From: an uncultured Actinomycetota bacterium
GTDB lineage: Bacteria; Actinomycetota; Actinomycetes; CAVWCF01
NCBI GenBank assembly: GCA_963753435.1
Contig: CAVWCF010000001.1
Location: forward strand, 32,001 to 96,000
Length of the DNA: 64,000 nt
Direction: 5' to 3'
The translations under genes were made by a program, and so were the position numbers. Below the pieces are notes generated by a model. It saw only the letters and a list, made by a program, of their open reading frames with translations, was not told where the DNA came from and did no database searches. This document shows positions 1 to 64,000 of this stretch, piece by piece (the first letter of the stretch is position 1; every line of letters starts with the position of its first letter).

Positions 1-1
1 C

Positions 2-1273
2 CGATTGGCGTCGGCGACAGCCGAATTGCGCACTTTGCCCCCGTTGGTGTTCGCCGGTGAGTGTGACGACCTAACCGCCGCCATGGCGGACGCGGCCCGC
101 GGGCGCGCCTTCGTGCTGCAAGCCGGCGACTGCGCGGAGACGTTCGCCGACGCCCGCGCCAACACCATCCGCGCCAAGCTCAAGACCGTGCTGCAGATGG
201 CCGTTGTGCTCACGTACGGCGCCCAACTGCCGGTAATCAAGATTGGCCGGATGGCCGGCCAGTACGCCAAGCCGCGCTCATCCGCGACCGAGTCGCGGGA
301 CGGAATGGAACTGCCCGCCTACCGCGGCGACATGGTCAACGGCCTTGCCTTCGAGGCGGCCGGACGTACCCCCGATCCGCGGCGCTTGGTCGAGGCCTAC
401 AACCGGGCTGCGGCCACGCTGAACCTGATCCGGGCGTTCACCCAGGGTGGATACGCGGACCTGCGCCAGGTGCACGAGTGGAACAAGGACTTCGTCCGGG
501 ACTCCCCGGTGGGCCAGCGCTACGAACGGCTGGCCACGGACCTTGATCGCGCGCTGGCGTTCATGCACGCCTGCGGTGCGGAACCCGAGGAGTTCCGCCG
601 TGTGGAGTTCTACTCCGGGCACGAAGCATTGCTGTTGGACTACGAACGAGCGCTGACTCGGATCGACTCCCGTAGCGGCCAGCCATACGGGACCTCCGGT
701 CACTTCCTGTGGGTCGGGGAGCGGACGCGGCAACTGGATGGCGCGCACGTCGATTTCGCTGCGAGCGTCCGCAACCCGATCGGAGTGAAGCTGGGCCCGA
801 CAACCACGCCCGAGGACGCCTTGGCGTTGGTGGAGCGGCTGGACCCGCGAATGGAGCCGGGCCGGCTAACCCTCATCTCGCGCATGGGGGCCGACCGGGT
901 CCGGGAGGCGCTGCCCCCGCTGGTGGAGAAGGTCAACGCCTCCGGGCACGAGGTGGTGTGGGTCTGCGACCCGATGCACGGCAACACGTTCGTCACCGCC
1001 GGCGGCCACAAGACCCGGCGTTTCGACGACGTCATGGACGAGGTGCGCGGCTTCTTCGAGGTGCACCGCAGTCTCGGCACCTACCCGGGTGGCCTGCACA
1101 TCGAGTTGACCGGTGACGACGTGACCGAATGCGTCGGCGGTGGCGGGGGTCTGGCCGAGGCGGACCTGACCAACCGATACGAGACGGCATGCGACCCGCG
1201 CCTGAACCGCGAACAGTCGCTGGAGCTGGCGTTCCTGGTCGCCGAGCACCTCTCCGCGCCGTCGACCCCCTGA
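2..1273 (+). CDS. aroG: Class II DAHP synthase (3-deoxy-7-phosphoheptulonate synthase), probably 5'-truncated by the window
   Basis: LPPLVFAGE, QAGDCAE, GRMAGQYAKPRS, WVCDPMHGNT and YETACDPRLN motifs; the frame is open from the window edge. Confidence 0.93.
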   Translation, partial: RLASATAELRTLPPLVFAGECDDLTAAMADAARGRAFVLQAGDCAETFADARANTIRAKLKTVLQMAVVLTYGAQLPVIKIGRMAGQYAKPRSSATESRDGMELPAYRGDMVNGLAFEAAGRTPDPRRLVEAYNRAAATLNLIRAFTQGGYADLRQVHEWNKDFVRDSPVGQRYERLATDLDRALAFMHACGAEPEEFRRVEFYSGHEALLLDYERALTRIDSRSGQPYGTSGHFLWVGERTRQLDGAHVDFAASVRNPIGVKLGPTTTPEDALALVERLDPRMEPGRLTLISRMGADRVREALPPLVEKVNASGHEVVWVCDPMHGNTFVTAGGHKTRRFDDVMDEVRGFFEVHRSLGTYPGGLHIELTGDDVTECVGGGGGLAEADLTNRYETACDPRLNREQSLELAFLVAEHLSAPSTP

Positions 1274-1396
1274 ATGCGCGTTTCTCGCGAATAGGCCGTT
1301 GTTGGGCCATCTCATGGGGTGGGGCGGACGCCGCGATCGGCTGCTGCGTCCGATTCCCGCTAGCGCAGCGACCGCTATTGCGACGAGGCTGGTCAC

Positions 1397-2842
1397 GTGC
1401 CGGAGATGACCCGCTTGGGTGAGGATCCCTCGACCGACGAGGTGCGATTCCGGGCCATCGCTGGTCGCGACGCTCGCTTCGACGGCGTCCTCGTCTATGG
1501 GGTCAAAACGACGGGCGTGTACTGCCGACCGTCCTGTCCGTCGCGGACACCGCGGCCAGAGAACATCCAGTACTTCACGGTGCCGACGGCGGCGGAGGTC
1601 GCCGGGTTTCGACCGTGCCGGCGTTGCCTGCCGCACCAATCGATCCCGGACAGCACGGATCGGCTGGTGCGCTCGGCCACGGAGCTGATCGAGGCCGGTT
1701 TGGTGGACGAGGTCGGTGTGGCCGGAGTGGCTGCCCGGCTATCCGTGTCGCAGCGACACCTGAACCGGTTGCTGCAGGCGCACCTGGGTGTTTCAGTGCA
1801 GGCGCTTGCCCACGCTCGGCGCGCGCAAGCGGCCAGGCTGCTGCTGCAGCAGACCGACTTGGCGATCAGCCAAGTGGCCTACACCGCCGGTTTCGGCTCC
1901 ATCCGGCAGTTCAACGACGCCCTAAAGGCGACGTTCGATCGGACGCCGTCGCAGGTGCGATCCGATGTCGATGGCCAGCGCGAGGGATCAGGGCATCTCC
2001 GGATACGCCTGCGCCTGCAGGCAACGCAGCCGTATGACTTCGGTGCGCTGCTTTCCTGGTACCGCGCCCGCGCGGTGGCGCAGCTGGAGCGGGTGAGCTC
2101 AGACGGGTTCAGCCGCATGATCGTGACCCCGCGCGGCCCGGCCCACGTACGCGCCCACGCCGGCACTGACTCGTGGGTCGTGGACCTGGAACTGCCCGAT
2201 CCGGCTGCTTTGGGATTTGTTGTGGGGCGACTGCGTACCTGGCTGGACCTGGATGCTGACGTGGCGCAGATCGCGCGCGGACTGGCGTCCGACAAGGGCA
2301 TGTCGGCGATGCTGCGACGACGTCCCGGCCTGCGGGTGCCCGTCTGGCCGGACCCTTGGGAAGGGGTGCTGCGGACGGTGCTCGGGCAGCAGGTTTCCGT
2401 GGCCGCGGCCGCTGCTTTGACCGATCGCATCGTCGGCGCCTACGGGTCGGCCGCGGAGCGAAGCGGCGCGCCCACCGATTCCCTCAGCACCTTTCCGACC
2501 CCAGCCGCACTCGTTGATGCCGAACTGCGATTCCTGCCGCGCCGGCGTGCAGAAACGGTCAGGCGACTTTCCGGACTCATCGCCAGCGGAGTGGATCCGG
2601 GCACGGCGGTGGGTCTGGAAGAACTGGGCCAGGTGCCGGGCGTGGGTCCGTGGACGGCGCAGTACTGGCGGCTGCGGGTCCTCGGCGATCCGGACGCGTG
2701 GCCTGGCAGTGACCTGATTCTGCGGCGCGCGGCGAGCGGGCGTGACCCGGACCGTTGGCGGCCGTGGCGTGCCTATGCCGCGCAGCACATTTGGACCAGC
2801 AGCGCGGATGCGAAACGGACCGAACCTCTGGAGGGCTCGTGA
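1397..2842 (+). CDS. alkA: Ada/AlkA fusion: Ada Zn-binding domain, AraC HTH and 3-methyladenine glycosylase II
   Basis: TTGVYCRPSC...RPCRRC Zn motif; AGFGSIRQFND HTH; LGQQVSV, PGVGPWTA (HhH) and WRPWRAYA. Confidence 0.9.
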   Translation: MPEMTRLGEDPSTDEVRFRAIAGRDARFDGVLVYGVKTTGVYCRPSCPSRTPRPENIQYFTVPTAAEVAGFRPCRRCLPHQSIPDSTDRLVRSATELIEAGLVDEVGVAGVAARLSVSQRHLNRLLQAHLGVSVQALAHARRAQAARLLLQQTDLAISQVAYTAGFGSIRQFNDALKATFDRTPSQVRSDVDGQREGSGHLRIRLRLQATQPYDFGALLSWYRARAVAQLERVSSDGFSRMIVTPRGPAHVRAHAGTDSWVVDLELPDPAALGFVVGRLRTWLDLDADVAQIARGLASDKGMSAMLRRRPGLRVPVWPDPWEGVLRTVLGQQVSVAAAAALTDRIVGAYGSAAERSGAPTDSLSTFPTPAALVDAELRFLPRRRAETVRRLSGLIASGVDPGTAVGLEELGQVPGVGPWTAQYWRLRVLGDPDAWPGSDLILRRAASGRDPDRWRPWRAYAAQHIWTSSADAKRTEPLEGS

Positions 2843-3402
2843 CACTGCAGGTAGCTGAACTGATGACGCCAGTCGGACCCCTCACGGTCGCGACCGAGGC
2901 CGGCGTCGTCGTTGCGTCCGGATTCGGCGGCGGCGACGACCTGTTGGATCGCCTGGCTGCGCGCCGCCGCGCACCATCCGAAACCGGTCTTGCCGCTGCG
3001 CCGGCGGCAGGCGAGTTGGTCTCCGTAGCCAAGTCGGTCCCGCCGTCGCAGTTGCCGGGGGGCATCGCCGCTGCGGTAGCGGCCTACTTCGCCGGGGACG
3101 TCGACTCCCTCAGCTCGGTACCGGTCAGCCAGAGCGGAACGCCGTTGCAGGACGGTGTCTGGCAGGTCCTTCGGCTGATACCGGCGGGGCAGACCTGGTC
3201 CTACAGTCAACTGGCGGCAGCCATTGGTCGCCCGGCCGCGGTGCGCGCCGTCGGGCAAGCCTGCGGCGCCAACCTCGTCGCGCCGTTCGTCCCCTGCCAT
3301 CGGGCAGTTCGATCCGACGGCGCACTGGGTGGTTACGCGTACGGGGTGGAGGTAAAGCAGTGGCTACTCACCCATGAGGGCGCAGTCCAACCGGTCGGGT
3401 AG
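2839..3402 (+). CDS. ogt: Methylated-DNA-protein-cysteine S-methyltransferase
   Basis: RAVGQAC..N and the PCHR active site; GTG start overlaps the alkA stop (GTGA). Confidence 0.9.
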   Translation: MTLQVAELMTPVGPLTVATEAGVVVASGFGGGDDLLDRLAARRRAPSETGLAAAPAAGELVSVAKSVPPSQLPGGIAAAVAAYFAGDVDSLSSVPVSQSGTPLQDGVWQVLRLIPAGQTWSYSQLAAAIGRPAAVRAVGQACGANLVAPFVPCHRAVRSDGALGGYAYGVEVKQWLLTHEGAVQPVG

Positions 3403-3442
3403 CAGGGCGAACCAGAATGCGCCGGCCGCGTCGCGCGACTGC

Positions 3443-4489
3443 CTACGCGCTGGTTCCGGCGGTAGCCACCCGCCGCCCCATCATTGGGGCGAATTGCCGA
3501 ACCGTGGCGGCCAGATCCCTTAGGTCGGCCCCTTCCAGGGCCTGAGCGCCGTCCACCAACGCAACGTCGGGATGGGGGTGCACATCCACTAGCAGGCCAT
3601 CCGCGCCGACTGCGATCGCGGCCCGCGACAGCGGCACCACCAGGTCGCGGCGGCCGCCGGCGTGGGACGGGTCCACCATCACCGGCAGGTGCGAAAGCGC
3701 GTGGGCGACAGGTACCGCGGACACGTCCAGCGTGTTCCGGGTCGCCGTCTCGAAAGTTCGAATGCCCCGCTCGCAGAGCACCACGTCCAGGTTCCCCCGC
3801 TGCGCGATGTACTCCGCAGCCATCAGCCATTCCTCGATGGTCGACGTCATGCCGCGCTTCAGCAGGACGGGTTTTCCGGACTCGCCGGCGGCCTGCAGCA
3901 GCGCGAAGTTCTGCGCGTTGCGGGTGCCGATCTGCAGCATGTCCGCGTACTGCGCCACCAGTGGGACGTCATGGGCGTCCACGACTTCGGTGACGACCGG
4001 CATCCCGGTTCGATCCCGCACCTGCGCGAGGATCTGCAATCCGGCTTCACCGAGGCCCTGGAACGCGTAGGGGCTGGTGCGTGGCTTGTAGGCGCCGCCG
4101 CGCAGGATCGCCGCACCGGCCGCTTGTGCCATCTCGGCTGCCTGCAGGGTTTGTTCGGCCGATTCCACCGCGCACGGTCCGGCGATGAGCGTCAGGGTCC
4201 CCGGCCCGATCGGCACCTGCTGCGCGCCGCTGCCCACATAGACGGTGGTCATCTGCGGGTGGTGCTGCCTACTGACCAACTTGTAGGGCGCGGAGATCCG
4301 CATTACCTCGCTGACACCCGGCATGGCCTGGAGGTTGAGTTCGCCCAGTCGGTCGACGTCGCCAACCAGCCCGACGATCGTCCGCTCGACGCCACGGCTG
4401 ACGAACGCCTCGGCACCAGCCTCGGTGACCCGCTCGACGATCGCGTCGATCAACGCATCGTCGGCGGACGGCTGCATCACGATGACCAT
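3443..4489 (-). CDS. aroF: Type I-beta DAHP synthase with N-terminal ACT/ferredoxin-like regulatory domain
   Basis: IAGPCAVES, RGGAYKPRTS, KPVLLKRG, LCERGIRTFE and VDPSH. Confidence 0.92.
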   Translation of the reverse strand: MVIVMQPSADDALIDAIVERVTEAGAEAFVSRGVERTIVGLVGDVDRLGELNLQAMPGVSEVMRISAPYKLVSRQHHPQMTTVYVGSGAQQVPIGPGTLTLIAGPCAVESAEQTLQAAEMAQAAGAAILRGGAYKPRTSPYAFQGLGEAGLQILAQVRDRTGMPVVTEVVDAHDVPLVAQYADMLQIGTRNAQNFALLQAAGESGKPVLLKRGMTSTIEEWLMAAEYIAQRGNLDVVLCERGIRTFETATRNTLDVSAVPVAHALSHLPVMVDPSHAGGRRDLVVPLSRAAIAVGADGLLVDVHPHPDVALVDGAQALEGADLRDLAATVRQFAPMMGRRVATAGTSA

Positions 4490-4549
4490 TGCGCCCCCTT
4501 CCGGCCCGCAGAAACTACGTGCTGAGCGGCCTGCGGCTGCTTATGGGGT

Positions 4550-6409
4550 CTAGATCGCGGTGATGGTGATGGTGGAGCCCTTGGGCGCCTGAGTGCCGCC
4601 CCCCGGGCTCTGCGTGAGCACGCGATCCAGAATGACGATCGGCGGCTTGTTCACCTTCACGCGGAATCCGGCGGCCTCCAGCGCGGCCGTCGCTTCGGCG
4701 ACCTTTCGGTCCAGCACGTTGGGAACGGCGACCAGCGGTGGACCCTTGCTGATGACCAGCGAAACGGTGCTCCGCTGGTTCACGGACTTGCCGGCGGCCG
4801 GCGACTGCGAGATGACGGAGCCCTTGGCGACGGATTCGCTGAACTGCTCACTGGTCACCTTGGCTGTGAGGTTCTTGTTCTTCAGGGCTGATTCGGCCGC
4901 GGCCCGGGAGGAGCCAACGACGTTGGGCACCTTGACCGGAGGCAGCCCCTTGGAGACGACCAGCGCTACGGGGGTGTCGCGCTTGACCGCCGTCCCGGCG
5001 GCTGGGGCGATGCTGATGATCTGCCCATCCGGAACCGAGTTCGAGAACTCCTCGGTGGTCTCACCGACGATCAGATTGGTTGCGGCCAGTTCCTTTGTGG
5101 CTTCATCCACCGTCTTGCCGGCGAGAGCGGGAACTTCGTAGCGCTCCGGGCCCTTGGAGAACACCAGTTCCACATCGGAACCACGACGAACCTCGGCGCC
5201 AGCGGCGGGGGTGGCGGTTACGACCAGACCGGCGGCGACGGTTTCGCTGTAAACGGGGTCGGCGACCAGTGCGGTCAAGTCCTCCGCGGCCAGCGCGGCT
5301 GCCGCGGACTCCTCGTTGAGCCCGAGCACGGTCGGCACCGCGGTGTACCGGGCCGAGCCGAGGTACCAGGCGGCAGCGCTCAACGCTCCCACCAGAATCA
5401 GGAGCAGCACGACCCAGGGCCAGCGCCGCCGCCGCTTGCGCGGCTCGTCGGCGTTCTGGCTGGCATCCGTGTCGGGCAGCGCCACCACGAGGGTCTGCTG
5501 CATGCCCCCGGCGGCGGCATCTGCCGGAGCCTGCTCGTTGGCAGGCAACTCGGCACGGACCTGGCGCAGCAAACCGAGCAACTCGGCGGCATCGGCCGGC
5601 CGGTCGTCCGGGTCTGGACGGGTCGCCCCGGTGACCAGGGCGTCCACGACCGGCGGGATGCCGGCAACCAGGGAGCTGGGTGCGGGGATGGTCTCGTGCA
5701 CGTGCTGATAGGCGACCGACAGCGGCGTGTCCCCGGTGTAGGGCGGACGGCCGGTCAGCATCTCGAAGAGGACCACGCCGGCGGCGTAGACATCTGAACG
5801 GGAGTCGGCGATGCCCCGGGCCACTTGCTCCGGAGCCAGATACGCCACGGTTCCGATCAGGACACCTTGGGTTGCGGCTGTGGCACTACCGACAGCGCGA
5901 GTCAGCCCGAAGTCGGCCACCTTGACCCGACCATCCTGGGCCAGCAGCACGTTCTCCGGCTTCACGTCGCGGTGGACCAATCCGGCGGCGTGGGCGGCGG
6001 CCAGCCCTTCCAGCGCCGGAATCAGCAGGTCCAACGCCTCGCCGGGGCTGAGGCGGCCCCGCTCGACCAGCAAGTCGCGCAGGGTGCGGCCTTCGACGTA
6101 CTCCATGACCAGGAAGACGCGGCCGTCGCTTTCACCCTGATCGTGAACGGATACGACATGTGGGTGCGACAGCCGGGCCGCAGTCCGGGCTTCGCGCTCA
6201 AAGCGGGCGACAAACTCGGGGTCCTCGGCCAGCGCGGCGTGCAGCACCTTCAAAGCGACGGTGCGATCCAGTCGCTGGTCAGTCGCCGCGTACACGGTTG
6301 CCATACCGCCGCGGGCCACCCGGCGTTCGATTCGATAGCGCCCGTCCAGCAAGGAACCCAGCAGGGGATCCGCGGCCGGGTCCGCCGCGGTACTGGTCGC
6401 AGTCTCCAC
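4550..6409 (-). CDS. pknL: Stk1/PknL-type Ser/Thr kinase with TM helix and about 4 PASTA domains
   Basis: RGGMATVY, HRDVKPEN, DFG and APE; TM WPWVVLLLILVGALSAAAWYL; repeated VP.V.G PASTA units; start at GTG 6409, 6 nt after a TACACT -10 box; pknL name inferred from synteny with aroG/idsA. Confidence 0.88.
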   Translation of the reverse strand: METATSTAADPAADPLLGSLLDGRYRIERRVARGGMATVYAATDQRLDRTVALKVLHAALAEDPEFVARFEREARTAARLSHPHVVSVHDQGESDGRVFLVMEYVEGRTLRDLLVERGRLSPGEALDLLIPALEGLAAAHAAGLVHRDVKPENVLLAQDGRVKVADFGLTRAVGSATAATQGVLIGTVAYLAPEQVARGIADSRSDVYAAGVVLFEMLTGRPPYTGDTPLSVAYQHVHETIPAPSSLVAGIPPVVDALVTGATRPDPDDRPADAAELLGLLRQVRAELPANEQAPADAAAGGMQQTLVVALPDTDASQNADEPRKRRRRWPWVVLLLILVGALSAAAWYLGSARYTAVPTVLGLNEESAAAALAAEDLTALVADPVYSETVAAGLVVTATPAAGAEVRRGSDVELVFSKGPERYEVPALAGKTVDEATKELAATNLIVGETTEEFSNSVPDGQIISIAPAAGTAVKRDTPVALVVSKGLPPVKVPNVVGSSRAAAESALKNKNLTAKVTSEQFSESVAKGSVISQSPAAGKSVNQRSTVSLVISKGPPLVAVPNVLDRKVAEATAALEAAGFRVKVNKPPIVILDRVLTQSPGGGTQAPKGSTITITAI

Positions 6410-6488
6410 GTGCGGAGTGTAGGTCGCAGATTCGTCGCAACCCGGGCGTGACACCCGCGATGCCGATCTCGATTGATCCGGCATCATC

Positions 6489-6827
6489 ATGCCGGTGAGC
6501 CGACTGTCCTACCTCGCCGTGCTGCTGTTCTGCCTGCTCGGCACCGCCTGGCTGGAAGTCGCACTGCGTACCCGGGTGTACCGGCGGTGGCGGCGACTTC
6601 TCGTCACGGTCGCTTGCGCGATGGTTCCGTTCATCGTCTGGGATCTGTATGCCATCGCCCAGAACCATTGGACGTTCGACCCCGAACGCACGACCGGGGT
6701 GCTCCTGCCCGGCGACCTGCCGTTGGATGAGCTGCTCTTCTTCATTGTGATCCCGATCGCTTCGGTGCTGTCGCTGGAAGCGGTGCGCGCGGTCAAGCGC
6801 TGGCCGGCCGGGGATGAGGTCCAGTGA
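6489..6827 (+). CDS. Lycopene cyclase domain protein (heterodimeric CrtYc-type subunit)
   Basis: Small membrane protein with WDLYAI...W.F and LPLDELLFF; next to crtB. Confidence 0.85.
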   Translation: MPVSRLSYLAVLLFCLLGTAWLEVALRTRVYRRWRRLLVTVACAMVPFIVWDLYAIAQNHWTFDPERTTGVLLPGDLPLDELLFFIVIPIASVLSLEAVRAVKRWPAGDEVQ

Positions 6828-7273
6828 CCTACACGCAGATTGCCCTGGTGGCGGTGCTGGCCGCCGGAGCGGTGGACCTGCTGATCCTGCGCACGCGCCT
6901 GCTCGCGCGGCGCGTTTTCTGGGTTTCCTACGCGATCGTGATCGTCTTCCAACTGCTGACCAACGGGATACTCACTGGGTTCGAGATCGTCCGGTACAAC
7001 CCCGACGTAATCCTTGGCTCGGCCAGCCCCAAGTTCATCGGCGACGGCCGGATCGCGTTCGCGCCGGTGGAGGACCTGCTGTTCGGCTTCGCCCTGGTCC
7101 TGACCTCAATGGCCTGGTGGGTGTTCTGGGGTCGTCGGGGACTGCAGCGAGAGCCAATCTCGGGTCCACCTCGCTGGTGGTTGCGTGGTGGCCCGCTCGG
7201 ATCGGCAGATGCGGAGTCAGGGACGGCGGCGAGCCCGGACGGCACGAACCCAGGCGGGACCGGCAACCGCTAG
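6824..7273 (+). CDS. Lycopene cyclase domain protein (CrtYd-type subunit)
   Basis: LTNGILT..IVRYN and APVEDLLFGF; GTGA overlap with the preceding subunit. Confidence 0.85.
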   Translation: MTYTQIALVAVLAAGAVDLLILRTRLLARRVFWVSYAIVIVFQLLTNGILTGFEIVRYNPDVILGSASPKFIGDGRIAFAPVEDLLFGFALVLTSMAWWVFWGRRGLQREPISGPPRWWLRGGPLGSADAESGTAASPDGTNPGGTGNR

Positions 7274-8125
7274 CCGACGACGCATCGGCACGCGGGCTCG
7301 CTGGGTGAACACCTGGTAGTCGATTCGCTCGACTTCGTCGACGATGCCGCAGTAGAGGACTCGCGCTGCTTCGATGCAGGGCCGCGAGGTGGGGTGCAGC
7401 ATCTGGATCCCTGGGCGGGCTGCTTCCTCCAGCCGCCGGACGCGGGCGATCTGAAAGGCCATGAGCGCCCGGAAGCGGTCATCCACGGTGCGCTGCTCCA
7501 GGTCGGCTCGGGTCAGTCCGAACCGCTCCAGGTCCTCCGCCGGCAGATACACACGGCCGCGGACCAGGTCCTCGCCGACATCCCGGCAGAAGTTGGCGAG
7601 TTGAAACGCAACCCCGAGGTCGCGGGCGTGCCCGGCCGCGGCCGGGTCAAGGGGCTCAAGGATCGGGACCATCTGCAGCCCGATGACGGCGGCGGAGCCG
7701 TAGACGTATTCATACAAGTCGTCGTAGGTGGCGTAGTCCGTAGTCGTCAGGTCCATCGCCATCGAATGCAGGAACGCCTCGAAGTGTTCGGTCGGTATCT
7801 CCCAGGTGCGGGCGGTGTGCACCACCGCGCGCGCGACCGGGTCCTCGGAGTGACCGCGGGCGAGGTCGGAAAGGAAGCGATCGCCGAACTCAGCCAACGC
7901 GGCGGCGGCAGCAACGTCGTCACGGTCCATCGCGTCGACGATGTCGTCCGCGTAGCGGGCAAAGCCGTACAAGGCGTGGACGTACGGGCGTTTAGCCGCG
8001 GGCAGCAGCAGGGTGGCCAGGTAGTACGTCTTGCCGTGCTCGGCGTTCAGCTCGCGGCAGCGGGCGTACGAAGCCCGTAGTTCCGGATCGGTGATCCGGG
8101 CGGCGTCCAGTTCCCGGGTGCTCAC
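7217..8125 (-). CDS. crtB: Phytoene synthase
   Basis: HGKTYYLAT, YGFARYADDIVD and FQLANFCRDVGED..RGRVYLP. Confidence 0.95.
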   Translation of the reverse strand: MSTRELDAARITDPELRASYARCRELNAEHGKTYYLATLLLPAAKRPYVHALYGFARYADDIVDAMDRDDVAAAAALAEFGDRFLSDLARGHSEDPVARAVVHTARTWEIPTEHFEAFLHSMAMDLTTTDYATYDDLYEYVYGSAAVIGLQMVPILEPLDPAAAGHARDLGVAFQLANFCRDVGEDLVRGRVYLPAEDLERFGLTRADLEQRTVDDRFRALMAFQIARVRRLEEAARPGIQMLHPTSRPCIEAARVLYCGIVDEVERIDYQVFTQRARVPMRRRLAVAGPAWVRAVRARRRP

Positions 8126-8134
8126 CGGGCGAAA

Positions 8135-9649
8135 CTAGGCAACAACTGCCGGGGTCCGCGCGGCGGGTGCGTCTGGAAGCAGGATTCGGCGAGCGTGCGG
8201 CGGGGCGAAAACCATCGCCAGCATCACCGCGACCGAAACTGCGGCGGCCACACTGTCCGGTAGCGCGACGAAGCCGGCGGTGGTCGCGGAGACGTTGGCG
8301 AGCGTGTAGACGGCCAGTCCGAGCGACAGGCCGACAACCCAGCGGTTCTCGCGCTCGGTCAGGCCGGCGGCGGCCAGAACCGGCAGCACCCAAAGGACGT
8401 ACCAGGGCTGAATGACCGGTCCGAGGAGGACGAGGACACCTAGAGCCAGCGCGAATCCGCGCAGCGGCGTCCGGCGGTCCGGGGTGAAGAGCAGCCAGGC
8501 GATCACCGAAAGTGCGGCCACTGCGCCCAACGTCCGGGTTGTGGCCAGGACAGCGTCGCCACTGGCCCAGCCGAGTAGCTCCACCGGCGCGCCAATGATC
8601 TTTCCGACCGCTGTGCTCGGGGACAGCCAGGTCTCGACCTTCGCCGGCGTGCGGAGGTTGACCAGCCAGTTCTGGCTCAGGCCGGTCGCCCAGCCCAGTA
8701 CCCCGAAGGCGGCAACCGTGACCGTGCCGACCCAGGCCCAGGCGCCGATGCGCCGCGGCCAGGAAGCACCGGAGCCGGCCCACACCAATCCTGCGAACGG
8801 CAGTGCGATCAGCGCCGGGCTCTTGATGGCACCCGCCGCCACGATGAGCAGAACGCCCAACAGCGGCCGGTGGGTCATCACCAGGGCGAACCCGGCCACC
8901 AGCAGCCCGACCATCAAGGCGTCGTTGTGGGCGGCAGTTCCGAAGTGGAAGACGATCAGGGGGTTGAGCGTGGCCAGCCAAACAGCACGGCCCGGATCGG
9001 CGCCGGCGGCCTCGGCCAATCGGGGCAGGAACCAGACCATCAGGGCAACGCCCGCCAGTGCCAGCAACCGGAACGCCAAGAGGGCGGCGGTTGGCTCAGC
9101 GTTGGTGACCGCGTGCACACCACTGGAGATGCCCATCCATAGGGGCCCATACGGCGCCGGCGAACTCGCCCACAGCGGATCGGCGCCATCGGCCAGGTAC
9201 GTCGGCAGGGCGCCAGTGCCGAATAGGTACGGGTCAATGCCCGCGGGCATCAGGCGGCTGTGCGCGATGTAGCTGAAGACATCGCGGCTGAACAGTGCCG
9301 GAGCCAGCAGCAGCGGTGCGGTCCAGACCAAGGCAAGCCAACCGAGCGTGCGCGACTGCGTGACGGATAGCCCCGCTGTGTGCCGGTTGAGTCGCAACCA
9401 GGTCTGCAGCAGCAGGCCCGCGCCGACCACGACTGCGATCTTGGCGGCCACCGAAGCGACGGCCGACCCGCGCAGCGCCGCCAGGAAGGCGTCGTCCGAT
9501 AGTGGCGCAGCCGGGGCCAACCAGCCGATCACCATGGCGCCGAGGGCCATGAGCGTGGTGGCTGCCGCACCGGGCAGGCCGAAACGCGCCAGGGCCGCTG
9601 CGGAGTTCCAGGGCGAGGCGTCAGGCCGGGTCAGGACGGGGGAAGTCAT
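8135..9649 (-). CDS. Polyprenol-phosphomannose-dependent alpha-1,6-mannosyltransferase (MptA/MptB-like, GT-C)
   Basis: Polytopic; LFSRDVFSY, PAPYGPLW, LNPL..HNDALMVGL and QPWY. Confidence 0.85.
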   Translation of the reverse strand: MTSPVLTRPDASPWNSAAALARFGLPGAAATTLMALGAMVIGWLAPAAPLSDDAFLAALRGSAVASVAAKIAVVVGAGLLLQTWLRLNRHTAGLSVTQSRTLGWLALVWTAPLLLAPALFSRDVFSYIAHSRLMPAGIDPYLFGTGALPTYLADGADPLWASSPAPYGPLWMGISSGVHAVTNAEPTAALLAFRLLALAGVALMVWFLPRLAEAAGADPGRAVWLATLNPLIVFHFGTAAHNDALMVGLLVAGFALVMTHRPLLGVLLIVAAGAIKSPALIALPFAGLVWAGSGASWPRRIGAWAWVGTVTVAAFGVLGWATGLSQNWLVNLRTPAKVETWLSPSTAVGKIIGAPVELLGWASGDAVLATTRTLGAVAALSVIAWLLFTPDRRTPLRGFALALGVLVLLGPVIQPWYVLWVLPVLAAAGLTERENRWVVGLSLGLAVYTLANVSATTAGFVALPDSVAAAVSVAVMLAMVFAPPHARRILLPDAPAARTPAVVA

Positions 9650-9736
9650 GCGAGGGCTGAATGGTAGTGATCGGCTCCGCGGAAAGGAAACCGACCGCTG
9701 TAAGACCGACTGGGAATCCGGCTGAGAGCGGGGTGC

Positions 9737-11239
9737 TCAGCGGCGGGCCCGCGAGGAGTAGCCCCGATCCGGGCCGAGCACCCGCTCGGCGGCCAACCGG
9801 CCGCTGATCAGCACCATCGGAACCCCCACGCCGGGCTGCGTCCCGGAGCCGGTGAACACGACGTTGTCGCCCCACAGGTTCGACGGCCGGAATGGCCCGG
9901 TTTGTCCGAATGTGTGTGCCGAGGCGAAGGGAGCCCCGTCCTCCAGGCCTCGGTCGGCCCAGTCCTGGGGTGTGGTGATGTCCTCGACCTCGATGCCGTC
10001 GGCGAAACCTACGTAGCCGCGCGACTCCATGGTTCGCAGGATCTGGTCGCGGTAGGTGGTCCGCAGGGTGTCCCAGTCCAGTCCGGCGCTCAGGTTCGGT
10101 GTGGGGAAGAGCACGTAGTAGGAGTGGCGGCCGTCCGGCGCCAGCGCCGGATCGCCGTGCGTCGGGTTCGTAACCAGGAAGGACGGGTCGCTCATCAGCT
10201 GGCGGCGATCGATGAGGTCCGCGAACACCTCCGACCAGGCGGAGCCGAAGTGGATGTTGTGGTGCGCAATCCGGGAGTAGTGCGCCTGAGACCCGACCAG
10301 CATCAAGAAGCACGAAGGTGAGTAGTTCAGCGACGGTGGCTGCACGCCGAGCAGGTCGCGCATGGCGACCGGAAGGTCCGGGTTGAGGATGACGACGTCG
10401 GCGGGAACGCGACGGCCATCGTCGGTATGCACGGCCACCGCCCGAGTGCCTTGACGTTCAACACGCGTCACCGAGGTTCCGTACTGGAACTCAACGCCGT
10501 GCTTGGCGGCGGCAGCCGCTAGCGCCCGCGGAACCGCGTGCATTCCCCCGACCGGAAAGAACACGCCCGCAACGGAGTCCATGTAGGCGATGACGGCGTA
10601 CAGCGCCAGGGCTTGCTGCGGCGACACCCCGGCATACATGGCCTGGAAGCTGAACATCCGCTGGGTGCGGGGGTCCTTGAGGTAGCGGTTGACGACCGGG
10701 GCGAGTCGCCGAAACCCGCCAAGAGCGGCCAGCCGGGCCAGATTGGGCGTGAGCAGATCGAACGGAGAGTCGATGTTGCGGTCGATGAAGTCGGCCATCT
10801 CGTAGCGGTACAACTGCGACACAAACTTCACGTAACGGCGGTACCCATCGGCTTCCTGAGGTCCGCACACCGCGGCGATCTCCGCGGCGGTGGCGTCGAT
10901 ACCTGTGTGTACATCGAGGGTGGACCCGTCCGGGTAGTAGCCGCGATACAGCGGTTCGACCGGGCGCAGGTCGAGCCAGTCCTCCATCTTCTCGCCGACG
11001 CAGTCGAACGCGTCAGCGATGAGGTCCGGCATCGTCAGCACGGTCGGTCCGGTGTCGAAGCGGTACCCGTCGAGTTGCAGTAGCCCGGCACGACCACCGG
11101 GGTGTTCCTCGCGCTCGATGACGGTGACTTGCCGCCCGGCGCCCGCCAATCGCAGGGCGGCCGACAGTCCAGCCAATCCGGCTCCGACGATCACTACCCG
11201 GTCCGTCGGACCGGTCACTGTGCGCATCAGGCGGCCCAT
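9737..11239 (-). CDS. crtI: Phytoene desaturase
   Basis: VGAGLAGL, FDTGPTVLTMP and GTQPGVGVPMVLISG; lies between crtE and crtB. Confidence 0.93.
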   Translation of the reverse strand: MGRLMRTVTGPTDRVVIVGAGLAGLSAALRLAGAGRQVTVIEREEHPGGRAGLLQLDGYRFDTGPTVLTMPDLIADAFDCVGEKMEDWLDLRPVEPLYRGYYPDGSTLDVHTGIDATAAEIAAVCGPQEADGYRRYVKFVSQLYRYEMADFIDRNIDSPFDLLTPNLARLAALGGFRRLAPVVNRYLKDPRTQRMFSFQAMYAGVSPQQALALYAVIAYMDSVAGVFFPVGGMHAVPRALAAAAAKHGVEFQYGTSVTRVERQGTRAVAVHTDDGRRVPADVVILNPDLPVAMRDLLGVQPPSLNYSPSCFLMLVGSQAHYSRIAHHNIHFGSAWSEVFADLIDRRQLMSDPSFLVTNPTHGDPALAPDGRHSYYVLFPTPNLSAGLDWDTLRTTYRDQILRTMESRGYVGFADGIEVEDITTPQDWADRGLEDGAPFASAHTFGQTGPFRPSNLWGDNVVFTGSGTQPGVGVPMVLISGRLAAERVLGPDRGYSSRARR

Positions 11240-11254
11240 ATCGCGCGCTCCACT

Positions 11255-12319
11255 TCAGGCGTTCCGGGCGGTGGCGGCCACGGCCAGGTCCACGAGGACC
11301 GTCCGAGCCGGTTCGGCAACCTCGGTGCTCAGCGCGCTGGTCGCTTGGTCCGTTAGTTCGCGGATCAACGCCTCGACATGGTCCAGCGCGCCAGTGTCGG
11401 CAATCACCTCGCGCAGTTGCGCGACCCCCTCAGCCGCGAGCGCCGGGTCGCCCAGATGCCGTTGCAGTACCGCACGCTGCGCCGGCGTCGCCTTCTCGGT
11501 GGCGTGAGCGATCAGCAGGGTGCGCTTGCCCTCGCGCAGATCGTCCCCAGCCGGCTTGCCGGTCTGCGCCGGATCGCCGAAGACCCCCAGGACGTCATCG
11601 CGGAGCTGAAATGCCTCGCCCAGCGGCAAGCCGTAGCGGGAGTAGACCGCGGAAACGGGTTCGTCGGCTCCGGCCAGGGCCGCACCAAGGTGCAGGGGCC
11701 GTTCGATCGTGTACTTGGCTGACTTGTACTGAACCACTCGCATCGCCCGCTGCGCCGAGCCACCGCCGCGAGCCTGCTCCAGCAAGTCCAGGTACTGCCC
11801 GGCCATCAACTCGGTGCGCATGATGTCGTAGACGCGCTTGCCGGCGAGGAGACGCTCATTCGGCACATCAGCCGACATCAGCAGTTCGTCCGCCCAGGAC
11901 AGGCAAAGGTCGCCGAGAAGGATCGCCGCACCTGCACCAAATGACTCCGATGACCCCAACCAAGCATTGCCCCGGTGCAGCGTGGCGAATCTGCGGTGCG
12001 CGGCGGGCTGGCCACGCCGGGTGTCGGAACCATCCATCACGTCGTCATGCACCAGAGCGCACGCTTGCAGGAGTTCCAAGGCCGTGGCGGCGGCGAGAGC
12101 GGAGTCGTCGTCAGCCCCGCCGGCACCGCGGTACCCCCAGTAGCAGAAAGCAGGCCGAAGGCGCTTGCCGCCAGCCAGCAAGTCGGTGAGGGCATCGAGG
12201 AGAGGGGCCAGTTCGTCGCTGACCTCGTCCAGCAGCGGCCGCTGGACGGCGAGGAAGTCCTCCAAGGCCTTGGCTACGCGGGAGCGGAGGTCCTCCGCAT
12301 CCAGTGGGCTCGTGGGCAT
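11255..12319 (-). CDS. crtE: Geranylgeranyl diphosphate synthase (IdsA2/CrtE)
   Basis: GGKRLRP, HDDVMD..DTRRG, GQYLD, KSAKY and FQLRDD. Confidence 0.92.
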   Translation of the reverse strand: MPTSPLDAEDLRSRVAKALEDFLAVQRPLLDEVSDELAPLLDALTDLLAGGKRLRPAFCYWGYRGAGGADDDSALAAATALELLQACALVHDDVMDGSDTRRGQPAAHRRFATLHRGNAWLGSSESFGAGAAILLGDLCLSWADELLMSADVPNERLLAGKRVYDIMRTELMAGQYLDLLEQARGGGSAQRAMRVVQYKSAKYTIERPLHLGAALAGADEPVSAVYSRYGLPLGEAFQLRDDVLGVFGDPAQTGKPAGDDLREGKRTLLIAHATEKATPAQRAVLQRHLGDPALAAEGVAQLREVIADTGALDHVEALIRELTDQATSALSTEVAEPARTVLVDLAVAATARNA

Positions 12320-12481
12320 CCGAGCACTTTAGGGGAGACGTTGCGCGGCCGCTGAGTCACGCTCAGTAGCGACATCACCCGCTCGCTCAGGCAAGGCATG
12401 TGCGTGCTGTGGGCCATTCCGGTGAGTTTCGGGCCCAAGTGTTCACACAGCGTCCCGATGGCCTCAAGATCGGCACCGTAT

Positions 12482-12549
12482 GGGGAGGCGAAGACTTCCG
12501 GACGTACCTGGTCGCAGAGTCCGGAATGAGCCACAGCGAAACCGGCCCC
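12482..12549 (+). ncRNA. Cyclic di-GMP-II-like riboswitch aptamer
   Basis: GGGGAGGC-GAAGAC-TTCCGGAC-GTACCTGGTCGCAGA-GTCCGGAA-TGAGCC-ACAGCGAAACCGGCCCC. Stem 12496-12503/12519-12526, GA-rich kink-turn-like internal loop, pseudoknot TCGC(12512-15)/GCGA(12536-39) and a 3' AACC.GC end. Recognised by eye, not by a covariance model. Confidence 0.7.
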
Positions 12550-12579
12550 GCTCGAGCCAACGAGGGGGAAGGGTCAACC

Positions 12580-13326
12580 ATGCGGACCAACCGGCCACTG
12601 CGCAGCGGCGTCACCGCTGGCTTCGCCGCTACTGCGGTTCTCCTTGGCGCATGGATGTTCGGCGCCACCTCGGCATCCGCTGACACCGAGGCGACACCCG
12701 TGCCCGGTGATGTGGCCGACTACGCCGGCGACTTCGACCTGCAGCTGCTGATGACGCTTGCCAGCGAGGGACCGCTGCAAGTAGGGGACACGGTGACCTA
12801 CCAGGTATCCGTGGCCAATCTGGGTCCAGCGGCAGCGCCTACCGGCTGGACCGTCGCCGGCACGATTCCGAACGGCCTCACTTCGGTGGCCCTGCAGCCG
12901 GCGGCCGACTCGTCGGCCTACGCATGCGTCTTGGGGGTCAGCGACTTCAGTTGCACCTACAGCGGCGACCTGGCGGCGGGGGCGACCGCGCCGCTGGGCT
13001 CCGTGACCGCGACGGTGTCGGACGTACTGGCCGACGTGCCCGTCGTGGAGAACACCGCTTGCGTGGGGAACAACGCAGGGGACACGAACGAACAGAACGA
13101 CTGCGCCACGGCCGCCACTGCGCTGGCCGCTGCTTCGCCGGTCGCCGAGGTCGCGGTTCAGGGTGCAGTGATTGCCGCTCCGGCCGCAACCCAATCCATA
13201 ACCTCAGCCGAACTGGCGGCCACCGGTTCCCGCGGCGCGGGGCTGCTATTGCCTGGGGCAGCTTTGGTTGCTCTTGGCCTGGTGGTGATGCGCCTCGGTC
13301 GGCGCCCGGAGATCGAACCCAACTAA
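12580..13326 (+). CDS. Secreted DUF11/Ig-like-domain surface protein with LAXTG sortase anchor
   Basis: Signal peptide ending ASA; LQVGDTVTYQVSVANLGP...NEQND (DUF11-like); C-terminal LAATG, hydrophobic helix and RR; SD GAGGGGGAAGG. Confidence 0.75.
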   Translation: MRTNRPLRSGVTAGFAATAVLLGAWMFGATSASADTEATPVPGDVADYAGDFDLQLLMTLASEGPLQVGDTVTYQVSVANLGPAAAPTGWTVAGTIPNGLTSVALQPAADSSAYACVLGVSDFSCTYSGDLAAGATAPLGSVTATVSDVLADVPVVENTACVGNNAGDTNEQNDCATAATALAAASPVAEVAVQGAVIAAPAATQSITSAELAATGSRGAGLLLPGAALVALGLVVMRLGRRPEIEPN

Positions 13327-13416
13327 TCCGTCGCCGACTGCAGCCGGTGTCGATGTCCGCGCTTCGCGGCGGGCACCGCCAGCGCCGGCCCACATTTGCC
13401 CACCTACGCTGCGCGG

Positions 13417-14319
13417 GTGAGCGAGCCGGGCAACCCACAGCGATTGATCGGCGAGTTGGTTCATGAGGCGACCCCCGTTCTTTCTTTTGAGTTCTTCCCG
13501 CCCAAGACCGACGAGGGCGAGCGGCACCTGTGGCGGGCCATCCGCGAGTTGGAACCGCTGCACCCCGGCTTCGTGTCCGTCACCTATGGCGCGGGCGGTT
13601 CGACGCGGGACCGCACGGCGCGGGTTACCGAACGGATAGCCACCGACACGACTCTGACCGCGATGGCGCACCTGACCTGCGTGGGTGCAAGCAGAGCAGA
13701 AGTCCGCCGAGTCGTCGGCCGCTACGCCGATGCCGGTATTCGCAATGTCCTTGCGTTGCGAGGCGATCCGCCGGGTGGCCCGGGCCAGGCTTATGAGCCG
13801 CATCCCGACGGATTCGAATATGCGGCGGAACTCGTGGAGTTCGTCGCCGGTCTGGGCGGGTTCAGCGTCGGCGTTGCGGCCTTCCCGGATGTGCACCCGG
13901 AGGCGGCAAACGCGATGGCGGACGCCGAGAACCTGTGCCGCAAGGCGGACGCCGGGGCGTCATTCGCGATCACCCAATTCTTCTTCGACGCTGACTCCTA
14001 CTTCCAACTCGTGGACCGTGTCCGCTCCGTTGGCTGTGACCTTCCGATCATCCCCGGGCTGATGCCGGTAACCAACGTGGCGCAGATCGAACGGTTCGCA
14101 CAGCTGTCCGGAACCGCGGTGCCGGCGGCAGTGGCCAGCCGATTCCACGAGATAGCGGATGACGCGGAAGCGGTTCGCGAACTCGGGGTTGAGGTTGCTG
14201 CCGACCTGGGTGCTCGCTTGCTTAACGGTGGTGCGCCCGGCCTGCACTTCTACACACTCAATCGATCGACCGCGACCCGTGAGGTGGCTCGCACGCTCGG
14301 GCTCACCACGGCGGCCTGA
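13417..14319 (+). CDS. metF: 5,10-methylenetetrahydrofolate reductase
   Basis: SFEFFPPK, SVTYGAGGST, AHLTC, LALRGDPP, ITQFFFD and HFYTLN. Confidence 0.95.
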   Translation: MSEPGNPQRLIGELVHEATPVLSFEFFPPKTDEGERHLWRAIRELEPLHPGFVSVTYGAGGSTRDRTARVTERIATDTTLTAMAHLTCVGASRAEVRRVVGRYADAGIRNVLALRGDPPGGPGQAYEPHPDGFEYAAELVEFVAGLGGFSVGVAAFPDVHPEAANAMADAENLCRKADAGASFAITQFFFDADSYFQLVDRVRSVGCDLPIIPGLMPVTNVAQIERFAQLSGTAVPAAVASRFHEIADDAEAVRELGVEVAADLGARLLNGGAPGLHFYTLNRSTATREVARTLGLTTAA

Positions 14320-14348
14320 CCCTGCGATGATCACCTCCTGTGAGGACA

Positions 14349-15002
14349 GTGCCGACCCGCGAGGAGTACTTCGCGCGCTGGGCTGAACTGCACGGCGACT
14401 ATCACCCAAGCGGCAACTGGATGGTCCGGGTCTGGCTGTCCATCATCTATTCCCTCGCGCGCCCGTTGGCAGCGCTGCGGGTACCCCCGGACGCCATCAC
14501 CGTCTTCGGCGGTCTGCTCACCGGGGTGGCGGTTTGGATTGCGTCCCTCGGCGGCAGTTGGGTGCTGTTGGCTTCGACGCTGATCTTGCTCACCGGGATC
14601 GTGGACAACCTGGATGGCGCTGTCGCCGTCCTCAGCGATCGCGCGACCGACTTCGGCTACGTCCTGGACTCCGTAGTCGATCGCATCTCCGACGTCCTCT
14701 ACGTGGTGGCGTTCTGGGCGCTTGGTGCGCCGGGTTGGCTTTGCGCCACGGCCGCAGTACTGGCCGGGTTGCAGGAGTACGCCCGGGCTAGGGCAGCTGC
14801 GGTGGGCATGTCCGAGATCGGCGTGGTGACGCCGTCAGAGCGACCCACGCGCGTGCTGGTCACCGCCATGTTCCTGCTGGGCGCGGGCATCTACACGGGA
14901 TCCGCCGTGGGCTGGGCGACTGCTGGTGCGGGCACCTACGCGATTGCGTCGGCCATAGGGCTGACCCTGGTGCTGGCCGGCATCCGCCGACGATTGCGCT
15001 GA
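14349..15002 (+). CDS. CDP-alcohol phosphatidyltransferase family protein
   Basis: PDAIT and DNLDGAVA...FGYVLDSVVDRISD signature. Confidence 0.88.
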   Translation: MPTREEYFARWAELHGDYHPSGNWMVRVWLSIIYSLARPLAALRVPPDAITVFGGLLTGVAVWIASLGGSWVLLASTLILLTGIVDNLDGAVAVLSDRATDFGYVLDSVVDRISDVLYVVAFWALGAPGWLCATAAVLAGLQEYARARAAAVGMSEIGVVTPSERPTRVLVTAMFLLGAGIYTGSAVGWATAGAGTYAIASAIGLTLVLAGIRRRLR

Positions 15003-15005
15003 CGC

Positions 15006-16493
15006 ATGGTCGCCGAGTTCCTTTTCGTCGCCGCCCTGGTGATCCTCCTGGGTGCCGTCGCCGTCCGAGCGGCAAACCGAATCGGCACTCCGGGCCTGCT
15101 GCTGTTCCTGGCGATGGGCCTTCTGCTCGGCCCCGAAGGCCTTGGGCTGGAGTTCGCCGACACCGAGCTGGCGCGGGACCTCGGGCTGGCCGCCGCGGGG
15201 CTGATCCTGGCCGAGGGTGGCCTCACCGCACGGATGTCGGTGGTGCGTCCGCAACTGGGAAAGGCGCTGATCCTGTCGACCGTCGGCGTGCTGGTCAGCG
15301 TGTTCGTCGTCGCCGCCGTCGTCGTATCCGTGACCGGCGCCTCCTGGCGCACCGGCCTCCTGCTCGGCGCCGTGGTGTCCAGTACCGACGCGGCGGCGGT
15401 CTTCAGCGTCCTGCGCAGCATCCGGCTCCGGCCGCGCCCGGTTGCCATCCTTGAGGCGGAGTCCGGGTTCAACGATGCGATGGCTGTCGGACTGGTTGCG
15501 TTCTTCGCGTCCGACGCCTTCGGCGAGGACCCATGGTGGCGGGCGGGATTGGACATCAGCTACGAGCTGGCCATCGGTGCCGCCGTCGGTTTGGCCATCG
15601 GCTACGCCGGCCGGTGGTTGCTGCCGCGCGTGGCGCTACCGGCGGCGGGGCTGTACCCCTTGGCGGTCCTCAGCATGGCCATGGCTTCGTATGCGGCCGC
15701 GCTGCTCCTGAACGCATCCGGCTTCATGTCGGTCTACGTCACGGCGCTGCTGTTGGGATCGGCGACCCTGCCACACCGAAGGACGGTCCTCGGCTTCGCG
15801 GAGGGCCTCGGCTGGCTGGCGCAGATCGGGTTGTTCGTGATGCTGGGCATCCTCGTGGACCCGTCGGAGATCCCTGGAGTGCTGGGCATCGGCATCCTCG
15901 TGAGCCTGGTGCTGGTGCTCCTGGCCAGGCCCCTGTCGGTCTGGCTGTGCTTGGCACCCTTCCGGATGCCCATCCCCGAGCAGGTGTTCCTGAGTTGGGG
16001 CGGCTTGCGCGGTGCGGTGCCGATCGTCTTCGCCACAATCCCGTTGAGCCTCGGCACTCCTGACGGCACGTTGGCGTTCACGACCACTTTTGTGGTCGTG
16101 GTCCTTCTGACTTCCATCCAAGGACCAACCCTGCCCGCGGTGGCTCGACGAACCGGTGTTGCCAGTGCCGAAGAAGTCGGCGAACTCACCGTGGAATCGG
16201 CGCCGCTGGATGAGATGCGCGCAGCACTGGTCGAGATCGACGTGCCGCCCGGGTCGCATCTGGCCGGCATGTACCTGGTCGATCTGCGCCTACCTGCTGG
16301 ATCGCTCGTCAGCCTGGTGGTGCGGGATGAGGAGTCAGTTGTCCCGGACGAGCATCTGCGTCTGCGGGCCGGTGACCGGGTGTTGATCGTGGCGACGGAG
16401 GCATCGCGAGCCGAAACCGAGCAGCGCCTGCGGGAGGTCAGCCGCGGCGGCCGCTTGGCCGGCTGGTATCGACCCGACCCGCCGCCGGAGTAG
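15006..16493 (+). CDS. K+/H+ antiporter (CPA1, NhaP2/CvrA-like) with C-terminal TrkA-C domain
   Basis: SSTDAAAVFS, EAESGFND and WGGLRGAVPI; RCK_C tail. Confidence 0.9.
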   Translation: MVAEFLFVAALVILLGAVAVRAANRIGTPGLLLFLAMGLLLGPEGLGLEFADTELARDLGLAAAGLILAEGGLTARMSVVRPQLGKALILSTVGVLVSVFVVAAVVVSVTGASWRTGLLLGAVVSSTDAAAVFSVLRSIRLRPRPVAILEAESGFNDAMAVGLVAFFASDAFGEDPWWRAGLDISYELAIGAAVGLAIGYAGRWLLPRVALPAAGLYPLAVLSMAMASYAAALLLNASGFMSVYVTALLLGSATLPHRRTVLGFAEGLGWLAQIGLFVMLGILVDPSEIPGVLGIGILVSLVLVLLARPLSVWLCLAPFRMPIPEQVFLSWGGLRGAVPIVFATIPLSLGTPDGTLAFTTTFVVVVLLTSIQGPTLPAVARRTGVASAEEVGELTVESAPLDEMRAALVEIDVPPGSHLAGMYLVDLRLPAGSLVSLVVRDEESVVPDEHLRLRAGDRVLIVATEASRAETEQRLREVSRGGRLAGWYRPDPPPE

Positions 16494-16511
16494 TTGCAGC
16501 GGGATCGGACA

Positions 16512-18008
16512 TCACGCCGGACCGATCAGGCCGGACACGATCTCCGCAGACATGCCGACCAGGGGGAGTCCGCCGCCGGGATGGGCCGATCCGCCCACTA
16601 GGAACAGCCCCGGTACCGGGGAGGCGTTGGCCGGGCGGAGGAAGGCCGCCGACCGACCATTGCTGGACGTGCCGTAGATGGACCCGCCGGGGGCCCCGGT
16701 GTCGGCCTGGAGGTCCGCTGGTGTCCGGATCTCCCGCCAGAGGAGCCGATCCCGCAGGTCCACGCCTCGCTGCGCCAGTCGGTCCAGCACGGTGTCGGCG
16801 TAGCCCTCGGCGATGCCGGGGGTGCACCAGTCGACACCTGCGTTCGGATCGTGCCGGGGGGCATTAACCAGGATGAACCAGGCCTCATGTCCGTCCGGCC
16901 GCATGGCCGGGTCGTCGGGGACGCACGCATAGATGGCCGGGTCCGGCACTGGTCTCGGGGAGCGGCCAAAGATGCTGTCGAACTCATCGTCGTACTCGGT
17001 CGGGAACCAGACGTTGTGGTGCTGCAAGCCTGCGGTCCGCCCGCGCACTGCCAGCAACAGCACGAATCCGCTGAGGCTGGGCGTAGCTCGGCGCAGTCGG
17101 CGCAGGGGCCCCCGGGATACGCGGGAAGGCAGCATCGAGCCGTACAGCCGGCTCGCGTCCGCGTCGCTGACGACGATGTCGGCGGGGATTCGGCGGTCGT
17201 CGGCGGTTCGTACCCCGCCTACCCGCGAACCGTCGAGCAGGACTTCCGCTACGGGGGTGTTCAGCTGCACGTCGACGTTGAGTTCGCAAACGCGGGCGGT
17301 CAACGCCTCGGCCAGCCGTCCGATGCCACCGCCGATGTGCCAGGCGCCGAAAGTCTGCTCGACGTAGGGGACCGTAACGAGGGCGGCGGGCGCCTGCCGC
17401 GGGTCGGATCCGGTGTAGGTCGCATAGCGATCGAGCAGCACCCGCAGCCGCTCGTCACCCAAGTACCTCGACCCCATCCCGCGCAGCGACGTGAACGGGG
17501 CCACGGTGCGCACATCCCCGGCACTCCGCGCCAGGCGCAGTAGGGAACGTCGGCCGTCCAGCGGAGACTGCAGGATCGGGTCTCTGGTGAGGCCCCACAC
17601 CTGTGCGGCGCGGGCCATCAACCGCTTCCAGTCCTGTTCGGCTTGTTCACCGAAGGCGTCACCCAGCGCGGCCGCGACCGGTCCTATGCCGAAGCCCGGT
17701 AGCGCCACGGTGGAACCGTCACCGAATCGGTAGTTGAACGCGGTCTGCAGCGGGAGGAGTTCGACGTTGGCTTCCAGGGGAGCGCTGGCGCCGCGCCCGG
17801 TCTTGAGGAACAGGTCCCGGTACACCGCCGGCAGGGTGAACAGGCTGGGGCCGGTGTCGAACGCAAATCCGTCACGGCTGTAGGTAGCGACCTTGCCGCC
17901 GGTCCGATCGCTGGACTCCAGCACAGTGACGTCATGACCGAGGGCGCTGAGGCGCGCCGCTGCCGCCAGGCCGCCCATTCCGGCACCGATGACCACTACT
18001 CGGCTCAT
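16512..18008 (-). CDS. CrtI-family carotenoid desaturase (probable 3',4'-desaturase, CrtD-like)
   Basis: IGAGMGGL, FDTGPSLFTLP, RYATYTGSDP and GGSAHPGGGLP; last gene of the crtA-cruF-GT operon. Confidence 0.8.
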   Translation of the reverse strand: MSRVVVIGAGMGGLAAAARLSALGHDVTVLESSDRTGGKVATYSRDGFAFDTGPSLFTLPAVYRDLFLKTGRGASAPLEANVELLPLQTAFNYRFGDGSTVALPGFGIGPVAAALGDAFGEQAEQDWKRLMARAAQVWGLTRDPILQSPLDGRRSLLRLARSAGDVRTVAPFTSLRGMGSRYLGDERLRVLLDRYATYTGSDPRQAPAALVTVPYVEQTFGAWHIGGGIGRLAEALTARVCELNVDVQLNTPVAEVLLDGSRVGGVRTADDRRIPADIVVSDADASRLYGSMLPSRVSRGPLRRLRRATPSLSGFVLLLAVRGRTAGLQHHNVWFPTEYDDEFDSIFGRSPRPVPDPAIYACVPDDPAMRPDGHEAWFILVNAPRHDPNAGVDWCTPGIAEGYADTVLDRLAQRGVDLRDRLLWREIRTPADLQADTGAPGGSIYGTSSNGRSAAFLRPANASPVPGLFLVGGSAHPGGGLPLVGMSAEIVSGLIGPA

Positions 18009-18033
18009 GGCGCCCACCGCCTGATCGCCCGAC

Positions 18034-19152
18034 TCACAGTGCTCGCCCTTTCCACTGCAATCGGCCCTGCTGCCGCCGCCGCCACGACAACGCCGTCAGG
18101 TAGCCGAGCAGGCTGATCGAGACGGGGTGGGCCAAGGAGTCAGGCCACACTCGGCCGTCGACCCGATCGGCAACGATCGCGCGGCCGGTGACCCCAGCGG
18201 CGTAGCCGATCGCGCCGACGCGCGAACCGGTGAGGGCGGCCACTGCCGGTACCACGTAGGCCAAGCCCAACACCCCGACCACGGTGGTCGCGCCCGCCGG
18301 CGATCCGAATGCACTCCACAAGGATTTGGTGTAGCCATCGCGGAGGTCTGACCAGCCGGTGTACATGCGACACGTTGCCAGGGTCGTGCCGTCGACTACG
18401 CCGCCACGACCGCCGGTGCGCTTGACCGCTCGCAGCAGTGCGACATCGTCGAGCACTTCAGCCCGGACGGCGGCGTGACCACCCGCTTCGGCGTAGGCGG
18501 TACGAGTCACGGCGAGCAACTGGCCGTTGGCGGCGGACAGGGATTCCCGCGGGCTGCGTTCTGCTGACCGCAAGGGCAGGGTGGTCAGCCAGGACCATTG
18601 CAGCAGCGGTTGCACGAGTCGCTCAGCCAAGGTTTCGGCGCGTTGTTTGGGGTAGGGGGAGACCAAGTCGAGGCCGGAGTCGGCGAGCAGTTGAGCCGTC
18701 GCCGCAACCGCGTGCGGTGCGAGCACCACGTCGGCGTCGACGAAGAGGAGCACTGAGCTGGCCGGGTCGGCGGCTTCGGCCAGTTGCTGACACGCCCAGG
18801 TCTTGCCGAGCCATCCGGCCGCAGGGTCCGAGCCGGTCATTAGCCGAAATCTTGGGTCGGTTCCCACCGTCTGCTGCACCACGGTCGGGGTCTCGTCTTC
18901 GCTGCGATCGTCCAGGATCACGAACTCGATGTCGTGATGCGTTTGTGCCAGCAGTCCCTGCAGGCAGGGGGTCACCCGATGCGCTTCGTTTCGTAGTGGC
19001 AACAGGACGCTGATGCGCGGCCCGGTCCGCGCCGATGATGTGTCGGGCTTGCGCAGGTGGCGCAGGTTGGCGGCCGTATGTGCTGTCAACCCCACGGCCA
19101 AGGCGGAACCGGCCCAAACAGCAGCGTTCCAGGCCCGCGCGCGGCGGCTCAT
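18034..19152 (-). CDS. GT2 glycosyltransferase (carotenoid glucosyltransferase, CruC-like)
   Basis: LLPLRNE, LDDRSED, GWLGKTWACQQL, FVDAD, ANGQ and W.GR; ATG overlaps the cruF stop. Confidence 0.85.
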   Translation of the reverse strand: MSRRARAWNAAVWAGSALAVGLTAHTAANLRHLRKPDTSSARTGPRISVLLPLRNEAHRVTPCLQGLLAQTHHDIEFVILDDRSEDETPTVVQQTVGTDPRFRLMTGSDPAAGWLGKTWACQQLAEAADPASSVLLFVDADVVLAPHAVAATAQLLADSGLDLVSPYPKQRAETLAERLVQPLLQWSWLTTLPLRSAERSPRESLSAANGQLLAVTRTAYAEAGGHAAVRAEVLDDVALLRAVKRTGGRGGVVDGTTLATCRMYTGWSDLRDGYTKSLWSAFGSPAGATTVVGVLGLAYVVPAVAALTGSRVGAIGYAAGVTGRAIVADRVDGRVWPDSLAHPVSISLLGYLTALSWRRRQQGRLQWKGRAL

Positions 19153-19943
19153 TGATCTCGCCAGAGCGCGACAGCGAACGGGACGGCCACCAGGCCCATG
19201 CCGATTCCGCCGACCAGCGCGACTGTCGGTCGATCCAAGAACACGGCGTTCGCCACGACCCCGCCAACGTAGGTCCATAGGTACATCAGCGCGGGTTGGC
19301 GGTCGTCGGCGCGGCGATGACCGAGACGGTCCAGCAGCAGCATCATGACGAAGGCAGTGCCGGCCCAGCCGAGCAGATTCACCGCCGGGATTCCGTCCAG
19401 TCCGGGGAACTGGGTTGCGTTGCCGGTCCACACCCAGTAGCCCTCGGCGACCATCATCGGGTCGAGGAACAAGTCCCAACTGGCCAGCGCCCAGGCGCCG
19501 ATAACGGCTATCAGCAGCCAGTTCCGGGTCAGTCGGCGAGCCACGACCAGGGCCGGGTACGCCATCATCGCCCACGCCAGCGGGATGACGATCGGAACGC
19601 CCAGGAGTTGCGGCTGCAGTTCGTCGCTGTAGTTGTAGTCGCCGAACGGCCATCCGGTCCGCACGCCGATCGCTTCGACCGCCAGCCCGCCGCCGACGGT
19701 GATCAACAGATATCCGAATGTCCAGGCGACGCCGCGGTTGATCCAGGCGTGGCTGGCCGAAGCCAGGAAGAACGCGACGACCGTGGCCGTCGTCAGCGAG
19801 GTGCGCGAACCCGGCTCGGTCAGCGGGTAGGCGATCTGCAGCACGATGGTCACACCCGCCAGCAACCACGGAAGCCTCGAGACCAGCCGACCAGTGCCCC
19901 GGCCCGCGTCGGCGTAGCCGCCGGTGTAGACGCGTTGACTCAC
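19149..19943 (-). CDS. cruF: Carotenoid 1',2'-hydratase (CruF/DUF422)
   Basis: EAIGVRTGWPFGDY.Y, GVP..IPLAW, WDLFLDP and GIP.VN..GW. Confidence 0.85.
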   Translation of the reverse strand: MSQRVYTGGYADAGRGTGRLVSRLPWLLAGVTIVLQIAYPLTEPGSRTSLTTATVVAFFLASASHAWINRGVAWTFGYLLITVGGGLAVEAIGVRTGWPFGDYNYSDELQPQLLGVPIVIPLAWAMMAYPALVVARRLTRNWLLIAVIGAWALASWDLFLDPMMVAEGYWVWTGNATQFPGLDGIPAVNLLGWAGTAFVMMLLLDRLGHRRADDRQPALMYLWTYVGGVVANAVFLDRPTVALVGGIGMGLVAVPFAVALWRDQ

Positions 19944-20647
19944 TCGGCCGTCTCGTTCCAGTCCGCGCCGGCGAATCGGCCTTGCACCGATCGAACGGCC
20001 AAGCGGGCGAACAACTCCTCCGCATACCAGCCGACGTCCTCGGTTTGCCGGATCGCGTCGATGTGCTCGGGATTGCGGTAGGCGAAATCCATCAGGTGCT
20101 CACTGGAATCCCAGAGGCTGAACGTTCCCTGCAAGCCGACGGGGGCCTCGCCGATTCCGACCGCCAATTGCAGCCCTGGTGACGCCAGCAGCGCTTTGCT
20201 GACCGGCGGGACGGCCCGCCAGAAACGCCATGCCAACTGCGGTCGAAGCCGAGCCCGGGTAATGGCTGCGACTGGTCCGGAGTACCGAACCGGTTCCGGG
20301 TCCCCGAATGGCTCGCGGCCGGCCCACTGGCCCTTGCTGGCCAGCGGTACAAGCGTGATGCGCAGGCGCTCCTCGCTGCGCTCGTTCCAGCGCCGGACCA
20401 GCGGTGATGTCTCAAACGCCAGCGCAGCGGAGTCGCTGGACCAGGTCGCCAGGACGCCCCAGTGCCGGGGGTCCGCGTCACGCATCGTGAAGGTGCGTCC
20501 GTCCCCGGTGCCCAGCAGCTTGCCGAACAACAGGCCCGGGGACCGGCGCAACCAGACTCGGTCGTAGGCCATGGAACCGAAAGCGGCGGCCACGCGGGAA
20601 CGCGGCACCCCCCACAGGTGCAGCGTGACGAGTGCTGGTGCGGTCAT
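19940..20647 (-). CDS. crtA: Spheroidene monooxygenase-like protein (CrtA family)
   Basis: KLLGTGDG..F, GEAP...QGTFSLW, FAYR...H..AIR and W..EELFAR. Confidence 0.82.
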   Translation of the reverse strand: MTAPALVTLHLWGVPRSRVAAAFGSMAYDRVWLRRSPGLLFGKLLGTGDGRTFTMRDADPRHWGVLATWSSDSAALAFETSPLVRRWNERSEERLRITLVPLASKGQWAGREPFGDPEPVRYSGPVAAITRARLRPQLAWRFWRAVPPVSKALLASPGLQLAVGIGEAPVGLQGTFSLWDSSEHLMDFAYRNPEHIDAIRQTEDVGWYAEELFARLAVRSVQGRFAGADWNETAE

Positions 20648-20727
20648 GACCGCAGTCTGCCTGTCGCTGCTGCGGCCGTCGTCACTTGTGGTGGGGCGGC
20701 TTGCCGCGGTGCCGTTCGGTCAGGCAC

Positions 20728-21213
20728 TCACTCCGCTGGCGGCGCGACGTCGATCGGCTCGCCGTCGGTAATGCGCAGGAGTTCGGCGAAGGTGGTTGGG
20801 AACACGGTGTGTGCGTGGCCGGCCGCCGCCCAGACCTGTTCGTACTGCTGCAGCCACGTGTCCACGAGCGTTCTGATCGGCGCCGGGTGGCCGACGGGAG
20901 CTACTCCGCCGATTGCCATGCCGGTGTGGCGGCGCACGAACTCGGGGTCGGCCCGGTCGATCCGGGGCACGTCGATGCGTGCGGCGACGTAGCCGGTGTC
21001 CACACGATGGGCGCCTGAGGTCAGGATCAGCAGCGGTTGACCGGCGGCGTCGAAGATGAGCGAGTTGGCGATGGCGCCGACCGCACAGCCGAGTTGCGCT
21101 GCGGCGGCGACGGCTGTGGGGGCGCTGTCCGGAAGGGCGATCGGCGCACCGGTGGCACCGGCGGCGCGTAGGGCCGCTTGTACGGCTCGCACCGTGGGGT
21201 GGGTCAGCGGCAT
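20728..21213 (-). CDS. YbaK/EbsC aminoacyl-tRNA deacylase family protein
   Basis: TA..AAAQLG, IANSL.F, TG.AIGGVAP.GH and WAAAG. Confidence 0.9.
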   Translation of the reverse strand: MPLTHPTVRAVQAALRAAGATGAPIALPDSAPTAVAAAAQLGCAVGAIANSLIFDAAGQPLLILTSGAHRVDTGYVAARIDVPRIDRADPEFVRRHTGMAIGGVAPVGHPAPIRTLVDTWLQQYEQVWAAAGHAHTVFPTTFAELLRITDGEPIDVAPPAE

Positions 21214-21416
21214 GCGGGGACGCTACCGGGGCCTGGCGTGGGGTCAGGCGATCGCAACGAGATGGCCAGAAAGCATCCGCGGCGGGTGCTCTTGCGCACA
21301 AATGTTGCGTTCGGCGCTCGAATGTTGCGCGAACGCGCTCGGATTTTGCGCAGATTCGCAAGGTCGGTGCGACACCTCTTGACGGGGAGGGGCTAGGGGC
21401 GCTTCACTACGGGTAT

Positions 21417-21432
21417 TCGAACAAGTGTTCGA
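21417..21432. promoter_or_regulatory. LexA (SOS) box, actinobacterial type
   Basis: TCGAAC-AAGT-GTTCGA, an exact match to TCGAAC-N4-GTTCGA; TTGACG -35 at 21379-21384; upstream of the dnaE/dinB cassette. Confidence 0.9.
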
Positions 21433-21437
21433 ACTCT

Positions 21438-21593
21438 CCCGCCCCGGGTCGTGGTCCTCGACCCCCACGACCCGGGCGGGATTGCCGCCGGATCCCGAGG
21501 CAGACGTGGGGAAGCGTCTCCTCGGGATCGGCGGCAGGCGAGTCGTCCCTTCCCCGGCGGCGGACCTCCCACGCTGCCGAGGAGGAGGACTCG
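21438..21593 (+). ncRNA. Putative structured leader or small RNA (three long hairpins) downstream of the SOS box
   Basis: HP1 21438-21480; HP2 21483-21536 with loop TGGGGAAG; HP3 21539-21593 pairs a CCCTTCCCC arm with the GGAGGAGG SD. Confidence 0.6.
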
Positions 21594-21919
21594 TGTCCCG
21601 TCGTTATGCCGAACCGATCGACGTCAAGCGGATCGACGTCAATGCCGCTGTTGACGTGGCCCCCACCTCCGCTGCCCCCGCCCCGGAGCAGTTCCTTTGG
21701 CGAGGTCGGCTGTATTCGGTACGCACCGTGCTGGCGCATTGGGTGGAGGGTCGGGCCTGGTGGCGGATGCGCGGCCCGGATGGACTGCCGGCCGTCGCCG
21801 AGGCGGCCGACCTGGAGGTCTGGCGGGTAGAAGCGCAAGCAGGCCGCAGCCGATCCAGCGGTGTCTACGACTTGGGCAATGACGGCGGCAGGTGGCGACT
21901 GCTGGGAATCCAGGACTGA
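21593..21919 (+). CDS. DUF6504-family protein
   Basis: SD GGAGGAGG; RRYAEPIDV, PEQFLWRGRLY.V..VLAHW....WW, EVWRVEA and GVYDL...W.L. Confidence 0.8.
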   Translation: MSRRYAEPIDVKRIDVNAAVDVAPTSAAPAPEQFLWRGRLYSVRTVLAHWVEGRAWWRMRGPDGLPAVAEAADLEVWRVEAQAGRSRSSGVYDLGNDGGRWRLLGIQD

Positions 21920-22326
21920 TGGGTGACCAAAGAACAGGTGCCCGGGCGGTGGGTGACCGAACAACGGATGACCGGGAGATTAGGGACCAGGCACGACACG
22001 ACTTGGCCCGGGCAGTCGCACTGGAGCCACAGGAGCGCTACCGGGTGGCGCTGTCGGTTGCGGTCCGTGCCGCTGCCTTGGTGCTGGCCGAACGCACCCA
22101 TCCATCCACCATCCGGCGTGGCCCAACCGGGATCTGGGTGCTGTTGGCCCGGCATGCTCCCGCGTTGCGGGAGTGGTCGGACTTCTTTGTGCTGGCAGCG
22201 ACCCGCACTTTCGGGCCGCGGCAGCCGCCGGTGAGCGAGCGTGAGGCCGACGACTTGTTGCGAGACGCCGGGCGTTTCCTTGACGTCGCCCGGAACCTGT
22301 CCAGCCCACACCGATCTGCGATCTGA
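21919..22326 (+). CDS. SAV_6107-like HEPN domain protein
   Basis: ERY..A...AVRAAALVLA, W.LLAR.AP.L.EWS.FF and VS.READDLLR; TGATG coupling to DUF6504. Confidence 0.78.
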   Translation: MGDQRTGARAVGDRTTDDREIRDQARHDLARAVALEPQERYRVALSVAVRAAALVLAERTHPSTIRRGPTGIWVLLARHAPALREWSDFFVLAATRTFGPRQPPVSEREADDLLRDAGRFLDVARNLSSPHRSAI

Positions 22327-22331
22327 ACACC

Positions 22332-25300
22332 ATGTCCGCGGACTTCACCCATCTACATGTCTGTAGTGGGTACTCGTTGCGCTACGGCGCTTCTTCGCCG
22401 ATGCAGTTGGTCGCCGCGGCGGTTGAGCACGGCATGGATGCGCTGGCCCTGACCGACCGGGATGGCGCCTACGGCGCGGTTAAGTTCGCCAAGGCCTGCC
22501 TGGGCGCGGGTATAGCGCCGATCCTGGGTGCCGACTTGGCTATCGGGGCTGCGCCGACCGATGGGACTGCGCGAGCCGACGGGACTGCGGCGTCGGGCGC
22601 TGACGCAATCGCCGCGACGCGGCGCACTCCGGCCCACGGTGGCGCCCGCGTGGACCCACGCCATCGCCGCATCACCGTGCTGGCGCGTGGCGCAGCCGGG
22701 TGGGCGGCGCTTTGTCGAGTCATCTCCGATGCGCACCTGCGCGGACAACGCGGAAAACCTGTCACCGATCCGGCGATGTTGGCCGATCGCGCGTCCGCTG
22801 GTCAGCTGACGGTGCTGCTGGGGCCGTCCTCCGATGTCGGGGTAGCACTGGCCCGACGTCGACCGGATCTGGCTCGAGCCGCGGTTCAGCGTTGGCGTGG
22901 GCTGCTTCCGGATGGACAGTTGCTGCTGGAGGTCGTCTGCCATTTCGGTTCGACCGACGCCACCGACCCGTTGGTCTGTTCACTGCCGCAGGCAGCCCGG
23001 ATGCTCGGTTTCGCCGGTTCGGTAGGTCTGCCGGCGGTTCTGACCAACGCTGTCCGTTACGCCCAGCCCGACGACGCGATCACCGTGGACGTGTTGGACG
23101 CAGTCCGGCGCCTAGTACCGATGGATGCTCGGCACCTGGACCGCCCCAACGCGCAGGGGTGGCTGAAACCTGCTGCTGCCATGCACCGAATTGCCGCCGA
23201 ACTTGCCGGCCAGGTCAGTGTCGCCGGCGATACCGACCGGCAGGTTGCCCACCGACTCCTCGCCACCACCGCCGAACTGGCCGGTTCCTGCCGTCTGGAC
23301 CCGGTCACCGATCTCGGCATCGGCGGTGTCGCACTGCCGGAGTTGGCATCCATCCCCAGCATCGCTGGGGACCCCCGGGTGCGCCGCGCTGCAACGGGAG
23401 CGGGCGCCGCGGCTTGGGGGAGCACTGACATAAGAGAAGAGGCCCGCATCGGCGACGCGATCCTGCGCGAACGCTGCTTGACCGGACTGAACTCTCGGCA
23501 CTCCAGCGGCACCGGCGACGAAGTGCGCAGACGGTTGGACGAAGAACTGACCACCATCGCCGAACTCGGCTACGCCACTTACTTCCTGACCGTTGCTGAT
23601 GTGGTCGACCTGATCCGGGGCCGTGGGGTGCGGGTCGCCGCCCGGGGCTCGGGGGCGGGCAGCCTGGTCAACTACGCCTTGGGGGTTTCCGGGGTGGATC
23701 CGCTGGCGCACGGGTTGCTGATGGAACGGTTCCTGTCCCCACTGCGCCAGGCATTGCCAGACATCGACGTTGATGTGGAATCCGCTCGGCGGGAGGAGAT
23801 CTACACCGCCATCCTCGACCGTTACGGCGGATCCCGGTGTGCGTGCGTATCGATGATGGACACCTATCGGGTGCGGCATGCGGTCCGTGACGTTGGCGCC
23901 GCCCTTGGGCTGCCGCCCGGGGAGATAGACACCATCGCCAAGGCATTCCCGCACATCCGGGCCCGCGACGCCCGGGCGGCGATGCAGGACCTACCGGAAC
24001 TGCGCGCCGGGCTGGGTCGAGACGGCGGCGCCGAACGACTGGAGTTGCTGTTGAGTCTGGTCGAGCGCCTCGACGGACTGCCCCGCCACGTCGCAGTGCA
24101 TCCGTGTGGGGTGCTGCTGAGCAACTCCCGACTGCTGGATCGCACCCCGATGGAAGCAAGTTGGACCGGCTTCCCCATGAGTCAGTTCGACAAGGACGAT
24201 GTCGAGGATCTCGGTCTGCTCAAGCTCGACGTGCTGGGCATCCGGATGCAGTCGGCCATGGCGCACGCGGTCACCGAGATCGCCCGCGTCGACGGCGATG
24301 ACGTCGACTTGGACGTGGTGCCTTTGGACGACCCGGACACGTTCGCGCTGATCCAGTCCACCCACACTCTGGGTTGTTTCCAGATCGAAAGCCCCGGTCA
24401 ACGCGAACTCATTGGCAAGTTCGCGCCGGAGACGTTCGGTGACCTGATCACCGACATCTCGTTGTTCCGGCCCGGCCCGGTCAAGTCGGACATGGTCACC
24501 CCGTTCCTCAAAGCCCGACAGGGCTGGGCGCAGCCGGAGTACCTGCACCCGGACCTGCGTCCGGCGCTGGCGGAGACCTGTGGGGTCGTGGTCTTCCACG
24601 AACAAGTGCTGCGGGTCATCGCAACGATGACCGGATGCTCGTTGGCTCAGGCCGACGAGGCGCGGCGACACCTGGGCTCACCGGACACCGCCCCGGCGGT
24701 GCGGGAGTGGTTTCATCCCACCGCCATCCGCCACGGCTACGACCTCCCCACCGTGGAGAAGGTGTGGCAGGTGCTTGCCGCGTTCGCCTCCTTCGGGTTC
24801 TGCAAGGCGCACGCGGCGGCATTCGCGTTGCCGACCTATCAGTCCGCCTGGCTGAAGGCGCATCACCCGGCGGCGTTCCTGGCCGGGGTGTTGACCCATG
24901 ACCCAGGCATGTACCCCAAGCGGCTGATCCTTGACGACGCTCGCCAGATGGGTATCGCGATCCTTGGCCTGGACGTGAACGAATCCGATGCCACCTACCG
25001 TGTCGAACGCCTCAACCCGACCGATGAGCCGCCGCCGGAGATCCTGGGCGCCCCACCCCGCCGGTTGGCCACGCCGGGGGTGCCGGATGGGCGTGCCTAC
25101 GGGATCCGGCTGGCATTGCCGGAGCTGAAGGGCATCAACGATGAAGAGGTGCAACGGATCTTGGCCAACCGGCCGTACGCCACGTTGACCGACTTCTTCC
25201 ACCGGGCCCGGGTCAGCAGGCCGGTGCTGGAACGCCTGGTGCTGGCCGGCGCCTTCGACTCCTTGTACGGGCTGAACTCGCCGGCGCCGGTGCGCCGCCG

Positions 25301-26273
25301 CGGCAAGGTGACGCGGCGGGATCTGTTGCTGGCCGCCGCCGATCTGGACCGATGGGCGCGGCCGGCGGCAGGAGCGCGGGCCCGCCGAAGCCGAGTACGC
25401 CGCATCGACTCCGCTGCGGCTGAAGCGGACCCGGCCGTGCTGGCCGCGGAGCAGACTCAGGCGCCGCCGCCGGCGCGGGTGCCCGACGTGCAGTTGGCGT
25501 TGGACATTGGACCTGCCGAACCCGAGCCGGGCAGCGGTCTGCCGGAGATGACTGCGGCCGAACGGGTCCGCGCCGAACTCGATGTGCTCGGTCTGGACGC
25601 CAGCGGGCACGTCGTCGACTTCTACGCGCCGGTGCTGAACGCCATCGGAGTCACTCGTTCAGCGGATCTGCTCGGTCAACGATCCCAGGCAGAACTGTGG
25701 GTGGCCGGAGTGAAGGTCGCCACCCAGACTCCGCCGATCCGATCCGGGCGCCGGGTGGTGTTCCTGACGTTGGACGACGGCACCGGGCCGGTGGACGCGA
25801 CCTTCTTCGAAGACGCACAGGGCCCGTATGCGGCGACCTTGTTCCACTCCTGGTTGCTGCTGGTGCGTGGGCAGCTTCGACGTACCGGGCCCCGTGGGGT
25901 CAGCCTGCGGGCCACCGGTTGCTGGGAGCTGACCAGCATTTCGGCGGCCTATCGGGATGGTGGGGTCGAGGCGGTGCACGACCTGCTGGTGCCACCACCG
26001 GGTTGGGACCAAGCCGACGAAGCAGCGGTGGCTGCCGCAGCGGCAAGCCGGTCCACCCGACCGGTGCTGGTCCGAACGCCGGACGGCGCGAGCTTCGACC
26101 CGGCCGCTGGGCCGGCTGGCACTCGGGCCGGAGGCATGGGTCCGCGCCGGGTGCTGGTACACGTATCCGGTTTCAAACAGTCCCCGTACGCCGACGTGCG
26201 CCCGCCGGGCGAGGAGGTCACCAAGCCGCCACGAAAACTGTGGCACTCAAGTCCTGGCTCCTCCGGCGGATAG
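22332..26273 (+). CDS. dnaE2: SOS-inducible DNA polymerase III alpha subunit (DnaE2-like)
   Basis: PHP domain HLHV.SGYS/LTDRDG; RGSGAGS, PDIDVD, KLDVLG, FQIESPGQ and FGFCKAHA; OB fold; tail KLWHSSPGSSGG. Confidence 0.9.
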   Translation: MSADFTHLHVCSGYSLRYGASSPMQLVAAAVEHGMDALALTDRDGAYGAVKFAKACLGAGIAPILGADLAIGAAPTDGTARADGTAASGADAIAATRRTPAHGGARVDPRHRRITVLARGAAGWAALCRVISDAHLRGQRGKPVTDPAMLADRASAGQLTVLLGPSSDVGVALARRRPDLARAAVQRWRGLLPDGQLLLEVVCHFGSTDATDPLVCSLPQAARMLGFAGSVGLPAVLTNAVRYAQPDDAITVDVLDAVRRLVPMDARHLDRPNAQGWLKPAAAMHRIAAELAGQVSVAGDTDRQVAHRLLATTAELAGSCRLDPVTDLGIGGVALPELASIPSIAGDPRVRRAATGAGAAAWGSTDIREEARIGDAILRERCLTGLNSRHSSGTGDEVRRRLDEELTTIAELGYATYFLTVADVVDLIRGRGVRVAARGSGAGSLVNYALGVSGVDPLAHGLLMERFLSPLRQALPDIDVDVESARREEIYTAILDRYGGSRCACVSMMDTYRVRHAVRDVGAALGLPPGEIDTIAKAFPHIRARDARAAMQDLPELRAGLGRDGGAERLELLLSLVERLDGLPRHVAVHPCGVLLSNSRLLDRTPMEASWTGFPMSQFDKDDVEDLGLLKLDVLGIRMQSAMAHAVTEIARVDGDDVDLDVVPLDDPDTFALIQSTHTLGCFQIESPGQRELIGKFAPETFGDLITDISLFRPGPVKSDMVTPFLKARQGWAQPEYLHPDLRPALAETCGVVVFHEQVLRVIATMTGCSLAQADEARRHLGSPDTAPAVREWFHPTAIRHGYDLPTVEKVWQVLAAFASFGFCKAHAAAFALPTYQSAWLKAHHPAAFLAGVLTHDPGMYPKRLILDDARQMGIAILGLDVNESDATYRVERLNPTDEPPPEILGAPPRRLATPGVPDGRAYGIRLALPELKGINDEEVQRILANRPYATLTDFFHRARVSRPVLERLVLAGAFDSLYGLNSPAPVRRRGKVTRRDLLLAAADLDRWARPAAGARARRSRVRRIDSAAAEADPAVLAAEQTQAPPPARVPDVQLALDIGPAEPEPGSGLPEMTAAERVRAELDVLGLDASGHVVDFYAPVLNAIGVTRSADLLGQRSQAELWVAGVKVATQTPPIRSGRRVVFLTLDDGTGPVDATFFEDAQGPYAATLFHSWLLLVRGQLRRTGPRGVSLRATGCWELTSISAAYRDGGVEAVHDLLVPPPGWDQADEAAVAAAAASRSTRPVLVRTPDGASFDPAAGPAGTRAGGMGPRRVLVHVSGFKQSPYADVRPPGEEVTKPPRKLWHSSPGSSGG

Positions 26274-26292
26274 CGCCGAAGATGGCAACAAG

Positions 26293-27534
26293 ATGAGCCG
26301 CAAGCAGTTGCGCCGCAATGATTCAGTTGAACCTGCGCCCACGACAGTCGATGACACCGGGTGCACCGTTCTGCACGTGGATATGGACGCCTTCTACGCG
26401 TCGGTGTCCCTGCTGGAGCACCCTGAACTCATCGGCCAACCAGTCATCGTCGGCGGTGGCGGCACCCGCGGCGTGGTGCTGAGCGCCACCTACGAAGCCC
26501 GCAGATTCGGAGTGCACTCGGCAATGCCGATGACCCGGGCGCGACGCGTCTGCCCGACGGCGGTGATCCTGGAGCCGGACCATTCCCGCTATGCCGCGGT
26601 CAGCGACTCGGTCATGCAGATATTTGCGTCCATCACGCCGCGCTACGAACCGCTCAGCCTGGATGAAGCGTTCCTCGACGTTGCCGGTGCCCGACGCCGT
26701 GTCGGTCCGCCCAGGCACATCGCCGAGCTGATCCGGGCCCGCGTGGCCGACGAGCAGGGCATCACCTGCTCCGTCGGTGTGGCGTCGACGAAGTTCGTCG
26801 CCAAACTGGCGTCCACCCGGGCCAAGCCTGATGGCCTCATCGTCGTGCCGGCCGACAGCGTCGTGCAGTTCCTGCACCCGTTGCCGGTCGCCGCGCTTTG
26901 GGGGGTGGGGGAGAAGACCGAGGAAGTGCTGACCCGGCTGGGGCTACGAACCGTCGGCGACCTCGCGCGCACACCCGTGGCCACGCTGCAGCGGGCGCTC
27001 GGCCCCGCGGCCGGCAGCCACCTGTCCGACCTGGCCTGGGGGCGTGATCCCAGGTCGGTTACGCCGAACGAGCCGGACAAAAGCATCGGCGCTGAGGAGA
27101 CGTTCAGCCGGGACACCGACGACCCTGAGGTCCTGCGCCGGGAGTTCCTGCGCCTGACCGAACGTGTCGCGGCCCGGCTACGTGCGGGCGGCTGGGTCGG
27201 TAGAACGGTCAGCATCAAGGTGCGGTTCGCTGACTTCTCCACGATCACTCGGGCCAAGACGCTGCGCGAGCCGACGGACGTGGCCCAACTGATCTACCCC
27301 GTGGTCCGGGCCTTGTATGACGGTCTGGGTCTGCAGCGGGCCCGGGTGCGCCTGGTTGGGGTTCGCATGGAGGGGCTCCTGCCGGTGGATTCCCACGCCG
27401 AGCAGATGATCTTGGACGCCCCGGACTCGGGATGGCGGGAAGCCGAGCAGGCCGCTGACCGGGCGGCGGCGCGGTTCGGGTCGGGCGCGGTGCGACCGGC
27501 TCGGCTGATCGATCCGCGCCAGGATCAGGCCTGA
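26293..27534 (+). CDS. dinB: DNA polymerase IV (Y family)
   Basis: HVDMDAFYAS, YEAR.FGV.SAM, SLDEAFLD and KSIGAEETF; clamp-like QMILD. Confidence 0.95.
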   Translation: MSRKQLRRNDSVEPAPTTVDDTGCTVLHVDMDAFYASVSLLEHPELIGQPVIVGGGGTRGVVLSATYEARRFGVHSAMPMTRARRVCPTAVILEPDHSRYAAVSDSVMQIFASITPRYEPLSLDEAFLDVAGARRRVGPPRHIAELIRARVADEQGITCSVGVASTKFVAKLASTRAKPDGLIVVPADSVVQFLHPLPVAALWGVGEKTEEVLTRLGLRTVGDLARTPVATLQRALGPAAGSHLSDLAWGRDPRSVTPNEPDKSIGAEETFSRDTDDPEVLRREFLRLTERVAARLRAGGWVGRTVSIKVRFADFSTITRAKTLREPTDVAQLIYPVVRALYDGLGLQRARVRLVGVRMEGLLPVDSHAEQMILDAPDSGWREAEQAADRAAARFGSGAVRPARLIDPRQDQA

Positions 27535-27696
27535 TCAGCCCCGAATCCGACTCGGGGCGGAATCCGGCGCTGCCCGCGCTTCACCGTCCGGCCCGATTTG
27601 CCGATGCTTGAATTCTCGCCCGGGTTTCCCACCGGGCCGATGCGGCCTATCCTGATTACACCGGTTGCCCCGGTGGTCCGCGGAGAGGAGACGCCC

Positions 27697-28083
27697 GTGC
27701 CGCTTTCCGAGCACGAGCAGCGCCTGCTGGAGCAGATGGAGCGCGCCCTGTACGCCGAGGACCCGAAGCTTGCCTCAACGCTTGGTGGTGCCGGCCAGCG
27801 TCGGGCGCAGCGGCGCGCGCTAGTTGTCGGCGTCCTCGGCATCCTTATCGGTTTGGCGATGCTCCTTGGCGGCGCCGCCATCCCATCGGTGCCACTAGGC
27901 GTGGCCGGCTTCGGCGTGATGCTCGCCGCGACCTGGTACGCCTTCGGCCGCGCCCGCTCGGTTGGGTCCGGCGGGACCGAAGCACCCGCGACCCCGAAGG
28001 GGACCAAGCCGCCGAAGAGCAGCGCCGGCGTCATGAACAAGTTCGAGGAGCGCTGGCGCCGCCGTCGCGACCAGCAGCAATAG
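27697..28083 (+). CDS. DUF3040 membrane protein
   Basis: PLSEHEQRLLEQMERALYAEDPKL, two TM helices and EERWRRR; SD GAGGAG. Confidence 0.9.
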   Translation: MPLSEHEQRLLEQMERALYAEDPKLASTLGGAGQRRAQRRALVVGVLGILIGLAMLLGGAAIPSVPLGVAGFGVMLAATWYAFGRARSVGSGGTEAPATPKGTKPPKSSAGVMNKFEERWRRRRDQQQ

Positions 28084-28084
28084 C

Positions 28085-28122
28085 CGCTACTTCCTCGCTA
28101 CTTCGCTACTTCGCTACTTCGC
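28085..28122. repeat. 8-bp tandem repeat CGCTACTT (4 copies)
   Basis: Copies at 28085, 28096, 28104 and 28112, between convergent stops. Confidence 0.85.
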
Positions 28123-30441
28123 GCCGACCAGGTCCTTCGATCGATCCAGCCGCGCACTTCCAGCGGCCAGTGCCGTCTCGCTTGAGGCCAGCAAACGGCT
28201 CCAAACGCTGATCGGCACCAGCCGCGCTCGCCATCGACTCCAGCGGGACAGCGATAGGTCGTGTGCCCGCAGGAGCGATGTGATTTCGACCTGCGGCACC
28301 GGCTGGCCGGCGGCCTGGTCGGAGTAGCGCACCAGTTCCACTGCCCGCGACAGTTCCTGAAGGATCGCGATCGCGTCGGCGTCCAAGTGCCCGGCCGTCG
28401 CATCTGCCGCCTGCCGGGGAGTCCAGCCGACGGACCAGCCACCACCGCCGTCGACAAAGGTGTCCTGCCATTCGCGCCATCTGGCTTCGACGCCGGCGGT
28501 GCCGGTCGCAGCCAGACGCCGGGCCCGGATCACCCGACGGGCCAGCGCCGGAACCACCAGCACGGCCACCGCGAAGACGATCACGGCGAGCAAGAGCCAT
28601 GTGCGCCAGCCGGGTCCGCCGGCAACTACGGATGTTTCTGCGCTGTCTCGGCCGCGAATGTCGCGCACCCCGGCGGGGTCCTGCGATCCGTCGCCGGCGT
28701 CGATGCGGTCGGGACTGCCGCGACCCAGGTCAGCCCCGAGCGGCACGGTCGGGTCGGCGGCGGCTGTCGGAAGTGGAATTGCGTAGGCGGGCGGGCTGAA
28801 ACCGCTACCGCCGCGGGGGGTCGGTTCGAAGGGCAGCCAGCCGAAGCCCGACAGATACAACTCCGGCCAGGCGTGGGTGTCGTGCCAGGAGACCGACCAC
28901 CAATTGCCCGCCGGCTCTCCTTGCGCGAAGCCGACGTTGACGCGGGCGGGGATGCCCACGGACCTGGCCATCAACGCCATGGTTGAGGCGAACTGCTGGC
29001 AGTAGCCGCGCCGTTCCTGCAAGAAGTCCGCGACCGGTTCGCCGTTGGGCTGGTACCCCAGGTCGTAGGTGAACTGGGTTCGGAAGAACTGCTGCAGCGC
29101 GACTGCGCGCTCGTACGGAGAGTCCAGACCCGCGGTCACGGTCGCGGCCGTTTGGCCCAAGGTGCTGGGCACATCGGCTGGCAGCGCCAGATTGACCGGG
29201 TCCACGGTCTCATCCGTCGCCGGTGCGTCTACGAGCGTCTCCGGTGTCAGGTCCAGGTCGAGGGAAGTGGCCACGTATTCGAGTCCGTTGGTGGACCCCT
29301 CCGGCCCCAGTACGTTGAGGGTGGCCGCGTCGAAGCGCCAATCGCCGGGAACGAAAACTTCGACCGTGGGGTACGGCAACGGCAGCCGGTTCTCCTCGAG
29401 GTCGGTGACCCGCACCGTGGTGTAGTTGCGGCTGACGTCCGGTGTCCGAACTCCCGTCAGTTCTTCGGGGATGCCGTCGGAGACCTGCGCCGACGCCGGC
29501 CACGTCACCGGCGCTTGCTGCCAAACGCCGTCGGCATAGGTGTCCAGGGTGACCAGCCGCAGGTTCGTCCCGGCCTCGTCGCTAGTGCGATAGCGGAGTA
29601 CCTCGGTGTCGTCGGGACGGGTCAAGGAGTCCCGCAGGTTCAGATACGGGTTGACCGTCTCCACCGGGGACCGGCCACCGTCACCGCCGATACCGAAGAA
29701 CCCGCTCGGGGAATCCCCGAGCGGGGGCAGCAGTGCGGGCAGCAGCACCGCGAGCCCGATGGCGGCAATGCCCAGTGTCCGGCCACTGGCCGCCAGCGGG
29801 GACGGTTCGCGGGGGGCGTCGACCACGCGGTCGACGCGCGGCCCCCAGGCCCGCAGCCGTCGGGTGCCGTCAGCCAGCAGCATCGCCAGCCAGCCGGCGG
29901 CGGCCAGCACGAACGGAACCGGCGACAGGGCGCGATCCAAAGTCAGGACCGAAACCGAGTACAGACCGACCAACGGCAGCCCGGCCAGTACCGGTGAGCG
30001 AAGTCCGACGGCCAACCCATGCACGGCGATGGCGACCAGACCCACTCCGCCGCAGACCAGGAGAGTGAACACCGGTTCGGAGGCGACCGGTGGTGCAGAA
30101 GTGTTCACCGCCGTAGCCGCATCCCGAAGCAGTTGCGCCAGCGCCTGGATGCTGCTCGGCGTCGGGATCACCCCGGCCAACGCGTATGGAGAGGTGAACT
30201 GCACCGTAAGCACTGCCAGCAGGGCCAGGACCTGAGCGGAGAAGGCGCCTATACGACCCAGGCGCCGGGCGGCGATCGCCGTCGCGGTTAGAACCGCCAC
30301 CACCAGGAGCACCGACCAGAACCACTCCTGGTCTGAAAACAGGCTGGTCAGTGACAACGAGGTCGCCAGGACCGCCAAGCCACACGCCAAGCTGAGCCTG
30401 GTCGTGGCCCAAGCGTCGCTGGCGGCGACGGGCGCGCTCAT
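28114..30441 (-). CDS. Membrane transglutaminase-like protein (DUF3488/TgpA type)
   Basis: Multiple N-terminal TM helices; GYCQQFA, HAWPELY and GW.PFEPTP. Confidence 0.88.
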   Translation of the reverse strand: MSAPVAASDAWATTRLSLACGLAVLATSLSLTSLFSDQEWFWSVLLVVAVLTATAIAARRLGRIGAFSAQVLALLAVLTVQFTSPYALAGVIPTPSSIQALAQLLRDAATAVNTSAPPVASEPVFTLLVCGGVGLVAIAVHGLAVGLRSPVLAGLPLVGLYSVSVLTLDRALSPVPFVLAAAGWLAMLLADGTRRLRAWGPRVDRVVDAPREPSPLAASGRTLGIAAIGLAVLLPALLPPLGDSPSGFFGIGGDGGRSPVETVNPYLNLRDSLTRPDDTEVLRYRTSDEAGTNLRLVTLDTYADGVWQQAPVTWPASAQVSDGIPEELTGVRTPDVSRNYTTVRVTDLEENRLPLPYPTVEVFVPGDWRFDAATLNVLGPEGSTNGLEYVATSLDLDLTPETLVDAPATDETVDPVNLALPADVPSTLGQTAATVTAGLDSPYERAVALQQFFRTQFTYDLGYQPNGEPVADFLQERRGYCQQFASTMALMARSVGIPARVNVGFAQGEPAGNWWSVSWHDTHAWPELYLSGFGWLPFEPTPRGGSGFSPPAYAIPLPTAAADPTVPLGADLGRGSPDRIDAGDGSQDPAGVRDIRGRDSAETSVVAGGPGWRTWLLLAVIVFAVAVLVVPALARRVIRARRLAATGTAGVEARWREWQDTFVDGGGGWSVGWTPRQAADATAGHLDADAIAILQELSRAVELVRYSDQAAGQPVPQVEITSLLRAHDLSLSRWSRWRARLVPISVWSRLLASSETALAAGSARLDRSKDLVGAK

Positions 30442-31670
30442 CGCCGCACCCCCGCAGTTCGTCGCGAGGCCAGCGGCCACGCCGTTGCCAACGGCTCGTC
30501 CAAGGGCACGGGGACGACCCGCCAACCGCCTTGGCGCAGGACCAGCGGTGCCTGCTCGTGAGTGGCCCCGGCCGGATCCACCAGCACCGCGACAGCGGCC
30601 TCGCGACCGTGCCGCAGCCTGGCCAACTCCTCGGCATCGGTCAGGTCCAGATGCCCCAGGACCGCGATCACAACGCCGTCGCCGGACAGGCGAGCCAGGC
30701 CTTGTCCCGTGTGGGACAGGCGTGCCGAGCGGTCGGTGCGGATCACCGCGAGTGCGTCCAGCAGCCCACCGAGTGGGTCGCCGGCGGAGTCCGTTGCTCG
30801 GGACTGATCCGCCGGGGGAGATGCGGTGACCAGGTCGACGGTGAAGCCGCCTTTGCCCAGGTACAAGCCCAGGGATGCGGTGATGCTGACCGCACGCTCG
30901 AAGGTCGACGTGCTGCCGGATCCCTTGTGCGCGGCGAAGCGGTTGTCCAGGAGCAGCACGGCGCGCGATTCCCACGGCTGCTCTTCACGGCGGACCATCA
31001 GCTCACCCAGCCGGGCGGTGGACTTCCAGTGGACTCGGCGCAACTCGTCCCCGACCCGGTACCCCCTAGGGGTGACGTCATCCTCGCCGGTGGAGGCGAT
31101 TGCGCGGGTGCGGCTGTCGCCGCTTCCGGACCATTCGCCGCCGAGTGGAACCGCGGGGACCTCCTCAGTGGCCGGTGTGACGGTGAGGGTGTCTACCTTG
31201 GGCAGCGTCCAAGTCAGGCGGCACAACCCGAACGGGTCGGACAGCCATACGCGTAGGGGCCCGACCAGATAGCGACCGCGCCGTCCGGCCAGCAGTTCGG
31301 TGGTGAAGTCACGTTGACCGCCAGGTGGAATGCGCTCCAGCACGAAGCGGGTCCCTCCGCCGACGGCGTCGTCTGCTTCGTCCTCCACCAGCACCGTCCC
31401 GCTGGGGAGCCGGGATCGGTTCTCGATCACCAAATGTGATCGGGCTGGTGTCCCAACGCCAACGCGTTGCGGATCCAGCCGCCTGCGGGCAGCCAGCCGT
31501 TCGCGATTGCGCAGCACGAACAACATCGCGAGCAGGGGCAGAACTACGAGGAGCGTCCCGACCCGCAGCAGGTCGGCCTGGTCGGCCAGCCACCCGCTGA
31601 TCAACACGATGACGCCCACGGCCAGCACGCCCGCTCCGCGCGGGGTCAGGCCCTGCAATGCGCGTCGCAT
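30438..31670 (-). CDS. DUF58 protein (MoxR partner)
   Basis: RRGRY.VGP, DPFGL and R.YRVGDELRRVHWKSTAR..ELMVR. Confidence 0.92.
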   Translation of the reverse strand: MRRALQGLTPRGAGVLAVGVIVLISGWLADQADLLRVGTLLVVLPLLAMLFVLRNRERLAARRRLDPQRVGVGTPARSHLVIENRSRLPSGTVLVEDEADDAVGGGTRFVLERIPPGGQRDFTTELLAGRRGRYLVGPLRVWLSDPFGLCRLTWTLPKVDTLTVTPATEEVPAVPLGGEWSGSGDSRTRAIASTGEDDVTPRGYRVGDELRRVHWKSTARLGELMVRREEQPWESRAVLLLDNRFAAHKGSGSTSTFERAVSITASLGLYLGKGGFTVDLVTASPPADQSRATDSAGDPLGGLLDALAVIRTDRSARLSHTGQGLARLSGDGVVIAVLGHLDLTDAEELARLRHGREAAVAVLVDPAGATHEQAPLVLRQGGWRVVPVPLDEPLATAWPLASRRTAGVRR

Positions 31671-31672
31671 GC

Positions 31673-32623
31673 CTAACCGGAACGACGGGCGGCGTCAGGC
31701 ACCGGCGTTCGCTGCACCAATTCAGATACGACCAGTTCCGGGCTGCGGCGGGAGATCTGTGCGTCTGCCGTCGGTATCAGCCGGTGCGCCAGCACTGCGA
31801 CAGCGAGTGCCTGCACGTCGTCGGGGAGCACGAAGTCCCGGCCGGCGAGGGCGGCCGCCGCCCGGCTTGCCTTGATCAGATGCAGCGTGGCCCGCGGCGA
31901 CGCGCCCAGCCGAAGGTCAGGGCTGTTCCGGGTAGCCGTGGCCAGGTCGATTGCGTACTGCTTGACGGCATCGGCGACGTGGACGCGCTCAACCGCCTGC
32001 ACCAGGCTCGACACGGCAGCGGCGTCGGCGACGGCGGAGATGCCGTCGAGCGCAGACCCGCCGCCGTGGGTCTCCAGCATCCGCAACTCCGCGGCCTGGT
32101 CGGGGTAGCCCATTGCGACGCGGGCCATGAATCGGTCGCGCTGGGCCTCCGGCAGCGGATACGTGCCTTCCATCTCCACCGGGTTCTGCGTCGCGATCAC
32201 CATGAACGGGAGCGCCAACAAGTAGGTGTGCCCGTCGACGGTTACCTGGCGTTCCTCCATCGCCTCAAGCAGAGCGGCTTGAGTCTTTGGCGACGCCCGG
32301 TTGATCTCGTCCCCGACCACGATGTGCGCGAATACCGCACCGGGCTTGAACTCGAATTCGCGCGTGGCCTGGTTGAAGACGCTTACTCCGGTCACGTCTC
32401 CGGGCAGTAGGTCGGGAGTGAACTGGATGCGGCGCACCGAGCAGTCGAGGCTGCGACCCAGTGCCTTGGCGAGCATGGTCTTTCCGACACCGGGGACGTC
32501 TTCGATCAGCAGGTGCCCACCGGCCAGCAGCACGGTCAGGGCCAGACGGATCTGCGGGGCCTTGCCCTCAATGACCCGCTCCACGCTGTTGCCGATGGCG
32601 GAAGCGCGCTCAGCGACGTTCAC
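31673..32623 (-). CDS. moxR: MoxR family AAA+ ATPase
   Basis: EDVPGVGKT, RIQFTPDLLP.D, DEINRA and ATQNPVEMEGTYPLPEAQRDRF; start at GTG 32623, 6 nt after TACCGT. Confidence 0.92.
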   Translation of the reverse strand: MNVAERASAIGNSVERVIEGKAPQIRLALTVLLAGGHLLIEDVPGVGKTMLAKALGRSLDCSVRRIQFTPDLLPGDVTGVSVFNQATREFEFKPGAVFAHIVVGDEINRASPKTQAALLEAMEERQVTVDGHTYLLALPFMVIATQNPVEMEGTYPLPEAQRDRFMARVAMGYPDQAAELRMLETHGGGSALDGISAVADAAAVSSLVQAVERVHVADAVKQYAIDLATATRNSPDLRLGASPRATLHLIKASRAAAALAGRDFVLPDDVQALAVAVLAHRLIPTADAQISRRSPELVVSELVQRTPVPDAARRSG

Positions 32624-32728
32624 CGCTTCACGGTAATCGCATGTCGCGGCCCCGGCGACCCCGAATCCCGTACCGGTGATGTGGTGTGGTCTCATGACAC
32701 CGGAATGGTCTGACGTCTGGGGGTTGCC

Positions 32729-33607
32729 GTGACTGGACCGTGGGTTTTCGACCACGTCGTGGTGGGTGCATCAGACCCCGAGGCCACGGCGGACTTCTTC
32801 GCCACCTTCGGCTTTGCGGTTGCGGCCAGGTCCGGGCTATCTGCGGGGGCCGCCGCTGCCTACGGGTTGGCCGTGGGGGCTCCGGTAATCGATCTGTCCG
32901 TACCGGGCGCAGAGTCCGGCCGCATCCGGCTAATCGGGTCGGATCTGGACGGGGACGAGTACTCCCAGTACGCACCTCGGGTGGAGGCACTTGACCTCTA
33001 TACGCGGGACATGGCCGCCAGCTTGGAGCTGATCAAGCAGGCGGGGCTGGTCCCGGTTGGGCCGGCGGCCGATTTCCCGTTCGGTCCCTTGCGGCTGCAG
33101 CAAGTCGCCGTGCACGGACCGGACCGCGTCATGCTCGTGCTGGTCGACATCAACCATCGGTTGCCGAGCGTCCTTGACGACACGGCTACTGACTCCGCGC
33201 AAGCCCTGCACTCGGAACTGCACAGCGTGGTGTGCGTGGTGGATGACTTGGACGCTGCGACCACCTTCTTCACGGACGCCGGCCTGGAGTTGCGCGCCAC
33301 CTTCCCGCTGGCCGAACCGGCGGTGCCTGCGTTCATGGGCCTGCCGCGACCGTCGACCATGCGGATGTCGGTGCTGGGCAACGCCGAGTCCGTGCCTCCC
33401 CGCTTTGAGTTGCTGCAGTTCGACGATGAGTCGGCGCCTGCGCGACCGAGCCTGCCGCTGCGCCCCGGAGCCCTGCTGCCGGTGTTCGTCGCCGACGTGA
33501 ATGCCGCGGCCGACTCGCTTCAAGGAGCAGTGCGCTTTGACGATGCGATCGTCGGCGTGACCGCGCACGGGGTTCCGGTGCAGGTCCAGTCGGAGCCGTT
33601 GCGGTGA
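32729..33607 (+). CDS. VOC/glyoxalase superfamily protein (two domains)
   Basis: FDHVVVG.SD.EAT.DFF..FGF and ELHSVVCVVDDLDAATTFF...FELLQF; GTGA overlap with gntR. Confidence 0.7.
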   Translation: MTGPWVFDHVVVGASDPEATADFFATFGFAVAARSGLSAGAAAAYGLAVGAPVIDLSVPGAESGRIRLIGSDLDGDEYSQYAPRVEALDLYTRDMAASLELIKQAGLVPVGPAADFPFGPLRLQQVAVHGPDRVMLVLVDINHRLPSVLDDTATDSAQALHSELHSVVCVVDDLDAATTFFTDAGLELRATFPLAEPAVPAFMGLPRPSTMRMSVLGNAESVPPRFELLQFDDESAPARPSLPLRPGALLPVFVADVNAAADSLQGAVRFDDAIVGVTAHGVPVQVQSEPLR

Positions 33608-34329
33608 CCGCCAAGCGGCCTGCGTACCAGGAACTCGCCGACCGACTGCGCAGCCGCATCCTGTCGGGGGAACTGAAGCCCGGCGATCGCCTGCCGGTGG
33701 AACCGGACCTGTCCGCGGAGTTCGGTGTTTCCCGAAGCACCGTTCGGGAAGCGCTGCGCGTGTTGTCCAGCCAGAACCTGGTGGCAACGACGCGGGGCGT
33801 GTCGGGCGGTTCCTTTGTCGTGACGCCAGGTGTGGACCAGATCACGGGCTACCTGGCTACAACGTTCGGCCTGCTGACCGGTGCTCAGGAGATAACTGTC
33901 GAGGAGTTGCTGGAGGCGCGGCGGCTAATCGAGATCCCGGCGGCCGGGCTGGCTGCGCAGCGGCGTTCCCCGCAATTGCTGAAGGAACTCGAGTCCACGC
34001 TGGTGGACCCCCGCGAGGTGAGTGCGGAGGGCCTGCGGGAAGCGCACGATCGATTCCACACCGCGCTCGTGGCCGGCGCCGGAAACCCCCTGCTTGAGGT
34101 CATGGTCCGGCCGTTGTTCCTCGTGCTCAATGAACGCTTCGCCCGGGAAGAGGCGCCCACGGCGACCTGGGAGGACGTGGAGTCCGACCACGCGGCCATC
34201 CTCGAGCGGGTCGCCGCTGGGGACGCCGAGGGGGCCGCCGCGGCTGCGGCCGCTCATCTGGAGCATCTGGTTGACCTGTACCGAAGTCTGGATCGGGCCA
34301 CCCTTGACCAAGAAACATCAGACATTTAG
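33604..34329 (+). CDS. GntR/FadR-family transcriptional regulator
   Basis: LKPGDRLP.E.DL...FGVSRSTVREAL; FCD domain FH..L...GN.LL and H..I. Confidence 0.92.
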   Translation: MTAKRPAYQELADRLRSRILSGELKPGDRLPVEPDLSAEFGVSRSTVREALRVLSSQNLVATTRGVSGGSFVVTPGVDQITGYLATTFGLLTGAQEITVEELLEARRLIEIPAAGLAAQRRSPQLLKELESTLVDPREVSAEGLREAHDRFHTALVAGAGNPLLEVMVRPLFLVLNERFAREEAPTATWEDVESDHAAILERVAAGDAEGAAAAAAAHLEHLVDLYRSLDRATLDQETSDI

Positions 34330-34332
34330 GGT
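34304..34332 (+). promoter_or_regulatory. Sigma70-type promoter for the catabolic operon, overlapping the 3' end of gntR
   Basis: TTGACC (34304-09), 17-nt spacer, TAGGGT (34327-32); the spacer carries ACATCAGAC. Confidence 0.65.
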
Positions 34333-34357
34333 GCCGCAAATCTAGAGAGGACCGCGA

Positions 34358-34900
34358 ATGACCGTGCACGAAGCCCAGCTGGGGCCCTTCTTCGAGGATT
34401 ACGTCGTCGGCGACGTGTACCAGCACCCGTTCGGCCGCACGATCTCCGAAACGGACTCCACCTGGTTCACCCAGTTGACCTGCAACACCAACCAGAACCA
34501 CTTCAACTTCCATCTGGCCGCACAGAACCCGATCACCGACGGCAAGGTGATCGTCAACTCCGGCCTGACCGTGGCCCTGGTACTCGGCCTGTCCGTGATC
34601 GACATGAGCCAGAACGCCATCGCCAATCTGGGGTGGACCGACATCAAGCTCACGCACCCGGTGCTGATCGGGGACACGCTTTACGCGGAGTCCATCTGCC
34701 TGGACAAGCGGGAGTCCTCCTCGCGCCCCTACGCCGGAATCATCACGATGAAGACCCGCGGGCTGAACCAGGATGGCGACGAGATCGTCTCCTGGGTTCG
34801 CTCGGTCATGGTTGCGAAGCGGTCCAGCGGCATCGGCCAGAACTACTTCCCCGAGGCGAAGACCGGACCGCTGACCCCGCCGGCGCCCGCGGAGGCCTGA
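34358..34900 (+). CDS. MaoC-like (R)-hydratase (itaconyl/mesaconyl-CoA hydratase-like)
   Basis: GPFFEDY.VGD...H..GRTI.E.D..WF....N.N..H, ANLGW, HPV..GDTLYAES and NQDG. Confidence 0.82.
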   Translation: MTVHEAQLGPFFEDYVVGDVYQHPFGRTISETDSTWFTQLTCNTNQNHFNFHLAAQNPITDGKVIVNSGLTVALVLGLSVIDMSQNAIANLGWTDIKLTHPVLIGDTLYAESICLDKRESSSRPYAGIITMKTRGLNQDGDEIVSWVRSVMVAKRSSGIGQNYFPEAKTGPLTPPAPAEA

Positions 34901-34903
34901 GTC

Positions 34904-35938
34904 GTGCTTCGCATTACGTACGGGCCCTGGGGCGAAACCCTCGCGGAGTTGGTGGACGCAGCGGCAGCCGCGGAGGCGGCCGGCGCTGAGGTGGTCTGGG
35001 CGCCGGAGATGCACCGGTCGGCAACCATCACCGCAGCGGCGATGGCCGCAGGCACGACGACGGTCGGGGTGGGCACGGCGATCGCGTTGGCGTTCACCCG
35101 CAGCCCGATGGTCACCGCCTTGGAGGCCATGGATCTGGACGAGCTGTCCACTGGGCGCTTCGTTCTCGGCCTCGGCACCGGTGTGCAGCGACTGAACGAG
35201 GACTGGCACAACGCCCGCTGGGGCAAGCCGGTCGGTCACCTCAAGGAGACGGTGGCGATCATTCGCCACTTCATCGCCAACGCCGCCTCCGGTGCGCCGA
35301 TCGACATTGACGGCGAGTTCGAGCACATGCGCATCCGTGGCTACCAGCGGCCTTACGCACAGCAGCGGGAGGACATCCCGATCTACCTGGCGGGCATGGG
35401 TCCGGCGATGACTCGGACTGCCGCCGAGATCGGTGACGGCTGGATAAGCCACGAGTTGTGCAGCCCGACGTTCGTGGACAAGCAGGTGCTCCCGAATGTG
35501 GCGGCAGGCCTCCAGCGCGCCGGCAAGGCACGCGACCAGGTGGATCTCGTGGTCTCGGCGTGCTGCTCGGTCGACGCCGACGCGGCCGTGGCCCGCCGGC
35601 GAGCGGCGGGGATTGTCGGCTTCTACGCCAGCGTGCGGACCTACGCCGACTTCTTCGAGTTCCACGGGTTCGGTGCGGAGGCGGCCGCCGCCGGCGCCGC
35701 ACTGAAATCCGGTGCGGTGGCGCAGAAACTCGGTGAGGCGATTCCCGACGAGATGGTCGACGCGCTGACCATCTCCGGCTCACCCGACGACATCCGCGTC
35801 GCACTGAGTCGGTACGAGGGCGTGGTTGACAGCATCAAGCTGACCCCGCCCACCCACGGGTTGTCACCGGACGAGGTACGGGCGGCGCAGTCCCAGGTGA
35901 TCCAGTTGATCGGTGAGCTGACCGGAGGACGTTCATGA
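34904..35938 (+). CDS. LLM-class flavin/F420-dependent oxidoreductase
   Basis: AEAAG...VWAPE, GTAIALAF.RSP, GRFVLGLG.G and PIYLAG.GP.M...AAEIGDGW. Confidence 0.88.
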   Translation: MLRITYGPWGETLAELVDAAAAAEAAGAEVVWAPEMHRSATITAAAMAAGTTTVGVGTAIALAFTRSPMVTALEAMDLDELSTGRFVLGLGTGVQRLNEDWHNARWGKPVGHLKETVAIIRHFIANAASGAPIDIDGEFEHMRIRGYQRPYAQQREDIPIYLAGMGPAMTRTAAEIGDGWISHELCSPTFVDKQVLPNVAAGLQRAGKARDQVDLVVSACCSVDADAAVARRRAAGIVGFYASVRTYADFFEFHGFGAEAAAAGAALKSGAVAQKLGEAIPDEMVDALTISGSPDDIRVALSRYEGVVDSIKLTPPTHGLSPDEVRAAQSQVIQLIGELTGGRS

Positions 35939-37158
35939 GGCCGTTGGCGGACGTGCGAATCATCGCGGTCGAGCAGTACGGCGCCGGTCCGTGGGGCAGC
36001 GTGCACCTCGCTGACCTCGGTGCTGAGGTCATCAAGATCGAGGAGCCCAAGTCCGGCGGGGACGTGGGGCGCTATGTGCCGCCCTACGCCGAGGGCGAGG
36101 ACTCCTTGTTCTTCGAAGTGTTCAACCGAAACAAGAAGTCCCTCTCGCTGGACCTGACCACCGACTCCGGTCGCCAGGTCTTCGAGGACCTGGTCCGCAG
36201 CGCGGACGCGGTCTACTCCAACCTGCGCGGCGATGTGCCGGCCAAGATCGGCATCACCTACGACGACCTCAAGCACATCAACCCGAAGATCGTGTGCTGC
36301 TCACTGTCCGGGTTCGGGATGACCGGCCCGCGGCAGAAGGAGCCCGGCTACGACTACATCCTGCAGGGCCTCGGCGGCTGGATGGATGTCACCGGGGAGC
36401 CGGACGGACCGCCGACCAAGTCCGGACTGTCGATGGTCGACTACTCCGGCGGCTTCATTGCCGCCATCTCGTTGCTTTCCGGGATCCACGCCGCGCGCCG
36501 CGACGGGGTGGGCATGGACTGTGACGTGTCGCTGTACGACACCGCGGTCGCGATGCTCACCTATCCGGGCATCTGGGCGCTCAACACCGACTTCGTGCCG
36601 AAACGGACGCGACATTCGGCGCACCCGTCCTTGGTCCCCTTCCAGGTCTTCCAGACCAAAGACGCTTGGATCGTCGTCGGCTGCGCGAAGGAGAAGTTCT
36701 GGCAGCGGCTCGCGCCGGTACTGGGGCATCCGGAGTGGGCTACCGACGAGAAGTACGCCACGTTCGCGGCGCGGGAGCGCAACAAGGAAGAACTGCTTGC
36801 CCAGTTGGAGGACATCTTCCTTACCCGGACGGCGAGTGAATGGCTGGCTGAGTTGTATCCGGCCGGCATCCCGTGCGGGCCCATCAACTCGGTGCGTGAG
36901 GCCCTGGTCGAGGAACACACGCAGGCACGTGGCCTGATCGTTGATGTCGAGCACCCCCGATGGGGCACGGTCAAGCACCCGCGCACCGCCGTCAACGTCG
37001 GCCCGGTGGCGACCGAGCACCGGCGAGCACCGCAACGCAACGAGGACTTCGACTACGTGATGGAACTCCTCGACTACGACCCGGACCAGATCGTCAGCAG
37101 TGTGAAGTCCGGTGCGTTCGGGGATCCGGAGACGGTCCGCTTCCTTCCGGAGGTCTGA
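35935..37158 (+). CDS. CaiB/BaiF (family III) CoA-transferase
   Basis: AGP.....LADLGAEVIKIE, NRNKKSL.LDL, SGFG.TGP and PGYD. Confidence 0.93.
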   Translation: MRPLADVRIIAVEQYGAGPWGSVHLADLGAEVIKIEEPKSGGDVGRYVPPYAEGEDSLFFEVFNRNKKSLSLDLTTDSGRQVFEDLVRSADAVYSNLRGDVPAKIGITYDDLKHINPKIVCCSLSGFGMTGPRQKEPGYDYILQGLGGWMDVTGEPDGPPTKSGLSMVDYSGGFIAAISLLSGIHAARRDGVGMDCDVSLYDTAVAMLTYPGIWALNTDFVPKRTRHSAHPSLVPFQVFQTKDAWIVVGCAKEKFWQRLAPVLGHPEWATDEKYATFAARERNKEELLAQLEDIFLTRTASEWLAELYPAGIPCGPINSVREALVEEHTQARGLIVDVEHPRWGTVKHPRTAVNVGPVATEHRRAPQRNEDFDYVMELLDYDPDQIVSSVKSGAFGDPETVRFLPEV

Positions 37159-38541
37159 GTGACCCACGCACGCGAGCTGGCGGATTGGGCCCTTGGCCTG
37201 ACGCTGGAGCGCGTGCCGGCGACGGCGCGGCGTGCTGCGCTCAGGCACCTCCTGGACGGTGTGGGCAACGCCATCGGATCGGCCCGCAGTGGTGCGGTTG
37301 ATCCCGCGGTGGCGGTCGCAGCCGGGTTGGGCGGGCCGGCCGAGGCCACCATCCTCGGTGTCGGCCCAGCGGTGTCGGCGCCGGCGGCAGCGCTGGCCAA
37401 CGGCGCCTTGGTGCACGGGCTGGACTTTGACGACACCCACGCAGGTGGCCTGGTGCACGCAACCGCAGTCGTCCTGCCGGCCGCGTTCGCGGTTGGCGAG
37501 CAGGTCGGCGCGAGTGGGGAGCAGGTTCTCACCGCGGCGATCGCCGGCTACGAGGCCGTCTGCCGGATCGCCATGGCCAGTCCACACGGCTTCCATGCCC
37601 GCGGGCTGCACGCGACTCATGTGGCCGGGACGCTGGCCGCAGCATTGGTCAGCGCGCGGTTGCTGCAACTCGACACCGAGCGGGCCGTGCACGCCCTTGG
37701 CATTGCCGGCTCCGCCAGCGGTGGCCTGCTGGAGTTCCTCAACACCGGGGCCTCGACCAAGCAACTGCACCCGGGCACAGCGTCGTTGAACGGGGTCCTG
37801 GCCGCTCGCCTGGCCGCGGCCGGGGCCACCGGTCCGGACTCCGTTCTGGAGGGTCAGTACGGCGTCTACGCGGCGTTGTCGGCCCGACCCGCGGACGTCG
37901 AGTCGGTCACTCAGGGCCTGGGACAGCGCTGGGAGGTGGAGCAGATAACGGTCAAGCCGTACCCGGCCTGCCAGTTGATGCACGTCACCCTGGATGCGGT
38001 CAGCGAGGCCATCGCGGACGCGGGGATCAGCGCCAGCGACGTGGCCGCCGTCACCGCCGACGTGCACCCGGACAGCGCATCGATCGTCTGCGAACCGGCT
38101 GACGTCAAGTTGCGGCCGCGGTCGCCCTACGACGCCAAGTTCTCCCTGCCATGGTCGGTGGCCGCGCTGCTGATCGACGGCCGCGTGGGCGTGGAGACCT
38201 ACGAGCCGGCATCCATCGCCAGATCGGACGTCGCCGAATTGGCGCAACGGGTGCACAGCCAGGTCACGGCCACCGAAGGTGTCGCCGCCGACGCCGCCGG
38301 GAACGTCGTCATCGAGTTGACCGACGGACGCAGACTTACCGGCGCCGTGCCGCGGAGCGCCGGCGGTCCGCAAACGCCGCTGTCCGACGAGGCGCTGGCT
38401 GCCAAGTTCCTCGCCAACTGCGGGGGCGGCGAGGCCGCTGTCGCGCTGCTGGAGTCGGTGCGATCGCTGGCTGACGCCAAGGACCTGAGTTCCGTGCTGA
38501 CCGCGGCCACGGCGGCCGCCAACCTTGAAGGAGCCATCTGA
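37159..38541 (+). CDS. MmgE/PrpD family protein
   Basis: NG.LVHGLDFDDTH, G.H.T, K.LH.G, KPYPAC and AKFS.PW. Confidence 0.92.
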   Translation: MTHARELADWALGLTLERVPATARRAALRHLLDGVGNAIGSARSGAVDPAVAVAAGLGGPAEATILGVGPAVSAPAAALANGALVHGLDFDDTHAGGLVHATAVVLPAAFAVGEQVGASGEQVLTAAIAGYEAVCRIAMASPHGFHARGLHATHVAGTLAAALVSARLLQLDTERAVHALGIAGSASGGLLEFLNTGASTKQLHPGTASLNGVLAARLAAAGATGPDSVLEGQYGVYAALSARPADVESVTQGLGQRWEVEQITVKPYPACQLMHVTLDAVSEAIADAGISASDVAAVTADVHPDSASIVCEPADVKLRPRSPYDAKFSLPWSVAALLIDGRVGVETYEPASIARSDVAELAQRVHSQVTATEGVAADAAGNVVIELTDGRRLTGAVPRSAGGPQTPLSDEALAAKFLANCGGGEAAVALLESVRSLADAKDLSSVLTAATAAANLEGAI

Positions 38542-39740
38542 TGAGCCCGACCGCGACGGCGATCGAGCCGGCCGAGTTCCCTTGGTACGACTACTCCGGC
38601 TACACGTTCTCGCTGGGGCTGCAGGTCGGAAAGGACGCCATCAACTCCGGGCACTCCGCAAGCGCCTTCGACCCGGCCAAAGGCAAGCCGGCTATTGCCG
38701 GCGGCATGGGTGAGCAGGCCCAGGTGGCCTACGCCAAGCAGGAGGCGATCCTTGCCGCCGCGGGACTCGGATTAGCCGATGTGACCCGGGTGGTGGAGAA
38801 CATCTCGATCGCCGGATTGCCGTACTACGCCGAAGCCAAGGAGGTGCGGGAGCGCTTGTTCCCGCATTCGCCAACGGTATGCACGGTCGTGGTGGATCGA
38901 CTGGTCCGTCGGCAGGCGCTGATCGAGGTTGAAGTGCACGCATCGCCCGGCGGCGGTGTGGCGTTGGTGCTGGGCTCCGACGGAACGTGGCGTCGGGAGA
39001 CCGTGCGGTCCGGCCACGACGGGGCCGTGTATCTGCCCACATTGCTGCCGATCGACGCCAACGGTGATGTGGTCGCCGAGGGCGATGTCGTAGGCCAGTA
39101 CTTCTACGTCGTTGAGCGAGCCGGCGAACTGCTGCAACAGGCCGGGTTGGATCTGTCGAACCTGGTCTCGACGGTCGACTACTCCACGCCGGCCACGCGG
39201 GACCGGTATCCGAAGACAGGGCGTGCGCGCAAGGACCTGATGGGTCCGGTGTACCCAGGTGCCGCGGGGATCCTGATGAGCCAGTTGCACGCCCCCGGGG
39301 TGCTGCTGGCCTTGGACGCGGTCGCCAGCGTGCATCAGCCGCAGAAGGTCAACCCCGGCTGGGACCGATACGACACGCTCACCTACAACCCGGGCATCCG
39401 TGCGGGCAACACCCTGTACATGTCCGGATTCGCGGCACTGGACATGGAATCGCAGGCAGCTGTGCATGCGGGTGACCTGCGCGCGCAGGCAGAGGTCACC
39501 TACGACGCGATGCTGCAAGTGATGGCTGAGGTAGGTGCCGGGCCCGAGCACCTGCTGACCACGGTCGAGTACGTCACGCCGGACGGACTGGGCGACTACC
39601 GCGCGGTGGCTGACGTCCGGCGGGAGAAGTTGCGCAGCCCGTACCCGGCTTCGACCGGGATCGTTTGCGGTGGTCTGCTGCGCGATGAGTTCCTGCTCGA
39701 AGTGGTGCCCACCGCGTTGATCCCGGAGGCCGGGGAGTGA
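38541..39740 (+). CDS. Rid (YjgF/UK114) protein with three tandem domains
   Basis: Three ~125-aa repeats (SG...Q......IL..AG.....V...R...P...L..LIEVE-like). Confidence 0.8.
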   Translation: MSPTATAIEPAEFPWYDYSGYTFSLGLQVGKDAINSGHSASAFDPAKGKPAIAGGMGEQAQVAYAKQEAILAAAGLGLADVTRVVENISIAGLPYYAEAKEVRERLFPHSPTVCTVVVDRLVRRQALIEVEVHASPGGGVALVLGSDGTWRRETVRSGHDGAVYLPTLLPIDANGDVVAEGDVVGQYFYVVERAGELLQQAGLDLSNLVSTVDYSTPATRDRYPKTGRARKDLMGPVYPGAAGILMSQLHAPGVLLALDAVASVHQPQKVNPGWDRYDTLTYNPGIRAGNTLYMSGFAALDMESQAAVHAGDLRAQAEVTYDAMLQVMAEVGAGPEHLLTTVEYVTPDGLGDYRAVADVRREKLRSPYPASTGIVCGGLLRDEFLLEVVPTALIPEAGE

Positions 39741-40237
39741 GCCTGCTCACGGACGAACTACGGGCGCGGGTCGGAGAGACCGTGGAGTACACCGCCCCCG
39801 AACCGATGGGTCGGGCCGCCTTCCGCTACTTCGCAACCGCGGTGGGCGATGACAACCCGCTGTACACCGATCCCGACTTCGCGCGGGCGCACGGCTACGC
39901 GGATGTCATCGCGCCGCCGACGTTGATCTGCGAGACCAACCAGTACATGCAGGGGCACCGCGACGCAGACGGCTATCTGGGGCACTCCTGGGATCTTGAG
40001 GTGCCCAACTCCCGTCTGGTCCGGGGCGGCAATCACTACAAGTTCCATCGTCCGGTGGGCCCAGATGATGTTGTGACCGCTCGCTGGCGCATCGCCGACA
40101 TGACCGAACGCACCACTTCGTCGGGGACCCAGATGCTGATCGTCACCTCGGAGGCCGAGTACCTCAGTGCCGGGCAGCCCCTGGTGACCAACACCGAAAC
40201 GCTCATCTACACCGCGTTGCCGAAGGAAGCGTCGTGA
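39737..40237 (+). CDS. Hot-dog (MaoC N-terminal/FAS1-like) dehydratase subunit
   Basis: FATAVGDDNPLY.D, IAPPT and FHRPV..DD. Confidence 0.85.
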   Translation: MSLLTDELRARVGETVEYTAPEPMGRAAFRYFATAVGDDNPLYTDPDFARAHGYADVIAPPTLICETNQYMQGHRDADGYLGHSWDLEVPNSRLVRGGNHYKFHRPVGPDDVVTARWRIADMTERTTSSGTQMLIVTSEAEYLSAGQPLVTNTETLIYTALPKEAS

Positions 40238-40647
40238 ACCCGGCAGTGGGGGAGTCGGCTGCACCGTTGCAGCGGCGGATCGAGTTGCCCGACATGATCG
40301 CGTACGCGGGAGCCACGTGGGATTGGCACCGGCTGCACTACGACCCGGAGTACCTGGCGAGCAAGCGAGTTCCGGCTCCCGTTGTGGACGGGCAGGTGTT
40401 CGGGGCACTGCTGGCGGAGCAGATCCAGGACTGGCTGGGCCCGACGGCGCGGTTGCAGGACCTGCACTTCCGTTTCAAGAACCTGGTCTTCGCCGGTGAG
40501 GTCGTTGCCTGCGAGAGCACCGTCACGACTGTTACCGCAACTGCTGACGGCACCCTGGTCACCTTCGAGTCGGTGGTGCGCGTCGTCGGCGACAAGGAAC
40601 GGGTTGCGGTCGCGCCGGCCGGCGGGTCGGTGTTGCTGCCGTCATGA
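40234..40647 (+). CDS. MaoC-like dehydratase subunit
   Basis: YAGATWDWHRLHYD, V.G...G and FRFK.LVFAG. Confidence 0.85.
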   Translation: MNPAVGESAAPLQRRIELPDMIAYAGATWDWHRLHYDPEYLASKRVPAPVVDGQVFGALLAEQIQDWLGPTARLQDLHFRFKNLVFAGEVVACESTVTTVTATADGTLVTFESVVRVVGDKERVAVAPAGGSVLLPS

Positions 40648-41786
40648 CCGTTGCGATCGTCGGTGCGGCCGAGTGTGACCTGGGAGTCACGGGCAAGTCT
40701 GTGCTGCAGTTGCAGGTGCAGGCGGTCACGCGAGCATTGGCAGACGCCGGTCTACAACTGAGCGATGTCGACGGCCTGGCCACGAACAACATTGGTCGTT
40801 TCTCGACCACCGAGTTGGCTCAGGAACTTGGGATTCGTCCAGTTTGGGCGGAGTCGACGTTCGTCGGTGGATCGGCATTCGAGTCGTACGTCGCGCGGGC
40901 GGTTCAGGCGATCGAAGCCGGGCAGGCCGAGGTGGTGGTCATCTCGTTCGCCTCCAACCAGCGTTCGGCCAGGTCGCGATCCCTGGGGGGAGTCGTCGAA
41001 GAGCATCTGCCTGCGGCGCAGTTCGAGACCCCCTACGGACCGCTGTACCCGTTGTCCTATTACGCGATGGCGGCGCAGTCATACCTGCACCGGTACGGCG
41101 CCTCGTCGACCGACCTGGCTCGCGTTGCCGTCTCGGCGCGGGAGTGGGCGCTGCTGAACCCGAAGGCGTACCGATTCGGGGCCGGGCCGTTAACGGTCGA
41201 CGAGGTGCTGCAATCGACCATGATCTCCAGCCCGCTTACGGCCGCCGATTGCTGCCTGGTCACCGACGGCGGTGGTGCGGTGGTGTTGACGTCCGCTGCC
41301 CGGGCCCGCGATCTGCGCAGTCGGCCCGTGAACGTCCTGGGGTACGGCGAGGCCACTGGGGTGGCCGGCATGGCCGCGGCTGACGACATCCTGGACACCG
41401 GTGCAGCCGTCTCGGCGGCGCGCGCCTTCGCGGCCGCCGGGCTGACCCCTGCGGACGTGGACGTCGCCGAGATCTACGACTCGTTCACCATCACGGTGCT
41501 GCTCTCCTTGGAGGCGATCGGGTTCTTCGGGCCGGGGGAGGCCGCAGCCGCCGCGCGCGACGGGGTGCTCGACCCGGGTGGGCGCCTTGCGGTCAACACC
41601 TCTGGGGGCGGGCTGTCCTACTGCCACCCGGGGCAGTTCGGTGTGCTGCTGTTGGTCGAGGCGGTGCGGCAATTGCGCGGAGAGGCGGACCAGCGCCAGG
41701 TTGCCGGTGCCGAGGTGGCCCTGGCGCATGGCACCGGAGGGATCTTGTCGCATCACTCCACCGTCTTGCTGGGGGTGGATCGATGA
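40644..41786 (+). CDS. Thiolase-superfamily (SCP2/Ltp2-like) protein
   Basis: DCC..TDGGGAVV, AEIYDSFT, NTSGGGLSYCHPG and EAVRQLRG. Confidence 0.88.
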   Translation: MTVAIVGAAECDLGVTGKSVLQLQVQAVTRALADAGLQLSDVDGLATNNIGRFSTTELAQELGIRPVWAESTFVGGSAFESYVARAVQAIEAGQAEVVVISFASNQRSARSRSLGGVVEEHLPAAQFETPYGPLYPLSYYAMAAQSYLHRYGASSTDLARVAVSAREWALLNPKAYRFGAGPLTVDEVLQSTMISSPLTAADCCLVTDGGGAVVLTSAARARDLRSRPVNVLGYGEATGVAGMAAADDILDTGAAVSAARAFAAAGLTPADVDVAEIYDSFTITVLLSLEAIGFFGPGEAAAAARDGVLDPGGRLAVNTSGGGLSYCHPGQFGVLLLVEAVRQLRGEADQRQVAGAEVALAHGTGGILSHHSTVLLGVDR

Positions 41787-42169
41787 GCCAATTACCGCCT
41801 GAGGACGAACTCACGGCTGAGTGGTGGGCGGGCACGCGCAACCGCCGACTGCTGCTGCAGACCTGCCTGGACTGTCTTCACCGTCAGCACCACCCGCGCA
41901 ACCTCTGCCTGTCCTGTCAGGGAACCAACCTGGGCTACACCGAGGCGACCGGGGACGGCGTGGTTGACACCTTCACGCTGGTGCACCGTTCCCCGCGACC
42001 GGACCTGGAAGTGCCCTACGTGATCGCCCGCGTGCGCCTCGCTGAGGGTCCGGTAATGCTGAGCACTCTCCTAGGTGACGATGAATGGCAGATCGGGGAT
42101 GCGGTGCGCGTGGACTTCCAGCCGCTGTCGGACGGGCGCGCGCTCCCGGTGTTTCGGAGGATGCAATGA
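41783..42169 (+). CDS. DUF35 Zn-ribbon/OB-fold protein (ChsH2-like)
   Basis: CLDC...HPR..CLSC and PYV...V.L.EGP. Confidence 0.9.
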   Translation: MSQLPPEDELTAEWWAGTRNRRLLLQTCLDCLHRQHHPRNLCLSCQGTNLGYTEATGDGVVDTFTLVHRSPRPDLEVPYVIARVRLAEGPVMLSTLLGDDEWQIGDAVRVDFQPLSDGRALPVFRRMQ

Positions 42170-43101
42170 AGGCGATCGTGCTGCGTGACGGACGACCGGA
42201 GTCGGTGGACCTGGACCGGATGCCCGGCGCCGGACAATCCTCGCCAGCGGCGCTGCCTATGCGGCTGATCGCGGCTGAGGTGATGCCGAAGGATCGTCAG
42301 GCAGCCCAGGGGTTGGTTGGGATGAAACTGCCCGAGGACCTGGTGTTGGGGTCCTCAGCGGTCGCCGCCGGCGCCAACGAGACCTACTTCGTGCGCGGAG
42401 CCATAGACGCCGCCGGCGGACTTCGCGACGGGGTGTTCGCGGAGGAGTTCCTGGCCGAACCGGAGTGGCTGTTGCCATTGCCGGGTTCGGTCGATCCGCT
42501 TCAGGTCGCGGCCGGGACCGCGGTGTTGATGGACGCCATCTACGCGCTGGACGACCTCGCCGGACTGCAACCGGCCGAGACGGTCCTGGTCCTGGGCGCC
42601 TCCGCCGGTGTCGGTGCCGCGGCCGTCGCGGTGGCGCGGCATCGGGGCAACCCCGTCGTGGCCGTCACGCGCGACCCGGACCAGTTCGTGGCCTTGGACG
42701 GGGTCAAAGTGGTGGCCGCGGACACGCTGCCGAGTTCGGTGCGGGACCTGACCGGAGGAACCGGTGCCCAGGTGATCGTGGACACGATCGGTGGCGAGCA
42801 GACCCGGGCCGCGCTACTGGCTGGCGCGTTGCGGGCCAGGCACGTTGTGCTGGGCTACCTGGCCGGGCGGGAGCCAGCTGGCCTGACCGTGACGGACCTC
42901 ATGATCCGCGAGCACCAGCTCCTGGGCATGAACGCACATCTGGTGCCGCCGGAGCGGCAACGCAGCCTGGCTGCTGAGGCGATGGAGCTGCTGGCCCAGG
43001 GGTCCTACGCGCCCGCCTACCGCACGGTGGCTCTCGCCGATGGGGTGGCCGAACTGCTCAGCAGCGACCCGGGTCACTCGCGGGCGTTGATAGTTCCGTG
43101 A
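42166..43101 (+). CDS. MDR-superfamily quinone-reductase-like oxidoreductase
   Basis: LQPAETVLVLGASAGVG Rossmann motif and VIVDTIGG; no Zn ligands evident. Confidence 0.75.
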   Translation: MKAIVLRDGRPESVDLDRMPGAGQSSPAALPMRLIAAEVMPKDRQAAQGLVGMKLPEDLVLGSSAVAAGANETYFVRGAIDAAGGLRDGVFAEEFLAEPEWLLPLPGSVDPLQVAAGTAVLMDAIYALDDLAGLQPAETVLVLGASAGVGAAAVAVARHRGNPVVAVTRDPDQFVALDGVKVVAADTLPSSVRDLTGGTGAQVIVDTIGGEQTRAALLAGALRARHVVLGYLAGREPAGLTVTDLMIREHQLLGMNAHLVPPERQRSLAAEAMELLAQGSYAPAYRTVALADGVAELLSSDPGHSRALIVP

Positions 43102-44531
43102 CCGGGACCACCGCGACGCCGGAGCCGGCGGACCTGCTCGTGATCGGTGCGGGCCCAGCCGGCATGGCATGTGCCATCGCTGCGGCGGAGCGCGGTGCCA
43201 GCGTCCACCTGATCGAGCAGGATGACCGCGTCGGCGGAGCACTGCACTACTCCGGTGGGCACTTGTCGGCTGCCGGAACGGCCCGCCAGGCCGACCGGGG
43301 CATCGAGGACGACACAGCGCGGCACTACGCGGACATCTGCCGAATCACGCGCAACACCCACCGGGAGACATTGACCAGGGTCGCCGTGGAACTGGCGCCG
43401 GCCACTTTGGCCTGGTTGGACGAGCACGGGTTCGAGTACGACGAGGCCACTCCGCGGCTGGTCTACGGCCACGAGACCTACTCCGTGCCACGCACCGTCC
43501 ACGGAACGAACATGGCCATCTCGGTGCTGTCGGTGCTCACGCCGTTGCTGCAGGAGCAGGTTGCGGCAGGGCGGGTGCAGTTGACGCTGAGTACTCGCGT
43601 CGAGTCGTTGGTGGCCGACGGCGGCCGCGTGCTCGGGGTCACCGCCGAGGGTGGCGCCGAGTACCACGGGCACAACACCGTGCTGGCTACCGGCGGCTTC
43701 GGGCACAGCCCGGAGTTGTTCGCCGAGTTGGAGGGCGTTCCCCTGGTGACCTCCGCCGCTCCCGGTTCCCGGGGTGACGGCCTGCGGATGGCCCGCGACC
43801 TTGGCGCGGCCGTGCAGGGGCGCGGCGCCTACATACCGACGTTCGGCGGGCTGCCGCCGGAACCGGGCGAACTGCGAGTGGACTGGGTGCATCGGCCGCA
43901 CCTGCTCGCCCCGGAGCGGGCGCCTTGGGAGATCTACGTCGATGTAACCGGTCGCCGCTGGATCAACGAGGACGAGCCGAGCATCGACCGCAAGGAACGG
44001 GAACTGATGAAGATCCCGGACATGACTTTCTGGATGATCTTTGACGCCAATGCGCTGCGGTCGTCCACACCGATGATCAACAACTGCACCCCGGACGAGG
44101 TCGACGCCCTCGCCGGAGTCCGTCGCGGGGTCAGCCGCGCGGACTCCGTTGCCGACCTGGCTACCGTCGCCGGAATCGACCCGGGCGGGCTCCAGGCGGA
44201 GGTTGCCAAGTACAACGCCTTCGTGGCGGCAGGTGCGGACACCGAGTTCGGCCGCGCCGCCTTGCCTGCCCCTATCGCCGAACCGCCCTTCTACGCCATC
44301 GAGAACCACCCCGTGACTCTGATCACCTTCTCCGGCGTGGACACCGACGACGATTTGCGGGTGCGGACCGATGCGGGGACCGTTATCGATGGCTTGTATG
44401 CCGTCGGCGAAGTGCTCGGCGCGGCAGTGTTCAATGGCAACTCGTTCTGCTCGGGGATGGTCTTGACCCCGGCGCTGGCTTTGGGACGACAACTCGGCGA
44501 ACGGCTCGCCGGGGCGGACAAGGAGGACTGA
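43098..44531 (+). CDS. FAD-dependent oxidoreductase (FAD_binding_2; flavocytochrome c/TcuA/KstD-like)
   Basis: VIGAGPAG, VLATGGF, GDGL.MA, G.RW.NE, T..GV.TD and GLYAVGE. Confidence 0.85.
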   Translation: MTGTTATPEPADLLVIGAGPAGMACAIAAAERGASVHLIEQDDRVGGALHYSGGHLSAAGTARQADRGIEDDTARHYADICRITRNTHRETLTRVAVELAPATLAWLDEHGFEYDEATPRLVYGHETYSVPRTVHGTNMAISVLSVLTPLLQEQVAAGRVQLTLSTRVESLVADGGRVLGVTAEGGAEYHGHNTVLATGGFGHSPELFAELEGVPLVTSAAPGSRGDGLRMARDLGAAVQGRGAYIPTFGGLPPEPGELRVDWVHRPHLLAPERAPWEIYVDVTGRRWINEDEPSIDRKERELMKIPDMTFWMIFDANALRSSTPMINNCTPDEVDALAGVRRGVSRADSVADLATVAGIDPGGLQAEVAKYNAFVAAGADTEFGRAALPAPIAEPPFYAIENHPVTLITFSGVDTDDDLRVRTDAGTVIDGLYAVGEVLGAAVFNGNSFCSGMVLTPALALGRQLGERLAGADKED

Positions 44532-44533
44532 GG

Positions 44534-45700
44534 ATGGACTTCACCCTGTCGGATGAGCAGCGGCTCTTCCGCGACACCATCCGGGAGTTCGTGGACAAGG
44601 AGATCCGTCCGGTCGCGTCGGAGTGGGAGCGGTCCGGTCGCTACCCGACCGAGATCGTGGACACGATGAAGGAACTCGGCCTGTTCGGTATGACCGTGCC
44701 GGAGGAGTACGGCGGCCTTGACGTCGACATGGTCTCCTTCGCCATCGTCTTCGAGGAGATCGCCAAGGGCTGGATGGGTGTGGCCGGCATTCTCGGTTCG
44801 CACTCGCTGTCCTGCTGGATGATCGCCAAGCACGGCACCGACGAGCAGAAGGCCAAGTACCTTCCCGAGCTGGCCACCGGCGAGCGTCGAACCGGCATCG
44901 GCCTGACGGAGCCGGACGCCGGCACCGACCTGCAGGGGATCAAGACGACTGCCCGGCGCGAAGGCGATGTCTACATCGTCAACGGCACCAAGACCTGGAT
45001 CACCAACGCCCGCTACGCCAACCCGCTGCCGGTGCTGGTCAAGACCGACGTAAACGCGTCACCGGCACACAAGGGCATGAGCGTGCTGCTGGTGGACACG
45101 TCGCTGCCCGGGTTCTCCGTCAGCAAGGACCTCCCGAAGCTCGGCTACAAGGGGACCGAGTCGTGCGAGGTCGTGCTGGATAACGTCGAGGTACCGGCCG
45201 CGGAGTTGCTCGGCGGCGTCGAAGGCCGCGGCATGCAGCAGGTTCTTGCGGGTCTGGAGACCGGCCGCATCAACGTCGCCGCGCGGGCGCTGGGCATCGC
45301 GCAGGCGTCCTACGACGCGGCCCTGGAGTACTCCCGCCAGCGCCACGCCTTCGGCCAACCGATCAGCGATTTCCAGGCGATCCAGATGAAGCTGGCCGAC
45401 ATGGCGACGAACATTCAGGCGGCCCGGCTCTTGGTGTACTGGTCGGCCGCCAGCGCCGATGCCGGCGAGCGTGTCGACATGCAGGCCGGGATGGCGAAAC
45501 TGTTCGCGTCGGAGACGGCGGTCAAGGCGGCCATGGATGCCATGCGCATCCACGGTGGTTACGGCTACAGCCAGGAGTTCGTGGTCGAGCGCCTGTACCG
45601 CGACGCCCCGCTGATGACCATCGGTGAGGGCACTTCCGATGTCATGCAGATGGTGATCGCGAGGTCGTTGATCTCCGGCAAGGAGCGCATCGGTGACTGA
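44534..45700 (+). CDS. Acyl-CoA dehydrogenase
   Basis: LTEPDAGTD, NGTKTWITN, R..FGQPI..FQ, HGGYGY and IGEGTS. Confidence 0.95.
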   Translation: MDFTLSDEQRLFRDTIREFVDKEIRPVASEWERSGRYPTEIVDTMKELGLFGMTVPEEYGGLDVDMVSFAIVFEEIAKGWMGVAGILGSHSLSCWMIAKHGTDEQKAKYLPELATGERRTGIGLTEPDAGTDLQGIKTTARREGDVYIVNGTKTWITNARYANPLPVLVKTDVNASPAHKGMSVLLVDTSLPGFSVSKDLPKLGYKGTESCEVVLDNVEVPAAELLGGVEGRGMQQVLAGLETGRINVAARALGIAQASYDAALEYSRQRHAFGQPISDFQAIQMKLADMATNIQAARLLVYWSAASADAGERVDMQAGMAKLFASETAVKAAMDAMRIHGGYGYSQEFVVERLYRDAPLMTIGEGTSDVMQMVIARSLISGKERIGD

Positions 45701-46565
45701 CCGCCCCACCCCGCGTTCGCACCTGTACGTGCCCGGCGACAAGCCGGAGGTGCTGGCAAAGGCATTGGGGCGGGGCGCAGACGCGCTCATCGTCGATCTC
45801 GAGGACGCTGTCGCCGTGTCTGCCAAGGATGAGGCACGCCGAATCGTGGCCGCCTGGCTGGCGACGTTGCCCGCTGCCGCGGACAACCCGGTGGAGATCT
45901 GGGTCCGCGTCAATCCAGGCCAACTTCGGACCGTCGACGTGGCCGCGGTCGTCGGGCCCGCGCTGAGTGGCATCTGCTTGGCCAAGACCGAGTCGGCTGC
46001 TGAAGTGGCCGAGGTGGCCGGGGAGTTGTCGCTGCTGGAATCCGAACGAGGAGTAGCGGACGGAGCCATCGGGCTGGCGCCGTTGCTGGAGTCGGCGGCT
46101 GCGGTGCTGCGGGCGGCGGAGATCGCCGCCGCACCACGCGTGGCCCGCCTTCAGGTCGGTGAGGCCGATCTACGCGCGGACATCGGGGTGGAGCTGGGTG
46201 CGGACGAACGTGAGTTGCTGTTCGTGCGATCGCAGGTAGTGCTGGCCTCGGCGGCGGCCGGGATCGCCGCGCCGGTAGGACCGGTCACGACGAACTTCCG
46301 CGACCTGGACGCCCTGGCGGAGTCGACGCGCGCCCTGGCGCGACTTGGCTACCGCGGGCGGGCGTGCATCCACCCGGCGCAGGCGGCGGTCGTCAACGAC
46401 GTGTTCAGCCCGGATGCCGAGCAGGTGGCTTCAGCCCGTCGGCTCATCGAATCATTCGATGCGGCGGTGTCCGCCGGGGCAGGTGTCATGGTCGACGAGA
46501 ACGGCCGCATGGTCGATGAGGCGGTCATCCGCCAGGCGCGTCAACTGCTGCAACTCGTCCGCTGA
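45693..46565 (+). CDS. CitE/HpcH-family acyl-CoA lyase (citryl/citramalyl-CoA lyase-like)
   Basis: RS.LYVPG, DLEDAV..K, VRVN, G..CIHP.Q and G.MVD. Confidence 0.9.
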   Translation: MTDRPTPRSHLYVPGDKPEVLAKALGRGADALIVDLEDAVAVSAKDEARRIVAAWLATLPAAADNPVEIWVRVNPGQLRTVDVAAVVGPALSGICLAKTESAAEVAEVAGELSLLESERGVADGAIGLAPLLESAAAVLRAAEIAAAPRVARLQVGEADLRADIGVELGADERELLFVRSQVVLASAAAGIAAPVGPVTTNFRDLDALAESTRALARLGYRGRACIHPAQAAVVNDVFSPDAEQVASARRLIESFDAAVSAGAGVMVDENGRMVDEAVIRQARQLLQLVR

Positions 46566-46619
46566 CCGCCGCGACTCTCGATCTGGTGCGGATACGGGCC
46601 AGCGACCCGTGAGCACGGC

Positions 46620-48116
46620 CTAGGAAGACGCGGACGCTCGCGATGAGTCGTCGGCGGCTGCTTCCGGGTCGGCCACCCCGGGCGTCGAGCCCGGGTGCGT
46701 GCGCGTAAGCGCCAAGACACCGGACGCGGCGCCGACGCCGTCCGCCAGGCGGGTGACGGCATCGACGAGGTCGCTCACCTGCTCGTCCGCCAGCGCCCGG
46801 GAGGCGTTCAGCCGAAACTTCGTCAGCAGGTCTTCGCGGCTCAGCGGGTGCTCCGGGCCGCCGCGGGAGGAGTCCACGCGGTGTTCCAGCACCGTGCCGG
46901 CCTTGGTCGTCACTCGCAACACCGCGGCGAACGCGTTCGGGAAGATCTCCGTCGCCCGGTCGTCGGCGAAGGTGTAGACCTTCGCGGCCAGGTCCAACTT
47001 GTCCTGGGTGAAGGCACTGTCGGTGAAGTCGTCCAGGTAGACACCCAGCCCGCCGCCGCCGAGCAGTGCCGTGGCGACGGTGAACGGGCCGGAGAACTTG
47101 CCGTGATACGGCGACTGTGGGCGGATCTTGTCCGCGCGCGGCTCACCGATGGTGCGCAGTGTGGGTGCGGCGACCCCCAGGTCGATCCGTTCGATGTCGG
47201 CCGGGTCGAGCCCTGAATCCCGCAGTGCGAGCGCGCAATCGATCGCGGGGTGCGTGAAGTGGTTGGAGGGGTACGGCTTGTAAACGGTCCGGGTGAGCTC
47301 CCAGCGCTGCCGGAGCCCGTCAAGCAGGGCCGCAGCGTTGTACTTGCCGTCGAGGAAGGCGGCGAAGAAGCCGAAACGCCCCTCCAGGACGGTGGGGGGT
47401 CCGGTAACGCCTTCGCGCGCCAAGGCTGCGGCCGTCACCCCGGCGTGCGCGGCCCAGCCACAGTGAATCCGCTTCACGGTGCCACCGGTCCGGTTCGCTT
47501 CGATCACACCGGAGCCCATGGATGCGGCGATGCCCATGGCTGAGGACACGCCGTCGCTGTCCAGCCCGTAGAGCATGGCCGCGCTGGCCGCTGCGCCGAC
47601 AGTCCCGCAGATCGAAGTGGCGTGGAAGCCCTTCTCGAAGAAGACGGAGTTGCGGATCTCGGGGATGTAGGAGGCCATGCCGAGGCGGTTGCAGATCTCG
47701 ACGCCGGCAGCCACCGCGGCGGCGATGTCGGCGGCCTGCGCGCCCTGGGCCTCGCCGACTGCCAGTGCTGCCGGCACGATCGAGGCGGACGGATGCAGCA
47801 CGCTGGGCAGGTGCGTGTCGTCGAAGTCCAGCGCGTGCGCCAAGGTGCCGTTCACGAGCGCGGCGTTCGGCGCAGGCAGGCGCTCGTGGCTGGCGATCAC
47901 GCCGGCTTCCGGAGCCCCACCCCAGTTGGCGACCGTGCGCAGCACCGCCTGGTCAGGCTCGGTGGGGGAGTGCGACTCGGCGCGCCCGGCGAGGCAGTTG
48001 CCGAGCACGTCGAGGATGCGACCGCCGACGTCAGTGGCGACCTCGTCGGGAAGTCCGTCGTCTCGGCAGGAAACCGCGAACTGAGCCAGTAACTGGACCG
48101 GGGTCGCCTCAGCCAC
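46620..48116 (-). CDS. MmgE/PrpD family protein (second copy)
   Basis: NGTLAHALDFDDTH, GFHAT, KRIH.G, KPYPS and GKFS. Confidence 0.92.
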   Translation of the reverse strand: MAEATPVQLLAQFAVSCRDDGLPDEVATDVGGRILDVLGNCLAGRAESHSPTEPDQAVLRTVANWGGAPEAGVIASHERLPAPNAALVNGTLAHALDFDDTHLPSVLHPSASIVPAALAVGEAQGAQAADIAAAVAAGVEICNRLGMASYIPEIRNSVFFEKGFHATSICGTVGAAASAAMLYGLDSDGVSSAMGIAASMGSGVIEANRTGGTVKRIHCGWAAHAGVTAAALAREGVTGPPTVLEGRFGFFAAFLDGKYNAAALLDGLRQRWELTRTVYKPYPSNHFTHPAIDCALALRDSGLDPADIERIDLGVAAPTLRTIGEPRADKIRPQSPYHGKFSGPFTVATALLGGGGLGVYLDDFTDSAFTQDKLDLAAKVYTFADDRATEIFPNAFAAVLRVTTKAGTVLEHRVDSSRGGPEHPLSREDLLTKFRLNASRALADEQVSDLVDAVTRLADGVGAASGVLALTRTHPGSTPGVADPEAAADDSSRASASS

Positions 48117-48948
48117 CGGCGGCCGCCGCAACAACAGCCAGGGGCCGAACCGGTGCCCCAGTTGCCCCGACCACCCGGATCGGTGCCAGCACGAAGAGGA
48201 ACTCGGTGACGCCGGAATCCAGCAACTCCGTCAGGCGCATCGTCTCGATGATGTTGATCCCCTGCTCCACCAGGAACATCCGGTGCACCGGAAGCAGCCC
48301 GTGCCCGGCGCCGGCCTTGATCTGCTCGAACGCGATGGTCTCCCCGCCGGCAACGGTCACACCCCGGTCGATGAGCCATTGGGCCGCCTCGACCCCGGGA
48401 CCCGGCACGCCGTCGGACAGTCCGATGAAGGCGTCCCGCTCGTCCCAGCGCCGCGACCAGCCCGTGCCGATGAGCACTGCTTCGCCGGACCCGACTCGCA
48501 CGCCGGCGGCATCCTCGGCCGACTGCAGATCCGCTGCCGTCACTTCGTACCCGGCCGGCAGCGTGGCAACGCCGTGCACCCGGGCGACGTCCAGCAGAAC
48601 GCAGCGGCCGACATACGGAGTGAAGGTGTCGATCCCGTGCGCGGCAAAGCCTTCGTGCGACTGAATGTCCGCAGCCTTCAGGCCGCCGTACACCTCGCCG
48701 TCCTGGCTGACGTGGGCGAGCGCGTCAACGTGCGTACCCACGTGACCACCCGTGACGATGATCTCGTTGGATGCGGACCCACCGTCTTCGCGGACGTAGT
48801 CGCCGTGTCGGCGCACCAGCGCCATCTGGAACGGTGGATGGTTGGGCGATTGGGGCATGCCCCGTCGCATCGGCTGGGCCAGGTCGATCACCCGTGAACC
48901 GGCCAGGGCCCCCCACAGGTCGGCAGAAGTCGTCGGCATCGTGCTCAC
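48109..48948 (-). CDS. Cyclase family (kynurenine formamidase/isatin hydrolase-like) metallohydrolase
   Basis: HVGTHVDA motif, TGW, H..FL...GI.IIE and GATGAPVRP. Confidence 0.9.
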   Translation of the reverse strand: MSTMPTTSADLWGALAGSRVIDLAQPMRRGMPQSPNHPPFQMALVRRHGDYVREDGGSASNEIIVTGGHVGTHVDALAHVSQDGEVYGGLKAADIQSHEGFAAHGIDTFTPYVGRCVLLDVARVHGVATLPAGYEVTAADLQSAEDAAGVRVGSGEAVLIGTGWSRRWDERDAFIGLSDGVPGPGVEAAQWLIDRGVTVAGGETIAFEQIKAGAGHGLLPVHRMFLVEQGINIIETMRLTELLDSGVTEFLFVLAPIRVVGATGAPVRPLAVVAAAAGG

Positions 48949-50153
48949 GGCCCCTCCTTCACGATCCCGGCGTCCGCCAGGGCGTCGATTTCTTCGGTAC
49001 TGAGTCCCGCGCCGGCCAGCACCTCTCTGGTGTCCGCCCCCAGGGGTCGACCCGTCCACTGGATGCTGCCCGGCGTTTCGGAAAGGCGGTACAGCACGTT
49101 CTGCATGCGTACCGGACCCAACTGCGGATCCTGAACCGTCGTGATGGTGTCGAGGGCCTGGTACTGCGCGTCGTTGAAGATGTCGGTCACGTCGTAGATC
49201 GGGGCCACTGCCGCCTGGGCCTCCTCAAAGGCCTTGATCACGTCGTCAGCGTCGCGTTCGGCGATCCACGACCCGACGTACTCGTCGAGCTCGTCGGCGT
49301 GCTCAGCCCGAGTGGCCCCCGCCGCGAACCACGGTTCCTCGATCACCTCAGGGTGTCCGACCAGATGCATCACGCGCTCGGCGATCGACTGCGCCGACGT
49401 GGAGATCGCAACCCACCGGTTGTCGCGCGTTCGGTACGTGTTTCGCGGTGCGTTGTTCACCGAGCGGTTGCCGGTTCGGGGCTGCACGATGCCGAGTTGG
49501 TCGTAGACGATCGGTTGTGGACCCAGGACCGTAACGATCGGCTCGATGATCGCCATGTCGATGATCTGGCCGGTGCCGCCGCGCGCATCGCGGTGATACA
49601 GCGCGGTCATGATCGCTTGCGCGGTGGTCAGGGCGGTGATCCCGTCGGCCAGCCCGAACGGCGGCAGGGTCGGGGGACCGTCGGGCTCGCCGGTGATCGA
49701 CGCGAAGCCGCTCATCGACTCCGCCAGCGTTCCGAAACCTGGGCGGCTTGAGTACGGGCCGAACTGCCCGAACCCGGTGACCCGAGCGATCACGAGGCCC
49801 GGGTTGATCTCCTGAAGTACGTCCGGGCCCAACCCCCAGCGCTCCAGAGTGCCGGGGCGGAAGTTCTCAATCAGGACGTCGGTGTCGGCGATCAGCCGCT
49901 TGATTGCGGCCGCGCCCTCCGGCTTGCCCAGGTTCAGCGCGAGGGTCCGCTTGTTGCGCGCCAGCATGGCCCACCAAAGCGGAACGCCGTCCTTGCTGGG
50001 GCCGTGGTTGCGGACCGGGTCGCCCTTCTCCGGGTGCTCGACCTTGATCACGTCGGCGCCGTAGTCGGCCAGGATGGTGGCGGCCAGCGGGCCGGCGAAC
50101 AACGTTGCCGCGTCGAGAACGCGGATTCCTTCCAGGGGCTTGGCCATGGTCAC
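48945..50153 (-). CDS. CaiB/BaiF CoA-transferase (second copy)
   Basis: AGP.....LADYGADVIKVEHP, RNKR, ENFRPG and GFGQFGPY. Confidence 0.93.
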   Translation of the reverse strand: MTMAKPLEGIRVLDAATLFAGPLAATILADYGADVIKVEHPEKGDPVRNHGPSKDGVPLWWAMLARNKRTLALNLGKPEGAAAIKRLIADTDVLIENFRPGTLERWGLGPDVLQEINPGLVIARVTGFGQFGPYSSRPGFGTLAESMSGFASITGEPDGPPTLPPFGLADGITALTTAQAIMTALYHRDARGGTGQIIDMAIIEPIVTVLGPQPIVYDQLGIVQPRTGNRSVNNAPRNTYRTRDNRWVAISTSAQSIAERVMHLVGHPEVIEEPWFAAGATRAEHADELDEYVGSWIAERDADDVIKAFEEAQAAVAPIYDVTDIFNDAQYQALDTITTVQDPQLGPVRMQNVLYRLSETPGSIQWTGRPLGADTREVLAGAGLSTEEIDALADAGIVKEGP

Positions 50154-50203
50154 CTCCGACTACCCCGCACCCGCCCGGCTGGAACACCCACTGTCGACCG
50201 GGT

Positions 50204-50231
50204 GTTCCACCTAGCGGAACCGAGTTCCACC
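50204..50231. promoter_or_regulatory. Candidate IclR operator
   Basis: Palindrome GTTCC-ACCTAGC-GGAAC (50204-20); GTTCCACC repeated 20 bp downstream; lies in the divergent CoA-transferase/iclR spacer. Confidence 0.5.
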
Positions 50232-50335
50232 GTATCCGATCCAGAAGTATCTCACCAGGGGTCTTGAGGTCCGGACACGAGTGGCCGAGCCCGTGCGCGC
50301 ATGCCAAGGTATGCGCGCACACACGGGGGGATGCC

Positions 50336-51163
50336 ATGCCTGCTGCGCCGACACGCGCTGGAAGCCAGTCGATCGCGACCGTTGAACGTGCCGTGGACGT
50401 GCTCCTGCTGTTCACCAAGTCGCAGGCACGCACCCTCGGCGTCACCGAGATCGCCCAGCAGCTCGGCCTGTCCAAGGCGGCGGTGCACCGCATCCTGACG
50501 TCGCTGCGCAGCCGCGACCTGGTGTGGCTGGATGAGGAGGAGCGTCGCTACGCGCTGGGTCCGGCTGCTCTTGCCCTGGGGTCGGCGTACTCCACCCGGA
50601 TCGATGTGCGCTCGGCGGCGGTTCCCCAGCTGCGCCGGCTCGCGGATGCGGTCGGCGAGACCGCCACGCTGTCAGTGCGCACGGGGGATTCCCGGACCTA
50701 CATCGAACAGGTGACGCCGGCTCGGGAGATCGTGATGCGGGTGCCCATGGGGTCGAACTTCCCGCTCTACGCCGGGGCATCCGGCAAGGCCATCCTCGCG
50801 CACCTGACCGAGGCCGAGGTCGACCGCATCCTCGGTGGCGGCATGCAGTTCCTCACCGCGAACACGCCCACAGACGCCGGAGCCCTCAAACAGCAACTGG
50901 CCGAGGTGCGGTTGGCGGGACACGCGAGCAGCTTGGGGGAGCGTCAGTCCGGGGCGGCATCGGTGGCCGTGGCGGTGTTCGACCATTCCGGCGCACCGGT
51001 GGCGGCAATCAGCGTCTGCGGGCCGGCGGAGCGCTTCACGGCCCAGTTGGAGGTGGCTGCTGCCCTGCTGCCCGAGGCCAGTGCGCGGGTGTCAGCAGCC
51101 CTCGGGCACCATGGGCGCCGGTCCCGCGACGACGGCGCGGCACCCGAGCCGGTGGCCGGGTGA
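50336..51163 (+). CDS. IclR-family transcriptional regulator
   Basis: VERA.DVL, GVTEIA..LGLSKAAVHRIL, GETATL and GASGKAILA. Confidence 0.93.
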   Translation: MPAAPTRAGSQSIATVERAVDVLLLFTKSQARTLGVTEIAQQLGLSKAAVHRILTSLRSRDLVWLDEEERRYALGPAALALGSAYSTRIDVRSAAVPQLRRLADAVGETATLSVRTGDSRTYIEQVTPAREIVMRVPMGSNFPLYAGASGKAILAHLTEAEVDRILGGGMQFLTANTPTDAGALKQQLAEVRLAGHASSLGERQSGAASVAVAVFDHSGAPVAAISVCGPAERFTAQLEVAAALLPEASARVSAALGHHGRRSRDDGAAPEPVAG

Positions 51164-51217
51164 GCAACGACCGCCTTTGGACGGAAGGGGGTGAGGCCGG
51201 CTAGACGCCGGCCTGCC

Positions 51218-52654
51218 ATGGCTCAATACGACCTGCTGGTTAAGAACGGCACCCTGGTGCTGCCACGCATGGGGGAAACCCGCGCCGACCTGGCCGTGAA
51301 GAACGGCAAGGTCGCCGCGATCGGCGACGAGATCGACTCCGCGGCTGCCGACGAGGTGATCGACGCATCGGGTCGCCTGGTCATGCCGGGTGCCGTGGAT
51401 GCGCACTATCACCTCGGCATCTACCGCGACCTTGCCCTCGACGCCTTCGAGGAGACCCGCTCATCGCTTGTCGGCGGCGCTACGACGGTTGTTTCGTACT
51501 TCCGCACCGGTGCGCACTACCTCAACAAGACCGGCCCCTACGCCGAGATCCTGCCCGAGGTGAAGCAGGCGGTCGCCGGCCGGACCTGGACCGATTACGG
51601 CTTCCATCTGGCACCGATGACCGTCGACCAGATCGACGAGATCCCGATGCTCGTCAAGGAGCACGGCGTCACCTCGTTCAAGTACTACATGTTCTACAAG
51701 GGCTTCGACCTGGCCTCGAACTCCCGGGATTCGCGCGCATTCACGATGGGCGACGAATACGACCTCGGGCATCTGCTCCTCATCATGGAGAAGATCAATG
51801 AGGTTCAGGCGGAGCACCCGAACCTGCGCCTGAGCCTGTCGCTGCACTGCGAGCAGTCCGAGCTGATGCGCGTCTTCATCGACAAGGTGCGCGCGGCCGG
51901 CGACCCGCAGAACCTGAAGGCCTACAACGACGGCCGCCCCCCGTTGACGGAGCGAGTAGCCATCGGCGAGGCGACCACCATCGCCTCACACGTGGGTACG
52001 AACATCAACCTGCTGCACCTGTCCAGTTCGGATGCGGTTGCTGCTGCGGTCCAGGCGCGGGACGCGTACCCGTGGATCGACATGCGGTTTGAGACCACGC
52101 TGCACCACCTCTGCCTGGACTACGAAACGTTGGACGCCAAGGGCGGTCTCGGTGGCAAGGTGAACCCACCGATCCGTACCAAGGCCGACAACGAGGAGTT
52201 GTGGCGTCGAGTCGCCAACGGCGACGTGAGTTGGATCGCCTCCGACCACGCCTGCTGCATGGAGGAACTCAAGGGCGACCAGATCTGGCCCGCCAGCCCG
52301 GGTTTCGGCGGTACCGCGCTCCTGTACCCGGTTCTCATCAGCGAGGGCTACAACAAGCGCAAGCTGCCGCTGGGTCGCATCGCCGAGTTGGCCAGTGCCA
52401 ACCCGGCGGCGGCCTACAACCTGCCGGGCAAGGGCAACCTGATGGCCGGTTTCGACGCCGACTTCACGATCATCGACCCGGAGTTGGAGCAGACGGTCAC
52501 GACCGAGTTGTGCCAGTCCGGTCAGGACCACTGCCCCTTCGAAGGCGTTCCGTTGACGGGGTGGCCGGTTCTGACCGCGGTTGGCGGCGAAGTGAAGTTC
52601 CGGGACGGCGAGACAGTCGGCGAGCCGGGCGGCAAGTACGTCGCTCGCAACTGA
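51218..52654 (+). CDS. Cyclic amidohydrolase (dihydroorotase/allantoinase/hydantoinase-like)
   Basis: PG.VDAHYH, FKYYM (carbamylated Lys), LHCE, HLSS, KVNPPIR and ASDH. Confidence 0.88.
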   Translation: MAQYDLLVKNGTLVLPRMGETRADLAVKNGKVAAIGDEIDSAAADEVIDASGRLVMPGAVDAHYHLGIYRDLALDAFEETRSSLVGGATTVVSYFRTGAHYLNKTGPYAEILPEVKQAVAGRTWTDYGFHLAPMTVDQIDEIPMLVKEHGVTSFKYYMFYKGFDLASNSRDSRAFTMGDEYDLGHLLLIMEKINEVQAEHPNLRLSLSLHCEQSELMRVFIDKVRAAGDPQNLKAYNDGRPPLTERVAIGEATTIASHVGTNINLLHLSSSDAVAAAVQARDAYPWIDMRFETTLHHLCLDYETLDAKGGLGGKVNPPIRTKADNEELWRRVANGDVSWIASDHACCMEELKGDQIWPASPGFGGTALLYPVLISEGYNKRKLPLGRIAELASANPAAAYNLPGKGNLMAGFDADFTIIDPELEQTVTTELCQSGQDHCPFEGVPLTGWPVLTAVGGEVKFRDGETVGEPGGKYVARN

Positions 52655-52669
52655 CGCTCAACCTCAGTC

Positions 52670-52712
52670 CCAATACGAAAGGCCCCGCCGACGGCGGGGC
52701 CTTTCGTATTGG
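52670..52712. terminator. Bidirectional intrinsic terminator
   Basis: Perfect 20-bp inverted repeat CCAATACGAAAGGCCCCGCC-GAC-GGCGGGGCCTTTCGTATTGG between convergent genes. Confidence 0.9.
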
Positions 52713-52716
52713 CAAA

Positions 52717-53994
52717 TCACATGCCGTCGCCGTCCCAGCGGCCGCGGGAGCGGCTGCGCACCGGCAGCGAGGAGATGATGGGTGCGGGGTAGGGGTCGCC
52801 CTCGCTCCAGACCCGTCCGGCGCCCCAGTTGTGGGCGTTGACGTCGGTGCGCTCCTCCGGGTGCTCCAGCAACTTGGGGTCGCGTCCCCAGTCCGTGGTC
52901 GGCAGCGTCGAGGCGTCGACTTCGCCGTAGTGCACGTGGCCTTCCTCGCCGTGATCGTGCGAATGGTCGTGGGAGTGCTCGTGCCCGTCCCCGTGACCGC
53001 CCTGCAGGTTGGCTGCATCCAGAGCCTTGGCGATGGCCACCAGGGAGTGGTCGGTGCCCTGTCCGTGCTGCACGTACCCAGGGTCGGTGTTGCCCTGGTC
53101 CCGCTGCCACTGCGCGGAGTTCACCAGGTCTTTCAGGTCGGCGTCGGAACGCCAAGTGGGACCGCGACCGAGGTCGTAGGTCGACTGCGACCAGCGCATT
53201 CGCGCGCCGCCGGGCCCGTAGTTGACGGCCTCCGCACCCCAGCGGACCCACTCGTTCTGGCTGTACCAGTTGAGGAGTTCGCCGTCGGATCGCAGCAGCC
53301 AGGTGGCGCCGCCTTCCATGGTCGTGAAGTGACCGTGCTTGACGCGTGCCGGACGGAAGAAGTAGGTGCCCAGGTCCAGCGTTCCGAAGTTGTACTCCAT
53401 GTGGCCCTGGGTCGTGTACGCCTCTTCGTAGCAGGGGTGGTGGGCCAGCCGGTGGTCGGTCCAGCCCGCTGCGGCGTGCACGAGGCGGGTGTAGAAGCCG
53501 GTGATCGGGTCCACGTGCAGGTACTTGATGTACAGGCCGGGCATCGGGCCGGGGTTGGGGACCGCGTCCCACTGCATGCCCTCGGTGTCGATGACGATGA
53601 CGTCCTCGCGCGCGTCGTCCCAGCGCGGTGCGGCCACGGAGTCGACCGGATCGAAGCCGGCGTCGCCGTACTCGCGGTAGTGCAGCACCTTGGTGCCCTC
53701 GGCGAACCGCAGCGAGTCAGCGGGGACGCCCTTGGGCAGGTAGACGTAGCCGCCCTTGCCGATGACCTGGTCGCCGTAGGTCATCTGCCCGTCGAGGACA
53801 TAGAACTCGGTGTTGGCGTGGTGGATGCCGGGGCCGCGACCCCAGTCGGTGTGGAAGTCGACGCGGATCGAGGAGGAGCCGTCCTCTTCGTCAACTGACA
53901 GGCGGCGTTCGCTCGCGCGACCCTCGCCGCCGATGAGTTCCGCGCCGTGCCAGATGTAGTCGTCTTCGTGGATCAGTTCGACGTGAGGTCGCAT
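52717..53994 (-). CDS. Tandem cupin protein (DUF4437/ChrR-like) with a His-rich C-terminal extension
   Basis: GIHH...EFYVL.G and HHP.YEEAY...G...YFFRP..V.HG.F; tract HGDGHEHSHDHSHDH. Confidence 0.7.
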   Translation of the reverse strand: MRPHVELIHEDDYIWHGAELIGGEGRASERRLSVDEEDGSSSIRVDFHTDWGRGPGIHHANTEFYVLDGQMTYGDQVIGKGGYVYLPKGVPADSLRFAEGTKVLHYREYGDAGFDPVDSVAAPRWDDAREDVIVIDTEGMQWDAVPNPGPMPGLYIKYLHVDPITGFYTRLVHAAAGWTDHRLAHHPCYEEAYTTQGHMEYNFGTLDLGTYFFRPARVKHGHFTTMEGGATWLLRSDGELLNWYSQNEWVRWGAEAVNYGPGGARMRWSQSTYDLGRGPTWRSDADLKDLVNSAQWQRDQGNTDPGYVQHGQGTDHSLVAIAKALDAANLQGGHGDGHEHSHDHSHDHGEEGHVHYGEVDASTLPTTDWGRDPKLLEHPEERTDVNAHNWGAGRVWSEGDPYPAPIISSLPVRSRSRGRWDGDGM

Positions 53995-54027
53995 TTTTCA
54001 CTCCAATACGTCCGGGTAATGCAAACG

Positions 54028-55578
54028 CTACACCATGGAGCGATAACTGTCGCGCAGGTCTCGCTTCAGGATCTTGCCCGAGGCGTTGCGGGGCAGCGAA
54101 TCCACGGTGACGACGTCCCGGGGGATCTTGTAGCCGGCCAGGTCGTCCCGCAGGAATGCGTCCAGCGTCTCGGTGTCGAGCGTTTGGCCCGGCTTGGTGA
54201 CGACGAAGGCCACGACGCGCTCGCCCCACTTCTCATCCGGCGCCCCGACCACGGCCACCTCGGCGATCGCGGGGTGGCGGGCCGCCGCTTCCTCCACGTC
54301 GCGTGGGTAGACGTTGACGCCGCCGCTGATGATCATGTCCTTCTTGCGGTCCACGATCCGGATGTAGCCCTCTTCGTCCACTGTGACGATGTCGCCGCAG
54401 GTGAGGAAGCCGTCCGCAGTGGTGCACGCTGCCGTGGCTTCGTCGTCCTTCAGGTAGCCGTTCATCAGATATGGCGACCGGCTGAACAGTTCACCCGGCT
54501 CTCCCGGAGGAACGGGGTTGCCGTTGTCGTCGACCACGCGAACCTCGGTCATGAACCACGGGTGGCCCACCGAACCGGCCTTGCGGCGCGCGTCGGCCGG
54601 TCGCAGATTGGTGATGACTCCGCCTTCGGTTGAGCCGTACAGCTCGTGCACGCCCACGTGGCTGAACGTGTCGAGGACCCATTCCTTCAGCGGAATCGGC
54701 AGGGCGGCGGCGTTGAAGTACAAGGTGTCCAGACTGGACAGGTCGTACTTCGCGATCGTCTCCTCGCCGAGGCCCCGGATCATCTGGGCGTGGGTGGGTA
54801 CCAGGAACACCGACTGCGCCCGGTCCCGTTCGATCATGGCGAGCAAGTCCTCGGGGTTCCAGGCGCGCAGCATCGACACGGTCCCGCCGGTGAAGACCGG
54901 CGTATAGCCGAAAGCGAACCCTGCGCCGTGGTACATCGGGGCCACCGCGATGGAGACCCGACCGTTGCCCAGGCCCCATTCCATTGCGGATGCGTAGAAC
55001 GTCAAGGCCCGGGATCGGTGGCTGATCAGGACGCCCTTGGGCTTGCCGGTCGTGCCGGAGGTGTAGGCCACGCAGAACGGCGAGTTCTCGTCCACGTGGA
55101 TCTTCGGGTCCAGCGTTTCGGCGGCAGCCAGCGCCTGCTCGTAGTCCTCGCCCAGCGTGGTGCCGTCAATGCTCAGGCAGGTGCGCAAGCCGCCGGCAGC
55201 CGCGTCAGCGCTGGCGGCAGCGCCGGCGAGCGCCTCATCGAGGATCAGTGCCTTCGCCTCGGAGTGCCCGACGATGTAGTCGACCTCCGGCGCCGTCATG
55301 CGCGGGTTCAACGGCACCATCACCAGGCCTGCCTTGGCAATGGCAGCGGCGACCTCGCAGTACTCCATCCGGTTGCCGAGAAGGACGGCAATGGCGGTGC
55401 CGGGCTGTAGGCCGGACCGGATCAGGGAGTTGGCAAGACGGCTTGATCGCTCGTCCAGTTCCCCGTATGTCTGGCGTCGATCACCGTCGATCACTGCGAT
55501 CGCATTCGGCGTCGCGGTTGCGAACTCTCGCACTCCGCTGACGATCGACAACGGTGCACCACCTGCGGCCAGTGCCAT
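54028..55578 (-). CDS. Acyl-CoA synthetase (ANL/AMP-binding)
   Basis: YTSGTTGKPKG, YGSTE, GD, RKKDMIISGG.NVYP and PRNASGKILK. Confidence 0.93.
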   Translation of the reverse strand: MALAAGGAPLSIVSGVREFATATPNAIAVIDGDRRQTYGELDERSSRLANSLIRSGLQPGTAIAVLLGNRMEYCEVAAAIAKAGLVMVPLNPRMTAPEVDYIVGHSEAKALILDEALAGAAASADAAAGGLRTCLSIDGTTLGEDYEQALAAAETLDPKIHVDENSPFCVAYTSGTTGKPKGVLISHRSRALTFYASAMEWGLGNGRVSIAVAPMYHGAGFAFGYTPVFTGGTVSMLRAWNPEDLLAMIERDRAQSVFLVPTHAQMIRGLGEETIAKYDLSSLDTLYFNAAALPIPLKEWVLDTFSHVGVHELYGSTEGGVITNLRPADARRKAGSVGHPWFMTEVRVVDDNGNPVPPGEPGELFSRSPYLMNGYLKDDEATAACTTADGFLTCGDIVTVDEEGYIRIVDRKKDMIISGGVNVYPRDVEEAAARHPAIAEVAVVGAPDEKWGERVVAFVVTKPGQTLDTETLDAFLRDDLAGYKIPRDVVTVDSLPRNASGKILKRDLRDSYRSMV

Positions 55579-55720
55579 CGCCTAACCCCCTCGAATCGGT
55601 GGCTCATCGAAACACGCAGCCGCCGCGCGGCGGTATCCGGGTCGGCCGCTCACCCCGGTAGCCGAGGTGAGCGGTGGGGGACGGCCGCCGACACGCCCGC
55701 TGCTCGTGGTGCGCAGGGGG

Positions 55721-55769
55721 TTGACGGTGGGGGAGAGTGGAGTACGGTGGCGCCACTTGGAGGGAGTGG
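55721..55769 (+). promoter_or_regulatory. dcw promoter with MraZ-binding direct repeats
   Basis: TTGACG -35 at 55721 and TACGGT -10 at 55743; GTGG at 55727, 55737 and 55747 (10-bp period), TTGG at 55757 and GTGG at 55766. Confidence 0.72.
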
Positions 55770-55809
55770 CCGGGTAGACCGGTCATGTGGGGCGAAGGGG
55801 AGGTGGCCG

Positions 55810-56241
55810 GTGTTCCTGGGTACCCACCACCCACGTCTGGACGACAAGGGCCGGCTCTTCCTTCCCGCAAGGTTCCGCGAGCAGTTGACCGATGGCGTGG
55901 TCCTGACTCGCGGCCAGGAACGGTGCCTCTTCGCCTACTCCGTGTCCCAGTTCGATGCGGTCACCGCGCAGATGGCCTCGGCCAGTACTGCCTCACGTGA
56001 GGCCCGTGGCTACCAGCGCATGTTCTTCGCCTCGGCGACGTTGGAGACACCGGACAAGCAGGGCCGGGTCACGATCCCCGCCGATCTGCGCAACTACGCC
56101 GGGCTGGAGCGCGACTGTGCGGTCGTCGGCGTCAACACCCGGATGGAGATCTGGGCTGCATCCGCCTGGGAGAGCTACCAGGCCACCCACGAGGACTCCT
56201 TCGCACAACTGAGCGAGGAGGTGTTGCCCGGCCTCCTTTAG
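55810..56241 (+). CDS. mraZ: Division/cell wall cluster regulator MraZ
   Basis: FLGTH..RLDDKGRL.LP, DKQGRV.IP and EIW. Confidence 0.96.
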   Translation: MFLGTHHPRLDDKGRLFLPARFREQLTDGVVLTRGQERCLFAYSVSQFDAVTAQMASASTASREARGYQRMFFASATLETPDKQGRVTIPADLRNYAGLERDCAVVGVNTRMEIWAASAWESYQATHEDSFAQLSEEVLPGLL

Positions 56242-56257
56242 GGCTTCGTCGCGCGAG

Positions 56258-56330
56258 GCCTCCCCCCGCTCCGCACCTGAGACACCTTCCCCGGTCTCAG
56301 GCGGATGCCAACAGCGAGCGGGTGGGGACC
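56258..56330 (+). ncRNA. mraW RNA motif
   Basis: Hairpin CCTGAGAC-ACCTTCCCCG-GTCTCAGG (56276-56301) with outer pairing 56258-71/56316-30; located between mraZ and rsmH, as expected for this actinobacterial motif. Confidence 0.8.
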
Positions 56331-56557
56331 TGGAGCGACGGACCGGACCAGAAACGCAGCAATAAGCACAAGCGGATCAGCAAGGTGCATGCAGGACCGC
56401 ACAACAGAAGGGCAAGGGTCGAGGTGAGCGGGCAACCGATTCCAGGGCCCGGCGTACGCGCCGGATCCGGGCTTCTTGCGCCGCTGCTGCTGGCCGTCGT
56501 CGCTACCAGTTGCTGCGTGCTGATTGCCGTTGCTTGTGTTGGGTTGGTAGGCGCCGC

Positions 56558-57511
56558 ATGACCGCCGCACATGTGCCGGTGATGACCGAGCGTGTGTTGG
56601 CGCTGCTCGGCCCGGCCTTGATGGGAGACGCTCCAGTCCTCGTTGATGCGACCGTGGGGCTCGGCGGTCACACCGAGGCGTTTCTCAACAAGCATCCGAC
56701 GGTGCGCGTGGTCGGCATGGACCGCGACCAGGATGCGCTGGCCGCATCTGCGGCGCGGCTGTCCGGCTACGCGGATCGGGTCACGTTGGTGCATGCCGTC
56801 TACAACGAACTGCCGGCCGTCCTGCGGCGGCTGGGCCTTGAGTCGATCCAGGCGGTGCTCTTCGACCTGGGCGTTTCCTCCATGCAGCTGGACGCAGCCG
56901 AGCGCGGCTTCGCCTACTCCCAGGACGCGCCGCTGGACATGCGCATGGACGCCACGGCCCAGACGCCGACGGCCGCCGAGGTGGTCAATACCTACTCCGC
57001 CGCTCAGTTGGCTGCGGTGCTGAGGCACTACGGCGAGGAACGCTTCGCGCGTCGGATCGCCGACGCCATCGTGGCTGCGCGGAGCAAGAGCCCCATCTCC
57101 GGAAGTGCCGAACTTGCCGAACTCGTGCGCAACGCCATCCCCGCGGCGGCGCGACGGACTGGTGGGCATCCGGCCAAGCGAACGTTCCAGGCGCTTCGGA
57201 TCGAGGTCAACGCCGAATTGTCCGTCCTCACCGAGGCACTGCCGGCGGCATTGGACGAGCTCGTGGTCGGGGGGCGCATCGCCGTGTTGTCCTACCAATC
57301 GCTGGAGGACCGCATCGTCAAGCAGGCGCTTGCGGCCGTTTCGCGCTCAACCGCGCCCGTCGGCCTCCCCGTCGTTCCGGCCGACGCCGAACCGCGCTTT
57401 GAGTTGCTGACTCGTGGTGCGGAGAAACCGGACGCCGCCGAGGTCGCTGAAAACCCGCGGGCGGCATCGGCCCGGTTGCGCGCGGCCGTGCGATTGCGGG
57501 AGGCGGCGTGA
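56558..57511 (+). CDS. rsmH: 16S rRNA m4C1402 methyltransferase
   Basis: [28 protein letters not shown] and [10 protein letters not shown]. Confidence 0.96.
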
Positions 57512-57888
57512 GCGCGGCCCGGCCCCTTCCTCGGGACCACTTCGTCCCGGCGGCACCGACTCCCCGTCCGCGGCTGCGGGTCATTCGCTCCGTACCGCGC
57601 CCACCGTTGCCGCCGTTCATTGCGGTGGTGGCGGGACTCCTCCTCATTGGCCTGGTTGGGCTGCTCGGTCTCAACACCGTGCTGGCCCGGTCCTCGTTCA
57701 CCGTCGCGGAACTGGCAACGGACGTTGCCAGCCTGGAGGAGCAGCAGGCGGCGCTGGCGGAGGAGGTCGCTGTACTGGAATCGCCGACGGAGTTGGCCCG
57801 GCGCGCAGCTCGTCTCGGCATGGTTGCCGGCGGTCCGCCGGTCTTCATCGACCCGGCCACGCCGGGAGCGCAGGCGCCCAAGCAATGA
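57508..57888 (+). CDS. ftsL: Cell division protein FtsL
   Basis: Single TM helix, coiled coil and A..LGM; lies between rsmH and ftsI. Confidence 0.8.
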
Positions 57889-59654
57889 CCACGACGACGC
57901 CGGTACGGCCGCCGACCCGGCCATCGAACCGGCCATCGACCTTGGCTTCGGACCGGCGCCGGATCCGGCAGTTGTCAGCCCTCGTGATCGTCATGGGGCT
58001 GTTGTTCACCGGGCGGCTGGTGCACGTCCAGGCCGCGCAGGCGCAGTTGTACGCAGATCGAGCCGACGCCGAGCGGACAACCACGGAAACGGTTCCGGCC
58101 CCGCGCGGATCCATCACCGACCGCAACGGCGTGGCCTTGGCAGCCAGCATCCCGGCGTACGACATTTCCGCGGACCCGACGCTCATCACCGATCCGGCAG
58201 CGACGGCCCGGACGCTGGCGCCGCTGCTGGATCTGGACGTGGCCTGGCTGCGAGACCGGCTGGACGGGGATCGTCGTTATGTGGCGCTGGCGCAGCGAGT
58301 GCCACCGGACGTCTGGTCGCGGATCCGCGGGGCGGACCAGCCGGGCATATTCGGCGACCCAACGCGAGACCGGCACTACCCCGCAGGTGCCGTCGGCGCG
58401 AACGTCGTTGGGTTCGTGGGCAGCGACGGGCACGGCTTGGCCGGTGTGGAGTTGGCCTACGACCAGAACTTGTCGGGCGTCGACGGGACGCTGACCTATG
58501 AGCGCGGCGCCGATGGGCGGCGCATCCCGACCGCGGAGGCCACAGAGGTGGCCGTGGAGCCGGGCGCTTCGGTCCGGTTGACGCTGGACCGGGACCTGCA
58601 GTGGATGGCGCAAGAGGCGATCGCCAAGCAGGTTCAGGCAACCGGTGCAGCAAGCGGCACGGTCGTAGCGATGGATCCGCGTACCGGCGAAATCCTGGCG
58701 TTGGCGACCGCGCCGACGGTGGATCCGGGGGATCCAAGCGCTGCTGCTGCAGACGATCGCGGGAACCGGGCCGTCAGCGAGGTCTACGAGCCCGGGTCGA
58801 CCAGCAAGGTGATGACGATGGCGGCGGTCATCGAGGAAGGTGCGCTGACACCGGATTCGGTGCTCACCGTGAAGGACTCATTGCGTCGCGGCGGCAAGAC
58901 GTTCAACGATCACACACCGCACCCAACACAGCGTCTGACGCTGACCGGCGTCCTGGCCAAGTCGAGCAACGTCGGGACGATCCTGGCAGCGGAGAGCATC
59001 GGCGGACCCAAGCTCTATGACTACATGCAGCGGTTCGGCATCGGCCGACCCACCGGCATGGTGTTCCCCGGCGAGAGTGCGGGCCAGATACCGCAACCGT
59101 CGTCTTGGTCGGCAACGACGTTCCCAACATTGGCATTCGGGCAGGGCTTCAACCTCAACTCGGTCCAATTGGCCAGCGTGTTCGCGACCCTGGCCAACGA
59201 CGGCGTCCGAATCCAGCCGTCCCTCGTGTCCGGCACCATGGACCTGTCCGGGGAATTCACAGCGGCTGCCCCGGCCATCAGCGAGCAGGTTGTCAGCGAG
59301 CAGACCGCCGACACCGTGCTGGCGATGATGGAGGCAGTTGTCGGTGAGGGTGGGACAGCGCCCAACGCGGCCATCGACGGGTACCGGGTGGCCGGCAAGA
59401 CGGGTACGGCCCAACGCGTTGACCCGGCCTGTGGCTGCTATCGCGGCTATACCGCATCCTTCGTCGGCGTCGCCCCTGCCGATGATCCGCGCCTCGTCGT
59501 GTCCGTCGTACTGCAGGACCCCAAGCGGGGCCGATACGGCGGCCAGTTGGCCGGACCAGTGTTCACCGAGGTCATGTCGTTCGGGCTCAAGTCGCAACAG
59601 GTGCCGCCAAGCGGTTCCGTGCTGCCGAAGCCGCGGCTTTTCGAAGGTGACTAG
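57885..59654 (+). CDS. ftsI: Penicillin-binding protein FtsI (class B)
   Basis: RG.I.DRNG, EPGSTSK (SxxK), SSN and KTG. Confidence 0.95.
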   Translation: MTTTTPVRPPTRPSNRPSTLASDRRRIRQLSALVIVMGLLFTGRLVHVQAAQAQLYADRADAERTTTETVPAPRGSITDRNGVALAASIPAYDISADPTLITDPAATARTLAPLLDLDVAWLRDRLDGDRRYVALAQRVPPDVWSRIRGADQPGIFGDPTRDRHYPAGAVGANVVGFVGSDGHGLAGVELAYDQNLSGVDGTLTYERGADGRRIPTAEATEVAVEPGASVRLTLDRDLQWMAQEAIAKQVQATGAASGTVVAMDPRTGEILALATAPTVDPGDPSAAAADDRGNRAVSEVYEPGSTSKVMTMAAVIEEGALTPDSVLTVKDSLRRGGKTFNDHTPHPTQRLTLTGVLAKSSNVGTILAAESIGGPKLYDYMQRFGIGRPTGMVFPGESAGQIPQPSSWSATTFPTLAFGQGFNLNSVQLASVFATLANDGVRIQPSLVSGTMDLSGEFTAAAPAISEQVVSEQTADTVLAMMEAVVGEGGTAPNAAIDGYRVAGKTGTAQRVDPACGCYRGYTASFVGVAPADDPRLVVSVVLQDPKRGRYGGQLAGPVFTEVMSFGLKSQQVPPSGSVLPKPRLFEGD

Positions 59655-61143
59655 CCTCCGCGGAGTGCTGCGTCCAACGGTGCAGGCCCGCCAGCTGCGA
59701 GATCTCGCCGCGGCTGTGGGTGCAAGTTCCGAAAGCCAGGTGCTCGTTTCCGGGGTCACCCACGACTCTCAGGCGGTCCTGCCGGGCGACCTGTTCGCGG
59801 CCCTGCCCGGCGCACGGACCCACGGGGCGCGCTTTGCGGAACAGGCGCTGGCGTCCGGGGCAGTGGCGGTGCTGACCGACGCCGCCGGCGCCGCAGCTGT
59901 GCCTGCCGGCGTCGAGGTGGTTGTGGTTGCCAACCCGCGCTCCGTATTGGGCCGGGTCTCGGCTCTGGTGTATGCCGATTCCGCCAAGGCTCAGGTGGCC
60001 GGGATCACCGGGACCAACGGCAAGACGACTGTTGCCTTTCTTCTGGCAGCCGGCTTGGCGGCCGCGGGGCATCGAACCGGGTTGCTGGGCACTGTCGGCA
60101 TCCGGATCGGTTCGGAATGGTTGCCGTCCGCGCGCACCACGCCGGAAGCCCCCGACGTTCATGCACTTCTGGCGTTGATGGTCCAGTCCGGCTGTTCGCA
60201 CGTGGCAATGGAGGTGTCCAGCCACGCGCTCGCTCTGAACCGCGTCGACGGCGTGCATTTCGCAACCGCTGGTTTCACGAACCTGGCGCGCGACCACCTC
60301 GACTTCCACGAGAGCCTCGACGAATACTTCGCGACGAAGTCGAAGCTATTCGAGCCCGAACGCTCCGGGAGCGCGGTGGTCTGTGTAGATGACGACTACG
60401 GCCGTCGCCTGCTGGCCGGGCTGACGATCCCCGCTGTCGGCGTCTCGGGCAACGGCCCGGCTGACATCTGGGCGGAGGACGTCACCATCGGTGCCACCGG
60501 ATCCCGCTGTGAGGTCGCCTTTCGGGACGGTCGCCGCTTGCCGATGGCCGTGCAACTGGTGGGTGACTTCAACCTGAGCAACGCTCTGGTCGCCGTGGGT
60601 CTACTGGATGAACTCGGTGTGGACCTGCAAGCCGCCATGGCTGGGATGGCGTCGCTGTCCAGCGTCCCCGGCAGAATGGAGCGCATCGACTCCGGCCAGG
60701 CGTTCACCGTGCTCGTGGACTACGCGCACACCCCGGATGCAGTCAGCGCCGCCCTTGCGGCTCTGCGAACCGACCGAGAGCACGTAAGGCTGGTGCTCGG
60801 CTGCGGCGGTGACCGCGACGCCGGCAAGCGTCCACTCATGGGGGCGGCGGCAGCAGCAGGCGCCGCGGAGGTGTGGTTCACCAGTGACAACCCGCGTTCG
60901 GAGGATCCGGCACTGATCGCGGATGAGATGCTCGCGGGCGTTGCGGCCCAGGAACGCCATCGCGTGCACCTTCAGTTGGACCGGGCCAGCGCCATCCGGG
61001 AGGCCATCGCATCGGCCCAACCAGGCGATGTGGTGCTGGTTGCGGGCAAAGGCCATGAGACCGGCCAGGAGATCAACGGTGAGGTGCTCCCGTTCGATGA
61101 CCGCGAGGAGTGCCGAGTCGCGCTGGCCGAGGTGATGGCATGA
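59647..61143 (+). CDS. murE: UDP-MurNAc-dipeptide--DAP ligase
   Basis: GTNGKTT, MEVSSH, DYAHTPD, DNPR (DAP-type) and AGKGHE. Confidence 0.96.
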   Translation: MTSLRGVLRPTVQARQLRDLAAAVGASSESQVLVSGVTHDSQAVLPGDLFAALPGARTHGARFAEQALASGAVAVLTDAAGAAAVPAGVEVVVVANPRSVLGRVSALVYADSAKAQVAGITGTNGKTTVAFLLAAGLAAAGHRTGLLGTVGIRIGSEWLPSARTTPEAPDVHALLALMVQSGCSHVAMEVSSHALALNRVDGVHFATAGFTNLARDHLDFHESLDEYFATKSKLFEPERSGSAVVCVDDDYGRRLLAGLTIPAVGVSGNGPADIWAEDVTIGATGSRCEVAFRDGRRLPMAVQLVGDFNLSNALVAVGLLDELGVDLQAAMAGMASLSSVPGRMERIDSGQAFTVLVDYAHTPDAVSAALAALRTDREHVRLVLGCGGDRDAGKRPLMGAAAAAGAAEVWFTSDNPRSEDPALIADEMLAGVAAQERHRVHLQLDRASAIREAIASAQPGDVVLVAGKGHETGQEINGEVLPFDDREECRVALAEVMA

Positions 61144-62501
61144 GCAGTTGGACCTTGGGCGAACTGGCTCGGCTCGTCGGCGGCGAGCTCATGGGTGCCG
61201 AGCCCGCAACCACTGTCAGTGGCGCCAGCATCGACTCCCGCAACGTCCACGGCGGGGAACTGTTCGTGGCGCTGGCGGGGGAACGAACCGACGGCCACGA
61301 CCACGCGGCCGAGGCAATCGCCGCCGGCGCCGTGGCTGCCTTGGTCGCCCGGCCGATCGCCGGGCCGCACTTGCTCGTGTCCGATCCGGCCGCCGCGCTC
61401 ACAGCGTGGGCGGCAGCGCATCGACGCCGACTGGACCTCACCGTCGTCGCGGTTACCGGCTCAGCCGGCAAGACCACGACCAAAGACCTGATCGCGGACG
61501 TGCTGGCCGCCGCCGGTCCCACGGTGTCCACGCGCGGCTCGTACAACAACGAAATCGGTTTGCCCCTAACCGTGCTCTCCGCCTCGGCGACCGACCGGTT
61601 CCTGGTGCTCGAGATGGGAGCGCGCGGCCGTGGTCACATCGCCGCTCTCTGCGAGGTCGCGGCACCGGACATCGGGGTGGTCCTCAATGTCGGCCATGCG
61701 CACGTTGGCGAGTTCGGCGATCTGGCCACAACTGCTGTCGCCAAGGGCGAGTTGGTGGAGTCCTTGGCCGAGTCCGGTACGGCAGTGCTGAACCGCGACG
61801 ACCCCCTGGTGGCGGAAATGGCCGACCGGACGGCGGCCGACGTCCTCTGGTTCGGTCTTTCCAGCCATGCGGATGTGCGAGCCGACGAGGTTCGGATGCA
61901 CTCCGGTTGCGCCCGATTCGACTTGGACTTGGCGGGGTTGCGCGCACCGGTGGCACTGAGACTCGTGGGCCAGCATCAGGTGGCCAACGCCCTGGCAGCC
62001 GCGGCCGTTGGTCACGCAGTCGGCCTGCCCGTGACCGAAGTAGCGGCAGCACTGAGCCAGTCCGAACTCAAGTCGCGGTGGCGCATGGAGTTGCTGGACC
62101 TGCCCAACGGCGTGACTTTGGTGAACGACGCATACAACGCGAACCCCGATTCCATGCGTGCCGGCCTGGATGCCGTCACGGCCTTCGCCGAAGGGCGCCG
62201 AGTCTTCGCGGTCTTGGGACTGATGGGGGAGTTGGGCGCCGACAGCGCTCGCTTGCACGAAGAGATCGGTGCATACGCGGCGTCGTTGGGCGCGTATGTG
62301 CTCGGCGTAGGACAGGATGCGGCTGCGGTAGTGACCGGCGCGGTGGCGGCCGGTGGCAGCGCGGAGTTGGTTGAGACGGTCTCGGCCGCGGTGGATTGGC
62401 TGCAGGGGGCGCTGCAGCCGGCGGATGTGGTGCTCGTCAAGGCGTCCCGGTCGGCGGGCTTGGAACGGGTAGTAGCGGGCTTGCAGGAGGTGTCGGCTTG
62501 A
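61140..62501 (+). CDS. murF: UDP-MurNAc-tripeptide--D-Ala-D-Ala ligase
   Basis: [25 protein letters not shown] and KASR. Confidence 0.96.
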
Positions 62502-63562
62502 GACAACTGCTGCTGTCCGGTGCGGTCTCCATGGTCGTTGCCCTGTTCGGAACTCGTTGGGCTATCTCCTTCTTGTCGCGCCGTGGCTTCGGTCAACTGA
62601 TCCGCGACGACGGTCCCACCACGCACCACAGCAAGCGCGGCACCCCCACGATGGGCGGCGCGGTGATCATCACGGCAGTACTCGCCGGGTACATCGCCGC
62701 GCACTTGCTGTCGTTGCGCGGGCCAACCGCCAGCGGTGTGCTGCTGCTCTTCTTGATGATCGGGTTGGGCGCCGTCGGATTCACCGATGACTACCTGAAG
62801 ATTCGCAACCAGAGATCTCTTGGGCTGCGCAGCGCTGCCAAACTCATGGGACAGGCTTTCGTTGCGATCATCTTCGCGGTTGCCGCGCTGCAGTTCGAAG
62901 ACGCCAATGGTTTGACGCCCGCAAGTTCGGCGCTGTCAATTACCAGGGATACGGCTTTGGTCCTTGGGCCGCTGCTCTTCCTCATCTGGGCGTACCTGAT
63001 GATCGCCGCCACCTCCAACGCGGTGAACCTCACCGATGGCCTTGATGGCCTCGCAACCGGCGCCGCCGCGATCACCTTCTCTGCGTACGCACTCATTGGC
63101 GTCTGGCAATTCGGGCAGTCGTGTGAACGATCCACTGGGACTGGCTGCTACGAGGTACGCGATCCGCTGGACCTGGCGCTGATTGCCGCGGCCCTTGCGG
63201 GTGCGTGCGTGGGCTTCCTTTGGTGGAACACCTCGCCGGCGCAGATATTCATGGGTGACACCGGGTCGCTGGCTCTGGGTGGTGCGATGGCGGGTCTGGC
63301 CATCCTCACCAGGACTGAGTTGCTGCTACTCCTCATGGGTGGCCTCTTCGTGGTGGTGACCGCATCTGTGATCCTGCAGGTGGCCTCGTTCCGGCTGACC
63401 GGTAAGCGCGTCTTTCGCATGGCGCCACTGCAACACCACTTCGAGCTACGCGGTTGGGCCGAGGTGACGATCGTCGTTCGCTTCTGGATCGTCGGGTTCC
63501 TCGGCGTTGCGGGAGCCTTGGGAATCTTCTACGCCGAGTGGGTTTCGGGCGCCTTCGAATGA
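62498..63562 (+). CDS. mraY: Phospho-MurNAc-pentapeptide transferase
   Basis: [28 protein letters not shown] and MAPLQHHFE; TTG start overlaps the murF stop. Confidence 0.96.
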
Positions 63563-64000
63563 GCCTCGTGACCGCACGTGGTGTTGCGGCCCTGCGGGCC
63601 GGACTGTCGGGCCGACTCGTTTGCGTTGCGGGCCTTGGGGTTACCGGCGAGTCCGCGGTGCGGGCGCTGCACCATCTGGGCGCCGATGTGGTTGTCAGCG
63701 AGGCGGCGCCGCAGCGGCAGCAGGAACGCCTGGACCGGTTGCAGGCAGATGGCATCAACGTGCGCATGGTCGAAGAGTTGCCACAGGCGGCGACGTTGCT
63801 CCTGGTCTCGCCGGGGTGGCGACCGTCGCAGCCACTTGTAGCCGCCGCCGCCGATCGCGGGGTGCCGGTTTGGGGTGATGCCGAGCTGGCGCGGAGACTG
63901 AATCCGGACCTGCCCTGGCTGGCCATCACCGGAACCAATGGCAAGACCACGACCGTGCACATGCTGACGCAGATTCTTCTGGCCGCCGGGCACCGAGCGG
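63559..64000 (+). CDS. murD: UDP-MurNAc-L-Ala--D-Glu ligase (3'-truncated by the window)
   Basis: Own translation from ATG 63559: [14 protein letters not shown] and [11 protein letters not shown]. Confidence 0.92.

What the first reader, a model, noticed from the sequence alone, without database searches (positions are those of the whole stretch)
56258..56330. mraW RNA motif loop (CUUCCCC) is the exact complement of the SOS-leader loop (GGGGAAG): possible kissing-loop link from DNA damage to cell division
Seen: the mraW hairpin exposes ACCUUCCCCG (CUUCCCC at 56286-92). The LexA-controlled HP2, 35 kb away, exposes UGGGGAAG (21507-14), giving 7 Watson-Crick pairs plus a possible U-G pair, loop to loop. 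Known: the mraW motif has a conserved loop and, to my knowledge, no assigned ligand; SOS responses generally arrest division. Inference: the SOS-induced RNA is the trans-acting partner of the mraW motif and modulates rsmH-ftsL-ftsI-mur expression. A 7-mer match can arise by chance; the case rests on both copies sitting in terminal loops of long stems in the same conserved neighbourhood.
Basis: partly seen in the sequence, partly recalled or inferred. Interest (0 to 1): 0.8.

Follow-up and report, generated by a model that had tools for sequence, protein, structure and literature searches.

The report
SOS leader RNA targeting division genes
Many actinobacteria carry an unnamed hairpin RNA behind a DNA-damage (LexA) operator, and one of its loops is the exact complement of a conserved site at the translation start of two cell-division units (the rsmH-ftsL-ftsI operon and whiB), so it likely pauses division after DNA damage, through a different loop from the one first proposed.

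Summary
The GGGGAAG loop (HP2) has its own CUUCCCC partner 35 nt downstream (HP3). HP2 variants track HP3, and the mraW loop persists where HP2 is absent. The inferred link from SOS to division does find support, through the neighbouring hairpin. The HP1 loop (CUCGACCC) is complementary to a conserved GGGUCGAG at the first ribosome-binding site after the mraW motif (window 56416-24, in front of an unannotated 45-aa membrane ORF that overlaps rsmH) and at the ribosome-binding site of whiB. In 135 genomes, site and loop co-occur (61 both, 27 loop only, 7 site only, 40 neither; tree-aware LR 22.6, 0 of 49 null runs as high). Seven neighbouring control genes carry the site in 2 of 275 cases. The leader matches no Rfam family. 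Limits: the seed is nearly invariant (two compensatory swaps; permutation test not significant), an independent-pairs test lacked power, 3 of 7 testable blind predictions failed, and neither a free RNA nor binding has been shown. Verdict: an apparently undescribed candidate RNA checkpoint, about 55% likely, and directly testable.

The parts
21379..21408 (+). Promoter-like region: TTGACG at 21379-84 and a non-canonical -10-like hexamer at 21403-08 (inferred)
   Evidence: Same position of TTGAC and TANNNT-type hexamers before the LexA box in homologous loci; the strict sigma-70 scan found no site
21417..21432 (.). LexA (SOS) box, perfect palindrome
   Evidence: 2 perfect copies in the genome; fits the tCGAAC-N4-GNNCGa consensus in PMC9380542 (passage); 205 of 212 homologous leaders have one within 1 mismatch
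21437..21481 (+). HP1: 17-bp hairpin, loop 21455-64 with the seed CUCGACCC; predicted trans-acting seed
   Evidence: Fold z -5.95; exact octamer in a hairpin loop in 133 of 212 leaders; 4-6 pair types at each of 12 stem positions in 43 genera
21483..21536 (+). HP2: 23-bp hairpin, loop UGGGGAAG 21507-14
   Evidence: Fold z -6.9; 11 of 12 consensus pairs show compensatory changes in 31 sequences; exact heptamer in a loop in 67 of 212 leaders
21542..21561 (+). HP3: short hairpin with loop CCUUCCCC (21548-55); partner of HP2 by covariation; alternatively pairs with the DUF6504 Shine-Dalgarno region
   Evidence: pyrimidine tract pairs with the SD region in 50 of 73 leader folds
21593..21919 (+). 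DUF6504 gene, first gene of the SOS operon
   Evidence: PF20114, E 8e-19
21980..22326 (+). SAV_6107-like HEPN gene (start approximate)
   Evidence: PF18726, E 6e-18
22332..26273 (+). DNA polymerase III alpha homologue, best model the error-prone DnaE2 subfamily (below its cut-off)
25957..27534 (+). DinB/Y-family polymerase ORF (true start further in)
   Evidence: PF00817, PF11799
55807..56241 (+). mraZ
   Evidence: PF02381
56240..56351 (+). mraW RNA motif, loop CUUCCCC at 56286-92
   Evidence: RF01746, 47.7 bits; fold
56416..56424 (+). Predicted HP1 target site GGGUCGAG(G), between the SD-like purines and the first base of the GTG start
   Evidence: Sequence; duplex -19.5 kcal/mol; conserved in 68 of 135 genomes
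56424..56561 (+). Unannotated 45-aa ORF with a C-terminal hydrophobic helix; its stop overlaps the rsmH start (ATGA)
   Evidence: No Pfam or NCBIfam match; a similar hydrophobic ORF follows the site in 51 of 68 genomes
56558..57511 (+). rsmH (mraW); stop overlaps the ftsL start
   Evidence: PF01795
57508..57888 (+). ftsL; stop overlaps the ftsI start
   Evidence: NF053549
57885..59654 (+). ftsI (class B penicillin-binding protein)

Best explanation
The leader behind the LexA box is a conserved three-hairpin RNA whose HP1 loop is complementary to a conserved site at the ribosome-binding sites of the first ORF after the mraW motif and of whiB, and it likely base-pairs there after DNA damage to block translation and so delay division. 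Steps: (1) shown: LexA box, hairpins, complementarity, conservation, co-occurrence, position of the sites at start codons. (2) Inferred: DNA damage lifts LexA repression, and the leader accumulates, either as part of the DUF6504-HEPN-dnaE-dinB message or as a stable 5' piece. (3) Inferred: the 8-bp HP1 duplex covers the 30S footprint. Because the small ORF, rsmH, ftsL and ftsI overlap stop-to-start, blocking the first start would lower FtsL and FtsI, while blocking whiB would lower the septation regulator. (4) Inferred: HP2 pairs with HP3 to control the operon's own translation, since HP3 can otherwise cover the DUF6504 SD. With about 24 bp of HP2 stem and about 9 nt of linker, this contact probably needs a second RNA copy or partial unfolding.
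For: Co-occurrence in 135 genomes: 61 both, 27 loop only, 7 site only, 40 neither; by genus 40/18/2/28; by family 19/10/2/17, p 2.5e-4. Pagel-type test on a MraZ+RsmH tree: LR 22.6, df 4, p 1.5e-4; the highest of 49 null simulations was 9.6; fitted loss rate of the site about 20-fold higher without HP1 (my own script). A second target was found afterwards: the site lies at the whiB start in 14 of 22 HP1 genomes and 1 of 7 without (p 0.035; WhiB identity), and that one exception has a degenerate HP1. Controls in 50 HP1 genomes: 39 of 50 at the first start after the mraW motif, against 0/47 DUF3040, 1/31 ftsL, 0/32 ftsI, 1/47 dnaE, 0/50 dinB, 0/48 moxR, 0/20 ybaK; ftsZ 1 of 29, smc 1 of 20; 14 of 2120 crudely called genes of the own genome. 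Compensatory swaps at the outer seed pair: G099 (C-G to G-C, 10-bp duplex reaching into AUG) and G010 (to U-A); a G-U wobble inside the seed in G052. Five genomes without DUF6504 but with the site still have the leader before the HEPN gene, 4 with an exact loop core and 1 degenerate. The HP1 loop is predicted open (unpaired probability 0.73-1.0). Precedent for an 8-nt loop seed without Hfq in this phylum: F6 (PMC8583896, passages).
Against: The seed barely varies, so base-level covariation is thin: at the outer pair 7 of 68 are mismatches against 2 double swaps, and cognate loop-site pairs are not better than shuffled ones (p 0.27 for run length, 0.053 for flanks). The independent-pairs test had only 4-9 pairs on supported branches and was not significant. 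Blind test: of 9 genomes predicted to have HP1, 4 did, 3 did not (one genus), 2 could not be tested. A 7-nt version of the site sits at the rsmH start in G049 and G075, which lack HP1. 5 of 22 HP1 genomes have no strict site at whiB, mraZ or the mraW leader. In one 231-nt fold of the window's mraW leader the site is mostly paired. RNA contigs cover the leader but do not show a discrete RNA, a strand or induction. The automatic HP1 calls include about 4 false positives and 2 misses; correcting them gave LR 22.0.
Confidence: 0.55

Rival explanations
1. One reading: the HP2 loop kisses the mraW loop and is the motif's trans-acting partner.
For: 7 Watson-Crick pairs plus U-G, both loops predicted open. 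The order of the two seeds is antiparallel to the order of the two elements in the mraW leader, so both contacts could form at once. HP2-HP3 pairing within one molecule looks sterically strained (median stem 24.5 bp, median linker 9 nt in 42 leaders), which leaves HP2 free for trans partners.
Against: The mraW loop is kept without HP2, in Corynebacterium glutamicum, which has no DUF6504 match, and in 20 of 63 Streptomycetaceae loci, where 0 of 72 loci have the leader. HP2 follows HP3 in presence (LR 41.8) and in sequence (G099). HP2 does not track the HP1 site (LR 4.1).
Confidence: 0.12
2. GGGUCGAG is a cis element read by something else (a protein, another RNA, or the ribosome), and the HP1 loop is its complement for another reason; the co-occurrence reflects shared lineage history.
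For: The site survives without HP1 in 7 of 47 genomes, 5 of them in one genus. 16S rRNA holds the same CUCGACCCC. Base-level covariation is not significant. 30 of 737 copies of the 7-nt core in the own genome fold into some terminal loop.
Against: In 16S the stretch is folded into a stem, and the site is rare before starts genome-wide. The tree-aware test favours dependence. Two unlinked division genes carry the site, and in several genomes without HP1 the whiB position holds only partial matches.
Confidence: 0.2
3. The pairing is real but runs the other way: division-gene mRNAs bind HP1 and tune or titrate the mutagenic-polymerase message.
For: Complementarity has no direction. RNA contigs in 2 of 8 runs bridge the leader and DUF6504, so HP1 is part of an mRNA. 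In 6 of 50 genomes the site also occurs before DUF6504 itself.
Against: The sites lie on ribosome-binding sites of the division genes, whereas HP1 is a self-contained hairpin upstream of its own SD.
Confidence: 0.1
4. The hairpins work as DNA (cruciform or single-stranded DNA signals), and the motifs are protein sites read on either strand.
For: Each loop and its partner are the same double-stranded word in opposite orientation; the region is tied to DNA damage.
Against: The stems tolerate G-U pairs at many positions, and the sites sit on the sense strand, within 22-30 nt before start codons.
Confidence: 0.03

Closest known systems
F6 sRNA of mycobacteria (Rfam RF01791; PMC8583896, passages read)
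   Same: Single long hairpin with a C-rich loop sharing CGACCC (model alignment); represses a target by an 8-nt loop seed on a 5' UTR, in a phylum without Hfq.
   Different: Match is only 17.8 bits against a gathering score of 46. F6 is a free-standing gene whose shown target is rpfE2; here the hairpin is in a LexA-controlled operon leader with further hairpins and the predicted targets are division genes.
6C RNA of Actinobacteria (RF01066; PMC5014011, passages read)
   Same: C-rich hairpin loops; rises about twofold with mitomycin C and nearly threefold without LexA; overexpression elongates cells in C. glutamicum.
   Different: No 6C match at this locus; 6C-like matches lie elsewhere in the genome. 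Different loops; that paper names no division target.
mraW RNA motif (RF01746; PMC2864571 table row and supplement hits, PMC4607514 passage)
   Same: The window's hairpin at 56240-351 is a member in all but score; HP3 carries the same loop.
   Different: The passages seen describe a hairpin with a CUUCCCC loop and give no ligand, no downstream GGGUCGAG site and no small ORF.
SOS division inhibitors: DivS (PMC5014011 passage), SosA and the Caulobacter checkpoint protein (titles in the reference list of PMC9380542), SulA, YneA, ChiZ (recalled)
   Same: LexA-type control that delays septation after DNA damage.
   Different: Those are proteins that act on the divisome; this would be an RNA acting on translation of ftsL-ftsI and whiB, carried on the mutagenic-polymerase message.
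Trans-acting RNAs from 5' leaders (Listeria SreA/SreB) and division-blocking sRNAs (E. coli DicF, OxyS); all recalled, no call
   Same: A leader or sRNA that base-pairs near a start codon in trans; some slow division.
   Different: No sequence relation tested; different phylum, signal and targets.
Solo ImuB-C operons with DnaE2 or DinB (PMC3765255, passages read)
   Same: A small beta-type accessory gene with DnaE2 and DinB under LexA.
   Different: That DUF6504 is ImuB-C is my inference (the family also rings in Caulobacter); not tested. The passages seen do not mention a leader RNA.

Membership tests
mraW RNA motif (RF01746), element 56240-56351 | Hairpin with terminal loop CUUCCCC | tested here: met
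mraW RNA motif (RF01746), element 56240-56351 | Upstream of rsmH/mraW in Actinomycetales | tested here: met
   a 45-aa ORF lies between motif and rsmH
mraW RNA motif (RF01746), element 56240-56351 | Score at or above gathering threshold 50 | tested here: not met
   47.7 bits, full-length, E 4e-9; only 8 of 35 genomes with a match pass the cut-off, so the threshold misses most of these lineages
F6 sRNA (RF01791), for HP1 | Covariance-model score at or above 46 | tested here: not met
   17.8 bits, E 0.19
F6 sRNA (RF01791), for HP1 | Loop seed represses a target 5' UTR by direct pairing | not testable with these tools
   Only complementarity and co-occurrence could be measured
6C RNA (RF01066), for the leader | Two hairpins with C6 loops matching the model | tested here: not met
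   No match at the locus
Any Rfam 15 family, for the leader | Match at gathering score | tested here: not met
   None in the window or in 20 homologous loci
Trans-acting base-pairing sRNA | Conserved single-stranded seed on a structured scaffold | tested here: met
Trans-acting base-pairing sRNA | Conserved complementary sites at target ribosome-binding sites | tested here: met
Trans-acting base-pairing sRNA | Compensatory base changes between seed and target | tested here: inconclusive
   2 double swaps, 7 mismatches, permutation not significant
Trans-acting base-pairing sRNA | Exists as a discrete, stable transcript | tested here: inconclusive
   Contigs only; 3 of the first 4 runs end at 21584-21605, 2 of 8 bridge into DUF6504; no terminator found
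LexA regulon member | SOS box overlapping the promoter or start | tested here: met
LexA regulon member | LexA binding and induction by DNA damage | not testable with these tools
   Needs ChIP/EMSA and RNA data under damage

The most novel reading that the evidence does not exclude
The leader of the mutagenic-polymerase operon is a two-seed RNA checkpoint: HP1 shuts the ribosome-binding sites of the rsmH-ftsL-ftsI operon and whiB, and HP2 masks CUUCCCC loops in trans (its own HP3 on other copies, the mraW motif, and similar elements in smc and ftsZ leaders). One SOS transcript would then switch on translesion synthesis and switch off division, a protein-free counterpart of SulA, and it would point to CUUCCCC as a general actinobacterial leader element with an unknown reader.
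Probability: 0.2. Interest if true: 0.93.

Novelty: new variant of a known kind. Interest (0 to 1): 0.8.

Why it matters
How actinobacteria stop dividing after DNA damage is only partly known; PMC9380542 notes that Streptomyces lack clear homologues of the known inhibitors (Streptomyces loci examined here also lack this RNA, so it does not solve that case). An RNA checkpoint carried on the message for the damage-induced polymerases would be a new way to couple mutagenic repair to division arrest across many families of the class. It names exact seed and target bases, so it can be tested with a few point mutations. It also adds an unlisted RNA family, an unannotated small membrane ORF at the head of the division operon, and a lead on what surrounds the long-orphan mraW motif.

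Tried and rejected
Rfam: no family for the leader. scr2101 of S. coelicolor: lies on the opposite strand between other genes (PMC2602773 passages); not related on that evidence. RNAalifold on the MAFFT alignment of 32 HP1 hairpins gave no consensus structure, because loops of different length put the stems out of register; I used structure-anchored counts instead, which lean towards the fold they were built on. CUUCCCC as an HP2 regulon: present before ftsZ in 6 of 29 genomes (2 of 14 with HP2, 4 of 15 without) and before smc in 9 of 20 (5 of 12, 4 of 8), so it does not follow HP2. A local GGGGAAG partner for the mraW loop: not conserved in 35 mraW loci. mraZ as a third HP1 target: 10 of 88 against 1 of 44, p 0.099, not established. 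rRNA as partner: GGGGAAG occurs twice in 23S and the HP1 word once in a 16S stem; no support. A phage origin: 1 viral contig with a DUF6504 relative and no LexA box. No solved structure for DUF6504 by sequence. Promoter and terminator scans found nothing at either locus. Small-share RNA runs X5-X8 gave scattered cover across 12 kb, much of it from other organisms, so they say nothing on expression level. Earlier findings of this scan: none bore on the question.

Full report
Observation. The mraW match is full-length at 47.7 bits, just under the Rfam cut-off. The 7-nt match by itself is ordinary: 8 copies against 9.7 expected, and 12 of 3570 pairs of strong loops in the window are complementary over 7 nt. 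Two features were missed: a second CUUCCCC at 21549-55 in the same leader, and GGGUCGAGG at 56416-24, complementary to the HP1 loop at 21456-64.

Anatomy. A perfect LexA-type box (21417-32; 2 perfect copies in the genome) precedes HP1, HP2 and HP3 and then DUF6504, a SAV_6107-like HEPN gene, a DnaE homologue and dinB. In the HEPN survey PMC3710099 (passage) SAV_6107 is listed only as an actinobacterial family. At the other locus, mraZ is followed by the mraW motif, the GGGUCGAG site, a 45-aa hydrophobic ORF, rsmH, ftsL and ftsI; the last four overlap stop-to-start. The organism is an actinobacterium, judged from its gene content and from the named relatives of a neighbouring gene.

The leader is a conserved RNA. 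DUF6504 was found in 27 of 41 relatives and 199 of 401 genomes of the class. I fetched 100 of the 150 listed matches, leaving out those already held and favouring long contigs. With metagenome loci and genomes that lost DUF6504, this gave 212 leaders. Of these, 205 have a LexA box within one mismatch, and 133, 67 and 58 have the exact HP1, HP2 and HP3 words in predicted loops. Stems vary while pairing is kept: 11 of 12 HP2 pairs show compensatory changes in 31 sequences; HP1 shows 4-6 pair types per position in 43 genera, median z -4.3, though an alignment-based consensus fold failed for HP1. The modules are gained and lost separately. A PafBC-type promoter element (motif recalled) is present in 36 of 99 leaders. 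Nothing in Rfam 15 matches.

HP2 pairs with HP3 rather than with the mraW loop. In the 135 genomes with both loci, HP2 and HP3 co-occur 41 times, with 11 HP2 only, 6 HP3 only and 77 neither (LR 41.8). G099 changed both loops in a complementary way and left the mraW loop alone. Four loci lost one G and one C, which is compatible with either partner. The mraW motif was found in 35 of 41 genomes and in C. glutamicum, its loop is the same with or without HP2, and it occurs in 20 of 63 Streptomycetaceae loci although 0 of 72 such loci carry the leader within 10 kb of the DUF3040 gene. HP3 can also cover the DUF6504 SD (50 of 73 folds), which suggests a switch for the operon's own translation. The short linker (median 9 nt against a stem of about 24 bp) makes a contact within one molecule hard, so a contact between copies, and with the identical mraW loop, remains possible.

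HP1 matches a conserved site at division-gene starts. With loop and site called independently by fixed rules, the 135 genomes give 61 both, 27 loop only, 7 site only and 40 neither; by genus 40/18/2/28; by family 19/10/2/17. Kin are not independent. The toolkit's independent-pairs test had 4-9 supported pairs and was not significant. My own Pagel-type test gave LR 22.6 (22.0 after correcting 6 calls by eye), above all 49 null simulations, while HP2 did not track the site. The site precedes a hydrophobic small ORF in 51 of 68 genomes, another short ORF in 4 and rsmH itself in 13. A crude gene call of the own genome found the core before 14 of 2120 genes, one of them whiB (PF02467; closest solved chain WhiB, 8DY9). 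In 29 of 30 genomes searched whiB was found; the site lies before its start in 14 of 22 with HP1 and 1 of 7 without (in G083 the hit is at a secondary start). Seven neighbouring genes carry it in 2 of 275 cases, against 39 of 50 for the mraW-leader start; mraZ (16 of 50) and DUF6504 (6 of 50) were higher under that loose rule, and mraZ was not significant under a stricter one, although four genomes of one genus have the site at mraZ instead of at the small ORF. Five genomes without DUF6504 but with the site keep the leader.

Results against. A prediction written down beforehand was met in 4 of 7 testable genomes; the 3 failures are one genus that has the site without HP1. Of 16 testable predicted negatives, 11 lacked HP1 and 5 had it; 3 of the 5 have a 7-nt site at the mraW leader and 2 have the whiB site. 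Base-level covariation is weak: 57 C-G, 1 G-C, 1 U-A, 2 U-G and 7 mismatches at the outer pair in 68 pairs (one pair mis-anchored), the core is conserved partly by construction, and permutation tests were not significant. RNA evidence is thin: 11 of 12 listed runs are metatranscriptomes; contigs of the first 4 all cover the leader and 3 end at 21584-21605, but 2 of 8 bridge into DUF6504, the other 4 runs show scattered cover, and contigs give no strand, ends or level.

Mechanism and rivals. I commit to HP1-mediated translational repression of the division operon and whiB after SOS induction, with HP2-HP3 as the leader's own switch (0.55). Induction, the RNA species, binding and repression are all inferred. 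What reads the mraW loop stays open. CUUCCCC is the fourth most enriched heptamer in the own genome's upstream regions (19 against 6.6 expected) and recurs shortly after -10-like boxes of smc regardless of HP2, so it looks like a general leader element.

Comparison and novelty. It works like F6 (8-nt loop seed; PMC8583896, passages) and recalls 6C (SOS-linked, elongated cells; PMC5014011, passages) but is a member of neither by score. Ten full-text searches returned no paper on this leader, on DUF6504, on the seed words in bacteria, or on a partner of the mraW motif. The library lacks most subscription papers. In the supplements of PMC2864571 I saw only the table rows, alignment and drawing for mraW, and motif surveys outside the library may list the leader. 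Other papers seen as passages: PMC3890552 (mraW motif seen as a 5' UTR in C. glutamicum), PMC4607514, PMC2602773, PMC3765255, PMC9380542; the rest only as search listings.

Verdict. Observation confirmed; interpretation partly supported; a new RNA family of a known general kind with an unusual placement and a precise test. Interest 0.8.

Noticed in passing
window 56424-56561 (+): Unannotated small membrane ORF between the mraW motif and rsmH, 43-84 aa in 51 genomes, with little sequence conservation but a constant C-terminal hydrophobic helix; no Pfam or NCBIfam match.
   Followed up: partly
window 12475-12556 (+): c-di-GMP-II-GAG riboswitch aptamer (RF03169, 44.9 bits) overlapping an ORF with a DUF11 domain.
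   Followed up: no
window about 32900-55600: About 22 kb of genes inserted between moxR and mraZ, which is why the two loci are 35 kb apart here and 6-19 kb apart in the 69 loci that held both.
   Followed up: no
L458-L486, upstream of ftsZ: A strongly conserved stretch of about 40 nt upstream of ftsZ in nearly all 29 loci; in a few genomes it is followed by an mraW-like hairpin with a CUUCCCC loop (G187, G022, G020). May be a promoter or a known motif; not checked against Rfam.
   Followed up: no
L488-L507, upstream of smc: CUUCCCC lies about 8-13 nt after a -10-like TAGNNT in 8 of the 9 smc leaders that have it, that is near the presumed 5' end of the transcript.
   Followed up: partly
G000 C1:101473(+), 113163(+), 645527(-), 569005(-); C5:170063(+), 46457(+): CUUCCCC upstream of genes that read as ftsZ, dnaE1, smc, ftsK, a parA-like gene and glmU (names from recognising the N-termini).
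   Followed up: partly
window 55725-55752 (+): GTGG repeats with about 10-nt spacing upstream of mraZ, as expected for MraZ boxes (recalled); the HP2 tip reads GTGGGGAAG, which resembles them.
   Followed up: no
L018, L101, L117; L061: Family f39 leaders often carry two HP1 copies; G019 carries a duplicated mraW loop hairpin.
   Followed up: no
L090, L097, L107, L115, L125, L155: In one genus the HP1 target word also occurs before DUF6504 itself, a possible feedback site.
   Followed up: no
G000 C1:1500874-1500947 (+) and 1282898-1282973 (-): Two sub-threshold 6C RNA matches in the own genome.
   Followed up: no
G000 C1:1629693 (+), C5:198878 (-): Other strong non-coding hairpins with a GGGGAAG loop, upstream of small genes; conservation not checked.
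   Followed up: no
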